NCBI GenBank assembly: GCA_043722155.1
Contig: JAYSPJ010000186.1
Location: 1 to 48,448, forward strand
DNA: 48,448 nucleotides
Source: Bradyrhizobium sp.
Lineage (GTDB): Bacteria; Pseudomonadota; Alphaproteobacteria; Rhizobiales; Xanthobacteraceae
Reading direction: 5' to 3'
In this document: in pieces, positions 1-48,448 of the stretch
Layout of the letters: each line of letters begins with the position of its first letter
Position numbering within the stretch: the stretch's first letter is position 1
Program-made: the position numbers and the translations under genes
Notes under the pieces: generated by a model
Databases searched by the model: none
The model's input: only the letters and a program-made list of their open reading frames with translations
Told to the model about the DNA's origin: nothing

Positions 1-336
1 AAAGCCTATGGCGGCGCGTTCGACGTGATGGCGTCGAAGGAAATCGGCGCCGACATGAACTACGCCTGGCCGACCGCGCAGATCGCCGTGATGGGCGCCA
101 AGGGCGCGGTGGAAATCATTTTCCGCGGCGATATCGGCGACACCGACAAGATCGCCGCACGCACCAGGGAATACGAGGACCGCTTCCTGTCCCCCTTCAT
201 CGCCGCCGAGCGCGGCTACATCGACGACGTCATCATGCCGCATTCGACGCGGCGGCGGATCGCGCGGGCGCTGGCGATGCTGAAGGACAAGCACGTCGAG
301 ATTCCGATGAAGAAGCACGACAATCTGCCGTTGTAA
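1..336 (+). CDS. pccB: Propionyl-CoA/acyl-CoA carboxylase beta (carboxyltransferase) subunit, 3' part (truncated by window start)
   Basis: Frame 1 reads KAYGGAFDVMASK...AWPTAQIAVMGAKGAVEIIFR...AAERGYIDDVI...KKHDNLPL, the typical PccB C-terminus. Confidence 0.93.
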   Translation, partial: KAYGGAFDVMASKEIGADMNYAWPTAQIAVMGAKGAVEIIFRGDIGDTDKIAARTREYEDRFLSPFIAAERGYIDDVIMPHSTRRRIARALAMLKDKHVEIPMKKHDNLPL

Positions 337-420
337 GGCCGCGAATCCTTTCGATTTTGCTGTTTCCACCAGGAGAGTGGCTGCTATACTTATGGTTGCA
401 GGCTGGCGGCGGTGGGGCGC

Positions 421-1047
421 ATGGCGGACGCGTTGGCAGACAAGACACCGGCGGAGAAACCGCAGAGGCCGCCGGATGCCCCTCTCGCCGAGGGCCTGAA
501 GCCGGAATTGCTGGGCGCCTACAAGCGCATGCTGACCTACCAGTTCAGCGGCACGGTGGTGCTGGTTGCCGTGATGGCGGTGGGCCTGCTCGGATCCTAT
601 GCCATTGCGCGCTGGGAGCCGCCGATTCTGGTCCTGGTCACCCTGTCGGGAATGCTGGGCGCATTCTTCAGCGCGCTGACCCGCCTCTATAACGTCGATC
701 AATTGTCGCTGGCGCTGATCTCTCCAACTGTATCGAAGCTGAACGGGTGGCATCTGCTGATGTACTCATTCGTTCCGCCTGTGGTCGGGGCGATTGCCTC
801 TGTGGTGCTGTATATCGGCTTTGTGTCGGGGCTGGTTTCCGGCGGCGTATTCCCTGCGATGTCCTGCAAGGACGCGGGCAAGACCTGCACCGACCTGGTC
901 GAGGTTCTCAACGACTACGGACCCACCGGCGCCAATGATTATGGCAAAGCGCTGATCTGGGCATTCATCGCGGGCTTCTCCGAGCGTTTCGTGCCAGACA
1001 TTCTGCAATCGCTGGTCATGAGATCGCAAAAAGCGGAAGTTAAGTGA
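421..1047 (+). CDS. Hypothetical integral membrane protein (about 4 TM segments)
   Basis: ORF 412..1047, ATG at 421; several hydrophobic helices; C-terminal FIAGFSERFVPDIL motif. Confidence 0.75.
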   Translation: MADALADKTPAEKPQRPPDAPLAEGLKPELLGAYKRMLTYQFSGTVVLVAVMAVGLLGSYAIARWEPPILVLVTLSGMLGAFFSALTRLYNVDQLSLALISPTVSKLNGWHLLMYSFVPPVVGAIASVVLYIGFVSGLVSGGVFPAMSCKDAGKTCTDLVEVLNDYGPTGANDYGKALIWAFIAGFSERFVPDILQSLVMRSQKAEVK

Positions 1048-1059
1048 CCGTTAGCCGTG

Positions 1060-1110
1060 CAAATCGCGGTGACGGGCGCCAAGGATGCTTTGGAAATCAT
1101 CTTCCGCGGG
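1060..1110 (+). pseudogene. Degenerate 51-bp copy of an internal pccB segment
   Basis: Translates QIAVTGAKDALEIIFRG versus QIAVMGAKGAVEIIFRG at 79-129; 42/51 nt identical by manual alignment. Confidence 0.85.
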
Positions 1111-1244
1111 CGGCTCCGAAGCATGCAGCTCGGATTGGCGAGCATAATCCGCCATTGTTATGGCTTCTCTTCGTGGATACTTTGCGGTGGGTTACGGCTT
1201 CCGTCTTCGCTCTGAGAGCCTAACCCATCATTCGGAGCCCGCCC

Positions 1245-1559
1245 ATGCCCTTAGCCTATTTCGTCGTCCGCGCCACCGTCGCCGATCCCGCCAAACGCAA
1301 GGCGTTCGATGAGTGGTATCAAAAAGAACATCTGCCCGACGCGACCAAGGCGTTCGGCGTCAGGAAGGCGCGGAGGTTCTGGAGCGCCAGCGATCCGTCG
1401 CTGCATATGGCGACGTATGAATTTCCCGACCTGGCGGCGCTTGAGCGCGGCACCGGCGGCGATGCGCTGAAGCCGCTGGTCGCCGAATTCGACCGCTGCT
1501 GGCCGGGTGTCACCCGCACGCGCGAGGTGCTGGTGCTGGCGGAGGAGTTTGCGGCGTAG
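1245..1559 (+). CDS. Small hypothetical protein, EthD/dimeric alpha-beta barrel-like
   Basis: GGAG RBS; FDEWYQKEHLPD motif typical of EthD/Dabb-like proteins. Confidence 0.7.
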   Translation: MPLAYFVVRATVADPAKRKAFDEWYQKEHLPDATKAFGVRKARRFWSASDPSLHMATYEFPDLAALERGTGGDALKPLVAEFDRCWPGVTRTREVLVLAEEFAA

Positions 1560-1764
1560 AGGTTTCTGCGCCGACGCTGCACGGAAGCAGCCTTTCTCTT
1601 GCCTCACTTCATCGCCAAGCAGCGCGATCGTGGGAAATTCCGCCTCTGCCGGGCCAGTCGCATGTCGTACCTGAAGCCGCGCGAACCGGCTTGCCAAGGC
1701 TGCGGCGTAATGGCCTAATTGGCGTCAAGATCAGCAAAAACACCGTCGACAGGGGAAACGCATC

Positions 1765-2769
1765 ATGGGCTTTCAATCGTGGCGCGCTGGCGCGGCCGGC
1801 CTTCACCTCACGCTGGCTTTGGCGGTGGCTGCGGCCTTCGCGATCGGCTGCGGATCGGCCTCAGCGCAGAATTGGCCGGAACGGCCGGTGACCTTCATCG
1901 TGCCATTTCCGGCCGGCGGCGGCACCGATGCGTTCGCGCGGCCGCTGGCGGCGCAGCTCGACAAGCAGCTCGGTGTCCGCTTTCTGATCGACAACCGCGG
2001 CGGCGCCGGCGGCACCATCGGTGCTTCCGCGGCGGCCAAGGCCGAGGCCAACGGCTACAACTTCTTCGTCGGCGCCGCCCATCACGCCATTGCGCCGTCG
2101 ATCTTTCTCAAGCTCGATTACGATCTCGAGAAGGATTTCATCCCGGTCGCGCTGCTCGCGACTCCGCCGCAGGTGATCGTCGTCAATCCGGACAAGGTCG
2201 AGGCCAAGACGCTGGCCGAGATGATTGCCTATTTGAAGGCCAATCCGGGCAAGATGGATTTTGCCTCCGCCGGTCGCGGCACCACGCATCAGCTCGCGGG
2301 GGAATTGTTCAACATCCTGGCCGGCACCAAGATGAATCATGTGCCGTATCGTGGCGCGGGTCCGGCGATGCAGGATCTGGTCTCCGGGCATGTCCATGTC
2401 ATGTTCGACGGGCTCGGCTCCTCGGCCAGCCAGATCCAGGGCGGCAAGCTGCGCGCCCTGGCGGTCGCGTCGCCCCAGCGCTCGCCCGCGATCCCCGATG
2501 TGCCGACCGCCGCCGAAGCGGGGCTCAAGGGTTATGAGGTGTCGACCTGGTACGCGCTGTTCGCGCCGAAGGGCACGCCGCCGGAGATCATCGCGAAGAT
2601 GACGGCCGAGGTGCGCAAGGCAATGGACTCTGACGCCCTGAAAGACATCTGGGCCAAGAACGGCTCGGTCACGCCGACGCTGACGGGCCCGGAGTTCGGA
2701 AAGTTCGTCCACTCGGAAATCGCCCGCTGGGCCGATGTGGTACAGAAGGCCGGCATCAAGCCCGAGTGA
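1765..2769 (+). CDS. Bug/TctC family tripartite tricarboxylate transporter substrate-binding protein
   Basis: Signal peptide; WPERPVTFIVPFPAGGGTD, NRGGAGGTIG, HVPYRGAGPAMQDL motifs. Confidence 0.93.
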   Translation: MGFQSWRAGAAGLHLTLALAVAAAFAIGCGSASAQNWPERPVTFIVPFPAGGGTDAFARPLAAQLDKQLGVRFLIDNRGGAGGTIGASAAAKAEANGYNFFVGAAHHAIAPSIFLKLDYDLEKDFIPVALLATPPQVIVVNPDKVEAKTLAEMIAYLKANPGKMDFASAGRGTTHQLAGELFNILAGTKMNHVPYRGAGPAMQDLVSGHVHVMFDGLGSSASQIQGGKLRALAVASPQRSPAIPDVPTAAEAGLKGYEVSTWYALFAPKGTPPEIIAKMTAEVRKAMDSDALKDIWAKNGSVTPTLTGPEFGKFVHSEIARWADVVQKAGIKPE

Positions 2770-2789
2770 TCAAACGCCGTTAGAATGCG

Positions 2790-2879
2790 CGTAGGGTGGG
2801 CAAAGGCGCAATTGCGCCGTGCCCACCATCGACCGTGATGCGCTGAAGGGTGGACACGCTTCGCTTTGCCCACCCTACG
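2790..2879. repeat. GTAG-type REP-like inverted repeat
   Basis: cgtagggtgggcaaag ... ctttgcccaccctacg perfect terminal inversion with an internal ggcgcaattgcgcc palindrome. Confidence 0.85.
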
Positions 2880-3163
2880 GCTCTAACGCCCCTCTACTTC
2901 AACCCCATGCAACTGGCATAGAACGTCGTGGTCGCCGGCCAGTCCGAAAACATGCTGCGCACGCCGACCTGTTGCGCCAGCACATCGAGTGCCGTCAGCG
3001 TGTCGCCGTCGCGGTCGACAGCCGCCTTCCCAACTATCGTCGTCCCTGCGTGCGCAGGGACGACCTCGCGTGTGATGATAATCGCGCGGTTCAGCGAGCA
3101 TTCATCTCGCCGCGATCAAACTCCCTTCGCATCACTCAACAGTGCCGCGACAAGGGAGATGTC

Positions 3164-3490
3164 ATGGAACGCCGCCACTTTCTGAAACTCGCCTTTGGAT
3201 TAGCCACCGGCGCGGTGGCGCTGGCCGCGGGCGCACAGGCAGCACCGCTCGCGCCGCAACCACTCCCCGAAGACGGACGGCTGCCGCCTGGAAACGGCGA
3301 TGTGCGGCCGGCGGTCGCGACCGCCGACGAGGTTGACCGTCTTTCGCCAGAAGAGGTGCGCTGGGGTCGCGGCCGCGGTCGACACGGGGGATGGCGCGGG
3401 CGGCGCTGGGGTTGGCGCCGGCGTCATTGGGGCTGGCATCGCCGCCGCTGGCGTCGCCGCCGCCGCTACTGGCGCCGCCGTTACTGGTGA
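3164..3490 (+). CDS. Tat-signal small protein with Arg/Trp-rich (protamine-like) C-terminus
   Basis: GGGAG RBS; MERRHFLK twin-arginine motif, hydrophobic core, AQA cleavage site; tail RWGRGRGRHGGWRGRRWGWRRRHWGWHRRRWRRRRRYWRRRYW. Confidence 0.8.
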   Translation: MERRHFLKLAFGLATGAVALAAGAQAAPLAPQPLPEDGRLPPGNGDVRPAVATADEVDRLSPEEVRWGRGRGRHGGWRGRRWGWRRRHWGWHRRRWRRRRRYWRRRYW

Positions 3491-3588
3491 GGCGCGATCG
3501 ATCCGGTTCGGGGAGGGCGGGACCCTGTTCTCCCGTCCTCCCGTCTTCACGTCGATGACAGGCCGCCGTTGCGGGCAGCCTCTCAAAC

Positions 3589-3615
3589 AAAAAACCCCGC
3601 GCGAGCGGGGCTTTT
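3589..3615. terminator. Bidirectional rho-independent terminator between convergent genes
   Basis: aaaaaa-ccccgc-gcga-gcgggg-ctttt hairpin with A/T tracts on both sides. Confidence 0.75.
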
Positions 3616-3635
3616 CCGTGGTGCGTGAGGTCGGC

Positions 3636-3887
3636 TCAATAACGGCAGCGACCAGCGGCCCAGACCATGCCACGGGGACAGACGCGGGCGCGAGGCACCA
3701 CCACGACGGGAGCCGCCCGGTAAACCACGACCGGCGGCCGCCGCACCACGACCACCCCGGCATTGGGCTGGCATCCGCCATAGGGGCCGCGGTGGAAGCC
3801 GCGACCGCATCCCTGCGCGGCATCGGCGGTGGCGGCAAAGCCCGCAACCGTAGTTGCAAGCAGGGCTGCTGCGATCAGATACTTCAT
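3636..3887 (-). CDS. Small secreted Cys-containing protein (GCG_CRPN-prefix type)
   Basis: GAGGGAG RBS; signal peptide ending ADA; AQGCGRGFHRGPYGGCQPN motif; second Cys pair CPRGMVWAAGRC. Confidence 0.8.
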   Translation of the reverse strand: MKYLIAAALLATTVAGFAATADAAQGCGRGFHRGPYGGCQPNAGVVVVRRPPVVVYRAAPVVVVPRARVCPRGMVWAAGRCRY

Positions 3888-4061
3888 GTTCTCTCCCTCA
3901 TTTCGAGCCGCACCGTGCGGCGCCGGACCGCATCCGGTCCGTTCGATTCGACGTGCTGAATCAGTTCAGCACGTCGAAACATTTCTGCGACCTTAATGAG
4001 GCGAACTGAACGCGGAATGAATGTCGGCGATCCCGAGATGTCCGGCGTCAGCGCGAGGCGA

Positions 4062-4760
4062 TCAATCCTTGGGCGTCCCGAACAGGGCCGCAAAACGCTT
4101 CTCGCCGCTGCGGGTGAAATTGACGACCCGGCTGCCGGGGGCGGTGTCGCGGGCCGCCCAATTCAATTCGGCGAACCGCGTCATGATCGCCGCACCCAGC
4201 GTTCCCGCGAGGTGATGGCGGCGCTCGCTCCAGTCGAGGCAGGCCTTGCACAGCGGCCGGCGCGGATGCGCCAGCGCGCCCGCATCGATCTGCAGCGCCG
4301 TCGCCATGAAACGCTCGCCCTCGGCGGTGAGTTCGAGCGCCTGCTTGCTCTGGCGCAGCAGGCGCTGCTTGCGCAGGCTGTCCAGCATCTGCACGCCGAG
4401 ATCGCCGGCCAGATGGTCGTAGCAGATCCGCGCGCGGCGCAGCGCCGGATCCTTCGGCCCGGTGCGCACGCGCATGTGGCCGGCGCGCGCGGCACGGCCG
4501 GCGAGGCCCTCGAGCACGCCGGCGACGTCGGGGTCGGCCAGGCGAAAATAGCGGTGACGGCCCTGCTTCTCCTGCTCGATCAGGCCGCCGGCCTCGAGCT
4601 TCGACAGGTGCGAACTCGCGGTCTGTGGCGTGATGCCGGCCTGGTGCGCCAGCTCGCTGGCGGTCAGCGCGCGGCCGGTCATCAGCGCCGTCAGCATGTT
4701 GGCGCGCGCGGGATCGCCGACCAGGGCGGCGATCATGGCGATGTCGGGGCCTGCTTTCAT
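4062..4760 (-). CDS. ArsR/SmtB family winged-helix transcriptional regulator
   Basis: ALVGDPARANML, TASELA, TASSHLSKL, QGRHRYF, RICYDHLAG, CLDWSERRHHLAG motifs. Confidence 0.92.
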   Translation of the reverse strand: MKAGPDIAMIAALVGDPARANMLTALMTGRALTASELAHQAGITPQTASSHLSKLEAGGLIEQEKQGRHRYFRLADPDVAGVLEGLAGRAARAGHMRVRTGPKDPALRRARICYDHLAGDLGVQMLDSLRKQRLLRQSKQALELTAEGERFMATALQIDAGALAHPRRPLCKACLDWSERRHHLAGTLGAAIMTRFAELNWAARDTAPGSRVVNFTRSGEKRFAALFGTPKD

Positions 4761-4804
4761 AGTTCGATCCTAGACGAAGCATCGACGTCGTCAAGAGGCT
4801 AAAG

Positions 4805-4833
4805 CTGGATTGCTTCGCTTGCGCTCGCAATGA
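4805..4833. repeat. Half copy of a CGTC/GTCA-type palindromic repeat
   Basis: ctggattgcttcgcttgcgctcgcaatga hairpin resembling common rhizobial intergenic repeats. Confidence 0.55.
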
Positions 4834-4868
4834 TGGCTTTGCGCACCGTCGAATCGCCGGAGGTTCTC

Positions 4869-4941
4869 TTGGCCATCACCGTTTTCATCCGAATTTATTC
4901 TGGCCGAGGAACGGACCTTCTTGCGGAAGATGGAATTGTAG
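4869..4941 (+). pseudogene. NIPSNAP family gene remnant (internal deletion plus frameshift)
   Basis: GGAGG RBS, TTG-AITVFIR, then +1 shift to FILAEERTFLRKMEL*; these match the two termini of small NIPSNAP proteins that usually sit between this ArsR type and ABM. Confidence 0.7.
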
Positions 4942-4971
4942 GTCATCCCAAATGCGCAACGGAGGTGCAAC

Positions 4972-5322
4972 ATGATAGCGGTGATCTTTGAAGTCTGGCC
5001 GAAGCCGGAGCACAGGCAGGAATATTTCGACCTCGCGGCCGACCTGAAGCCGATCCTGCAAACCATCGACGGCTTCATCTCGGTCGAGCGGTTCGAAAGC
5101 CTGACCGAGAAGGGCAAGATCCTCTCGCTGTCGTTCTGGCGCGATGAGGAAGCCGTCGCCGCGTGGCGCAATGTGCCGGGTCACCGCGAAACCCAGAGCA
5201 AGGGCCGTGCGGCGATTTTCGAGAACTACCGGCTGCGCATCGCCGGGGTGATCCGCGACTACGGCATGACGGATCGGGCCCAGGCACCAGAGGACAGCCG
5301 GGCGGTTCACGAAGCGAACTAG
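4972..5322 (+). CDS. Antibiotic biosynthesis monooxygenase (ABM) family protein
   Basis: MIAVIFEVWP, IDGFISVERFES, LSLSFWRDEEAVAAWRN, HRETQ motifs; GGAGG RBS. Confidence 0.9.
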   Translation: MIAVIFEVWPKPEHRQEYFDLAADLKPILQTIDGFISVERFESLTEKGKILSLSFWRDEEAVAAWRNVPGHRETQSKGRAAIFENYRLRIAGVIRDYGMTDRAQAPEDSRAVHEAN

Positions 5323-5382
5323 CCCCCGACCTTGTCGCGCCGATATTCTCGCAGCCCAAGCAATCAATCGAAGGGAGAGACC

Positions 5383-6198
5383 ATGCCGGTATCGACAGCA
5401 GACAAGCGCGCCACATTCCGGAAAATGCACGAGTCCGGTTGCTTCATCATTCCCAACCCCCACGACGCCGGCAGCGCCAAGGCGCTGCAGCATCTCGGCT
5501 TCAAGGCGCTGGCTTCCACCAGCGCGGGTTTTGCCTGGACGATCGGCAAGGCCGACAACCGCGTCACGCTGGATGAGGTCTGCACCCATCTCGCCGCGTT
5601 GTGCGCAGCCGTCGATCTGCCCGTCAACGCCGATTTCGAGGGTGGCTTTGCGCACGAGCCGGCCAAGGTCGGCGCCAATGTCGCGCGCGGGGTGAAGACC
5701 GGCGTCGCCGGGCTGTCGATCGAGGACTCCACCGGCGATGCCGCAAAACCGCTGTACGATCGCGCGCTCGCGATCGAGCGCATCAAGGCGGCGCGGGCGG
5801 CCATCGATGCCGACGACAGCGGCGTGTTGCTGACCGGCCGCTGCGAAGGTTTTCTGGTCGGGCAGACCGACCTCGCCATGGTGATCGACCGGCTGCAGGC
5901 CTATTCGGAAGCGGGCGCGGACTGCCTTTACGCGCCTGGAATCAAAACCAGGGAGCAGATATCGGCGGTCGTGAAGGCTGTGCATCCGAAGCCGGTCAAT
6001 CTTCTGATCGGCGCGTCCGGCCTCAGCCTGGCGCAGGCCGCCGATCTCGGCATCCGCCGGATCAGCGTCGGCGGTTCGCTGGCGCGCGCGGCGTGGGGCG
6101 GATTCATGCGGGCAGCCAAGGAGATGGCCGAGAAGGGGACGTTCACCGAACTCGGTAATGGCTATCCCGGTGGCGAATTGAACAAGATGTTCAGCTGA
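5383..6198 (+). CDS. Isocitrate lyase/PEP mutase family protein
   Basis: PNPHDAGSA, ALASTSAG, PVNADFEGG, GLSIED, AGADCLYAPG, RRISVGG motifs; ATG at 5383 after GGGAG. Confidence 0.92.
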   Translation: MPVSTADKRATFRKMHESGCFIIPNPHDAGSAKALQHLGFKALASTSAGFAWTIGKADNRVTLDEVCTHLAALCAAVDLPVNADFEGGFAHEPAKVGANVARGVKTGVAGLSIEDSTGDAAKPLYDRALAIERIKAARAAIDADDSGVLLTGRCEGFLVGQTDLAMVIDRLQAYSEAGADCLYAPGIKTREQISAVVKAVHPKPVNLLIGASGLSLAQAADLGIRRISVGGSLARAAWGGFMRAAKEMAEKGTFTELGNGYPGGELNKMFS

Positions 6199-6269
6199 CG
6201 CCAAGCCAAGAACGCGGCGGGCAATTGCTTGCCCGCCGCGCTATTGATTCAGATCGCTACTGCCAGCCG

Positions 6270-6680
6270 TTACTTGCTGGGGGCGGTGCTGGCCGGCGGA
6301 TTGACCGCGGGAGCCGGGGCCGGCGGGGTCTGCGGACGCGTCGGGGCGGCGCCGGTCGTCGTGCCCGGCTCCGTATTGGCACGCGGTGTCACGTCACGCA
6401 TGCCGGCTGGGGCCGTGGGAGGCGATGTCTGCTGGGTGTTCTGCGCCGTCGAAGTGGTCGGAGACGTGCCGGCCTGATTGACGGTCGAATTGTTCAGTCC
6501 ATAGAAGACAGCGCCCAGCACCACCGCGATGGCGAGGGCGAACATCGCAACCTTGGCCCCGTTGGCAGGGCCTTCGGCGAGTTGGGGATCGGCCTGCAGC
6601 TCATTGTCGAGACGGGCTTGACGGCGAATGTCGCTGTCGGTGAGATTGGAGCGATAGGGATCGTCCGGATTGATGGCCAT
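6270..6680 (-). CDS. Hypothetical single-TM protein with Pro/Thr-rich tail
   Basis: ATG at 6680 preceded by GGAGG; TM segment AMFALAIAVVLGAVFYGL; low-complexity C-terminus. Confidence 0.75.
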   Translation of the reverse strand: MAINPDDPYRSNLTDSDIRRQARLDNELQADPQLAEGPANGAKVAMFALAIAVVLGAVFYGLNNSTVNQAGTSPTTSTAQNTQQTSPPTAPAGMRDVTPRANTEPGTTTGAAPTRPQTPPAPAPAVNPPASTAPSK

Positions 6681-6707
6681 GGATGGGTTCCTCCGTTGTC
6701 CGCTAAC

Positions 6708-6732
6708 AACCGTTGGAAGCAACAGGGGTTCC
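6708..6732 (-). promoter_or_regulatory. Putative EcfG/sigmaT general-stress promoter
   Basis: Minus strand GGAAC-N17-GTT ending 28 nt before the ATG at 6680. Confidence 0.5.
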
Positions 6733-6858
6733 GGAACCGCTCGCTCTTTTCTGAGATGCGCCCATTTCTGAGATGCGCCAGGTCGTCCAGCCAACTTCAA
6801 CCTGTTCAGAATGGAACCCGCCACGTAAGTTCCCGGAGTCCTGTTCCATGAGGTTGCG

Positions 6859-7506
6859 ATGTGGGGACTGCCTTCGAGCGATATCGTCCTGTACGCGCTG
6901 TCGCTGCTGGCGCTCACCGCACAGGCGATGACGGCGGCGCTTGCGGCGGGAAAGCGCAGCATGGACTGGGCCGGCGTATGCATGCTCGGCTGCATCACCG
7001 CGCTTGGCGGCGGCACGATCCGCGATGTTTTGCTCGGGCACTATCCGCTGGTCTGGGTGCAGCACCCGTCCTATCTGCTGCTGACCGTGGCTGCCGCGCT
7101 CGCCACCATCCTGGTTGCGCGCGCGGTGCATCGGCTGAACACGGCGTTTCTGGTGCTCGACGCGATCGGTCTGGTGGTCTTCACCATGACCGGTTGCGAC
7201 GTCGCGCGGCAGATCGATCCTTCATTGCCGCTGCTGATCGTGGTGGTGGCGGGGATGATCACCGGCTGCGCCGGCGGCGTGCTGCGCGACATTCTCTGCA
7301 ACGACGTCCCGCTGTTGTTTCGCGCCGAACTTTACGCCAGCGTCTCTATCGTCACCGGGCTCTTCTACGCAACGGGAGGCGGACTGAAGCTCAATGCCGA
7401 GGTGTGGACGGCCCTGACCTTCGTGCTCGGCCTGTCGTTTCGTCTGCTGGCGATTCGCTACCAATGGGAAATGCCGAAATTCGTCTTTGACGAGAATCGC
7501 CGGTAG
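6859..7506 (+). CDS. Trimeric intracellular cation channel (TRIC/UPF0126, YadS-like) membrane protein
   Basis: Duplicated TALGGGTIRDVLLG / TGCAGGVLRDIL motifs, LDAIGL. Confidence 0.92.
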   Translation: MWGLPSSDIVLYALSLLALTAQAMTAALAAGKRSMDWAGVCMLGCITALGGGTIRDVLLGHYPLVWVQHPSYLLLTVAAALATILVARAVHRLNTAFLVLDAIGLVVFTMTGCDVARQIDPSLPLLIVVVAGMITGCAGGVLRDILCNDVPLLFRAELYASVSIVTGLFYATGGGLKLNAEVWTALTFVLGLSFRLLAIRYQWEMPKFVFDENRR

Positions 7507-7790
7507 CGCGGCGGTCTCGGCCTGGCCGACGTCTGATGCGGTGCACAAAACCTGACGGCAGGATCGATCGCATCACGTCGTTTCGCGCGAGAGCCTTCCG
7601 ACGACACAACCCGAAAACGCAGGGCCAGTGCATCGGCACGAAATTGCGATCTTTCGACGCGGGGCTCCAATGCCGAGATTTGTGATGCGCGATCGGCGGA
7701 AAGCGACATAGACTGGTTCCAAGCCAAGACTTTCTAAGCCAAGACAATGACTAGCTAAAAGCCCCGGCGCGGCGGCTCGAAGAGGGTGGA

Positions 7791-10700
7791 ATGGGAATCA
7801 ATCAAGGTCCGATCAGTCTCGACCAGAAGTACACCCAGGGGTCGGGCCACGTCTTCATGACGGGAATTCAGGCGTTGGTCCGCCTGCCGATGGCGCAGAT
7901 CCGCCGCGACCGCGCCGCCGGGCTCAACACCGCCGGTTTTGTGACGGGATACCGCGGCTCGCCGCTCGGGGGCTACGACCAGCAGCTGTTCGCCGCGCGA
8001 AAACACCTCGACCAGTACAACGTCAAATTCCAGCCCGGCGTGAACGAAGACCTCGCGGCCACCGCGATCTGGGGCTCGCAGCAGCTCAATTTGTCGAAGG
8101 GCGCCCGCCACGACGGCGTGGTCGGCATCTGGTACGGCAAGGGTCCCGGCGTCGACCGCTGCGGCGACGTGTTCCGTCACGGCAATGCCGCGGGCTCCGC
8201 CAAGACCGGCGGCGTGCTGTGCCTCGCCGGCGACGATCACGGCGCCAAATCCTCCACCGTGCCACATCAGTCCGACCACGCCTTCATCTCGGCGCTGATG
8301 CCCTACCTTTATCCTTCCAGCATCCATGAAATGATCGAGATGGGCCTGTTGGGTATCGCGATGTCGCGCTATTCGGGCTGCTGGGTCGGCATGAAGGTGA
8401 TCACCGAGACCGTGGAGACCACGGCGGAGATCGATCTCGCCGACGAAACAAAGCCCTTCATCATCCCGACCGACTTCGAGATGCCGCCGGGCGGGCTCAA
8501 CCTGCGCTGGCCCGACGACCGCTACGAGCAGGACCGTCGCCTGCAGGACTACAAGGGCTTTGCCGCGGTCGCGTTTGCCCGCGCTAACAAGGTCAACCGC
8601 ATCACCATGGATTCGCCGAACGCGCGGTTCGGCATCATGGCGTCGGGCAAGAGCTACGAGGACATCAGGCAGGCGCTGCGCGAACTCGGAATCACCCCGG
8701 AAGTGGCTGCCAGGATTGGTCTGCGGCTCTACAAGATCGGCATGCCGTGGCCGCTGGAGCCGCAGGGCGTGCGCGAATTCGCGCTCGGTCTCGAAGAGAT
8801 TTTCATCATCGAAGAGCGCCGCGAGATCGTCGAAAATCAGGTGAAGCAGGAGCTGTTCAACTGGCGCAACGATGTCCGCCCGCGCATCGTCGGCAAGATG
8901 GATGAGCACGACAAGCGCTTCCTTCCCTTCGCCGAAGAGTTGAGCGTCGCCTCGTTGGCAAGCTCGCTCACCGAGCGGCTGCTGCGGCTCAATCTCAATC
9001 CCGAAATCGCGGCGATGCTGCGCGCCAAGGCCGACTGGTTCAACGGCCGCCTCGCGAGCCAGATGCAGCCGGCATCGCCGATCACCCGCACGCCGTATTT
9101 CTGCTCGGGCTGTCCGCACAACACCTCCACCAAGGTGCCGGAGGGCAGCCGCGCCTTTGCCGGCATCGGCTGTCACTTCATGGCGCTGTGGATGGACCGC
9201 AACACCGAGACCTTCACCCATATGGGCGGCGAGGGCGTGCCGTGGGTCGGCGTCGCCCCCTTTACCGACGAACAGCACGTGTTCGCCAATATAGGCGACG
9301 GCACCTATTTCCATTCCGGCAGTCTGGCGATCCGTCAGGCGGTCGCCTCCGGCGCCAACATCACCTACAAGATTCTCTACAACGACGCGACCGCGATGAC
9401 CGGCGGCCAGCATGTCGATGGCGATCTGTCGCCGCAGCAGATCACCTTCCAGCTGCACTCCGAAGGCATCCGCGACATCTACCTGGTGTCGGAAAATCCC
9501 GATGCGTACCCGGCTTCCGACATCGCGCCGGGCACCAGGACCGCGCACCGCGACGAACTCGACGCCGTCCAGAAGACGCTGCGCCAGGTCAAGGGCGCGT
9601 CGGCCCTCGTGTTCGTGCAGACCTGTGCCGCCGAAAAGCGCCGCCGCCGCAAGCGCGGCACGCTGGAGGATCCGGCGCGCCGCGTCATGATCAATCCCGC
9701 GGTCTGCGAAGGCTGCGGCGATTGCTCGGTGCAGTCGAACTGCATCTCGGTGGAGCCGCTGGAGACCGAGATGGGTCGCAAGCGCGCCATCAACCAGTCG
9801 ACCTGCAACAAGGATTATTCCTGCGTGAAGGGATTTTGTCCGTCGTTCGTCACGGTCGATGGCGGCAAGCTGCGCAAGCGCGCGCCGGCCGGCCTCGGCG
9901 ATATCGGCGAACTGCCGGAACCGGCTTCGAGGCCGACGCTGGACCGTCCCTACAACGTCGCGGTCGGCGGCGTCGGCGGCACCGGCGTCTTGACCATCGG
10001 CGCGCTGCTCGGCATGGCCGCCCATATCGAGGGCAAGGCCAGCATGATCCTCGACATGTCCGGCCTCGCGCAAAAGGGCGGCGCGGTGCTCAGCCATGTC
10101 CGGCTGTCCGAGCATACCGCCGACGTCACCTGTTCGCGCATCGTCACCGGCACCGCCGATCTGGTGCTGGCCGCCGACGAGGTCGTGGCCGCCGCCAGGG
10201 AAACCATGACGCTGTGCGAATCCAGCCGCACCTACGGCGTCATCAACACGCATTTGATTCCGATCGCGGATTTCATCCTGAACCGCGATTTCAATTTCCA
10301 GAGCCGCAAGGTCAACCACGTGCTGGAGACCGCGCTGCGCAAGGACTCCTCGTTCTTCGATTTCACCAAGCCCGCCGAGGTGCTGCTCGGCGATTCCATC
10401 GCCACCAACATGATGATGATGGGGTATGCCTACCAGAAGGGACTGCTGCCGCTGTCGGCCAGGTCGATCGAGCAGGCGATCGAGGTCAACGGCGTCGCGA
10501 TCAGGATGAACACCCAGGCGTTTCAGCTCGGGCGTCTGGCCGCCGCCGATCCGGCGCGGCTGGTGGCGATGATGAAGGGCCAGGATGACACGGTGGCGCC
10601 GAAGACGCTGGAGGCGATGTCGCTCGACGAGATCATCGGCCATCGCAGCGCGCTGCTGACCGACTACCAGGACGGCAAGCTCGCCGACCGCTATCGCGCG

Positions 10701-11282
10701 CTGGTGGCGAGGGTGCGCAACGCCGCGCTCGATGGCGGCTTCGGTGAAGCCCTGCCGCGCGCCGTCGCGATCAACTACGCCAAACTGCTCGCCTACAAGG
10801 ACGAGTACGAGGTGGCGCGGCTCTTTACCGACGGGCGCTTTGAAAAGCAGCTGCGCGACCAGTTCGACGGCGATTTCAAATTCAGTTTCAATCTGGCGCC
10901 GCCATTGCTCGGCGGAGGTGTCGACGCGCTGGGCCGGCCGAAGAAGCGCGCGTTCGGCGCCTGGATGTTACGGGTGTTCCGGGGCCTGGCGAAGCTGCGC
11001 GGCCTGCGCGGCACGGCGTTCGATATCTTCGGCTACAGCGCCGACCGCAGGATGGAACGTGAACTCATCGCAGCTTACGAGAAGGACGTCGCCACCGTGC
11101 TCGGCCTGCTGTCGCCGGTCACGCTCGATACCGCGATCGAAATCCTCGCGCTGCCCGACCGCATCCGCGGCTACGGGCCGGTGAAGGAGAAGGCGGTGCA
11201 GGCTGCGAAAATCCGCTATGCGGAATTAGCCGGAGACCTCGTCAGCCCGCCGCCGGCGCCCCGACAGATCGCGGCGGAATAG
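7791..11282 (+). CDS. Indolepyruvate:ferredoxin oxidoreductase family protein (fused alpha/beta)
   Basis: GYRGSPLGG, NEDLAAT, FCSGCPHN, GDGT TPP motif, CEGCGDC ferredoxin motif, GVGGTGV, GLAQKGG, YKDEYEVARL. Confidence 0.95.
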   Translation: MGINQGPISLDQKYTQGSGHVFMTGIQALVRLPMAQIRRDRAAGLNTAGFVTGYRGSPLGGYDQQLFAARKHLDQYNVKFQPGVNEDLAATAIWGSQQLNLSKGARHDGVVGIWYGKGPGVDRCGDVFRHGNAAGSAKTGGVLCLAGDDHGAKSSTVPHQSDHAFISALMPYLYPSSIHEMIEMGLLGIAMSRYSGCWVGMKVITETVETTAEIDLADETKPFIIPTDFEMPPGGLNLRWPDDRYEQDRRLQDYKGFAAVAFARANKVNRITMDSPNARFGIMASGKSYEDIRQALRELGITPEVAARIGLRLYKIGMPWPLEPQGVREFALGLEEIFIIEERREIVENQVKQELFNWRNDVRPRIVGKMDEHDKRFLPFAEELSVASLASSLTERLLRLNLNPEIAAMLRAKADWFNGRLASQMQPASPITRTPYFCSGCPHNTSTKVPEGSRAFAGIGCHFMALWMDRNTETFTHMGGEGVPWVGVAPFTDEQHVFANIGDGTYFHSGSLAIRQAVASGANITYKILYNDATAMTGGQHVDGDLSPQQITFQLHSEGIRDIYLVSENPDAYPASDIAPGTRTAHRDELDAVQKTLRQVKGASALVFVQTCAAEKRRRRKRGTLEDPARRVMINPAVCEGCGDCSVQSNCISVEPLETEMGRKRAINQSTCNKDYSCVKGFCPSFVTVDGGKLRKRAPAGLGDIGELPEPASRPTLDRPYNVAVGGVGGTGVLTIGALLGMAAHIEGKASMILDMSGLAQKGGAVLSHVRLSEHTADVTCSRIVTGTADLVLAADEVVAAARETMTLCESSRTYGVINTHLIPIADFILNRDFNFQSRKVNHVLETALRKDSSFFDFTKPAEVLLGDSIATNMMMMGYAYQKGLLPLSARSIEQAIEVNGVAIRMNTQAFQLGRLAAADPARLVAMMKGQDDTVAPKTLEAMSLDEIIGHRSALLTDYQDGKLADRYRALVARVRNAALDGGFGEALPRAVAINYAKLLAYKDEYEVARLFTDGRFEKQLRDQFDGDFKFSFNLAPPLLGGGVDALGRPKKRAFGAWMLRVFRGLAKLRGLRGTAFDIFGYSADRRMERELIAAYEKDVATVLGLLSPVTLDTAIEILALPDRIRGYGPVKEKAVQAAKIRYAELAGDLVSPPPAPRQIAAE

Positions 11283-11365
11283 GGCTTTGCGATTTGGGGC
11301 GCTTGCCAATCCGGGCCTGACGCGCGAAGACATTCGCTGGGAAGAAACACCAGCGGAGAGTTTTA

Positions 11366-12514
11366 TTGACCATCAAGGGCAAGGCCTACATTGCCGGGAT
11401 CTACGAGCATCCGACCCGGCACGCACCCGATAAATCCACCGCACAGTTGCATGCCGAAGTCGCCAAGGGCGCCATTGAAGACGCCGGGCTGACCAAGGCC
11501 GATATCGACGGCTATTTCTGCGCCGGCGACGCCCCCGGCGGGCTCTGGCCGATGGTCGATTACCTCGGTCTCAGGGTTCGCCACATGGATTCCACCGAGA
11601 CCGGTGGCTGTTCCTATTTGATCCATCTCGGCCACGCCGCCGAAGCCATCGCCGCCGGCAAATGCTCGATCGCGCTGATCACGCTGGCCGGCAAACCGCG
11701 CACCGGGGCGATGCCGCCGCGCGCGCAGGGCGCCGAGGCCGATTTCGAGACGGCCTACGGGGCGACCACGCATAACGCTTACGGCATGTGTGCCATGCGC
11801 CACATGCACGACTACGGCACCACCAGCGAGCAACTGGCCTGGATCAAGGTGGCCGCGTCCCATCACGCCCAGTACAATCCCCATGCGATGCTCCGCGACG
11901 TCGTCACCGTCGAGGACGTGCTGAATTCGCCGATGATCTCCGATCCGTTGCACCGGCTCGACTGCTGCGTCGTCTCCGACGGCGGCGGCGCGCTGATCGT
12001 CACCACCCCTGAAATCGCCAGGAGCCTGAAGAAGCCGCTGGTGCGCCTGATCGGCCACGGCGAGGCGATGAAGGGCCCGCGCGGCGGCAAGGATCTCGAT
12101 CTGACCTACTCCGCCGGCGTCTGGTCCGGCCCGCGCGCCTTCGAAGAGGCCGGCGTCACGCCGAAGGATATCAAATACGCCTCGATCTACGACAGCTTCA
12201 CCATCACGGTGCTGATGCAGCTGGAGGACCTCGGCTTCTGCAAGAAGGGCGAGGGCGGCAAGTTCGTTTCCGACGGCAACCTGATTTCCGGCGTCGGCAA
12301 GCTGCCGTTCAACACCGACGGCGGCGGTCTCTGCAGCAATCATCCCGTCAACCGCGGCGGCATGACAAAGATCATCGAAGCGGTGCGGCAGCTGCGCGGC
12401 GAAGCGCATCCGAAGGTACAGGTGCCGAACTGCGATCTCGCCATCGCCCACGGCACCGGCGGCCTGCTCGGCGTGCGTCACGCCGCCTCAACCTGCATTC
12501 TGGAGCGTGCGTAA
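11366..12514 (+). CDS. SCP2-type thiolase-like protein (possibly a retro-aldolase)
   Basis: TTG start after GGAG; HAQYNPHAM, DCCVVSDGGGA, IYDSFT, NTDGGGL, EAVRQLRG motifs. Confidence 0.88.
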   Translation: MTIKGKAYIAGIYEHPTRHAPDKSTAQLHAEVAKGAIEDAGLTKADIDGYFCAGDAPGGLWPMVDYLGLRVRHMDSTETGGCSYLIHLGHAAEAIAAGKCSIALITLAGKPRTGAMPPRAQGAEADFETAYGATTHNAYGMCAMRHMHDYGTTSEQLAWIKVAASHHAQYNPHAMLRDVVTVEDVLNSPMISDPLHRLDCCVVSDGGGALIVTTPEIARSLKKPLVRLIGHGEAMKGPRGGKDLDLTYSAGVWSGPRAFEEAGVTPKDIKYASIYDSFTITVLMQLEDLGFCKKGEGGKFVSDGNLISGVGKLPFNTDGGGLCSNHPVNRGGMTKIIEAVRQLRGEAHPKVQVPNCDLAIAHGTGGLLGVRHAASTCILERA

Positions 12515-12903
12515 TGGCTGAAGCAAAGAAATATCCGGCGCCGCAGGGCAATCCCGAAACCGCGCCGTTCTGGGAAGCGGCCAAGCAGGGCAAGTTCCTG
12601 ATCAAGCGCTGTACCGCCTGCGGCGAGCCGCATTACTTTCCACGCGCGATCTGCCCGTTCTGTTTTTCCGACCAGACGGTGTGGGAGGAAAGCTCGGGCG
12701 AGGGCGAGATCTACACCTTCAGCCTGATGCGCAAATCCCCGACCGGGCCCTATGCGATCGGCTACGTCACGCTGAAGGAAGGCCCGTCGGTGCAGACCAA
12801 TTTCGTCGACTGCGAGCTGGAGAAGCTGAAGATCGGGCAAAAGGTAAAAGTGGTGTTCAAGCCGACCGACGGCGCGCCGCTGCCGTTCTTTACGCCGGTG
12901 TAG
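12514..12903 (+). CDS. Zn-ribbon/OB-fold (DUF35) protein
   Basis: PFWEAA, CxxC-x10-CPxC, GEIYTFS, PYAIGYVTLKEG; TAATG overlap with the thiolase-like gene. Confidence 0.93.
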   Translation: MAEAKKYPAPQGNPETAPFWEAAKQGKFLIKRCTACGEPHYFPRAICPFCFSDQTVWEESSGEGEIYTFSLMRKSPTGPYAIGYVTLKEGPSVQTNFVDCELEKLKIGQKVKVVFKPTDGAPLPFFTPV

Positions 12904-12908
12904 TTCTT

Positions 12909-13059
12909 CCCTTCTCCCCTTGCGGGAGAAGGTGGCAGCCGCAGGCTGCCGGATGAGGGGTCGCTATCCGCGGGCGAAGATCTACCCGCTGAGCCAACCC
13001 CTCACCCTACTGAGTTTGTTGCCGATGGCGGAGATGCCCTCTCCCACAAGGGGAGAGGG
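12909..13059. repeat. Intergenic palindromic repeat (CCCTCTCCC...GGGAGAGGG family)
   Basis: Terminal hairpins cttctccccttgcgggagaag and ccctctcccacaaggggagaggg. Confidence 0.8.
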
Positions 13060-13112
13060 CGATGCGACTGGCATCGGTTAAAAGAAAAGAAATTCGGGGA
13101 GCACGCAAAAAA

Positions 13113-13973
13113 ATGCCGATCAAGTACGACGAGCTGATGGCGCTGAAAAACCTCGGCCAGAAATACGCCTACACCGATCGCGAGGTGATGCTGTACGCCT
13201 ATGGCATCGGGATGGGCGCCGATCCCATGGACGAGAAGGAACTCGCCTTCGTCAACGAGGCCACAGCCACGCCGCGCGCCCTGAAAGTCGTGCCGACCTT
13301 TGCGTCGGTCGCGGCCTGGGGCGCCGGGCCCGGCGAGATGAATCTCAACCGCGTCATGGTCGTCGACGGCGAGCGCGACATCACCTTTCACAAGCCATTG
13401 GCTACGGCGGCGCACATCACCGCCGATTCCACGGTGCTCGACGTGTTCGACAAGGGCAAGGACAAGGGCGCGGTGATCCGCCACAAGACCGTGCTGCGCG
13501 ACGACAAGGGCGAGCCGCTGGCGACGCTGGTGGCATCGCGCTTCGCGCGCGGCGACGGTGGCTTCGGCGGGCCTTCCGAAGGCCAGCCCGAACCGCACAA
13601 GGTGCCGACCCGTGCCCCGGACAAGATCGTTGATATCACGACGCGTCCGGACCAGGCGCTCGTGTATCGTCTTTGCGGCGACCGCAATCCGCTGCACTCG
13701 GATCCTGAATTCGCAAAACGCGCGGGCTTCCCGGCGCCGATCCTGCACGGCATGTGCACCTATGGCATCACCTGCCGCGGTGTGCTGCAGACCTATGCCG
13801 ACTACGACGCCAGCGCCTTCAAGCAGCACGCGGTGCGGTTCTCCTCGCCGGTGTATCCCGGCGAGACCGTGACCATGGAAATGTGGAAGGACGGCAACGT
13901 GATTTCGTTCGAAGCCAAGGTGAAGTCGCGCAACGTTACGGTGATCAAAAGCGGCAGGACGGTGCTGGGATAA
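13113..13973 (+). CDS. MaoC double-hotdog (R)-specific enoyl-CoA hydratase
   Basis: Hydratase-2 motif YRLCGDRNPLHSDP, PILHGMCTYG, RFSSPVYPGE. Confidence 0.92.
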   Translation: MPIKYDELMALKNLGQKYAYTDREVMLYAYGIGMGADPMDEKELAFVNEATATPRALKVVPTFASVAAWGAGPGEMNLNRVMVVDGERDITFHKPLATAAHITADSTVLDVFDKGKDKGAVIRHKTVLRDDKGEPLATLVASRFARGDGGFGGPSEGQPEPHKVPTRAPDKIVDITTRPDQALVYRLCGDRNPLHSDPEFAKRAGFPAPILHGMCTYGITCRGVLQTYADYDASAFKQHAVRFSSPVYPGETVTMEMWKDGNVISFEAKVKSRNVTVIKSGRTVLG

Positions 13974-13979
13974 TTCGCC

Positions 13980-14080
13980 CGTCATTCCGGGATGGTCCGA
14001 AGGACCAGATCACAGGTGCGCAATTGCGCACCGGGCAATATCGAGATTCCGGGTTCGCGCTCGCGCGCGCCCCGGAATGA
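13980..14080. repeat. CGTC-type REP-like element, copy 1
   Basis: cgtcattccggg...ccggaatga termini; internal ggtgcgcaattgcgcacc palindrome; near reverse-complement of 14992-15095. Confidence 0.88.
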
Positions 14081-14105
14081 TCACAACTAGCAGGGGGAAA
14101 ACATC

Positions 14106-14984
14106 ATGGGATTGCTCGACGGCAAGGTTGCGCTGATCACCGGCGCGGGTGGCGGGCTCGGTGAGGCCTATGCAAAGCTGTTCGCACGCGAGGGCGCGGC
14201 CGTCGTGGTCAACGACCTCGGTGGCCCCCGCGACGGCAGCGGCGCCGACCTCTCGATGGCGCAGAAGGTGGTCAATGCCATCAAGGCCGAGGGCGGCCGC
14301 GCGGTCGCCAACGGCGCCGATATCTCGACCATGGCCGGCGGCCAGTCGGTATTCGACGACGCCATCAAGAATTTCGGCCGCGCCGATATCCTCGTCAACA
14401 ACGCCGGCATCCTGCTCGACCAGACGTTTGCCAAGGCGACCGAGGCCGGTTGGGACAAGGTTCTGAAGGTACATCTGAAGGGAACTTTTTGCGTCACCCA
14501 GCCGGTGTTCCGCTGGATGCGGGAAAACGGCGGCGGCGTCATCGTCAATACTTCCTCGACCTCGGGTCTGATCGGCAATTTCGGCCAGAGCAATTACGGC
14601 GCCGCCAAGGGCGGCATCTGGGGCCTGTCCAACGTGCTGGCGATCGAGGGCCGCAAATACAACATCCGGATCTGGACCCTGGCGCCGGGCGCGCTGACCC
14701 GCATGACCGCCGACTTGCCGCGCTATATCGAGAACCCCAAGGCCGCTCTTGGGCCTGATGGGATCGCCCCGGCCGTGCTATACATGGTCAGCGAACTCTC
14801 GGGCGACCAGACCGGCAAGACGCTCGGCGTCTCCGGCCCGCGCGGGGTGCGGGAAATGCGGATGATGGAAAAGGAAGGCTGGAAGCCGCCGCACGAGGGA
14901 TGGAAGGCGCAGGATATCGCCGAGCATGCCAAGGACATCTTCTTCACCGAAGAAGAGATCAAGATGGGCGCGCGGCGGTTTTGA
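14106..14984 (+). CDS. SDR family oxidoreductase (MFE-2/HSD17B4 dehydrogenase-like)
   Basis: TGAGGGLG, VVVNDLG, NNAG, GNFGQSNYGAAK (YxxxK). Confidence 0.93.
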   Translation: MGLLDGKVALITGAGGGLGEAYAKLFAREGAAVVVNDLGGPRDGSGADLSMAQKVVNAIKAEGGRAVANGADISTMAGGQSVFDDAIKNFGRADILVNNAGILLDQTFAKATEAGWDKVLKVHLKGTFCVTQPVFRWMRENGGGVIVNTSSTSGLIGNFGQSNYGAAKGGIWGLSNVLAIEGRKYNIRIWTLAPGALTRMTADLPRYIENPKAALGPDGIAPAVLYMVSELSGDQTGKTLGVSGPRGVREMRMMEKEGWKPPHEGWKAQDIAEHAKDIFFTEEEIKMGARRF

Positions 14985-14991
14985 GAGTCGC

Positions 14992-15095
14992 CGTCATTCC
15001 GGGGCGATGCGCAGCATCGAACCCGGAAACTCGAGATTCCCCGGTGCGCAATTGCGCACCTGGGGTCTGGTCCTTCGGACCATCCCGGAATGACG
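14992..15095. repeat. CGTC-type REP-like element, copy 2 (inverted relative to copy 1)
   Basis: cgtcattccgggg...cccggaatgacg termini; same internal modules in reverse order. Confidence 0.88.
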
Positions 15096-15114
15096 ACAGG
15101 AACAGAGGCAACAC

Positions 15115-16071
15115 ATGACAAAACTCACCCACAAGGCCGCCGGCACCTTCGCGATTGCGCCGACGCCGTTCCACGATGACGGCCGCATTGACGAGAAATC
15201 GATCGACCGGCTGACCGACTTCTACGCCGAGGTCGGCTGCGACGGCGTCACGGTGCTGGGCATTCTGGGCGAGGCGCCGAAGCTCGATGCCGCCGAGGCC
15301 GAGCAGGTCGCAGTCCGTTTTGTCAAACGCGCGAAAAACATGCAGATCATCGTCGGCGTTTCCGCGCCGGGCTTTGCCACCATGCGTTCGCTGGCGCAAA
15401 AATCGATGGATGCCGGCGCCGCCGGCGTCATGATCGCGCCGCCGCCGCATCTGCGCACCGACGATCAGATCACGGGTTATTTCAAGCAGGCCCAGGAAGC
15501 GATCGGCGAGGACATTCCCTGGGTGCTGCAGGATTATCCGCTGACCCTGACGGTGGTGTTCACGCCCGCGGTGATCCGCAAGATCGTGATGGACTCACCG
15601 TCCTGCGTGATGCTCAAGCATGAGGACTGGCCGGGACTGGAGAAGATTTCGGCGCTACGCGCATTCCAGAAGGACGGTTCGCTGCGGCCGCTGTCGATCC
15701 TGGTCGGCAATGGCGGGTTGTTCCTCGATTTCGAGATGGAGCGCGGCGCCGACGGCGCCATGACCGGCTATGCCTTCCCGGAACTGCTGATCGACGTCGT
15801 AAAGCTGTCGAAGGCCGGCAAGCGCGACGCCGCGCACGATCTGTTCGACGCGCATCTGCCGCTGATCCGCTACGAGCAGCAGCCCGGCGCGGGCCTCGCG
15901 GTGCGCAAATATGTGCTGCAGAAGCGCGGCGTGATCGCTTCATCGGCGCAACGCAAGCCGGGCGCCGCCATCACCGCCACTGCGAAGGCCGATGTCGATT
16001 ATCTCTTGTCCCGCGTCGCCCGGGTCGACAAGCGCGCCAATCTGCAGCCGCAGGCCAGCGCGGCGGAATGA
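15115..16071 (+). CDS. Dihydrodipicolinate synthase (DapA/NAL) family aldolase-like protein
   Basis: PTPFHDDGRID, LGILGE, MIAPP, Schiff-base Lys in MLKHED, GADGAMTG. Confidence 0.88.
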   Translation: MTKLTHKAAGTFAIAPTPFHDDGRIDEKSIDRLTDFYAEVGCDGVTVLGILGEAPKLDAAEAEQVAVRFVKRAKNMQIIVGVSAPGFATMRSLAQKSMDAGAAGVMIAPPPHLRTDDQITGYFKQAQEAIGEDIPWVLQDYPLTLTVVFTPAVIRKIVMDSPSCVMLKHEDWPGLEKISALRAFQKDGSLRPLSILVGNGGLFLDFEMERGADGAMTGYAFPELLIDVVKLSKAGKRDAAHDLFDAHLPLIRYEQQPGAGLAVRKYVLQKRGVIASSAQRKPGAAITATAKADVDYLLSRVARVDKRANLQPQASAAE

Positions 16072-16077
16072 CAAAAT

Positions 16078-16177
16078 CCTCATGGAGAGGAGCGCGCCCT
16101 CGCGCGCGTCTCGAGCCATGAGAGTCCACATGCCTCATCCTTCGAGACGCGGCCAAAGAGGCAGCTCCCCAGGATGA
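16078..16177. repeat. Intergenic palindromic repeat (CCTCAT...GAGGAGC/TTCGAGACG family)
   Basis: cctcatggagaggagcgcg...gcgcgtctcga and cctcatccttcgagacgc...caggatga arms. Confidence 0.7.
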
Positions 16178-16200
16178 AATCCCTACCGGAGTGAGATCTC

Positions 16201-17025
16201 ATGTCCACCGAACCCGCCAAACCGCCGCGCGAGGCGTCGACCATCATGCTGCTGCGCGACAGCGCCGCCGCGCCCGACGACAACGGTCGCGGGGAAATCG
16301 AGGTCTTCATGATGGTGCGCCATTATGAGATCGACTTTAATTCGGGCGCGCTGGTGTTTCCCGGCGGCAGCGTCGACAAGGGCGATCAGGAGATCATCGC
16401 CAATCCCGCGCTTTATTCCGGCGGCGAGGGGCTCGATGCGTCTGCCTTGAGCTTCCGGATCGCAGCGATCCGTGAAACCTTTGAAGAAAGCGGCATCTTG
16501 CTGGCGCGTCCGAAGGGATCGAAGGCGCTGGTCGATGCCAAACGGGCTGGCGAGATCGAAGCCGCCCATCGCGCTGATTTATGCGAGAGCAAGATCACAT
16601 TTCTAAGAGTGCTGACCGACAACGGCATGGTGCTGGCGCTCGATGAACTCGTGCCCTATGCGCACTGGATCACGCCGGAGGGCATGCCGAAGCGGTTTGA
16701 CACCTGGTTCTTCCTCGCCGCGGCGCCGCCGGAGCAGGCCGGCGCCCATGACGGCAAGGAATCCACCGATTCGATCTGGGTGTCGCCGCGCGAGGCTCTG
16801 GAGGGCGGCAACAGCGGACGGTTCAAGTTGCCGTTCCCGACCACCCGCAACCTGATCCGGCTCGGCAAGCAGCCGAATGTGAAGGCCGCGCTCGACGATT
16901 CCAGGGGCAAGCCCATCGTCACGGTAATGCCAGTCATGACCAGGCTGAACGGCGGCCGTCAGCTTCGCATTCCTCTGGAAGCCGGCTACGACGGCGATCT
17001 GTTCGAGGTCGGCGCTGCCGGCTGA
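16201..17025 (+). CDS. NUDIX hydrolase (NUDT19-like, probable acyl-CoA diphosphatase)
   Basis: VFPGG, AAIRETFEESG Nudix box, HWITP, RFDTWFF, LPFPT. Confidence 0.88.
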   Translation: MSTEPAKPPREASTIMLLRDSAAAPDDNGRGEIEVFMMVRHYEIDFNSGALVFPGGSVDKGDQEIIANPALYSGGEGLDASALSFRIAAIRETFEESGILLARPKGSKALVDAKRAGEIEAAHRADLCESKITFLRVLTDNGMVLALDELVPYAHWITPEGMPKRFDTWFFLAAAPPEQAGAHDGKESTDSIWVSPREALEGGNSGRFKLPFPTTRNLIRLGKQPNVKAALDDSRGKPIVTVMPVMTRLNGGRQLRIPLEAGYDGDLFEVGAAG

Positions 17026-17028
17026 CGG

Positions 17029-17186
17029 CGTTCCCCGGACGCTGCGCAGCGCCATAAGCGCGTTTACGTGCGTCTTCGCCACGCTATGGCGATGCGCTGT
17101 TGATCCGGAGTCCATTCCAGCGGCATGAATTCATGGGTCCCGGCTCTGCGGAGCAGCGTTGCACGCTGCACCGCGTCCAGGGCACG
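17029..17186. repeat. Intergenic palindromic repeat (CGTGTCCCGG/GGTCCCGGCTCTGCG-like family)
   Basis: cgttccccggacgctgcgcagcg ... cgctgcaccgcgtccagggcacg imperfect inverted termini. Confidence 0.7.
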
Positions 17187-17272
17187 GGAACACTTCGGTT
17201 CATGACGAAGTATTCCAGCTGTCCATCCTGTAGTGTCCGTCTCGACAGCATTGAGAACATCCCAACATCGCC

Positions 17273-18160
17273 GTGGAACTGGGGCTATTGCTGGCGCTCG
17301 CGACGCTGTGGGGCGCCTCCTATACATTCATCAAACTCGGCGTGGCGACGATTCCGCCTGTTACCCTGATCGCGGCGCGCACCCTGATCGCCGGGCTGTT
17401 GCTGGTTGCGATCATGCACGGGCGCGGTCTGCGGCTGCCGTCGGACGCCGCGACCTGGCGGCGCTTCTTGTTCCAGGCCTGCCTCAACAGCGTGATCCCC
17501 TGGACCATGCTGGCCTGGAGCGTGCGCTCGCTCGACGCCGGGCTCGCCGCCATTCTCAGCTCCACGGCCCCGATCTTCACCTTCTTCCTGACCCTCGCGA
17601 TCACCCGCCATGAGGCGCTGACGCCGCGAAAACTGCTCGGCGTGTGCGCAGGCTTGGCCGGCGTCTGTCTGATTGTCGGCGTGCAGGCGCTCGGCGGATT
17701 GGGCGAGCAACTGGTCGCGCAAGTGGTGGCCGTGCTGGCAGCCATCTGCTACGCGGGCGCCGCGATCTCCGGCCGCGGCTTCAAAGGCCTCGTTTCGATG
17801 GTGCCGGCCGCCGGCTCGCTGCTGTGCGGCGCGGCGATCCTGATCCCGGTCAGCCTCGTGGTCTACCGGCCATGGACACTGGCGCCGTCGGCAAGTTCGA
17901 TGCTGGCGCTGCTCGCGCTGGCGGTGTTCTCCACGGCGGTCGCCTTCGTGATCTATTTTCGCCTGATCCAGACGCTGGGCTCGGTCGGCACCACAGCGCA
18001 GGCCTATTTGCGGGTGCCGATCGGCGTCGCGGTCGGTGTGCTGTTTCTCGGCGAGAGCCTGTCGGCGACGGCGTGGATCGGCCTCGGCTGCGTCGTGCTG
18101 GGCGTCGCCGCGATGACCATCCCGGCGCGGAAGAGGGCGGTGGTCGGCGTGTCGTCGTGA
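17273..18160 (+). CDS. DMT/EamA family transporter
   Basis: LWGASYTFIK, PPVTLIAAR, two EamA repeats, LFLGE; about 10 TM segments; start uncertain. Confidence 0.9.
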   Translation: MELGLLLALATLWGASYTFIKLGVATIPPVTLIAARTLIAGLLLVAIMHGRGLRLPSDAATWRRFLFQACLNSVIPWTMLAWSVRSLDAGLAAILSSTAPIFTFFLTLAITRHEALTPRKLLGVCAGLAGVCLIVGVQALGGLGEQLVAQVVAVLAAICYAGAAISGRGFKGLVSMVPAAGSLLCGAAILIPVSLVVYRPWTLAPSASSMLALLALAVFSTAVAFVIYFRLIQTLGSVGTTAQAYLRVPIGVAVGVLFLGESLSATAWIGLGCVVLGVAAMTIPARKRAVVGVSS

Positions 18161-18174
18161 CGGTTCTGTGACTA

Positions 18175-18780
18175 CCCGACGGGCAAATCAGTGCGACGGG
18201 CGCGGTGGCCCTGTCGAGTCGTTTTTTCTGTTTTTCCGAAAATATTCTCCTTCGCGCCCGACCCAAATCAAATCTATATCCATTGACGTCCCGGCCCTCT
18301 CAGAGGGGCGTATCATGATCGTCACGAACGTTGGGCATGGGATGCGGTGGACGCGGCAGCGTCGGGCGCGCAGGTGGTGGCAGGGCGGATCAACTCCGTG
18401 AGCGACCGGACGGCGTGCTGACGAACGGCGTTGAAGCGTACGGCGAAGTCGTGTGGTCCTGACGCCTCAGTGGTTGGCGTCAAGTCTTTCGGAGGTGCGG
18501 AAAGCCCGACCGGGCCAACGTGCCAGATTCCGGGAGGCGACGGAGGCAAGAAAGCCCGATACTCCGGGGAGAGCGCGCTATAAGCCGTAAAGCCATTGCG
18601 CAGGGAAGGCCGGAGTGTCTCCGCTGAACCTGTATGCTCGTGTGCGGTACTTTGCACAATTTTGCACACGAGACCGCGGGTGCAGCGCGCACCCGGTCTT
18701 CCCTGCGCCCTCTTCATGGAGAGGGCGGGAGATGATTGGCAAAGCTCGGGCGAAACGCGCCGCGAGATCGCGAAATTGTG
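18175..18780. repeat. About 600-bp structured non-coding element resembling a dispersed Bradyrhizobium repeat
   Basis: Begins ccgacgggcaaatca; multiple hairpins; 16-bp long-range helix 18598-18613/18693-18708; overlapping ORFs look non-coding; multicopy status is recalled, only one copy is in this window. Confidence 0.7.
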
Positions 18781-18981
18781 TTTGGGAACACGCGCTGTCG
18801 GAAATTTGAAACCGAAACTTGTAGCCCGGGTAGTGCCCTTGCGTTCGCGCGACCGTTCGCTCGCACCGACGGTCTTGCCGTCGGCAGCCTTGCCGGGGCC
18901 CGTCATAACCGGCATCCTGCCGGGAAATCCGGAAAATGCTTTCCGGCGCGCGAAAAAAACGATCAGGGCAGGACACTCGAC

Positions 18982-19959
18982 ATGAAGATGTGGCGTATCG
19001 GCGTAACTATCGCAGCGTGGCTGGCCCTTTGTGCAGCACCCAATGCCGGACACGCGCAAGGAGACTTTCCCAACCGGCCGGTCCGCATCGTGATTCCCTA
19101 TTCCCCGGGAAGCGTGGCCGATGTGTTCGCGCGCATCGTCGCGCAGAACATGGCGACGCAATGGAACGGCTCGATCGTCGTCGAATCGAAATCCGGCGCC
19201 AATGGCTCGATCGCTGCCGAGGAAGTCGCGCGCGCGGCGCCGGACGGCTACACGTGGCTATTGGTGACGACGTTCTTTACCGCGAGCCCGGCGCTCGATC
19301 CCAGGCTGCGCTGGGATCCGGTGCGCGACTATGTCTCTATCGGGCAGATCTGCCGGGCGCCGAATTTCTTCATCGTCCCGGTTTCCTTGCCGGTGAAGAC
19401 CGTGGCCGAATATGTGGCGCTGGCGAAGGCAAAACCGGGCACCCTGAACTACAGCCATCCCGGCAAGGGCTCGACCGGGCATCTCGGCTTCGAACTGTTC
19501 AAGCGGTTGGCCGGGATCGACGTCACCGCGGTCGGCTATCGCGGCTACCCGCAGATGGTGCCGGATATCGCCAGTGGCCTGATCAATTCGACGTTTCTTT
19601 CCGCCAACCAGGCGCTGGCGCAGGTGCAGTCGGGCTCGATCAGGGTGATCGCCGCCATCAACGACGGCCGCTCGAAATACTTCCCCGATGCGCCGACCAT
19701 GGCGGAGCAGGGTTTTGCCGAGGCGCAGGTGACGCCATGGTTCGGCGTGGTGGCGCCGGCCGGCACGCCGCAGCCGGTCGTCGAACGCATCAGCAAGGCG
19801 CTGGAATCGGCGCTAGCGACCCCGGAGGTTCGCGAGAAACTCGACATCGCCGGGTGCGAACCGAAGAGCGCGCCGCTGGCGCAGTTCGCCGACATCATCA
19901 AAAACGACGTCGCGGTATGGGCGAAGGTGGTCAAGGAGGCCGGCATCACAACGGATTGA
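18982..19959 (+). CDS. Bug/TctC family substrate-binding protein
   Basis: Signal peptide; FPNRPVRIVIPYSPGSVAD, KSGANGSIA, APDGYT, WFGVVAPAGTP. Confidence 0.92.
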   Translation: MKMWRIGVTIAAWLALCAAPNAGHAQGDFPNRPVRIVIPYSPGSVADVFARIVAQNMATQWNGSIVVESKSGANGSIAAEEVARAAPDGYTWLLVTTFFTASPALDPRLRWDPVRDYVSIGQICRAPNFFIVPVSLPVKTVAEYVALAKAKPGTLNYSHPGKGSTGHLGFELFKRLAGIDVTAVGYRGYPQMVPDIASGLINSTFLSANQALAQVQSGSIRVIAAINDGRSKYFPDAPTMAEQGFAEAQVTPWFGVVAPAGTPQPVVERISKALESALATPEVREKLDIAGCEPKSAPLAQFADIIKNDVAVWAKVVKEAGITTD

Positions 19960-20103
19960 GCCGAAAATGGCCAATGAGGCGGGCCGCCGCCCGGTCTGAC
20001 CGGGGGGGCGGACGGGTGGCCATGCAGCGGATTCGAGCAGGTTCTCCCTGGCTTCTAATACATCGTATATATTACGGCTGATTGGAGCCCGGTCCCAATA
20101 ACC

Positions 20104-22776
20104 ATGCCTTCTGAAGCGCAGCAAAGGTCACCGTCGTTCTCGCTCTCGATCGGTCAGCTGACATTCGGCAGCTTCCTGCTGGTGTTGGCCGTGATCACGA
20201 CCACCAGCATTGCCAGCGTCCTGGCCGTCCGCCATATCGATTCGACGTTCGCCGAACTGCAGCGGCTGCAGAGTGTCGGCGACCTCGCCGAGGATATCGA
20301 CCGGCGGATGAACGAGTTGCGGCTTGCGGCGCGCGACTTCGTGACCGATCCGGGTACCCAAGCCAACCAGATCGAGGACGCCGTCGCTTCGTTGAGCGAA
20401 ATTCTGAAGAAGACCCGGCTCGAACTCGCGCCCGAGCAGCAGGACATGATCGACGGCGTCACCGCGCGATTGTCGACCTACAACGGCGGCATCGAGCGCA
20501 TTTCATCGCTGATCAACCGCCGCGCCGAACTGATCATCGGCTTGCCGCCGCTACGCGAAAAATTCGACACGGCCATTGCCGATACGCCGGATCCGATAAT
20601 CTCCTCGACCTTGTTTCAGACCCAAAGCCGCATCGCCTCCGCGCTGCTGGCGCGCAATCCATCGGCCGCCGAGCAGGCCGCGCAAAGCATGCGATCGCTG
20701 GCGATATTGGATCCGAAACTCCGCACCGCCGTCGACAATTATGCCGATGCGATCATCGCGATCTCGATCCGCGAACGCCAGATCGCGGATATCGACAAGG
20801 AGGTGCTGGGCTCCGAGGGACGCCTGATCCAGCGCGTTACAGAACTCCTGCGCGAAGTCAGCGCACGTCGCCGCCACGTGCTGTCGCGCGATTTCGCGAG
20901 GACGCTGGCTGAAGCCAAATGGCAAAGCATCGTGCTCGGCACCGCCGGCGTCCTGATTGGACTGTGGGCGGCGATGTTCGTGGTGCGGCGGACGGTCCGT
21001 CCGCTGGCCTCGATCGCGACCTCGATCCGTGCGCTGGCGGCAGGCAGGAAGGACACCTCGATTCCCGCCACCGATGTGAGCAACGAGATCGGCGATATCG
21101 CGCGGGCCGCCGAAGTGTTCCGCCGCACCCTGGTCGAGGCCGACGCGGCGCGCGAGGCGGCGGTCCACGCGTTGGCCGAGCAGCGGCTGGCCGAGGAAAG
21201 CTACCGCAAGCTGTTCGAGGGTTCGGTCGACGGGATCTACGTGACGACGCCGGGCGGCGCGCTTCTCAACGCCAACCCGGCGCTGGCGCGGATGATGGGT
21301 TACGACACGCCGCAGGGCCTGATCGACGGCATCGGCGACGTCGCCGATCAGATCTACGTCCATCCGCAGGCGCGCGTCGAATATCAGAAGCTGATGCAGC
21401 GCGACGGCATGGTTCGCGAGTTCGAGTATCAGGTTCGCGCCCGCGACGGCGGGGTGCTCTGGCTCTCCGACAGCGCGACCGTCGCCCGCGACGAGAGCGG
21501 CGAGATCGTGCGCTATGAGGGAACGGTGCGCGACATCACCGATCAGAAGCGCGCCGAGGACGCGATCGCCGAAGGCCGGCGCCTGCTGCAGCAGGTCATC
21601 GACACCGTGCCCGCGGTGATCAACGTCAAGGACAAGCAGCTGCGCTATGTCCTGATGAACCGCTACATGGCCGGCATCTTCGGCGTCGAACCGGCGGAGG
21701 CGATCGGCCGTACCACCACCGATTTGATGTCGCGCTACGGCGCGGAAAAGACCGACGAGAACGACAAGCGGGTGCTGGAGGCGGGCAGGGAGCTCGGATT
21801 TTACGAGGAGGAGTACAAGGATTCCTCAGGCAACATGCGGCAATGGCTGGTCAACAAGCTGCCGCTGCTGGATGCCGAAGGCGAGATCGAGAACATCGTC
21901 ACCGTCGCGCTCGACATCGGAGAGCGCAAGCGCGGCGAACTGGAGATGCGCAAGGCCAAGGACGCCGCCGAAGCGGCGTTGCGCAATTTGCGCGAGACCC
22001 AGAATTCGCTGATCGAGGCGGAAAAGCTCGCCGCTCTCGGGCGGTTGGTGGCGGGGGTCGCCCACGAGGTCAACAACCCCGTCGGCATCAGCCTGACGGT
22101 CGCCTCGTCGCTGGAGCGCAAGACCGCGTTGTTCTCCGCCGAAGTCGCGCGCGGCGATCTCAAGCGATCGAGCCTGACGGAGTTCCTCGAGACCAGCCGC
22201 GATGCGTCCTCGCAGCTGGTGGCCAATCTCAACCGTGCGGCCGAACTGATCACCTCGTTCAAACAGGTCGCCGCCGACCGCAATTACTCGGATCAGCGCA
22301 CGTTCGACCTCGGCGATCTCACCGAGCAGGTGGTGATGAGCCTGCGGCCGGGTCTGCGGAAGCACAATCTGACGCTGAACGTCGACTGCCAGCCCAATCT
22401 CACCATGAACTCCTATCCGGGACCCTATGGCCAGGTGCTCACCAACCTGTTTCTCAATTCGGTGGCGCACGCCTTTCCGGGCGGCAGGACCGGCGCGGTC
22501 GACATCCGGGTGCGGGAGTCCGGCAAGGACAATGTCGAGATCCTGTTTTCCGACAATGGCTGCGGCATGAGCCTCGACGTCCGGCGCCGGGCGTTCGATC
22601 CGTTCTTCACCACCCGACGCGACCAGGGCGGCACCGGGCTCGGCCTGCATATCGTCTACAGCATCGTCACCAACCGGCTGGGCGGCCGGCTCGACCTCGA
22701 TTCCGAGCCCGGCGGCGGCACCAGGATCCAGATCATCCTGCCCCGGGTCGCCCCGCTGGAGCAGGCCGCGGAGTAG
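20104..22776 (+). CDS. Membrane sensor histidine kinase with HAMP and two PAS domains
   Basis: 2 TM segments, HAMP (NEIGDIARA), PAS/PAC, H-box AHEVNNP, N-box NLFLNS, DNGCG, FDPFFTT, GGTGLGL. Confidence 0.93.
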   Translation: MPSEAQQRSPSFSLSIGQLTFGSFLLVLAVITTTSIASVLAVRHIDSTFAELQRLQSVGDLAEDIDRRMNELRLAARDFVTDPGTQANQIEDAVASLSEILKKTRLELAPEQQDMIDGVTARLSTYNGGIERISSLINRRAELIIGLPPLREKFDTAIADTPDPIISSTLFQTQSRIASALLARNPSAAEQAAQSMRSLAILDPKLRTAVDNYADAIIAISIRERQIADIDKEVLGSEGRLIQRVTELLREVSARRRHVLSRDFARTLAEAKWQSIVLGTAGVLIGLWAAMFVVRRTVRPLASIATSIRALAAGRKDTSIPATDVSNEIGDIARAAEVFRRTLVEADAAREAAVHALAEQRLAEESYRKLFEGSVDGIYVTTPGGALLNANPALARMMGYDTPQGLIDGIGDVADQIYVHPQARVEYQKLMQRDGMVREFEYQVRARDGGVLWLSDSATVARDESGEIVRYEGTVRDITDQKRAEDAIAEGRRLLQQVIDTVPAVINVKDKQLRYVLMNRYMAGIFGVEPAEAIGRTTTDLMSRYGAEKTDENDKRVLEAGRELGFYEEEYKDSSGNMRQWLVNKLPLLDAEGEIENIVTVALDIGERKRGELEMRKAKDAAEAALRNLRETQNSLIEAEKLAALGRLVAGVAHEVNNPVGISLTVASSLERKTALFSAEVARGDLKRSSLTEFLETSRDASSQLVANLNRAAELITSFKQVAADRNYSDQRTFDLGDLTEQVVMSLRPGLRKHNLTLNVDCQPNLTMNSYPGPYGQVLTNLFLNSVAHAFPGGRTGAVDIRVRESGKDNVEILFSDNGCGMSLDVRRRAFDPFFTTRRDQGGTGLGLHIVYSIVTNRLGGRLDLDSEPGGGTRIQIILPRVAPLEQAAE

Positions 22777-22784
22777 CCTTGGCC

Positions 22785-24329
22785 TTATCGCATCATCTTG
22801 AGACCACCTGTCCGAGCCTCACCGGACGATCCGCGGAACTGGGACGACGTCGCAAATCGCTGGCTGGTGCCGGCCTTGGCGACACCTGCCGGCCTGCGCT
22901 GGACGTCAACCAGCGGAGGGGATTTCGAAGTCTGCTTCCCGTCCTGGGTCAGCTTGCCATCCAGCTTGAGTACCGGCCGCTCGGCAATCTTGCCAACCTT
23001 GCTGACGGGCAGGCTGACGATCTTGCCGGTGTCGGCGCCGGCATTCTCCGAAGCAGGGTTGGCGCCGGGAGAGGGCAAGGTGACGATCTTGCCGCCGCCT
23101 TGCTGCAGGCCCTGCACGCTGGCGACATGGTCCTTTGCGATACCAAGGCCGCCTGTTTTGACCGAAGGCGCCGCGAGGATCCGGGCCGGCTGCGACAGCG
23201 GAATAACTTTAGGCTGCTCTGCCATCTTCAGGGCGCTGTGGGCAAAGGGGCTGTTCGAAAATTTCTCATAGAACGATTTGTACGCGACGGCAGAATTCGC
23301 CTGTACCGCAATCTGCCAGGCTTTCGCCTGCATCAGGTTGCCCAGCAAGATGCGGATGCGGTCGCTCATCGGATCGTACGGGTAGATCCGGATGAATTCC
23401 TGATAATTCTCGATGGAATTTTCCGCCAGCACGTAGTCATAGGCCTCGCGCGGGGAACGCGACGGAAGATCGCTTGCAGCACGCGCCATTTTCACCTGTG
23501 CCGGCACGCGGGTTGCTGCGACGGCGGTATCGCCGAAGAAATAGAAATCGCTGGTCAGCGACGAGCTTTCCCAGGGAGTCTGTTGCCCGTCGGTTGAACT
23601 GCCGACGTCGAGGCGGATGCGCTTGAACAGCTGCTCGATCGGGAGATTTTTCTCGTTCGCCAGCCGCAGGAACGCCGCGGTATACGGACTATGCTCGCCG
23701 GTGCCATCGAGCGCTTCGGTGCCCGGTGCCGTCGAATAGGCGACGATCGAACCCTTCGGCGCGTCGACGATGGCGAGCCCGCGTCCGGCGTCGTTGATCG
23801 AGGGAAACGGATTGTTGCGGCAGGCATCGAGAATGACGATTCGCACCCGACTCGGAATCGACTCAAGCGTCGCCATCACGTCGACGAGCCGGAGCGAACC
23901 GTTGACCAGGTCAGACTCGGAAGAAATCCTGGCGTCGACCGGTACGAGATAATTTTCGCCGGCAAGCTGCACGCCGTGGCCGGCATAATACACCATCGCC
24001 ACCGTATTCGGGCCGCGGCCGGCGATCTTGCCGGAAAACGCCTGCACCGCCTGGATCATCTGGTTGTGGCTGAGGTCGGTCGCGGAAATCACCTCGAAGC
24101 CGGCGGAGTTGAGCAGTTGCGCGACCGCCCTGGTATCGTTGCCGGGATTGGAGAGCTGGCCCGTGTTCTGATATTTCGAATTGCCGATCACCAGCGCGAT
24201 GCGCTGTTCCGGACCGGTTAGCGCGACGGAGGCACCTGTCACATTCTGGGCATGTGCGACCCCAAGCAGACCGGCGAGGAGACCGGCCACGAGGCATGCG
24301 CCCATTAAAGTCCGTTTGAAAAGCTGCAT
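22785..24329 (-). CDS. Caspase family (peptidase C14) protein with signal peptide
   Basis: ALVIGNSKY, YYAGHG, ILDACR catalytic dyad, YSTAPG, QTPW; N-terminal signal ending AHA. Confidence 0.92.
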   Translation of the reverse strand: MQLFKRTLMGACLVAGLLAGLLGVAHAQNVTGASVALTGPEQRIALVIGNSKYQNTGQLSNPGNDTRAVAQLLNSAGFEVISATDLSHNQMIQAVQAFSGKIAGRGPNTVAMVYYAGHGVQLAGENYLVPVDARISSESDLVNGSLRLVDVMATLESIPSRVRIVILDACRNNPFPSINDAGRGLAIVDAPKGSIVAYSTAPGTEALDGTGEHSPYTAAFLRLANEKNLPIEQLFKRIRLDVGSSTDGQQTPWESSSLTSDFYFFGDTAVAATRVPAQVKMARAASDLPSRSPREAYDYVLAENSIENYQEFIRIYPYDPMSDRIRILLGNLMQAKAWQIAVQANSAVAYKSFYEKFSNSPFAHSALKMAEQPKVIPLSQPARILAAPSVKTGGLGIAKDHVASVQGLQQGGGKIVTLPSPGANPASENAGADTGKIVSLPVSKVGKIAERPVLKLDGKLTQDGKQTSKSPPLVDVQRRPAGVAKAGTSQRFATSSQFRGSSGEARTGGLKMMR

Positions 24330-24458
24330 GGCATTCTCCCACAGGAAATCTCGACATGAGATCGATTGCGGGAAAAATAGGGGGAGGGCGTGTCGGCGTA
24401 TGTGATCCTGGTCACGGCCAGACGATGGCCGCCGGAAACCCGAAATAACAGGCGCGGG

Positions 24459-24806
24459 CTAGTCGACGTCGGCGAGCTTGTGCAGTGTGGCGCCGAAAAT
24501 CTGGCTGGCTTTTCCGACCAGTGCCGTTCCATTCATGACGCCCCTGGTATCGGTGAAAGTGCCGGAGACGCCGATACCGACCGGATTGGGCCCGCCGAAC
24601 AGCGGATTGGCATCGGGGCTGGAGGTGTGGCGCTGGACCAGGACTTCGCCCTTGAAGGTATCGTCCTTGACCGTGTAGCTGCCGGTGTAAAACAGATAGG
24701 CATCGCCGCCGTGAATCTGGCCATCCCGGAACATGATCACGCCGCTGCCCTTGCCCGAACGGCCATCCTGCAGGCTGACGTGGATCGAATACAGACCGTT
24801 CTTCAT
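24459..24806 (-). CDS. GrlR-like beta-barrel protein
   Basis: MKNGLYSI..., GSGVIMFRDGQIHGGD, YTGSY pattern. Confidence 0.75.
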   Translation of the reverse strand: MKNGLYSIHVSLQDGRSGKGSGVIMFRDGQIHGGDAYLFYTGSYTVKDDTFKGEVLVQRHTSSPDANPLFGGPNPVGIGVSGTFTDTRGVMNGTALVGKASQIFGATLHKLADVD

Positions 24807-24986
24807 GATGCCCCGATGCCAGCGTCCGTAGCCTCCGGAAGACGACAGCCCGTTATGCCAAAGCAGGGCACGCAGCGTCAACGCGGCAGCTTGACCACGG
24901 CCCGCGATCACTCAGGACGATCCCTCGCTTTCTGCCAGCCTGGCGACGCCCGGACGAACGACCACCGCCTTCGCGGCGCGCGGCCC

Positions 24987-25370
24987 TCACGTGTATTTCG
25001 GGTCGCGCTCCAACAGCTCGATCGAGATGCCCTGCGGACCGCGGATGAAGCAGATGCGGACGCCCGGCCGGAGCGTCGTCGGCTCCTTGGTGAATTCGAC
25101 ACCCTTGGCCTTGATCTCGGCGGCCACCGCATCGATGTCCTTCACCGCCAGCCCGAAATGGTCGAGCCCCTGATAGGGCGTCACCGGTGGGGTATTCACG
25201 CCATCGCCCGCCGTCACCGGTGCGATGAATATGTTGGCGCCGCCGAGCTTGACGTCGATCCGACCGGGACCGCGGATGATGATGCCGCCGAGAATGTCTT
25301 CGAGCCAGGCCGCGGTGGCCTCGGGATCCGGACTGCGCAAATGGACATGATCCCAGGTGACGATCGGCAT
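24987..25370 (-). CDS. VOC/glyoxalase family protein
   Basis: DHVHL, GLDHFGLAVKD, CFIRGPQGISIELLE; GGGGAG RBS. Confidence 0.9.
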   Translation of the reverse strand: MPIVTWDHVHLRSPDPEATAAWLEDILGGIIIRGPGRIDVKLGGANIFIAPVTAGDGVNTPPVTPYQGLDHFGLAVKDIDAVAAEIKAKGVEFTKEPTTLRPGVRICFIRGPQGISIELLERDPKYT

Positions 25371-25921
25371 CGTTGCTCCCCCTTGATTTTGCGCGCCGTC
25401 GCTGGCGCGGTGCGTTGGCCGCGGCATGAGGCGGCGCCGTCAATTTTAGGCGCCGCATGCAGGCAACGCCATCCCCCCGAACCACACCCGAGCCGGCGGC
25501 GGCGATGGATTCCAATAATGACACAATTGGATGGAACGATCGCCTTGGTTCGAGTCTTGATGGAAACGCGGCGAAGCTTGCAATCGTGCGCACCGCCTTA
25601 TTGCTGTGCGGCGCAGCAGGCAACATCCGTTCGCCGCCTGTCGATGGCATGACGATGGACCGTGGGCTGTATCGCATCGAGGTGACCGGGCTCGCCCGGC
25701 TGGCGAGACTTGCCGGGCTGGCAACGCTTCGTCGGCTGGGCCGTGATCTTTCAGGTCGGCCTGCGACCGCGCCGGCCACCACCTCCATGCCAGGATTTGT
25801 CGGGCTGCTGGCCATCCTGATGGCCGGGCTGGGAGCAGGCCAGCCGCAACTAATCTCCGTTCACGAATAGTTAACCGCCAACGAAAAGTGAAGTCCGCGG
25901 TTGAACCGTGCGGGCGGGCGA

Positions 25922-25946
25922 GGAACTAAATGCATGATCACCAGTT
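25922..25946 (+). promoter_or_regulatory. Putative EcfG/sigmaT general-stress promoter
   Basis: GGAAC-N17-GTT ending 45 nt before the ATG at 25991. Confidence 0.5.
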
Positions 25947-25990
25947 GAACGAACGATCCGTGCGGCCCGCGCGGATGGAGCGGTCACGAA

Positions 25991-26416
25991 ATGCCGATAG
26001 CGCGATATTTCTTCTATGTCGGCGGAGTGCTGCTGGCGCTGCTGTTCGGGGTGGATGCCCTTGTGCCGAAGCAGCCGGTGGTGAGTTCCATCGCCGCCGC
26101 CGCGCCTGTGGAGAATGCCACCCTCAGGATCCGCTCTGACCGGAAATGGCCCGAGCGCGTCGTGTACGATACCAGCCTTCCCACCATCGTTCCTCCGGAA
26201 GTCGAGATGGCTGCCGCCGTTCCGGCGCCGATTGCGGAAATGCCGGCGAAGGCGCGGGTGCGGGAATCATTTGCGCAGTTCAGGCCGGCCGATGACCCAA
26301 AGCCCGAGGCCAAGCCGCTTCCGAAACGCAAGGTGGCCAAGGCCCGGGCGGCCCCGCCGATGATGCGCGTCGCGCAGCAGCCGAATTTCGGCTTTTTCGC
26401 CAATAACATCTGGTGA
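25991..26416 (+). CDS. Hypothetical exported/membrane-anchored protein
   Basis: GGAG RBS; N-terminal TM RYFFYVGGVLLALLF; IRSDRKWPERVVYDTS motif; Pro/Ala/Lys-rich tail. Confidence 0.8.
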   Translation: MPIARYFFYVGGVLLALLFGVDALVPKQPVVSSIAAAAPVENATLRIRSDRKWPERVVYDTSLPTIVPPEVEMAAAVPAPIAEMPAKARVRESFAQFRPADDPKPEAKPLPKRKVAKARAAPPMMRVAQQPNFGFFANNIW

Positions 26417-26447
26417 GCCTTGAGCCCATGAAGGGTTCAGGCTCAGC

Positions 26448-26476
26448 TGGCGCGCTCGGATAGGTTTGAACTCCCG
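26448..26476 (-). repeat. Degenerate duplicate of the tRNA-Arg 3' end (att-like site)
   Basis: tggcgcgctcggataggtttgaactcccg versus tggcgcgctcggagagattcgaactcccg at 29546-29574: 26/29 identical, same orientation. Confidence 0.85.
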
Positions 26477-26674
26477 CCCCCCACGCTCCGCGAGGAGGCT
26501 AACGGTACCGCTATTCGCTGCGGCCGTACGGACCGCCCGGCGGCGCGGGCTATTGCGGATCAATGTCAGACATGGGCAAGACATCAGGGGCTGAGGTCGG
26601 CGACGCAGCCGGATTCGCCAATTCCGCCCACTCTGGCAAGAACGGGGAGTGCGCCAGAGCCGGCGCGCCGTAAT

Positions 26675-28030
26675 ATGGAAACCAAACCGCCTGTTCCGCG
26701 CGCGATCCTGGTCGGCGTCCAGCTCCCTGATGTCGACGATGTCATGCATGCCGCGAGCCTCGGGGAACTCGGCCGCCTGGTGAAGACTCTCGGCTATGAG
26801 GTCGTCGGCACGGTGTCGCAGAAGCGCGTCGATATTGGCGGCGGGACGGTGCTCGGCAAGGGGCGGCTTGAGGAACTCGCGGCGATGACCGGCGGAACCG
26901 GCGTGGTCGAATCGATGGCGCCCACCCGCAAGTCGAAGGCCCGCGATCGCTTTGACGACACCGGCAGGAAGCCCGTTATTCCGTCCACCGAGACCGACGC
27001 GCCGCCGCAGCGGAAACCGGAGTTCGTGATCGTCGATCACGAGATATCGCCGAGCCAGGCCCGCAACCTCGAGCGAGCCACCGGCGCGCAGGTGCTCGAC
27101 CGCACCGGGGTGATCGTCGAGATATTCCATCGCCATGCGCACAGCCGCGAGGCCAAGCTGCAGGTCGAGATCGCGCGGCTGAAATACGTCTCGCCGCGGC
27201 TGCGGGAATCGTCGGGCGGTGGCGGGCGGCAGCAGGGGCCGGGCGCGGGCGAAACCGATCTCGAAGTCGACCGCCGCAAGGTCCGCGACCGCCTCGCGGA
27301 GCTGAAAGAACAACTGGAGAGCATCCAGCGCGATAGCGACGAGCGCCGGTCCGCGCGCCGCGACCAGCTCCGCGTCGCGCTGGTCGGCTACACCAACGCA
27401 GGCAAGTCGTCGCTGATGCGAGCGCTCACCGGCAGCGAGGTGCTGGTCGAGGACAAGCTGTTCGCGACGCTGGACACGACGGTGCGCGCGCTGCAGCCGG
27501 AGACCAGACCGCGCGTGCTGGTCTCGGACACGGTCGGATTCATCAAGAAGCTGCCGCACGATCTCGTCGCCTCGTTCCGCTCCACGCTCGCCGAAGCGCT
27601 GGAAGCGTCGCTGTTGCTGTTCGTCGTCGATGCCTCCGATCCGACTTACGAATCGCAGCTCGAGGTGAGCCGCAACGTGCTCAAGGAGATCGGCGCGGAC
27701 GCCGTTCCGTCGCGCCTGCTGCTGAACAAGATCGATCGCGTGAGCGAAGAAGATCGCGCCGCGCTGTGCGCGAAACATCCCGACGCGATCCTGCTCTCCG
27801 CGACGTCGGCGCAAGACGTGGCCTCGCTGCGCGAGACCATCATCGCGTTCTTCGAGGCCTCGATGGTGGAGGACCAACTGGTGCTGCCCTATGCGAAGCA
27901 GGGACTGCTGAGCGATGTCTATGAGAACGCCCGCGTGCTTTCCGAGGACTACGACGCCACCGGCCGGATCATCAGGGTCCGCGGCCTGCCGGCCGCGATC
28001 GCGCGACTGCGGAGAGCACTGGCGGGTTAG
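26675..28030 (+). CDS. hflX: GTPase HflX (atypical paralog)
   Basis: DRTGVIVEIF, EAKLQVEIARL, GAGETDLEVDRR, G1 GYTNAGKS, LFATLD, G3 DTVGFI, G4 NKID. Confidence 0.92.
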   Translation: METKPPVPRAILVGVQLPDVDDVMHAASLGELGRLVKTLGYEVVGTVSQKRVDIGGGTVLGKGRLEELAAMTGGTGVVESMAPTRKSKARDRFDDTGRKPVIPSTETDAPPQRKPEFVIVDHEISPSQARNLERATGAQVLDRTGVIVEIFHRHAHSREAKLQVEIARLKYVSPRLRESSGGGGRQQGPGAGETDLEVDRRKVRDRLAELKEQLESIQRDSDERRSARRDQLRVALVGYTNAGKSSLMRALTGSEVLVEDKLFATLDTTVRALQPETRPRVLVSDTVGFIKKLPHDLVASFRSTLAEALEASLLLFVVDASDPTYESQLEVSRNVLKEIGADAVPSRLLLNKIDRVSEEDRAALCAKHPDAILLSATSAQDVASLRETIIAFFEASMVEDQLVLPYAKQGLLSDVYENARVLSEDYDATGRIIRVRGLPAAIARLRRALAG

Positions 28031-28073
28031 GGGAGGGAAGCCACCATCGAGGGCCGCTTTGCTCTTCTTGACC

Positions 28074-28835
28074 TTAGGCTGCGTTTGCTAGCCGAATAAT
28101 CCGCTCTTTGCTCTCGTCGTCGTCGATGACGTTCGCGGACCTGGAAAGCACGGTAAGCAGCGTTCCGAGTTCTTTCTTGTTGTGTACCACGGCCACCCGC
28201 TGTGGCGCGTGGTCTTTAAGTAAGGCAATGTCCCCGAACTTCATTGATGCGTTCGCGACGGAATTCGGATGCTTGGTCACCGGCTCAAAGATCGTCGGCC
28301 GTGTGTTCGGCAATCGGACCACAGTAGCGAATTGCCACTTTTGGTTTGAAGCTCCGACAATCTCCACATTCTTACTGACTATCTTCGGTTCGAATACTTG
28401 GATGAGTCGTTCATAGAGGCGTGTCTTACGATCTTCGAATGTCTTCTCGGCGAGCGCGTCGGCCGCTCGCATGGCGGCGTGCTGCGAGCAGTTGGCGATT
28501 GTGACAACCGCGCCAGCAAGTTGCTCTCGCGACGCTTCGAGCAGGAAGAATGCTTGATTGTCGAACTTAACACCGGCTTCCAAAGCTATCGCATGCGCTG
28601 GCTTCGAGTACATCAGACCTGCACCCATCAACTCGGCCTCTTGAAAGCCATAACCGTAGTCAGAGACGAAGAAGCGGTTGTCGCCGTGTTCGATCCTGAC
28701 GACTACTGTTGATCCGCTTGGATACATCAGGGGCGTGCGAATGAACGACCCTCCGACGCGATGCTCCGTGGCAACGATCTCGCGTGCGACGTCGTCTACT
28801 AGGTGATTGAATTTCTGGATGTCAGCGGTGCTCAT
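28074..28835 (-). CDS. Hypothetical protein, DUF1828/DUF1829-like
   Basis: IRTPLMYPSGSTVVV, FFVSDYG N-terminal motifs; IVGASNQKWQF C-terminal motif; ATG 8 nt after the upstream stop. Confidence 0.65.
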   Translation of the reverse strand: MSTADIQKFNHLVDDVAREIVATEHRVGGSFIRTPLMYPSGSTVVVRIEHGDNRFFVSDYGYGFQEAELMGAGLMYSKPAHAIALEAGVKFDNQAFFLLEASREQLAGAVVTIANCSQHAAMRAADALAEKTFEDRKTRLYERLIQVFEPKIVSKNVEIVGASNQKWQFATVVRLPNTRPTIFEPVTKHPNSVANASMKFGDIALLKDHAPQRVAVVHNKKELGTLLTVLSRSANVIDDDESKERIIRLANAA

Positions 28836-28843
28836 GATCTGGT

Positions 28844-29353
28844 TCAGACGAGTGTCGGTTCCCAAGGGGGCACTTCGATCCACTCTATATTCGTGATTCT
28901 GAAGTCTTCCTTCACGAATTCGAGCAGGGCGTCAAAATTCTTCGGGCTTTTAGTCAACGGGACGGCGATTGGAAGGTTTCCGGCCTCGGTAAGCTCCTTA
29001 TGCGCATACTTCCAGTTCAGGTCGAACGGGTGGCGATGGCAGCCATTGATGAGCTTGTTTTGAAACTGCTTTGGGCCGCGTCCCCTATTGTTGTGCCCTC
29101 GCAGCGGCCTCCACTCGATCCGGGCGAGGGGGCCACCGCGTTCGTTCGGTGGATGGTACTCAAGCTGGACCGTCACCAATTCGTCGGGCATGCGCTTTCG
29201 CGCGACGGCTCGGAAGTTCAATCCCTCGATCACGGTCCCGTCGATCTCCAGCGGACAATAGACCTCTAGTAGGTCGCCGTCGCGCTCGCCCCACGCCGGT
29301 TCCACCGCGAGCATCTTCTCCGATGCGAACAAGGTTTCGAGATCTATCGGCAT
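28844..29353 (-). CDS. Hypothetical His-motif protein, DUF6978-like
   Basis: LARIEW...GHNN...INGCHRHPF pattern; same strand and tightly linked to the DUF1828-like gene. Confidence 0.6.
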   Translation of the reverse strand: MPIDLETLFASEKMLAVEPAWGERDGDLLEVYCPLEIDGTVIEGLNFRAVARKRMPDELVTVQLEYHPPNERGGPLARIEWRPLRGHNNRGRGPKQFQNKLINGCHRHPFDLNWKYAHKELTEAGNLPIAVPLTKSPKNFDALLEFVKEDFRITNIEWIEVPPWEPTLV

Positions 29354-29545
29354 ACGGCCCCGTCGGGCCGCCACTCAATATGCGTTCAGCCCTATAGCGC
29401 AACCCGTTGTTGCGGTAACGACAAAATAATTCCCCTTAGTTGGTGGGTGTTCGCCGGAACGAGTCAACAGTTTACCCAGCGGCTAACCCCAGCGAAATCT
29501 GATCTTACCGATGCACCGGATCAACATCTAAGTAGTTGATATCAT

Positions 29546-29622
29546 TGGCGCGCTCGGAGAGATTCGAACTCCCGGCCCTCGGAATCGAAATCCGATGCTC
29601 TATCCAGCTGAGCTACGAGCGC
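29546..29622 (-). tRNA. tRNA-Arg, anticodon TCG
   Basis: 77 nt: GCGCTCG acceptor stem, D-arm GCTC/GAGC with A20, anticodon arm TCGGA-TTTCGAT-TCCGA, T-loop TTCGAAT, encoded CCA. Confidence 0.95.
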
Positions 29623-29954
29623 GTGCGAGGGCTCGATTACCAGACTTGTCCTGACAGGGCCAGCAGTCCGCCGCCGGACCGGCCTGAGGGCTGTGCGTTC
29701 CGGGAACCGGTAGTCTTCCTGCCCAAAAAGAGGGCTGGCTCACTGGTCAATCGGGTGGGGGACTGGCCAGCTGGACCCGATCAGGCGCCAAAGGCCCCAG
29801 AAATTGGGAAAATTGGGCCGCAGGCGCCCATTTTTGGCCCCATCCGGATGCTTAACGAAATCCCAACACACTAACGCCAGAGTCCTGCTCTCTGGTCCCG
29901 ATACGGACCGGATTTCCCGGGTCCCGACAGGCTCCATCCGCGTCCGATCGATCC

Positions 29955-30401
29955 ATGCGCATCACACTTCTGCCTTTGCTGTTGTTCTCGCTGCTGGCCG
30001 CGACGCCGGCGCGCGCCGATCTGCGCATCACCCGCGATCACGGCGGCTACGTCACCGAATACAAGGCGAAGTACGAGCGCATCCGTGACCGCAAGGAGCG
30101 CGTCATTATCGACGGCATCTGCAACTCGGCCTGCACCATGGTGTTCGGCATTGTGCCGATGAACAAGGTGTGCGTGACGCCGCGCGCCAGCCTCGGCTTC
30201 CACCAGGCCTATTACGACAAGGCGTTCACCTTCGGCATCAAGGTCACCAGTTCGGAAGGGACATCGGACCTGATGTCCTATTATCCAAGGCCGGTGAAGG
30301 ACTGGATCAGCCGCAATGGCGGGCTGACCAACGAGATGAAGAAGATCAAGAACGGAACGGATATGTGGAAGATCGTGGATCCCTGTCCGGAAGAGTTCTG
30401 A
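29955..30401 (+). CDS. Hypothetical exported protein (ClpP/crotonase-like IDGxCxSAC motif)
   Basis: Signal peptide ending ARA; DHGG, IIDGICNSACT, LGFHQA. Confidence 0.8.
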   Translation: MRITLLPLLLFSLLAATPARADLRITRDHGGYVTEYKAKYERIRDRKERVIIDGICNSACTMVFGIVPMNKVCVTPRASLGFHQAYYDKAFTFGIKVTSSEGTSDLMSYYPRPVKDWISRNGGLTNEMKKIKNGTDMWKIVDPCPEEF

Positions 30402-30406
30402 TCGTC

Positions 30407-31315
30407 TCAGGCCAGATCGATCGTCCCTGACATGACCGGCACGCAGCGACCACCAATATAGGTCGCGGTGACCGTGCCGTTTTTCTTTTCGGCCGCCGCC
30501 TGCAGGATGCTCGGCCGTCCCATCTCGACGCCTTGCGCGATCGTCTTCGACAAGGAAAGATTCGCCTCCGGGCGCAGGCTGGCGAGCAGGCCGATCAGCG
30601 CGACGTTGGCGGCGCCGGTCGCCGGATCTTCGGGAATGTTGTGGTGTGGCGCGAACATCCGGGCCCGGATGTCGATGCCGGCTTCACGGACCTGGGTGTA
30701 GAGCAGGATGCTGACGGCCGGCTGCTTGCTCACTTCAAGCCGGAACACGTCGCCGTTCGGGCTTGCCTCGATCAGCGCGGTGCGGCTCTTCAGTTCAGCG
30801 AGAATGAACGGGGCGCCGCAGGACGCGATTCGCGGGCTATGATGGATGGTCTCGATATCGGCGGGCGAGATTCCGCAGGCCGATGCCACCAGTTCGCCCG
30901 CAACTTCCGGGCCGACCGAGAGCGGCTGCGGGGAAGCGAGTTTCGAGCCCACCACGATCGCGCCATCCCGCAAAATCTCGATCGGGACCAGCCCGGCCTT
31001 TTCCTCGAAGATGACGCGGTCGCCGCTGACGGGCCGGCCGTAACTGGTGCCGGCGCGCGCCAGCACGAATGCGGTGCCGACGTTGGGATGGCCGGCGAAA
31101 GGCATCTCGCTGCGTGGCGTGAAGATCCGCACTTCGGCGGTATGCGCGGCGTCTTTGGGCGGCAGCACGAAGGTCGTCTCCGCCAGATTGAACTCGGCGG
31201 CGATGGCCTGCATCTGCCCGGTCGACAGTCCCTCGGCGTTGAGGACGACCGCAAGCGGATTGCCGACGAATTGCGTGCCGGTGAATACGTCGACGGTCTG
31301 AAATTGCAAGAGCAT
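30407..31315 (-). CDS. PhzF family epimerase/isomerase
   Basis: VDVF, GNPLAVV, NLAETTF, RIFTP, EMPFAGHP, EDPATG, QGVEMGRPS. Confidence 0.93.
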   Translation of the reverse strand: MLLQFQTVDVFTGTQFVGNPLAVVLNAEGLSTGQMQAIAAEFNLAETTFVLPPKDAAHTAEVRIFTPRSEMPFAGHPNVGTAFVLARAGTSYGRPVSGDRVIFEEKAGLVPIEILRDGAIVVGSKLASPQPLSVGPEVAGELVASACGISPADIETIHHSPRIASCGAPFILAELKSRTALIEASPNGDVFRLEVSKQPAVSILLYTQVREAGIDIRARMFAPHHNIPEDPATGAANVALIGLLASLRPEANLSLSKTIAQGVEMGRPSILQAAAEKKNGTVTATYIGGRCVPVMSGTIDLA

Positions 31316-31324
31316 CAGATCTTC

Positions 31325-31591
31325 CTAAAACGTCACCACGCCGCGAACGGATTCGCCGCGCTTCATCAGTTCGAACGCGTTGTTGATCTCGGCAAGCGGC
31401 ATCACGTGGGTGATCATCGGATCGATCTCGATCTTGCCCCGCATGTACCAGTCGACGATCTTCGGCACGTCGGTAGGGCCGCGGGCGCCGCCGAAGGCGG
31501 TGCCTTTCCAGACCCGGCCGGTCTGCACGGTCGTAACTTCCGGCGGCTTGCCGGCGGCGACGGTGGCGCGAACATCCGTGGTATCCTTCAT
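31325..31591 (-). pseudogene. frmA: S-(hydroxymethyl)glutathione dehydrogenase/class III ADH remnant, in-frame internal deletion
   Basis: N-terminal MKDTTDVRATVAAGKPPEVTTVQ fused directly to C-terminal TGRVWKGTAFGGARG...IDPMITH...INNAFELMKRGESVRGVV; Zn- and NAD-binding core absent. Confidence 0.85.
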
Positions 31592-31675
31592 CTCTTCGAT
31601 CTGCGTTTCCCGGCGAGCGGGCCCGCGGGATTCACGATTGCCGGATAGCATATGTTCAGGCAATCAGGTCTGCAA

Positions 31676-32548
31676 ATGAACAGAGACTTCGAAAATTTGG
31701 CCGAGCGCGCGGCGCCGGCGATTTTTGTGGTGCTCTGGAGCACCGGCTTTATCGGCACCAAATACGTCCTGCACAATGCCGAACCGCTGACCTATCTGGC
31801 GATCCGCATGGTGCTGGTGGTGGGCCTGATGGCGATCATTGTCGCGATCGCGCGGCCGCAATGGCCCGACCGCGCAGGCGTTGCCCACAGCATCGTCGCG
31901 GGGCTCCTGGTGCATGGGTTCTATCTGGGCGGCACTGCGATCGCGATCGCGCATTCGATTCCCGCCGGGCTCTCGGCGCTGATTCCGGGACTGCAGCCGA
32001 TCCTGACCTCGACCCTGGCGAACCGCTGGCTCGGTGAGCGCGTCACGCCGCTGCAATGGACCGGGTTGCTGCTCGGGCTCGCTGGCGTGGTGCTGATCCT
32101 GCACGATCGACCGATGGGCGGGGAGGCCGGCTGGGGCTGGCTGGCCTCCGGCATGTCGCTGGTCAGCATTACCTTAGGGACGCTGTATCAGCGGCGCTAT
32201 TGCGGCAGCATCGACTGGCGTTCCGGCAATCTCGTGCAGTACATCGCGGTCGCGGTCTTCTTCGGCGCCGGGGCGTGGCTGTTCGAGAGCAATGTCGTGC
32301 ACTGGACCGGCGAATTCATGCTGTCGCTGGTCTGGCTGGCGGTGGTGCTGTCGATCGGGTCGATCGGGCTGCTGTACTGGCTGATCCGGCGCTCGGCGGC
32401 GACCTCGGTGGCGAGCCTGTTCTATCTGGTGCCGGCAGTGACCGCCGTCATGGCCTATGTTCTGTTCGACGAACGGCTCGATACCATCGCCATCGTCGGC
32501 ATGGTGGCCTGCGCCGCCGCGGTGTTTCTGGTCAACCGGCGTGCGTGA
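31676..32548 (+). CDS. DMT/EamA family transporter
   Basis: FVVLWSTGFIG, EPLTYLAIR, GLQPILT, LGERV, SLFYLVP. Confidence 0.92.
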   Translation: MNRDFENLAERAAPAIFVVLWSTGFIGTKYVLHNAEPLTYLAIRMVLVVGLMAIIVAIARPQWPDRAGVAHSIVAGLLVHGFYLGGTAIAIAHSIPAGLSALIPGLQPILTSTLANRWLGERVTPLQWTGLLLGLAGVVLILHDRPMGGEAGWGWLASGMSLVSITLGTLYQRRYCGSIDWRSGNLVQYIAVAVFFGAGAWLFESNVVHWTGEFMLSLVWLAVVLSIGSIGLLYWLIRRSAATSVASLFYLVPAVTAVMAYVLFDERLDTIAIVGMVACAAAVFLVNRRA

Positions 32549-32570
32549 GCCTGGCAGGGGGCCTCAAAAC

Positions 32571-32602
32571 AAAAGCCTCCGGGCTTTCACCCGAAGGCCT
32601 TT
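32571..32602. terminator. Probable bidirectional terminator
   Basis: aaaa-gcctccggg-ctttca-cccgaaggc-cttt hairpin between convergent genes. Confidence 0.6.
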
Positions 32603-32622
32603 ACGCGCGGCGCAGGAAGCGG

Positions 32623-32910
32623 TCAGCGCTTCGACTTCTTGGCCTTCTTTTTCTTCCTGGCGGCTTTCTTCGCGGTTTTCTTGACGGCCTTCTTGGCCGA
32701 CTTTTTCGCCGATGATTTCCTGGCGGCTTTCTTACCGGCCTTCTTGGCCTTCTTCTTCGGCGCCGCCTTGGTCACCGCTTTCTTGGCGGGTTTCTTGACC
32801 TTCCTGGCGGCCTTCCTGACCTTCTTGACTACCGTCTTGGCGGCGTCCGCGGTTGCAGCGCTGCTCACTGCGTCCGTTACTTGTTCGAGAACCGGTTTAT
32901 CGTCGTCCAT
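32623..32910 (-). CDS. Lys/Ala-rich histone H1-like protein
   Basis: GGGGA RBS; acidic N-terminus followed by repeated AKK/KKA motifs. Confidence 0.75.
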   Translation of the reverse strand: MDDDKPVLEQVTDAVSSAATADAAKTVVKKVRKAARKVKKPAKKAVTKAAPKKKAKKAGKKAARKSSAKKSAKKAVKKTAKKAARKKKKAKKSKR

Positions 32911-32984
32911 ATCGTCCCCCAGTGTTGTCGAGGCTGTAACGATAGCCGGATTCTCAAATGTGTAAAGCGGACGCCGCGACGTGC

Positions 32985-34439
32985 TCAACCGCGGCGGACT
33001 TTCGCATAGGCCTCGAGCGCGCGCTCGCGTCCTCGTCTGTGATCGATGATGGGCTGCGGATAGCTCGTGCCGAGTTCCACGTTCGCGCCTTTGAGTTCGA
33101 GCGGCGTTGCGCTCCATGGCCGGTGGATCAGGCCGGCCGGCAGTTGCCCGAGTTCGGGCACCCAGCGCCGGACATACGCGCCATCGGGATCGAATTTTTC
33201 ACCCTGCAGGATCGGATTGAACACGCGGAAATAGGGCGCGGCATCCGCGCCGGAGCCGGCCACCCATTGCCAGTTGGCGGGATTGCTGCCGGCGTCGGCA
33301 TCGACCAGCGTGTTCCAGAACCACTTCTCGCCCTCGCGCCAGTCGATCAAGAGATGCTTGACCAGGAACGATGCCACCACCATCCGCACCCGGTTGTGCA
33401 TGGCGCCGGTATGCCAGAGCTGACGCATCCCGGCATCGACGATGGGATAGCCGGTCTGGCCGCGCTGCCACGCCCTCAGCGCCCTGTCGTCGCGCTGCCA
33501 GGGAAATGCATCGAAGGAGGGCTGCAGGTTGCGATCGGCAAGGTCGGGCACGTCGAACAGCAGGTGCCGGCAGAACTCGCGCCAGCCCACCTCACTCAGG
33601 AACTTGTCGATATCCCCCGCCAAAGCAGGCCGCCCGGCCGCGGCAAAGCCCGCGGCGTGCCAGACTTGCCGCGGGCTGATCTCGCCAAAACGCAAGTGCG
33701 GCGACAGCCCCGACGTGCCGTCGCGATCGGGTCGGTCGCGCCGGATGGAATGGCCGGCCACACCGGTTTCAAGAAATGCGTTGAGCCGGGCCTGCGCCGA
33801 ACGCTCGCCCGGCTTCCATGTCTCGCGCAGGCCCCCGGCCCAGTCGGGGTGGGTGGGTTCGAGGCGCCATGTGTCAAGCGTATCGCTCGCGACGTCCGGT
33901 AGTGAAACGAGTTTCTTCGGGGGAGGCAGCGGCTTCGGCGGTTCGCCCAATGACTGCACTCTTCGCCAGAACGGCGTGAATACCCGCAAGCCCCGGCCTT
34001 CCTTGTTACGGATGGCTAAGGGGGCCGCCAGCAGGTCGCCGGGAAAGCTCTGCGATCTGACGCCGAGCTCCGTCAATGCCGCGGCGACCTGGTCGGCGAC
34101 GGCCTGATGCGGCGCCTGTGCGATCTCATTCCAGAACACCGCTCCGGCGTCGAGGTCGCGCGCCAGCCCGGCAATGACCTCTGCCGCCGGCCCCCGTCGC
34201 AGCACCAGCGACGAGCCAACCGAGCCCAGGCTTCCCTGCAGGGTCCGGAGCGATTGAGCCAGCCACCACCGCGCCGCGCCGCCAAGCGGACGCGCCTGCC
34301 CATTGCGCGCTTCGTCGAAGACGTAGAGGCAAATCACGGGCACGCCGGTCTTGGAGGCAGCGTGCAGGGCAGGGTGATCGGAAAGCCGGAGGTCGTCGCG
34401 AAACCAGACGATGCAGGGGAAAGCGGATATGCCGGCCAT
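32985..34439 (-). CDS. phrB: Deoxyribodipyrimidine photolyase (CPD photolyase)
   Basis: [66 protein letters not shown]. Confidence 0.93.
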
Positions 34440-34554
34440 CGGGTGGTCAACTCCAAAGACGCGATTTGGGTCCGCGTGGACAATTCATTGCAACTTTATC
34501 GGCCCCGACACGTACTACAAATCAGGATGCGCCGAAGAGCGCCGGAGGCTGCCC

Positions 34555-34956
34555 GTGAACCGTTATGTCATTCTTTATCTGGCGACGTTGATCGTCATGG
34601 TCCCGATCGACTTTCTGTTTCTTGGCATTGTCGCCAAGGGGTTCTTCAGCTCGCAGGTCGGCGACATGCTGGGCGAGATCAGGTTCGCGCCCGCGGTCCT
34701 GTTCTACCTGCTTTATGTCGTTGGAATCCTGATCTTCGTCAGCGGTGCAGCGGGCGCGACCTGGCGATCGACGTTGCTCTACGGCGCATTGTTCGGCTTC
34801 TTCTGCTATGCGACGTTCGAACTGACGTCATTGTCGTTACTGAAGCACTGGACCTGGCCGGTGGTCTTGGTCGATGTCAGCTGGGGATCGTTCGTCACAG
34901 CGGTCTCGGCGGCATCAGGCCTGCTGATCGCGAACTGGCTTGCGCCGCGAGTTTAG
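34555..34956 (+). CDS. DUF2177 family membrane protein
   Basis: GTG start after GGAGG; PAVLFYLLY, GALFG, YATFELT, VDVSWG. Confidence 0.85.
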   Translation: MNRYVILYLATLIVMVPIDFLFLGIVAKGFFSSQVGDMLGEIRFAPAVLFYLLYVVGILIFVSGAAGATWRSTLLYGALFGFFCYATFELTSLSLLKHWTWPVVLVDVSWGSFVTAVSAASGLLIANWLAPRV

Positions 34957-34962
34957 CCCTTT

Positions 34963-35007
34963 ATGCGAGCCATTGGGTACGCATTGGCGCGACCCGTTGG
35001 CTCGCAT
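34963..35007. repeat. Intergenic inverted repeat/hairpin
   Basis: atgcgagcca...tggctcgcat stem between convergent genes. Confidence 0.65.
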
Positions 35008-35021
35008 GAAGTCGGTAGATG

Positions 35022-35681
35022 TTACTTCGGCTGCGGCACGATCCGTAAGTAGGGCTTCGGCGCCTTCCAGCCCTGCGGATAGATGGTCTTGGCCTCGTCG
35101 TCGGTGACGGAGCCTGCGATGATGACGTCGTCGCCCTGTTTCCAGTCGGCCGGCGTCGCCACGCGATGCTTCGCGGTCATCTGCAGCGAATCTATCACGC
35201 GCAGGATCTCCTGGAAATTACGCCCGGTGGTCATCGGATAGACCAGCACCAGTTTGATCTTCTTGTCCGGCCCGATGACGAAGACGTTACGCACGGTCTG
35301 GTTGTCGGCCGCGGTTCGCGTCGCGGGATCGCCTGACGTCGAGGCCGGCAGCATGTCGTAGAGTTTCGAGACGTTGAAGTCGGTATCGCCGATCATCGGA
35401 TAATTCGGCGCCGTGCCCTGTGTCTCCCTGATGTCTTCGGACCACTTCGCATGCCGGTCGACGGGATCGACGCTTAGCCCCATCAGCTTGACGCCGCGCT
35501 TGTCGAATTCGGGTTTCAGCCTGGCCAGCGCGCCAAGCTCGGTGGTGCAGACCGGGGTGAAATCCTTCGGGTGCGAGAACAGGAGCGCCCAGCTGCTGTC
35601 GATCCAGTCATGAAATTTGATTTTTCCGTCGGTGGTTTCCGCCTCGAAATCCGGGGCGACAGCGCCAATCTGGAGAGCCAT
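35022..35681 (-). CDS. 1-Cys peroxiredoxin (Prx6 type)
   Basis: FSHPKDFTPVCTTE, YPMTTGRN, VATPADW. Confidence 0.95.
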   Translation of the reverse strand: MALQIGAVAPDFEAETTDGKIKFHDWIDSSWALLFSHPKDFTPVCTTELGALARLKPEFDKRGVKLMGLSVDPVDRHAKWSEDIRETQGTAPNYPMIGDTDFNVSKLYDMLPASTSGDPATRTAADNQTVRNVFVIGPDKKIKLVLVYPMTTGRNFQEILRVIDSLQMTAKHRVATPADWKQGDDVIIAGSVTDDEAKTIYPQGWKAPKPYLRIVPQPK

Positions 35682-36059
35682 TTTACGACCTCATGTCATT
35701 CAAGTTACAGGTGAATTCGTCCTTGCCACTATAGCGGGCGGTGGGCGTCAAGTGAACGGGGGCGCGGCAAAAGGGTAGATCCTTCTCCGCGCGCCGGAAC
35801 TCGTAGCATTTTCTTGCGATCCGCGCCCGTGCGGCGAAAACACCACGGTGGCCGCAAGCGTCCGGCTTGCCCCGATATTGCCGTTTATCGCGCCCATCAC
35901 GCCCCGCCGCGGTTGCGATCCGCCGGAACCATGACGGAGGTCACAGCGACTAATTGGCAACCATCCAAAAAACTCGCGACCCGGTTTTCGATTCGTTAAC
36001 CACTCGTTTACGCCCGCATGAAAATGCTGAACCAGAACAAGAAAATGAGAAGTGTACCA

Positions 36060-36641
36060 ATGTCTGCCTCTGCCGGAATGCTTGCCGACCGTATCGGCGC
36101 CCTCGAACCGTCCAGGATCTCCTGCCGCGATACCGCAGCCCTTGCCCTCACCGTCGTGCGCGATGGCGTGATCACCGGCGAAGGCCCCACCACCAGGGGC
36201 CGTGTTCATTTTTCCCGCGCGCTGGATGCCGATGACGCCGCCTGGTGCGTCCGCATCCTGACCGCGACCGCCGTCGAGCACCAGCCGGTCAGCCGCGCCG
36301 AAGCCGAAGCGCTGTTCGAGATCAACGATGCCGCCGCCGAGCGCAGCGACGAGGGGATGTTCGACGATTTGCTGGCCAAGGCGGTCGTGCACCATGCGGC
36401 GTCCGCGTCCGGCCTTCCGGTGCCGCCGCGCACCGTCGCGCTGTCGCCGGACACGGCCATCGAAAGCTGGGCGCCGACCCAGGCGAACGGCGTCGATATC
36501 GCCGTGTTGCAGTGGCTCGCCAGTCAGATGCGCGGCAAGCGCCGCAGCAACCGCACCCTGATGAGGATGGTCGCCACCATCGTCGGCGCGGCGGCGTTGC
36601 CGCTGGCGCAACTGCCGAACGTGTTCGACATCGGGATGTGA
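36060..36641 (+). CDS. Hypothetical protein
   Basis: ORF with host-like codon pattern; VSRAEAEALFEINDA motif; start uncertain (36018-36078). Confidence 0.65.
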   Translation: MSASAGMLADRIGALEPSRISCRDTAALALTVVRDGVITGEGPTTRGRVHFSRALDADDAAWCVRILTATAVEHQPVSRAEAEALFEINDAAAERSDEGMFDDLLAKAVVHHAASASGLPVPPRTVALSPDTAIESWAPTQANGVDIAVLQWLASQMRGKRRSNRTLMRMVATIVGAAALPLAQLPNVFDIGM

Positions 36642-36862
36642 TTTGGGCCGAGAGCGGCTGATATCGCGGCGGCGGGCATTTCCCCGCCGTTTCTTGTCGG
36701 CCGCCGTCGATCTCGAGCCCGACGGTTCGGCCGGGGAATCCTGCCGGATCGAACGCCTGCGGCGTGACGCCGTCCGGCATCGTCTTAACCTCCCGATAAC
36801 TCATTTTCCTAACGGCCTCTCAGTACCGGCTCCGCTACAGCATCGTAAGCAGGGGACGGAAA

Positions 36863-39583
36863 ATGTCGGGTGTCTCATCGGATAGTATCGGTTCGGGGAG
36901 CCGGGGGCTGTCACATGGCGGTGCGCGCTTTCGCGGAAGACCGGGCGCGATCCAATGGCTCGTTCTGTGCGGCGCCGCGCTCGTCGTCGCGATCGCGCTG
37001 GGCACCGGATATCTCGCCCTGCAGTTTCGCGAGCGCGCGCTCGTAGTCAGCGAGCGGGAGCAGAACAATACCGCGCTGCTGCTGTCCCGTCATTTCGACC
37101 GGCAGCTTAGCGATCTCCAGCACGTCCACGACGACGTCGTCGCCCATATGCAGGCGGGCAGGGTGGGCACCGCCGAAAGCTTCGAACGGCAAATGTCGAC
37201 CCTGGCCGCGCATGAGATGCTGCGCACCAAGCTCGCGCCGCTTCCGCATGTCGGCGGTTTGAATCTGTTCAACGTCGAGGGCCGGCTGATCAATACGTCG
37301 GAGATGTGGCCGGTGGCGGACGTGAGTATTACGGACCGGCGCTATTTCCGTGAATTTACCTCGGGCCGGCCTACTCCCGATGTGATCGTCGAACCGGCTG
37401 TCAGCAAGGTAACAAAAATCTGGACGACGATCTTCGCGCGCAAGATTACCGGCCGGCACGGCGAGCTGATCGGGTTTGCGACCAGGGGCGTCGAACCCTC
37501 GCATTTCCAGAATTTCGTCGCTTCCCTGGCGCTGAACAGCGACACCACGATCTCGATGATTCACCGCGACGGCACCGTCATCGCCCGCTATCCGCATGAC
37601 GACAATCTGATCGGCAAGAACGTCGCCAATTCGCCGGCGTTTCGCAAGGCGCTGAGGCTGGGTGGCAATGCTTCCGGGCGCTTTGCACACACCGTCCGGG
37701 GCGAAGAAAGGGTGGGCTCCGTCCGATCGCTGACGAATTTTCCGATCATGATCGTCGCCGCAACCGACGTATCGTCGGCGCTTTCCGACTGGCGGGCGCA
37801 GACCAGGCTGCAGTTCTTCGCCGCACTTCTCGCGGTGGTCGTCGTCATCGCCACTATCTTCCTGATCGTTCGCCAGTTGAAGCGTCAGCACGAGGCCGCG
37901 CAGCGGCTGCTCTCCGAGAAGAGCCAGCATCTCGACACCGCCATCAACAACATGACGCAGGGGCTGCTGCTGTTCGACTCTTCGGGCCGCCTCGTCATCT
38001 GCAATCAGCGCTACATGGACATGTTCGGCATATCGCCGGCCGTGGCCGTACCCGGCTGTCATCTGCGCGACCTCATCCGTCATCGCCAGGAACTGGGTTC
38101 GTTCGTCGGCGACGTCGACGCTTATTGTGCGAGGTTTCTCGATCCGAAGGATGACCTGGTGAACGATACCGTCATTTCGACCCCGGACGGCCGCATGATC
38201 AGGCTGATCTACAAGCGGTCGCCGGACGGCGGCTGGGCCACCACGCTGGAAGATGTGACCGAGCGGCGGCGTGTCGCGGCCAAGATCGAACATCTCGCCC
38301 ATTATGACGCATTGACCAATCTGCCGAACCGGACGCTGTTCCAGCGGCATGCGGAGGGATTGCTTCTCCAGACCGCCGACGTTCAATTCGCCATCCTCTA
38401 CATCGACATCGATGAATTCAAACGCATCAACGACTCACTGGGCCACTTGATCGGCGATGAGTTCCTGAGAGGCGTGGCGGGACGCCTGCTCGAGTCCGTC
38501 GGCCCGAGCGACTTTGTTGCACGGCTCGGCGGCGATGAATTCGCCATCGTGCAACGCGACGTCGCCTCCGACGATGATGTCGAGGCGTTGATCGCGAAGA
38601 TCTATCGGGCACTGCGTACGCCGTTCGATTGTCTCGGCCACAGCCTCGGCAGCGACGCCAGCATCGGCGTTGCCATCGCGCCGCGACACGGTTCCGACCT
38701 GTTCGGGTTACTCAAGAGTGCTGATCTCGCGATGTATGCGGCGAAGGCGGCCGGCCGCCGGACCCATCGTTTCTTCGAGCCGTCCATGGAAGCGCAGGCC
38801 AATCTTCGCCGCGAGCTCGAGCGGGATTTGCGGACTGCGATCGTCGAAGGCGGCCTTGAAATCCATTACCAGCCGATTGTCGATCTGCGCAGTGGCGAGA
38901 TCACCGGATGCGAGGCGCTGCTGCGGTGGCGGCATCCGGTGCGCGGCATGGTCTCGCCGGCCGAATTCATTCCGGTTGCCGAGGAAACCGGCCTGATCGA
39001 AGAGATCGGGCAATGGGTCTTGCGAACCGCGTGCGCCGAAGCCGCGGTGTGGCCTGCCCATATACGGCTTGCCGTCAACGTTTCCCCTGTTCAGTTCAGG
39101 TCGCCGACGCTGTCCTTGAAGGTGGCCGCCGCGCTCGCCGATACCGGTCTCGACCCGCGCCGGCTGGAACTCGAGATCACGGAGGCAGTGTTGATCGCCG
39201 ATGACGACGCGGCGCTGGTGGCGCTCAACCAGCTGCGCGCGCTTGGGGTTCACATCGCGCTGGACGATTTCGGGACGGGTTATTCGTCGCTGAGCTACCT
39301 GCAACGGTTTCCATTCGACAAGATCAAGATCGACCGCAGCTTCGTCAAGGAACTGATGCGCGGCACCGGTTCGGCGTCCATCATCAAGGCCGTCGTGAGC
39401 ATCGCCGCCGATCGCAACATGATAACGACCGCCGAAGGGGTGGAGACCGAGCAGCAGCGCGAAACCGTGCGGTTGCTCGGATGCACGCAGATGCAGGGAT
39501 ACCTGTTCAGCGCCGCGCGCCCGGCGAATGAAATTCGCGAAATGCTGGGATGCCGCCAGCAGACTATCGAAGATGCGGCGTGA
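36863..39583 (+). CDS. dCache-PAS-GGDEF-EAL diguanylate cyclase/phosphodiesterase
   Basis: 2 TM segments around a Cache-like region, PAS, YDALTNLPNR, RLGGDEF, CEALLRW, DDFGTGYSSL, KIDRSF, EGVE. Confidence 0.94.
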   Translation: MSGVSSDSIGSGSRGLSHGGARFRGRPGAIQWLVLCGAALVVAIALGTGYLALQFRERALVVSEREQNNTALLLSRHFDRQLSDLQHVHDDVVAHMQAGRVGTAESFERQMSTLAAHEMLRTKLAPLPHVGGLNLFNVEGRLINTSEMWPVADVSITDRRYFREFTSGRPTPDVIVEPAVSKVTKIWTTIFARKITGRHGELIGFATRGVEPSHFQNFVASLALNSDTTISMIHRDGTVIARYPHDDNLIGKNVANSPAFRKALRLGGNASGRFAHTVRGEERVGSVRSLTNFPIMIVAATDVSSALSDWRAQTRLQFFAALLAVVVVIATIFLIVRQLKRQHEAAQRLLSEKSQHLDTAINNMTQGLLLFDSSGRLVICNQRYMDMFGISPAVAVPGCHLRDLIRHRQELGSFVGDVDAYCARFLDPKDDLVNDTVISTPDGRMIRLIYKRSPDGGWATTLEDVTERRRVAAKIEHLAHYDALTNLPNRTLFQRHAEGLLLQTADVQFAILYIDIDEFKRINDSLGHLIGDEFLRGVAGRLLESVGPSDFVARLGGDEFAIVQRDVASDDDVEALIAKIYRALRTPFDCLGHSLGSDASIGVAIAPRHGSDLFGLLKSADLAMYAAKAAGRRTHRFFEPSMEAQANLRRELERDLRTAIVEGGLEIHYQPIVDLRSGEITGCEALLRWRHPVRGMVSPAEFIPVAEETGLIEEIGQWVLRTACAEAAVWPAHIRLAVNVSPVQFRSPTLSLKVAAALADTGLDPRRLELEITEAVLIADDDAALVALNQLRALGVHIALDDFGTGYSSLSYLQRFPFDKIKIDRSFVKELMRGTGSASIIKAVVSIAADRNMITTAEGVETEQQRETVRLLGCTQMQGYLFSAARPANEIREMLGCRQQTIEDAA

Positions 39584-39626
39584 GGGGCGGGTGCCGGCCC
39601 GGCAGGTTCGGGCCTTTCTTGCCTTG

Positions 39627-39701
39627 ACGCGTTTGCTTGACGCGAACCGGTACCCACCCCGGATCAAGTCCGGAGCAGGACTTCGCTCGAAACCGCTATA
39701 G
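39627..39701. repeat. Rhizobial intergenic repeat (ACGCGAACCGGT...CTTCGCTCGAAA family) with an internal ccggatcaagtccgg module
   Basis: acgcgtttgcttgacgcgaaccggtacccac-ccggatcaagtccgg-cttcgctcgaaaccgctatag. Confidence 0.65.
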
Positions 39702-39704
39702 CCG

Positions 39705-40457
39705 TCACTTGCTCGGCGCCCGGCAATTATACGCCTTTCGAAATCCCGAGGCCTGGGCATCTTCCTCGGAGCAAAACCATCGGTTCGGCTCCGTCATGCC
39801 GGGGTAACTGCGGCATCCCTGCAAGTGATAGACGCCCACGTTCCCGGTGACGCGGGCACGCACCGCGAATTTGCCCTTGATGCTGCAACCCGGCGGCATC
39901 ACGGGATGCTCGGGAAACAGCACCGCGCGGATCTCGTGGTCCTTGTCCGGCCTGCATGAATCGCCCAGCAGGGCGCCGTCCTTGCGTCCGCGGCGAAATT
40001 CGTAAGGCGCTGCAAAACAGCCTTTCCAAAGTCCCCGGCGGTTGTCCTTAGCGCCGGCCTCGTCGTCCTTGAACCGGCCTCTGGCGTAGGGTTCGAAGTT
40101 CAGCGCAAATCCCTGGCGGACAACGAGCTGGTTCAGGGTGGACGTCTCGCCATCGACGGTACAAATGCCGATATGGCGGATCCTGTTTATTGCGCCCACC
40201 CCGAGATCCTCGCAGCGCACCGCGCGGCCGCCGATCAATTTGGTCAGTTGATCGCGCGCTTCGACGCCGCAGGCCCATGCATCGGCGTGCTCGTCGATGC
40301 ACATCTGGTCAAGCTCCGGCGCATCGATGCCGTCGAGCCGGTAGGTCACGCCAGCCAGCCGAAGGGTGCCGCCGTCCTTGACGACCACGCCGGCGGCCCA
40401 GCTCTGGCCCGCCCAGAGAACTGTCAGTATCAGGATTAGGGAACGCATCCAGGCCAT
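39705..40457 (-). CDS. Thermonuclease (SNase-like) family exported protein with C-terminal Cys-rich domain
   Basis: Signal peptide; [35 protein letters not shown]...YH...[16 protein letters not shown]. Confidence 0.88.
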
Positions 40458-40642
40458 TGCCTCTGTTTGGTTTTGCGGTACTGCGACAAACGTTACGGTA
40501 AGTTCGCGCGTTGATCGAGGGGCCTGTTGGCCGTCGAAAGCCGCCGGCGGCGCTGAAGCGGGGAATAACCGGGCTGTGCAGCCATTCCTGCGACAAGAAC
40601 GGCTGTATTGTTGTAAACGCCTCAATGGGAGCTTTGGCCGAG

Positions 40643-41278
40643 ATGACCGCAATCTATTTCGACCTCGACGGGACGCTGACCGATCCAAAGCCCGGCATAA
40701 CCCGTTCGATCCAGTACGCGCTCGGCAAGCTTGACCGGGCGGTTCCAGCGGAAGATGAATTGACGTGGTGCATCGGGCCGCCGCTGCACGGCAGCCTGAA
40801 AAAGCTGCTTGGCAGCGACGATCTGGCCGACAGGGCGCTGCTGCTTTATCGCGAACGCTTCGCCGACATCGGAATCTTCGAAAATCAAATCTACCCCGGC
40901 ATCGAAGACGTCTTATCCGCGCTCTCCCGGTCGGGCCGGCGCCTGTTCGTGGCGACCAGCAAAGCCAATGTCTATGCTGAGCGCATTATCGATCACTTCA
41001 AATTGCGGGTCTATTTTGAACGCGTTTTCGGTGCCGAGCTGGATGGCACGCGTTCCGACAAGACCGACTTGCTGGGCCATGCCCTGCAGTCCATGCGCAT
41101 CGATCCGTCTCAGGCCATGATGATAGGCGACCGCAGCTACGACATGGTGGGTGCGAGAAACAACGGAATGATCGCCATCGGTGTCCTCTACGGTTACGGC
41201 AGTGAAGCGGAATTGCGCGACGCGGGAGCGCATCAAGTTTGCGCCACGCCCCAGCGATTGCTTGGCCACACCGGTTAG
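40643..41278 (+). CDS. HAD-superfamily hydrolase (phosphoglycolate phosphatase/nucleotidase-like)
   Basis: [31 protein letters not shown]. Confidence 0.92.
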
Positions 41279-41414
41279 GCCTGTTGGCAACCCGACTTCA
41301 GGACCCTTCCGGGCGACGTTCGTGGAAACTCCGGCCGCTCGCTTTCGATCAAGCCGCGTGTCGACCGTCGACCTGCCAAACGCCACGCACCGGTTGACTT
41401 CGGCGATATTATAC

Positions 41415-41443
41415 TTGCCGTACCCATGGAACCGGGCTATATC
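41415..41443 (+). promoter_or_regulatory. Putative sigma70 promoter for the cargo operon, -35 within the TIR
   Basis: TTGCCG-N17-TATATC (cTTG...cTATAT, alphaproteobacterial consensus-like). Confidence 0.55.
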
Positions 41444-41514
41444 GCAAAGCGAGCGGGGGTTAAGCTATGACCCCTTCTGATTGCGCCCGCCCCTATACCC
41501 CGACTGGCTATCAA

Positions 41515-42582
41515 ATGATCCGCTCGGTAAACCTCCGGAATTTCCGAAGTTTTGACGCGGCTGTCCTTCAGGACTGCCGGAGGCTCAACGTGATTGTGGG
41601 AGAAAACGGGAGCGGAAAGACTGCCTTACTTGAAGGAATTTTCTTAGCTGCCGGTCCAAGCCCTGAAATAGCACTTCGGACCCGATCTTGGCGCGGCTAT
41701 GAGCAGGAACGCTTTCAGGGGACCGACGAACAAGTTGAGGAGGCCCTTTGGGCCGATCTATTCCACAAGTTTGATATGAAGGCGTCCGCCGAAATAGCCT
41801 TGCAGGGGGACACCGATCACAATCGCTCGGTCGAAATTACCTTCAGCGAGGGAACCGCCACGGATTTTAAGCTTAACCGCCGGGCTCGACGTGCGGGCTT
41901 ACTCGTCAAAGATGTTCCGCCGCAAGTTGAATTCACCTGGACCGTTCCCAATCATGAACCATTCTCGATCAACCCTGTGCTGGAAGATGGGCGGCTGAAG
42001 GTCGGCAAGGTGCCGAGGTCTCATGTTAAGGCGCACTTCTTTGCGGCAAACCGCACCTTTTCAGGATTAGAGACCGCTAATCGGTTCTCGATGTTGAGCC
42101 GCACTAAGAAATCGGACGCCTTTGTAGAAATGTTCTGCCGGCACTTCCCGAACATTTTGGATTTGTCCGTTGAGGTGAGTGCAGGCGCGGCGATGCTCTT
42201 TGCTGAAGTGAAGGATGTGCCGGAAAAAATTCCGCTAAGTCTTGCTTCGGGAGGGATGAACAAGCTGGCTGCCATGCTTCTGGCTATGCCAGCGCAGCCC
42301 CGCAGTATTGTCTTGATTGATGAAATCGAAAACGGCGTTCATTACGCGCGCCTGCCCAAGATATGGGAAAGCCTGTTCGAGCAGGCAAAGGAAACCGATT
42401 CTCAGGTGTTTGTTTCCACTCATAGCAACGAGTGTCTCAACGCAATTGCGGAAGTCGCGAGGGCAAACGCCCAAGATATATCGATAATCCACTCTCAGCT
42501 TCGCAAAGGAGCTAGCGAGCTGGAGCAGTATGACGGCGAGACTTTCCTTGCTGCCATGGAAGAGAATATCGAGATCAGATGA
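41515..42582 (+). CDS. ABC-type AAA family ATPase (AAA_15/AAA_21-like)
   Basis: MIRSVNLRNFRSF, Walker A GENGSGKT, signature-like ASGGM, Walker B/D-loop VLIDEIENG, H-loop STHS. Confidence 0.9.
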   Translation: MIRSVNLRNFRSFDAAVLQDCRRLNVIVGENGSGKTALLEGIFLAAGPSPEIALRTRSWRGYEQERFQGTDEQVEEALWADLFHKFDMKASAEIALQGDTDHNRSVEITFSEGTATDFKLNRRARRAGLLVKDVPPQVEFTWTVPNHEPFSINPVLEDGRLKVGKVPRSHVKAHFFAANRTFSGLETANRFSMLSRTKKSDAFVEMFCRHFPNILDLSVEVSAGAAMLFAEVKDVPEKIPLSLASGGMNKLAAMLLAMPAQPRSIVLIDEIENGVHYARLPKIWESLFEQAKETDSQVFVSTHSNECLNAIAEVARANAQDISIIHSQLRKGASELEQYDGETFLAAMEENIEIR

Positions 42583-43268
42583 GGCGGGTGCCAGCCGATA
42601 CGTTCGATAGGCCGTGGCTTCTGCTCTGCGAGGGAGACGCAGATAAAAAATTCTTTGATCGACTTCTTAGACATCACGCCATATCGCCGGGCATGTTCGA
42701 TGTTCACTTTCCGGCACGCAACGATGACGCTACCGGAGGACGCGGAAAGTTTGGCGCTTTCCTAAGGACTATCCACAAGACCTCACCCTCCTTTCGAGAG
42801 AATGTGAAGGCTGTCTTGATTGTTTCCGACAACGACGACGACATGCAGGAGTCGTTTCGTCTCGTTAAGGCGGGGCTTGAGCAGTCGGGAGGATTTGGTA
42901 TTCCTGATGCTGAACGGGTCGTTGCTAGATCTGAAGGATATCCCCTCGTCGTCGTCGTAATGATCCCGATGGGGACGCTCGGCAATCTCGAAACGATTGC
43001 TTTAGAAGCCGCCTACAGCAAGTGGGAAATAAAACCGGCCCTAGATGCCTATGTTAATGCGACACCTGCTGCAGGCTGGAGCGTCGGGAAGCAGTCGAAG
43101 ATGCGAATGCACGCGCTGCTAGCCGCCACAGTCGAAACGAAACCAGAGTCGTCTTTCGCTCACCATTGGCAGGAGCGAGAAGAATTTCACATTCCCCTCG
43201 ATCACGAAGCATACAATGATCTGGTGCTGTTTCTCATGGGCTTCGAAGAGCTAATCGGCGACGCCTGA
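42579..43268 (+). CDS. TOPRIM-like putative nuclease (DUF3226-like)
   Basis: LLCEGDAD, VSDNDDD (DxD) and GNLE motifs; ATGA overlap with the ATPase stop codon. Confidence 0.75.
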   Translation: MRRVPADTFDRPWLLLCEGDADKKFFDRLLRHHAISPGMFDVHFPARNDDATGGRGKFGAFLRTIHKTSPSFRENVKAVLIVSDNDDDMQESFRLVKAGLEQSGGFGIPDAERVVARSEGYPLVVVVMIPMGTLGNLETIALEAAYSKWEIKPALDAYVNATPAAGWSVGKQSKMRMHALLAATVETKPESSFAHHWQEREEFHIPLDHEAYNDLVLFLMGFEELIGDA

Positions 43269-43436
43269 TTTTCTTGCTGGCGTTCGCAGGATGCCTATTA
43301 GAGATTTTTCGAAAGTCTTTCCGCTTTCATCAACGCCAATCTCCCGAGCGGCTTCTATGAACCGCTCGGATTGCTCTTTGTCAGTTAGCTTAGGCTTTGC
43401 CTTTTGCTTTTTTGGCACGCCTGCTTTCTTCGCCAT
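43251..43436 (-). CDS. Small hypothetical protein downstream of the IS1595 transposase
   Basis: Lys-rich N-terminus then EQSERFIEAAREIGVDE; starts 14 nt after the transposase stop. Confidence 0.65.
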   Translation of the reverse strand: MAKKAGVPKKQKAKPKLTDKEQSERFIEAAREIGVDESGKTFEKSLIGILRTPARKSGVAD

Positions 43437-43450
43437 AGGGCGCGGTCCCC

Positions 43451-44425
43451 TTAATTAACCGTTTGATATTTGAGACGCTTGCCACGGACACCTTTGAGCG
43501 CCTTCTCAGCGCGGGCAACATCGCCAACGCCGAGCGCGATACGGTTGGAATAGCGGAAGTCAAACTCAGAGAGATAGCGGTGCAGGTGCTTCTCGGAGCA
43601 ATGCTGATAGACGCCCTTCATGCCGCGCTTGAAGACCGAATAGAAGCCTTCAACGGTGTTGGTAGTGATGACGGTAGTTTCGACAACCGGCTTCCCATCG
43701 GGACGCATTTTGTCGGTCGCTTCGTTCCAGTAACGAACGTATTGGTCCGCACTGTGATTGACAACATCGTGCTTCATGCCTTGGGTTTCGGCGACCACCT
43801 TGTAAGCCTTGGCTTCGTCGGTCATCAAGTGTGCATTCTTGCTAACGTTCGCCTTGATGATTGGCAGAATGTCGCCAGCGCTCACGCCGTCAATGTGAAA
43901 GCTGCGAGCGGGGCCGCCGCGCTCTACCAGGGTCAGAACAATATTTTTGTGCGCCGAGCCGCGTTTTTTCTCAACGCCCTCGACTCTGCCGACGTAGGTT
44001 TCGTCAACCTCAACCGCGCCGCCGTCCGAACCCATCAAGGGGGTGAAAGGGCCGCCGACGCGCATCGCTTCGCGAATGCGATGGGAGATGAACCAAGCGG
44101 TTTTGAGGGTGCAGCCGAGAGTGCGGTGAAGCTGGTTACTGCTGATGCCCTTCTTTGAGGACGACATCAGGAAGATCGCCTGCAGCCAATGGCGCATCGG
44201 TACGTGGCTTGCTTCAAAGATGGTGCCGATCTTCACGGTGAAGGGCTTGCGGCACTGGTAGCACTTGTAGGCGCCAATCCGGGTGCTCTTGCCGCCCATC
44301 TTGGAAATGCGCTCCACACCCCCGCAATGCGGGCAGACGGGGCCATTGGGCCAGAGCCGGGCTTCTACGAAAGCGTAGGCGGCGGCCTCGTTGTGGAAGT
44401 GCTTGTCCGAAAGAACCGATTTCAT
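43451..44425 (-). CDS. IS1595 family DDE transposase
   Basis: Zn ribbon WPNGPVCPHCG...YKCYQCRKPFTV, KKGISS HTH, VEVDETY, LMTDE, VNHS, NTVEGFYS, YLSEFDFRY; frame intact. Confidence 0.95.
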   Translation of the reverse strand: MKSVLSDKHFHNEAAAYAFVEARLWPNGPVCPHCGGVERISKMGGKSTRIGAYKCYQCRKPFTVKIGTIFEASHVPMRHWLQAIFLMSSSKKGISSNQLHRTLGCTLKTAWFISHRIREAMRVGGPFTPLMGSDGGAVEVDETYVGRVEGVEKKRGSAHKNIVLTLVERGGPARSFHIDGVSAGDILPIIKANVSKNAHLMTDEAKAYKVVAETQGMKHDVVNHSADQYVRYWNEATDKMRPDGKPVVETTVITTNTVEGFYSVFKRGMKGVYQHCSEKHLHRYLSEFDFRYSNRIALGVGDVARAEKALKGVRGKRLKYQTVN

Positions 44426-44446
44426 GACGAATCCCCTTGTGCCGCA

Positions 44447-44475
44447 ACCATAAGTCAGTGGTTTGGGTACGTCAA
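44447..44475 (-). promoter_or_regulatory. Putative transposase promoter, -35 within the TIR
   Basis: Minus strand TTGACG-N17-TATGGT ending about 22 nt before the ATG at 44425. Confidence 0.6.
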
Positions 44476-44501
44476 GTATAATATTCCGGTTGACTTCGTA
44501 A

Positions 44502-44516
44502 GAACAAAAGAAGAAC
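44502..44516 (+). promoter_or_regulatory. Alphaproteobacterial LexA (SOS) box
   Basis: GAAC-aaaagaa-GAAC matches GAAC-N7-GAAC; lies 6 nt after a TTGACT -35-like hexamer. Confidence 0.7.
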
Positions 44517-44549
44517 ATGTCCCGGCCGCTTCCAATGGAAATAACCGCC

Positions 44550-44759
44550 ATGTCCTCCTCTTCGCAGCCGAATACAGAGGAGGATAATGGGCTGGAGGCC
44601 GCCGTGGATCAGGCGGTCGCGGCGTGCGGCGGCGACATGCGATCCACTATCCGGGCCTTGATCGTTGCCAATGAATATCTGCAATCCGAGGCGAGCGAAC
44701 TGATGAAGGCCGTCTCCCACGCCTATGCGCGCGGCAGATTTCATACCTATTCCGGCTGA
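44550..44759 (+). CDS. Small hypothetical protein, putatively SOS-regulated
   Basis: AVDQAVAACGGDMRSTIRALIVANEYL...VSHAYARG motif; follows the LexA box. Confidence 0.75.
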   Translation: MSSSSQPNTEEDNGLEAAVDQAVAACGGDMRSTIRALIVANEYLQSEASELMKAVSHAYARGRFHTYSG

Positions 44760-44934
44760 TGCGCCGTCAAGTCGACAAGCCGGGGTGCAAGGCTGGTCTA
44801 GAAGGCCGCTATCGAAGGTCGATATAGACCGTTGCCTCCGTTCAGTTTTGCTGTACGACGGAACCGATAAATCGTTCCCCGTGTAGCCGGCCCGCAGGGC
44901 TGGACCCCGCCCTTCGGTTGCAAGTAAATAGCCC

Positions 44935-46950
44935 ATGTTCAAACGAATTCTGATCGCCAATCGCGGCGAGATCGCCTGCCGGATCATCAAGACAGCCCGC
45001 CGCATGGGGATTGAGACGGTCGCGGTCTATTCCGAGGCCGACCGGGACGCGCTCCACGTCGAAATGGCCGACGATGCCGTCCTGATCGGGCCGCCGGCGG
45101 CGGCCGAAAGCTATCTCGTGATGGAGAAGATCATCGAGGCCTGCCGCAAGAGTGGCGCGGAAGCTGTGCATCCCGGCTACGGATTCCTGTCCGAGCGCGA
45201 ATCCTTTCCGCGCGCGCTCGATGAGGCCGGGATCGTCTTCATCGGTCCCAACGCCGGCGCGATCGCCGCGATGGGCGACAAGATCGAGTCCAAGAAGGCG
45301 GCCGCCAAGGCCGACGTCTCGACCGTGCCGGGCTACCTCGGCGTCATCGAGGACGAAAGACATGCGGTGAAGATCGCCGACGCCATCGGCTATCCCGTCA
45401 TGATCAAGGCTTCCGCCGGCGGCGGCGGCAAGGGCATGCGGATCGCGCATTCGACGTCCGAAGTCGCCGAAGGCTTTGGTCTGGCCAAGGCCGAAGCCAA
45501 ATCGTCGTTCGGCGACGACCGCGTGTTCATCGAGAAATTCATCGTCGATCCCCGCCACATCGAAATTCAGGTGCTGGGGGACAAGCACGGCAACGTGATC
45601 TATCTCGGCGAACGCGAATGTTCGATCCAGCGCCGCAATCAGAAGGTGATCGAGGAAGCGCCGTCGCCGCTGCTCGACGAGACCACCCGCCGCCAGATGG
45701 GCGAACAGGCCGTCGCATTGGCAAAAGCGGTGAACTACGATTCCGCCGGCACGGTCGAATTCGTCGCCGGCCAGGACAAGAGTTTCTTCTTCCTGGAGAT
45801 GAACACGCGGCTGCAGGTCGAGCATCCCGTTACCGAATTGGTCACCGGGATCGACCTGGTCGAACAGATGATCCGGGTGGCCGCCGGCGAGAAGCTGGCG
45901 CTGGCGCAAAAGGACGTCACCCTGACCGGTTGGGCGGTGGAGTCGCGGGTCTATGCGGAAGACCCGTTCCGCAACTTCCTGCCCTCGATCGGACGGCTGG
46001 TCAAATACCGTCCGCCGGTCGAAAGCTCCAGCGGCGGCATCACGGTTCGCAACGACACCGGTGTGCAGGAAGGCGGCGAGATCTCGATTTTTTACGATCC
46101 GATGATCGCCAAGCTGGTGACCCATGCGCCATCGCGCGCCGCCGCCATCGAGGCGCAGTCGACCGCGCTCGATTCATTCTACATCGACGGCATCCGCCAC
46201 AACATTCCGTTCCTGTCGGCGCTGATGAATCATCCGCGCTGGCGTAGCGGCGATCTCTCCACCGGCTTCATCGCGGAGGAATTTCCTGGAGGTTTCGCGG
46301 TTCGCGTGCCCGAAGGCGATATCGCCCGAAGGCTGGCGGCGGTCGGAGCCGCCATCGACCACGTGCTTGGCGAACGCAAGCGGCAGATTTCCGGCCAGAT
46401 GATCGGCCGCGCGGTGCAGCGCGAGCGCCGCCGCGCGGTATGGCTGGACCGCGTCGAGATCGCGCTCGACATCATCAGGGAAGGCGATGACATCACGGTG
46501 CGCTTTGTCGGCGCCGACGGCGTGGCCGGCAACCGGCACCAACTGGTCTCGCCGTGGACGCCGGGCGATCCGGTCTGGCAGGGCACCATCGATGGCCATC
46601 TGGTGGCGATGCAGGTGCGGCCGATTCCCAACGGCATTCGCCTCGCGCACCAGGGTTTCGAAGTCGCGGTCAATGTCTTCACCGATTCCGAGGCGGCGGC
46701 AGCGAGGCTGATGCCGGTCGGTACCAAGGCGGACACCGGCAAGAAGCTGCTGTGCCCGATGCCGGGGCTCGTGGTGTCGATCGCGGTCGCCGAAGGCCAG
46801 GAAGTCAAGGCCGGCGAAACCCTGGCCGTGGTGGAAGCCATGAAGATGCAGAACGTGCTGCGCGCCGAGCGCGACGGCATCGTCAAGAAGATTCATGCTG
46901 CCGCAGGCGCGACGCTGGCGGTCGATGCGCTGATTCTCGAATTCGCGTGA
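44935..46950 (+). CDS. pccA: Propionyl-CoA carboxylase alpha subunit (biotin carboxylase plus BCCP)
   Basis: ILIANRGEIA, HPGYGFLSE, GGGGKGMR, ERECSIQRRNQK, EMNTRLQVEH, biotinylation site EAMKM. Confidence 0.92.
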   Translation: MFKRILIANRGEIACRIIKTARRMGIETVAVYSEADRDALHVEMADDAVLIGPPAAAESYLVMEKIIEACRKSGAEAVHPGYGFLSERESFPRALDEAGIVFIGPNAGAIAAMGDKIESKKAAAKADVSTVPGYLGVIEDERHAVKIADAIGYPVMIKASAGGGGKGMRIAHSTSEVAEGFGLAKAEAKSSFGDDRVFIEKFIVDPRHIEIQVLGDKHGNVIYLGERECSIQRRNQKVIEEAPSPLLDETTRRQMGEQAVALAKAVNYDSAGTVEFVAGQDKSFFFLEMNTRLQVEHPVTELVTGIDLVEQMIRVAAGEKLALAQKDVTLTGWAVESRVYAEDPFRNFLPSIGRLVKYRPPVESSSGGITVRNDTGVQEGGEISIFYDPMIAKLVTHAPSRAAAIEAQSTALDSFYIDGIRHNIPFLSALMNHPRWRSGDLSTGFIAEEFPGGFAVRVPEGDIARRLAAVGAAIDHVLGERKRQISGQMIGRAVQRERRRAVWLDRVEIALDIIREGDDITVRFVGADGVAGNRHQLVSPWTPGDPVWQGTIDGHLVAMQVRPIPNGIRLAHQGFEVAVNVFTDSEAAAARLMPVGTKADTGKKLLCPMPGLVVSIAVAEGQEVKAGETLAVVEAMKMQNVLRAERDGIVKKIHAAAGATLAVDALILEFA

Positions 46951-46953
46951 TGC

Positions 46954-47083
46954 CGTCATTCCGGGGCGATGCGTAGGTAGCATCGAACCCGGAATCTCGA
47001 GATTTCCCGGTGCGCAGTTGCGCACCTGCGGTCTGGTGTTTATGCACCATCCCCGATGCGCAATTGCGCATCGGGGAATGACG
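46954..47083. repeat. CGTC-type REP-like element, copy 3, with two palindrome modules
   Basis: cgtcattccgggg...ggggaatgacg; similar to 14992-15095; perfect 26-bp palindrome at 47051-47076. Confidence 0.85.
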
Positions 47084-47103
47084 AAGTTCGATAGAGGTGA
47101 CAA

Positions 47104-47970
47104 ATGGCCTTCCGCAAGCGCCGCGAAGCGTTGCGTTCGATCCTGTCCGGATCGGCATGCATTCGTCCGGGCTCGGTCTATGACGCGGCTTCCATCCGCA
47201 TCGCCCAGGACCTCGGTTTCGAACTCGGCATGTTCGGCGGATCGGTGGCTTCGCTCGCGGTGTTAGGCGATCCCGACATCGCGCTGATTACGCTCACCGA
47301 ACTCGCCGAACAGATGCGCCGGATGTCACGCGCGGCGTCGCTGCCGGTGCTGGTCGATGCCGACCACGGCTATGGCAACGCGCTCAATGTCCGCCGCACC
47401 GTGCAGGAACTCGAAGCTGCGGGTGCGGCCGGCCTGACCATCGAGGACACGCTGCTGCCGCAGGCGTTCGGACAGGCCAAGACGCAGTTGATTTCACTCG
47501 ACGAAGGCGTCGGCAAGATGAAGGCCGCGCTCGACGGGCGCAGCGATCCCTCGCTTGTTATCATCGGGCGCACCGGGGCGGTATCGATCACCGGCCTCGA
47601 CGACGCGATCGCGCGGGCAAAGGCCTATGAAGCCACCGGCATCGACGCGCTCTTCTTTACCGGGATCAAGGATCGCGGCGAACTTGAAGCGATCTCGGCC
47701 GCGACCCAATTGCCGATCGTGCTCGGCGGCGCGCCCGAGGAGATGACCGCGCTCGATTATCTCGCAAGGCTGCGGGTGCGAATCGCGTTGCAGGGCCACG
47801 CGCCGTTCGCCGCGGCCACGCAAGCCGTCTACGAGACGCTGAAGGCGCTGCGCGAGGGAGCCTCGCCGAAGAATTTGAAAGGCCTGCCGTCGGCGGAACT
47901 CTCAGCCCGCGCCATGCGCGAAGCCGACACCAAGGCGCGCGCGAACGAATTCCTCGGTCTGAAGAAGTAA
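47104..47970 (+). CDS. Isocitrate lyase/PEP mutase family protein (oxaloacetate decarboxylase-like)
   Basis: [37 protein letters not shown]. Confidence 0.88.
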
Positions 47971-47971
47971 C

Positions 47972-48271
47972 ATGAGCGCCGTGGCCCGCCACGTCACCGT
48001 TCGCGGTCGCGTGCAGGGCGTCGGTTACCGCGCCTTCGTCGATCACGAAGCGCGGGTGAAGAATCTCGAAGGCTGGGTGCGCAACCTCAGGGACGGCGGC
48101 GTCGAGGCGCTGTTCGCGGGCGACGAGGATGTGGTTACGGCCATGATTGCGGCGTGCCGGCGCGGACCTTCGCTGGCGTGGGTCGATGCGGTACAGGAAG
48201 AGGCCGGAAATTCCGGCGCGCTCAACCTGCGGCGGCCAGGGGAGCGTTTTTCCGTGCTTCCGACGATATAG
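47972..48271 (+). CDS. acyP: Acylphosphatase
   Basis: [27 protein letters not shown]. Confidence 0.93.
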
Positions 48272-48296
48272 ATCTCTGAACAGACAGGGTGATCCA

Positions 48297-48437
48297 ATGA
48301 AGCCTGCAACTCCCCCACGCGACTGGAGGCGAATCCATCACTCACCGATATTCTGGGTCGGGGTGGCGATGTGCCTAGCGGCGATCACGATCTATGTGCT
48401 GTCGGATGACCTGTCGTGGCGGCCGGGTGCGCGCTAG
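48297..48437 (+). CDS. Small membrane peptide (46 aa)
   Basis: WRRIHHSPIFWVGVAMCLAAITIYVLSDDLSWRP; single TM segment. Confidence 0.6.
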   Translation: MKPATPPRDWRRIHHSPIFWVGVAMCLAAITIYVLSDDLSWRPGAR

Positions 48438-48448
48438 CCGCTATAGCG

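What the first reader, a model, noticed from the sequence alone, without database searches (positions are those of the whole stretch)
41515..43268. Transposon-borne ABC-ATPase plus TOPRIM (DUF3226-like) operon: candidate anti-phage system
Seen: translationally coupled (ATGA) pair, visibly lower GC than the host, wholly inside the IS ends; the ATPase has Walker A, signature, Walker B/D-loop and H-loop with no transporter partner; the second protein has TOPRIM-type EGxxD and DxD motifs. Established: ABC-ATPase plus TOPRIM architecture underlies PARIS (AriA/AriB), OLD nucleases and Gabija GajA. Inference: a split sensor-ATPase/nuclease-effector system, possibly distinct from PARIS because the effector looks DUF3226-like rather than DUF4435, spreading as IS1595 cargo. 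This is the best candidate for an undescribed system in the window.
Basis: partly seen in the sequence, partly recalled or inferred. Interest (0 to 1): 0.85.

Follow-up and report, generated by a model that had tools for sequence, protein, structure and literature searches.

The report
Jumping gene carrying untested defence pair
A 3.1-kb jumping gene carries two linked genes, an ATPase and a predicted nuclease, that likely make a phage-infected cell shut itself down; the pair is a divergent branch of a catalogued but untested candidate defence family, not a new kind of system.

Summary
An ABC ATPase (probably starting at 41467, not 41515) overlaps by ATGA a DUF3226 protein whose model has the OLD/AriB TOPRIM fold and five conserved acidic residues. 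Both lie inside an intact 3,087-bp IS1595 element with inverted ends and a 9-bp target duplication. Contigs of two runs show the probable empty site, so the insertion looks recent. The pair is not PARIS (no DUF4435; the model lacks AriA's coiled-coil bundle) and not AbiL proper (no RloB). It is a divergent branch of ATPase+DUF3226, which PADLOC lists as the untested candidate PDC-M38: about 2,500 clusters, ATPase always upstream, even on 4.7-kb E. coli plasmids. IS carriage is real but partial: 3 of 19 other loci. The element sits 4 bp from a LexA box, like 7 of 25 relatives. Best reading, inferred by analogy: a PARIS/AbiL-like toxin-antitoxin abortive system whose nuclease likely cuts tRNA. 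Nothing functional was tested, and the complex predictor was unavailable. The scan noted this family and LexA-targeting IS1595 before on other DNA. New variant of a known kind.

The parts
41393..41401 (+). Left copy of the target-site duplication (GTTGACTTC); holds the host's TTGACT -35-like hexamer
   Evidence: a 13-mer is shared by both junctions and occurs only twice in the genome, so the exact ends can shift (duplication 8-10 bp)
41402..41426 (+). Cargo-side terminal inverted repeat of the IS1595 element
   Evidence: I9, 21 nt, 95% complementary; score 23.4 on a matrix built from 22 ends of other elements, shuffles at most 10.3
41415..41443 (+). Predicted inward promoter of the operon: TTGCCG inside the repeat, 17 nt, TATATC (inferred)
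   Evidence: sequence; same spacing in G486; NOT listed by the consensus scan
41467..42582 (+). OLD-type ABC ATPase, 371 aa (355 aa from 41515); AAA_21; predicted sensor/antitoxin
42579..43268 (+). DUF3226 TOPRIM-fold protein, 229 aa; predicted nuclease effector (E18, D22, D84, D86, E138)
43251..43436 (-). 61-aa ORF behind the transposase, conserved in this IS1595 group; function unknown
   Evidence: homologues at 16 other distinct loci; no PADLOC hit
43451..44425 (-). IS1595-family transposase, 324 aa, intact
   Evidence: Pfam DDE_Tnp_IS1595 E 6e-31 and Zn ribbon; NCBIfam NF033547 182 bits, cut-off 75
44447..44475 (-). Predicted transposase promoter TTGACG-17-TATGGT, -35 inside the repeat
   Evidence: 2 sites found, 1.8 expected by chance, so weak on its own
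44464..44488 (-). Transposase-side terminal inverted repeat
44489..44497 (+). Right copy of the target-site duplication (GTTGACTTC)
44502..44516 (+). Host LexA-type box GAAC-N7-GAAC, 4 bp beyond the duplication, ahead of a small host gene (44517/44544-44759)
   Evidence: only such box in the window; motif from PMC3323433 passage; conserved without an IS in 6 relatives; lexA present in the genome

Best explanation
An intact IS1595 transporter element carries a two-gene ABC-ATPase plus DUF3226 operon that likely acts as a PARIS/AbiL-like toxin-antitoxin abortive-infection system, in which the ATPase would hold the predicted TOPRIM nuclease inactive until a phage signal would release it to cut host RNA, most likely tRNA. 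Shown: element anatomy, coupled genes, intact ATPase and TOPRIM motifs, constant pairing of the two genes. Predicted by models: both folds, and a compact ATPase without AriA's coiled-coil bundle, so probably a dimer with a trigger other than Ocr-type binding at that site. Inferred: expression from a promoter built into the element's end, binding of the two proteins, toxicity, anti-phage role and the tRNA substrate (about 0.55 given a defence role). The element likely spreads by inserting beside LexA boxes; here the duplication leaves the host SOS promoter's -35 and LexA box in place.
For: Fold of the second protein: best matches PH0156/DUF3226 2p62 (Z 11.8, rmsd 4.1, 191 aligned), Bp OLD 6nk8 (Z 9.3, 5.2, 174), Ts OLD 6p74 (Z 8.0, 3.8, 131), retron Eco2 9i2f (Z 7.4), AriB 8v46 (Z 7.2, 4.5, 168); Foldseek ranks OLD and 2p62 first. 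Five acidic residues conserved in 133-139 of 139, in the same order as AriB E26/D30/D88/E90/E122 (PMC11464382 passage; matched by motif order, not superposition). ATPase directly upstream at 19 of 19 loci found with clade profiles (L001 and L028 look like one sequence) and at 16 of 16 further loci above the Pfam cut-off. Patchy distribution: 2 of 401 genus genomes, 6 of 401 class genomes, own included. Defence neighbours at 3 of 9 loci scanned: CBASS, type ISP R-M, type IV REase. Main cargo of 4.7-kb ColE-type plasmids. Related IS elements carry PIN, HigBA, DUF1828, DUF3800 and KilA-N genes. AriB and P2 OLD cut tRNA (passages); AAA+TOPRIM pairs validated as toxin-antitoxin pairs (PMC10440598 passage).
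Against: No functional test on any DUF3226 pair was found. HEC-01, a sister ATPase+TOPRIM pair, gave no protection in E. coli (Payne et al. passage). 6 of 9 loci have no recognised defence neighbour and there is no background control. Foldseek E-values for the nuclease are only about 1e-3, and Z 7-8 is near the tool's noise level. AriB's ATPase-binding arginines are poorly kept: the position matching R28 is variable and that matching R31 is K/R in 64 of 139. The ATPase model is no closer to AriA (Z 16.8) than to SMC/Rad50 heads (Z 19-19.7). The operon promoter was not picked up by the consensus scan. The substrate rests on analogy only.
Confidence: 0.5

Rival explanations
1. Anti-phage or anti-plasmid, but as a stable ATPase-nuclease complex that senses and cuts DNA (ends, hairpins, replication intermediates) in the manner of GajA or Rad50-Mre11 heads, with no release step.
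For: The ATPase model matches SMC/Rad50 heads best; the nuclease matches OLD C-terminal regions better than AriB; R55, R57 and R60 of insert 1 are near-invariant basic residues; one homologue is a single 574-aa polypeptide (P0269).
Against: No helicase partner; the P0269 junction reads like a one-base frameshift at the gene overlap; P2 OLD turned out to cut tRNA in vivo.
Confidence: 0.2
2. A selfish addiction module that stabilises the IS or plasmid by post-segregational killing, with no role against phage.
For: Carried by an IS and by small plasmids; sister elements carry classical TA pairs such as HigBA and PIN; antitoxin-first coupled order.
Against: Also sits beside R-M and CBASS loci; an ATP-driven sensor is costly for simple addiction; tested ABC+TOPRIM relatives are phage-triggered. 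A probable empty site coexists with the filled one.
Confidence: 0.17
3. A non-defence DNA-repair or RNA-processing pair, or an inert passenger, that merely rides the IS into SOS promoters.
For: The insertion lies beside a LexA box; one homologue lies next to SRAP and an ATP-dependent ligase gene (L031); most loci have ordinary neighbours.
Against: Found in about 0.5% of genus genomes; low GC; the LexA box lies at the far end of the element and faces away from the operon; LexA targeting is shared by elements with unrelated cargo.
Confidence: 0.1

Closest known systems
PADLOC candidate PDC-M38 (PDC set of Payne et al., bioRxiv 10.1101/2024.01.29.577857; 145 untested candidates)
   Same: ABC ATPase followed by a DUF3226 protein; typical DUF3226 pairs hit PDC-M38A/B strongly; this ATPase hits PDC-M38A at E 3e-38; 87 of 139 clade members hit one PDC-M38B model.
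   Different: This nuclease scores only E 4e-4 on PDC-M38B; in a quick tree its clade is separate from the strong PDC-M38 matches (SH-aLRT 95-96); IS1595 carriage. The paper's main text does not name PDC-M38 and its supplement was not readable.
PARIS (AriA/AriB; PMC11464382, PMC10802264, PMC12409363)
   Same: Split ABC ATPase + TOPRIM nuclease, ATPase first, same five acidic residues by motif order.
   Different: Effector is DUF3226 (229 aa), not DUF4435 (about 35 kDa); ATPase is 355-371 aa, not about 55 kDa, and its model has two short helices and a hairpin where AriA has the coiled-coil bundle that builds the hexamer and binds Ocr.
AbiL (AbiLi/AbiLii, Lactococcus; review PMC13064643)
   Same: Two-gene ABC ATPase + TOPRIM abortive system; PADLOC AbiLi model PDLC02336 is the ATPase's best hit, full length, E 1.5e-49.
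   Different: AbiLii is RloB-type; no RloB or AbiLii hit for this protein at E up to 1; the AbiLi model hits all DUF3226-partner ATPases, so it is not specific.
OLD nucleases, Gabija GajA, HEC-01/HEC-04, MADS3-4, NetFlax AAA-TOPRIM TAs
   Same: OLD-type ABC ATPase coupled to a TOPRIM domain.
   Different: Not fused, no helicase or methyltransferase partners; HEC-01B and mad4 models hit only weakly.
IS1595 transporter IS (tIS; Siguier et al. 2009, seen only as a reference; tIS defined in PMC7986276 passage)
   Same: IS1595 transposase, short inverted ends, target duplication, passenger genes.
   Different: Cargo is an ATPase+DUF3226 pair; duplication 9 bp in the family register versus 8 bp in 9 of 12 relatives; target 4 bp from a LexA box, a preference not found in my paper searches.

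Membership tests
Pfam DUF3226 (PF11536) | Score above the gathering cut-off | tested here: met
   44.8 bits vs 27; 139 of 139 members hit at E<=1e-3
TOPRIM/OLD nuclease | Conserved Glu, DxD and TOPRIM fold | tested here: met
   E18, D84-x-D86 conserved; model matches 2p62 Z 11.8 and OLD 6nk8 Z 9.3
TOPRIM/OLD nuclease | Metal-dependent nuclease activity and substrate | not testable with these tools
   needs biochemistry
PDC-M38 | PDC-M38A ATPase | tested here: met
   E 3.3e-38, second to AbiLi
PDC-M38 | PDC-M38B partner | tested here: inconclusive
   E 4e-4 for this protein; 87 of 139 members hit, best 1.9e-12; typical DUF3226 proteins reach 1e-50 or better; PADLOC's own thresholds could not be applied
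PDC-M38 | Adjacent A-B gene pair | tested here: met
PARIS | AAA_15/AAA_21 ABC ATPase | tested here: met
   Pfam AAA_21 and AAA_15; PADLOC AriA E 6e-28
PARIS | DUF4435 (AriB) effector | tested here: not met
   0 of 139 members hit DUF4435 at E<=1e-3; 1 of 139 hits PADLOC AriB, E 2e-4
PARIS | Coiled-coil four-helix bundle that forms the hexamer and binds the trigger | tested here: not met
   AlphaFold model (pLDDT 92) has only helices 184-196 and 200-210 and a hairpin between the Q-loop strand and the signature; a prediction, not a structure
PARIS | Trigger-induced release and tRNA cleavage | not testable with these tools
AbiL | AbiLi-type ATPase | tested here: met
   E 1.5e-49, full length, but the model is broad
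AbiL | AbiLii/RloB effector | tested here: not met
   no hit at E<=1; 4 of 139 members hit weakly, best 5.9e-6
Class 1 OLD / Gabija | ATPase and TOPRIM in one polypeptide; UvrD partner for Gabija | tested here: not met
   two ORFs, no helicase inside the element
IS1595 transporter IS | IS1595 DDE transposase with zinc ribbon | tested here: met
IS1595 transporter IS | Terminal inverted repeats enclosing passenger genes | tested here: met
IS1595 transporter IS | 8-bp target duplication (family value recalled; seen in 9 of 12 relatives) | tested here: inconclusive
   9 bp in the family register; 8 or 10 bp if an end is shifted by one base
'Toprim-TA' of Ragucci et al. (bioRxiv 10.1101/2025.07.10.664194) | Sequence identity of its components | not testable with these tools
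   sequences are not in the main text; the partner is described there as an SF2 helicase, which argues against; supplement closed

The most novel reading that the evidence does not exclude
ATPase+DUF3226 is a large, untested branch of OLD-like immunity with a minimal dimeric sensor that lacks the PARIS trigger site, so it detects a different phage cue and may cut a different RNA. One clade has ridden IS1595 elements for a long time (G486 homologues only 34-37% identical, yet with the same IS-end leader), taking its promoter from the element's end. Those elements home in 4 bp from LexA boxes without breaking the SOS promoter, making an actively moving, safe-landing delivery vehicle for immunity genes.
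Probability: 0.3. Interest if true: 0.68.

Novelty: new variant of a known kind. Interest (0 to 1): 0.42.

Why it matters
If the pair protects, it gives a function to DUF3226, a family of about 2,500 50%-identity clusters in bacteria and archaea with a solved but unexplained structure (PH0156). It would also add a compact sensor type to the PARIS/OLD/AbiL group. A homologous pair on 4.7-kb E. coli plasmids makes the test easy. The element shows how such modules move: a small IS that supplies a promoter and appears to target LexA boxes. A specialist would find the architecture familiar; the interest lies in testability and the mobility details.

Tried and rejected
Complex prediction of ATPase dimer plus nuclease: tool not available, no verdict. 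Protein Atlas: not available for these sequences. Sequence search of solved structures: nothing for the nuclease alone; with the profile only 2p62, E 0.002. No NCBIfam hit for the nuclease. DUF4435/AriB, RloB and HEC-01B structures other than 8v46 are not singled out by the fold searches, which excludes nothing. Viral contigs: 77 pattern matches, 0 confirmed; phage records: no ATPase match; plasmids: no match with the nuclease as query, 5 records with the ATPase. No RNA holder listed. Joints table showed no empty-site joint; the evidence is a 17-nt loose end only. Stretches without contig cover in X3/X4 (44109-44485) were not interpreted, nor were depth differences. A first transposase search near homologous operons found 0 of 19; a later tblastn found a C-terminal piece in L030. 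IR-like sites upstream of the ATPase beat all shuffles at only 2 of 20 other loci tested (L051, L027). Transporter reading rejected: no permease, AAA_21 family. SOS control of the operon rejected: the box lies at the other end. P0269 fusion not counted as support (likely frameshift). The careful tree did not finish; the quick tree was used. Literature: 'DUF3226' 0 papers; 'PDC-M38' 0; PF11536, PH0156 and PDC-M38 absent from the 30 listed of 235; IS1595 with defence terms gave nothing relevant; one search gave 3 papers. Supplement searches of PMC10440598 and PMC11464382 gave 0 hits; the first also missed RloB, so it is weak. Krishnan et al. 2020 was not held and may cover this family. bioRxiv supplements (Payne PDC tables, Ragucci sequences) could not be seen and bear on novelty.

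Full report
OBSERVATION. The two genes are real and coupled: 41467/41515-42582 and 42579-43268 on the + strand, overlapping at ATGA. The first is an ABC ATPase of the AAA_21/AAA_15 type. Its Walker A, signature serine, Walker B and H-loop residues are invariant in 109 of 109 aligned homologues, drawn from the 120 listed of 393 hits. The second scores above the Pfam cut-off for DUF3226. Operon GC is 53.4% against 63.1%; 22 of 4,637 genomic windows are as low. The ATPase probably starts at 41467: a G-rich ribosome site lies 7 nt upstream, the G486 homologue has the same leader, and 47 of 82 homologues with an extension end it in G[YF]x.

THE EFFECTOR. The AlphaFold model (28 sequences, pLDDT 94) matches PH0156/2p62 (Z 11.8, rmsd 4.1, 191 aligned), Bp OLD (Z 9.3), Ts OLD (8.0), retron Eco2 (7.4) and AriB (7.2). 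Only 3 of 48,161 chains reach Z 8, and unrelated folds appear at Z 7-7.8. Foldseek gives the same top ranks at E about 1e-3. In 139 family members (given from the 177 stored hits, fragments and near-duplicates left out) E18, D22, D84, D86 and E138 are kept in 133-139. Their order matches AriB E26, D30, D88, E90, E122 (PMC11464382, passages). The profile finds 2,510 clusters at 50% identity with E<=0.001, 226 with E<=1e-30.

THE ATPASE. The model (pLDDT 92) is a compact SMC/Rad50-like head: Z 19.7 to Smc, 17.3 to PtuA, 17.2 to GajA, 16.8 to AriA and to OLD. Between the Q-loop strand and the signature it has two short helices and a hairpin. AriA there has a coiled-coil four-helix bundle that builds the hexamer and binds Ocr (PMC10802264, passages). 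A dimer with another trigger site is therefore predicted, not shown.

PAIRING AND SPREAD. An ATPase lies directly upstream at 19 of 19 loci found with clade profiles (L001 and L028 appear to be the same sequence; two nuclease genes are split across frames and one is truncated). It does so at 16 of 16 more loci above the Pfam cut-off; of 4 loci below the cut-off, 2 had no ATPase hit. The clade profile finds 2 of 401 genus genomes and 6 of 401 class genomes, own included; PF11536 passes its cut-off in 15 of 301 phylum genomes and in Methanocaldococcus among 14 controls. These are samples with a loose first look. Neighbours were scanned at 9 of 11 long loci (95 picked ORFs): CBASS at L043, type ISP R-M and PDC-M41/M30 at L044, a type IV REase about 5 kb away at L045, prophage-like genes at L031, ordinary genes at five. 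No control was run. A distant pair (24% ATPase identity; hhalign 98.6% for the nuclease) is the main cargo of 4.2-4.7-kb ColE-type plasmids of E. coli and Klebsiella; 9 of 5,426 E. coli genomes match it.

THE ELEMENT. The IS1595 transposase (43451-44425, -) is intact. Inverted ends run 41402-41426 and 44464-44488, flanked by GTTGACTTC twice. Of 24 loci examined for related elements, 13 gave both ends; of the 12 besides this one, 9 have an 8-bp duplication and 3 none. A 61-aa ORF follows the transposase, with homologues at 16 other distinct loci. Each end holds a -35-like hexamer facing inwards; on the cargo side it lies 17 nt from TATATC, with the same spacing in G486. This promoter is inferred, and the consensus scan did not list it. 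The site is a host promoter: six relatives show TTGACT followed by GAAC-N7-GAAC with no IS (6 of 10 loci; L009 from unpublished G016 left out). That motif is the alphaproteobacterial LexA box (PMC3323433, passage) and lexA is present. The duplication leaves the -35 and the box intact on the right. In runs X3 and X4 a contig joins 17 bases identical to the left flank (41373-41389) to 44486 onward, i.e. the empty site, while another contig runs from 41373 into the element; X1 and X2 cross both junctions with no loose end. All four runs are from one study, X3 and X4 may be one data set, and the short side is under 30 bases. A polymorphic, recent insertion is probable, not proven.

IS CARRIAGE OF THE PAIR. 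Three of 19 other loci show IS1595 marks: L030 (transposase C-terminus and small ORF converging on the nuclease), L027 (small ORF; weak end-like site) and L051/G486 (leader 80% identical over 89 nt, small-ORF remnant, no transposase within 19 kb; proteins 37% and 34% identical). Several metagenomic contigs are too short to test. IS-linked and unlinked rows are mixed in the quick tree. None of the 12 related complete elements carries this pair; 29 of their 37 picked ORFs were scanned and gave PIN (2), HigB/HigA, DUF1828 (2), DUF3800, KilA-N and AAA_assoc_C, with only weak PADLOC candidate hits.

LEXA TARGETING. A box with at least 7 of 8 matches starts 12 nt outward (8 + 4) in 7 of the 25 others and 13 nt outward (9 + 4) here; background is 0.04% per position. 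The hits are not independent: four share one target type and two another, leaving about four distinct promoters. The other 18 elements lack it.

WHAT IT IS. Typical DUF3226 proteins match PADLOC PDC-M38B at E 1e-50 to 5e-110 and their partners PDC-M38A. PDCs are 145 untested candidates found embedded in BREX, DISARM and type I R-M loci (Payne et al., passages). This nuclease scores only 4e-4, and its clade is separate in a quick tree. So it is best filed as a divergent ATPase+DUF3226 (PDC-M38-like) pair. It works like PARIS or AbiL by architecture but fails membership of both on the effector family. The general module is well known (PMC11464382; PMC13064643; PMC12839542; bioRxiv 2026.07.10.737580; all passages).

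MECHANISM. By analogy, the ATPase would bind the nuclease at the head-head interface and keep it off; a phage cue would release or open it; the nuclease would cut tRNA and stop translation. AriB and P2 OLD cut tRNA (PMC12409363 and the OLD preprint, passages), and AAA+TOPRIM pairs neutralise as toxin-antitoxins (PMC10440598, passage). I put the whole chain at 0.5 and any anti-invader role at about 0.7.

NOVELTY. No paper in the library names DUF3226 or PDC-M38, but most subscription papers, Krishnan et al. 2020 and bioRxiv supplements were out of reach. Other papers seen as passages without bearing on membership: PMC10568477, PMC7986276, DefensePredictor, and Ragucci et al. (also outline and section 16). 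IS subgroup names and the 8-bp family value are recalled. The scan met this family (e1-2327261) and LexA-targeting IS1595 (e1-4213219) on other DNA. Verdict: real, well-formed and testable; a new variant of a known kind; interest 0.42.

Noticed in passing
window 44489-44516; L015, L017, L100, L102, L104, L105, L108: This IS1595 group inserts 4 bp from LexA boxes in 8 of 26 elements (about four distinct promoter types); L109 has a perfect box 3 bp further out.
   Followed up: partly
window 43251-43436 (-): Unannotated 61-aa basic-then-helical protein directly behind the transposase, conserved at 16 other IS1595 loci; a useful marker of decayed elements.
   Followed up: partly
window 44517/44544-44759 (+): Small host gene with no Pfam hit behind a conserved TTGACT and LexA box in the genus; likely an unknown SOS gene.
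   Followed up: partly
L116:1663-3410 (NZ_CP060973.1) and L115: 4.2-4.7-kb ColE-type plasmids of E. coli and Klebsiella carry an ATPase+DUF3226 pair as main cargo; identical copies in 8 E. coli genomes.
   Followed up: partly
L051 (G486:C1 about 3094700-3096700): Homologous operon with a decayed IS end, the same leader and a remnant of the small ORF but no transposase: a probably immobilised element.
   Followed up: yes
G000 contigs C822, C542, C407 (L025, L024): Three more IS1595 transposases in the same genome (42-61% identity), near contig ends; C407 carries a 199-aa unknown passenger-like ORF.
   Followed up: partly
L015, L019, L022, L023, L102, L103: Sister elements carry varied conflict-type cargo: unknown+PIN pairs, KilA-N+DUF3800, DUF1828 pairs, HigBA; many ORFs have no family.
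   Followed up: partly
L059/L071 (G1009:C199): Two ATPase+DUF3226 operons in tandem.
   Followed up: no
P0269: 574-aa ATPase-DUF3226 fusion whose junction reads like a one-base frameshift at the gene overlap; natural or assembly error unknown.
   Followed up: partly
window about 28000-29500: A second low-GC stretch (55-57%) in the window, not examined.
   Followed up: no
window 39705-40448 (-): ORF that reads like a thermonuclease-type secreted protein upstream of the HAD gene; label from recall, not tested.
   Followed up: no
window 43994, runs X3/X4: A 107-nt loose end inside the transposase points to a related IS variant in the same samples.
   Followed up: no
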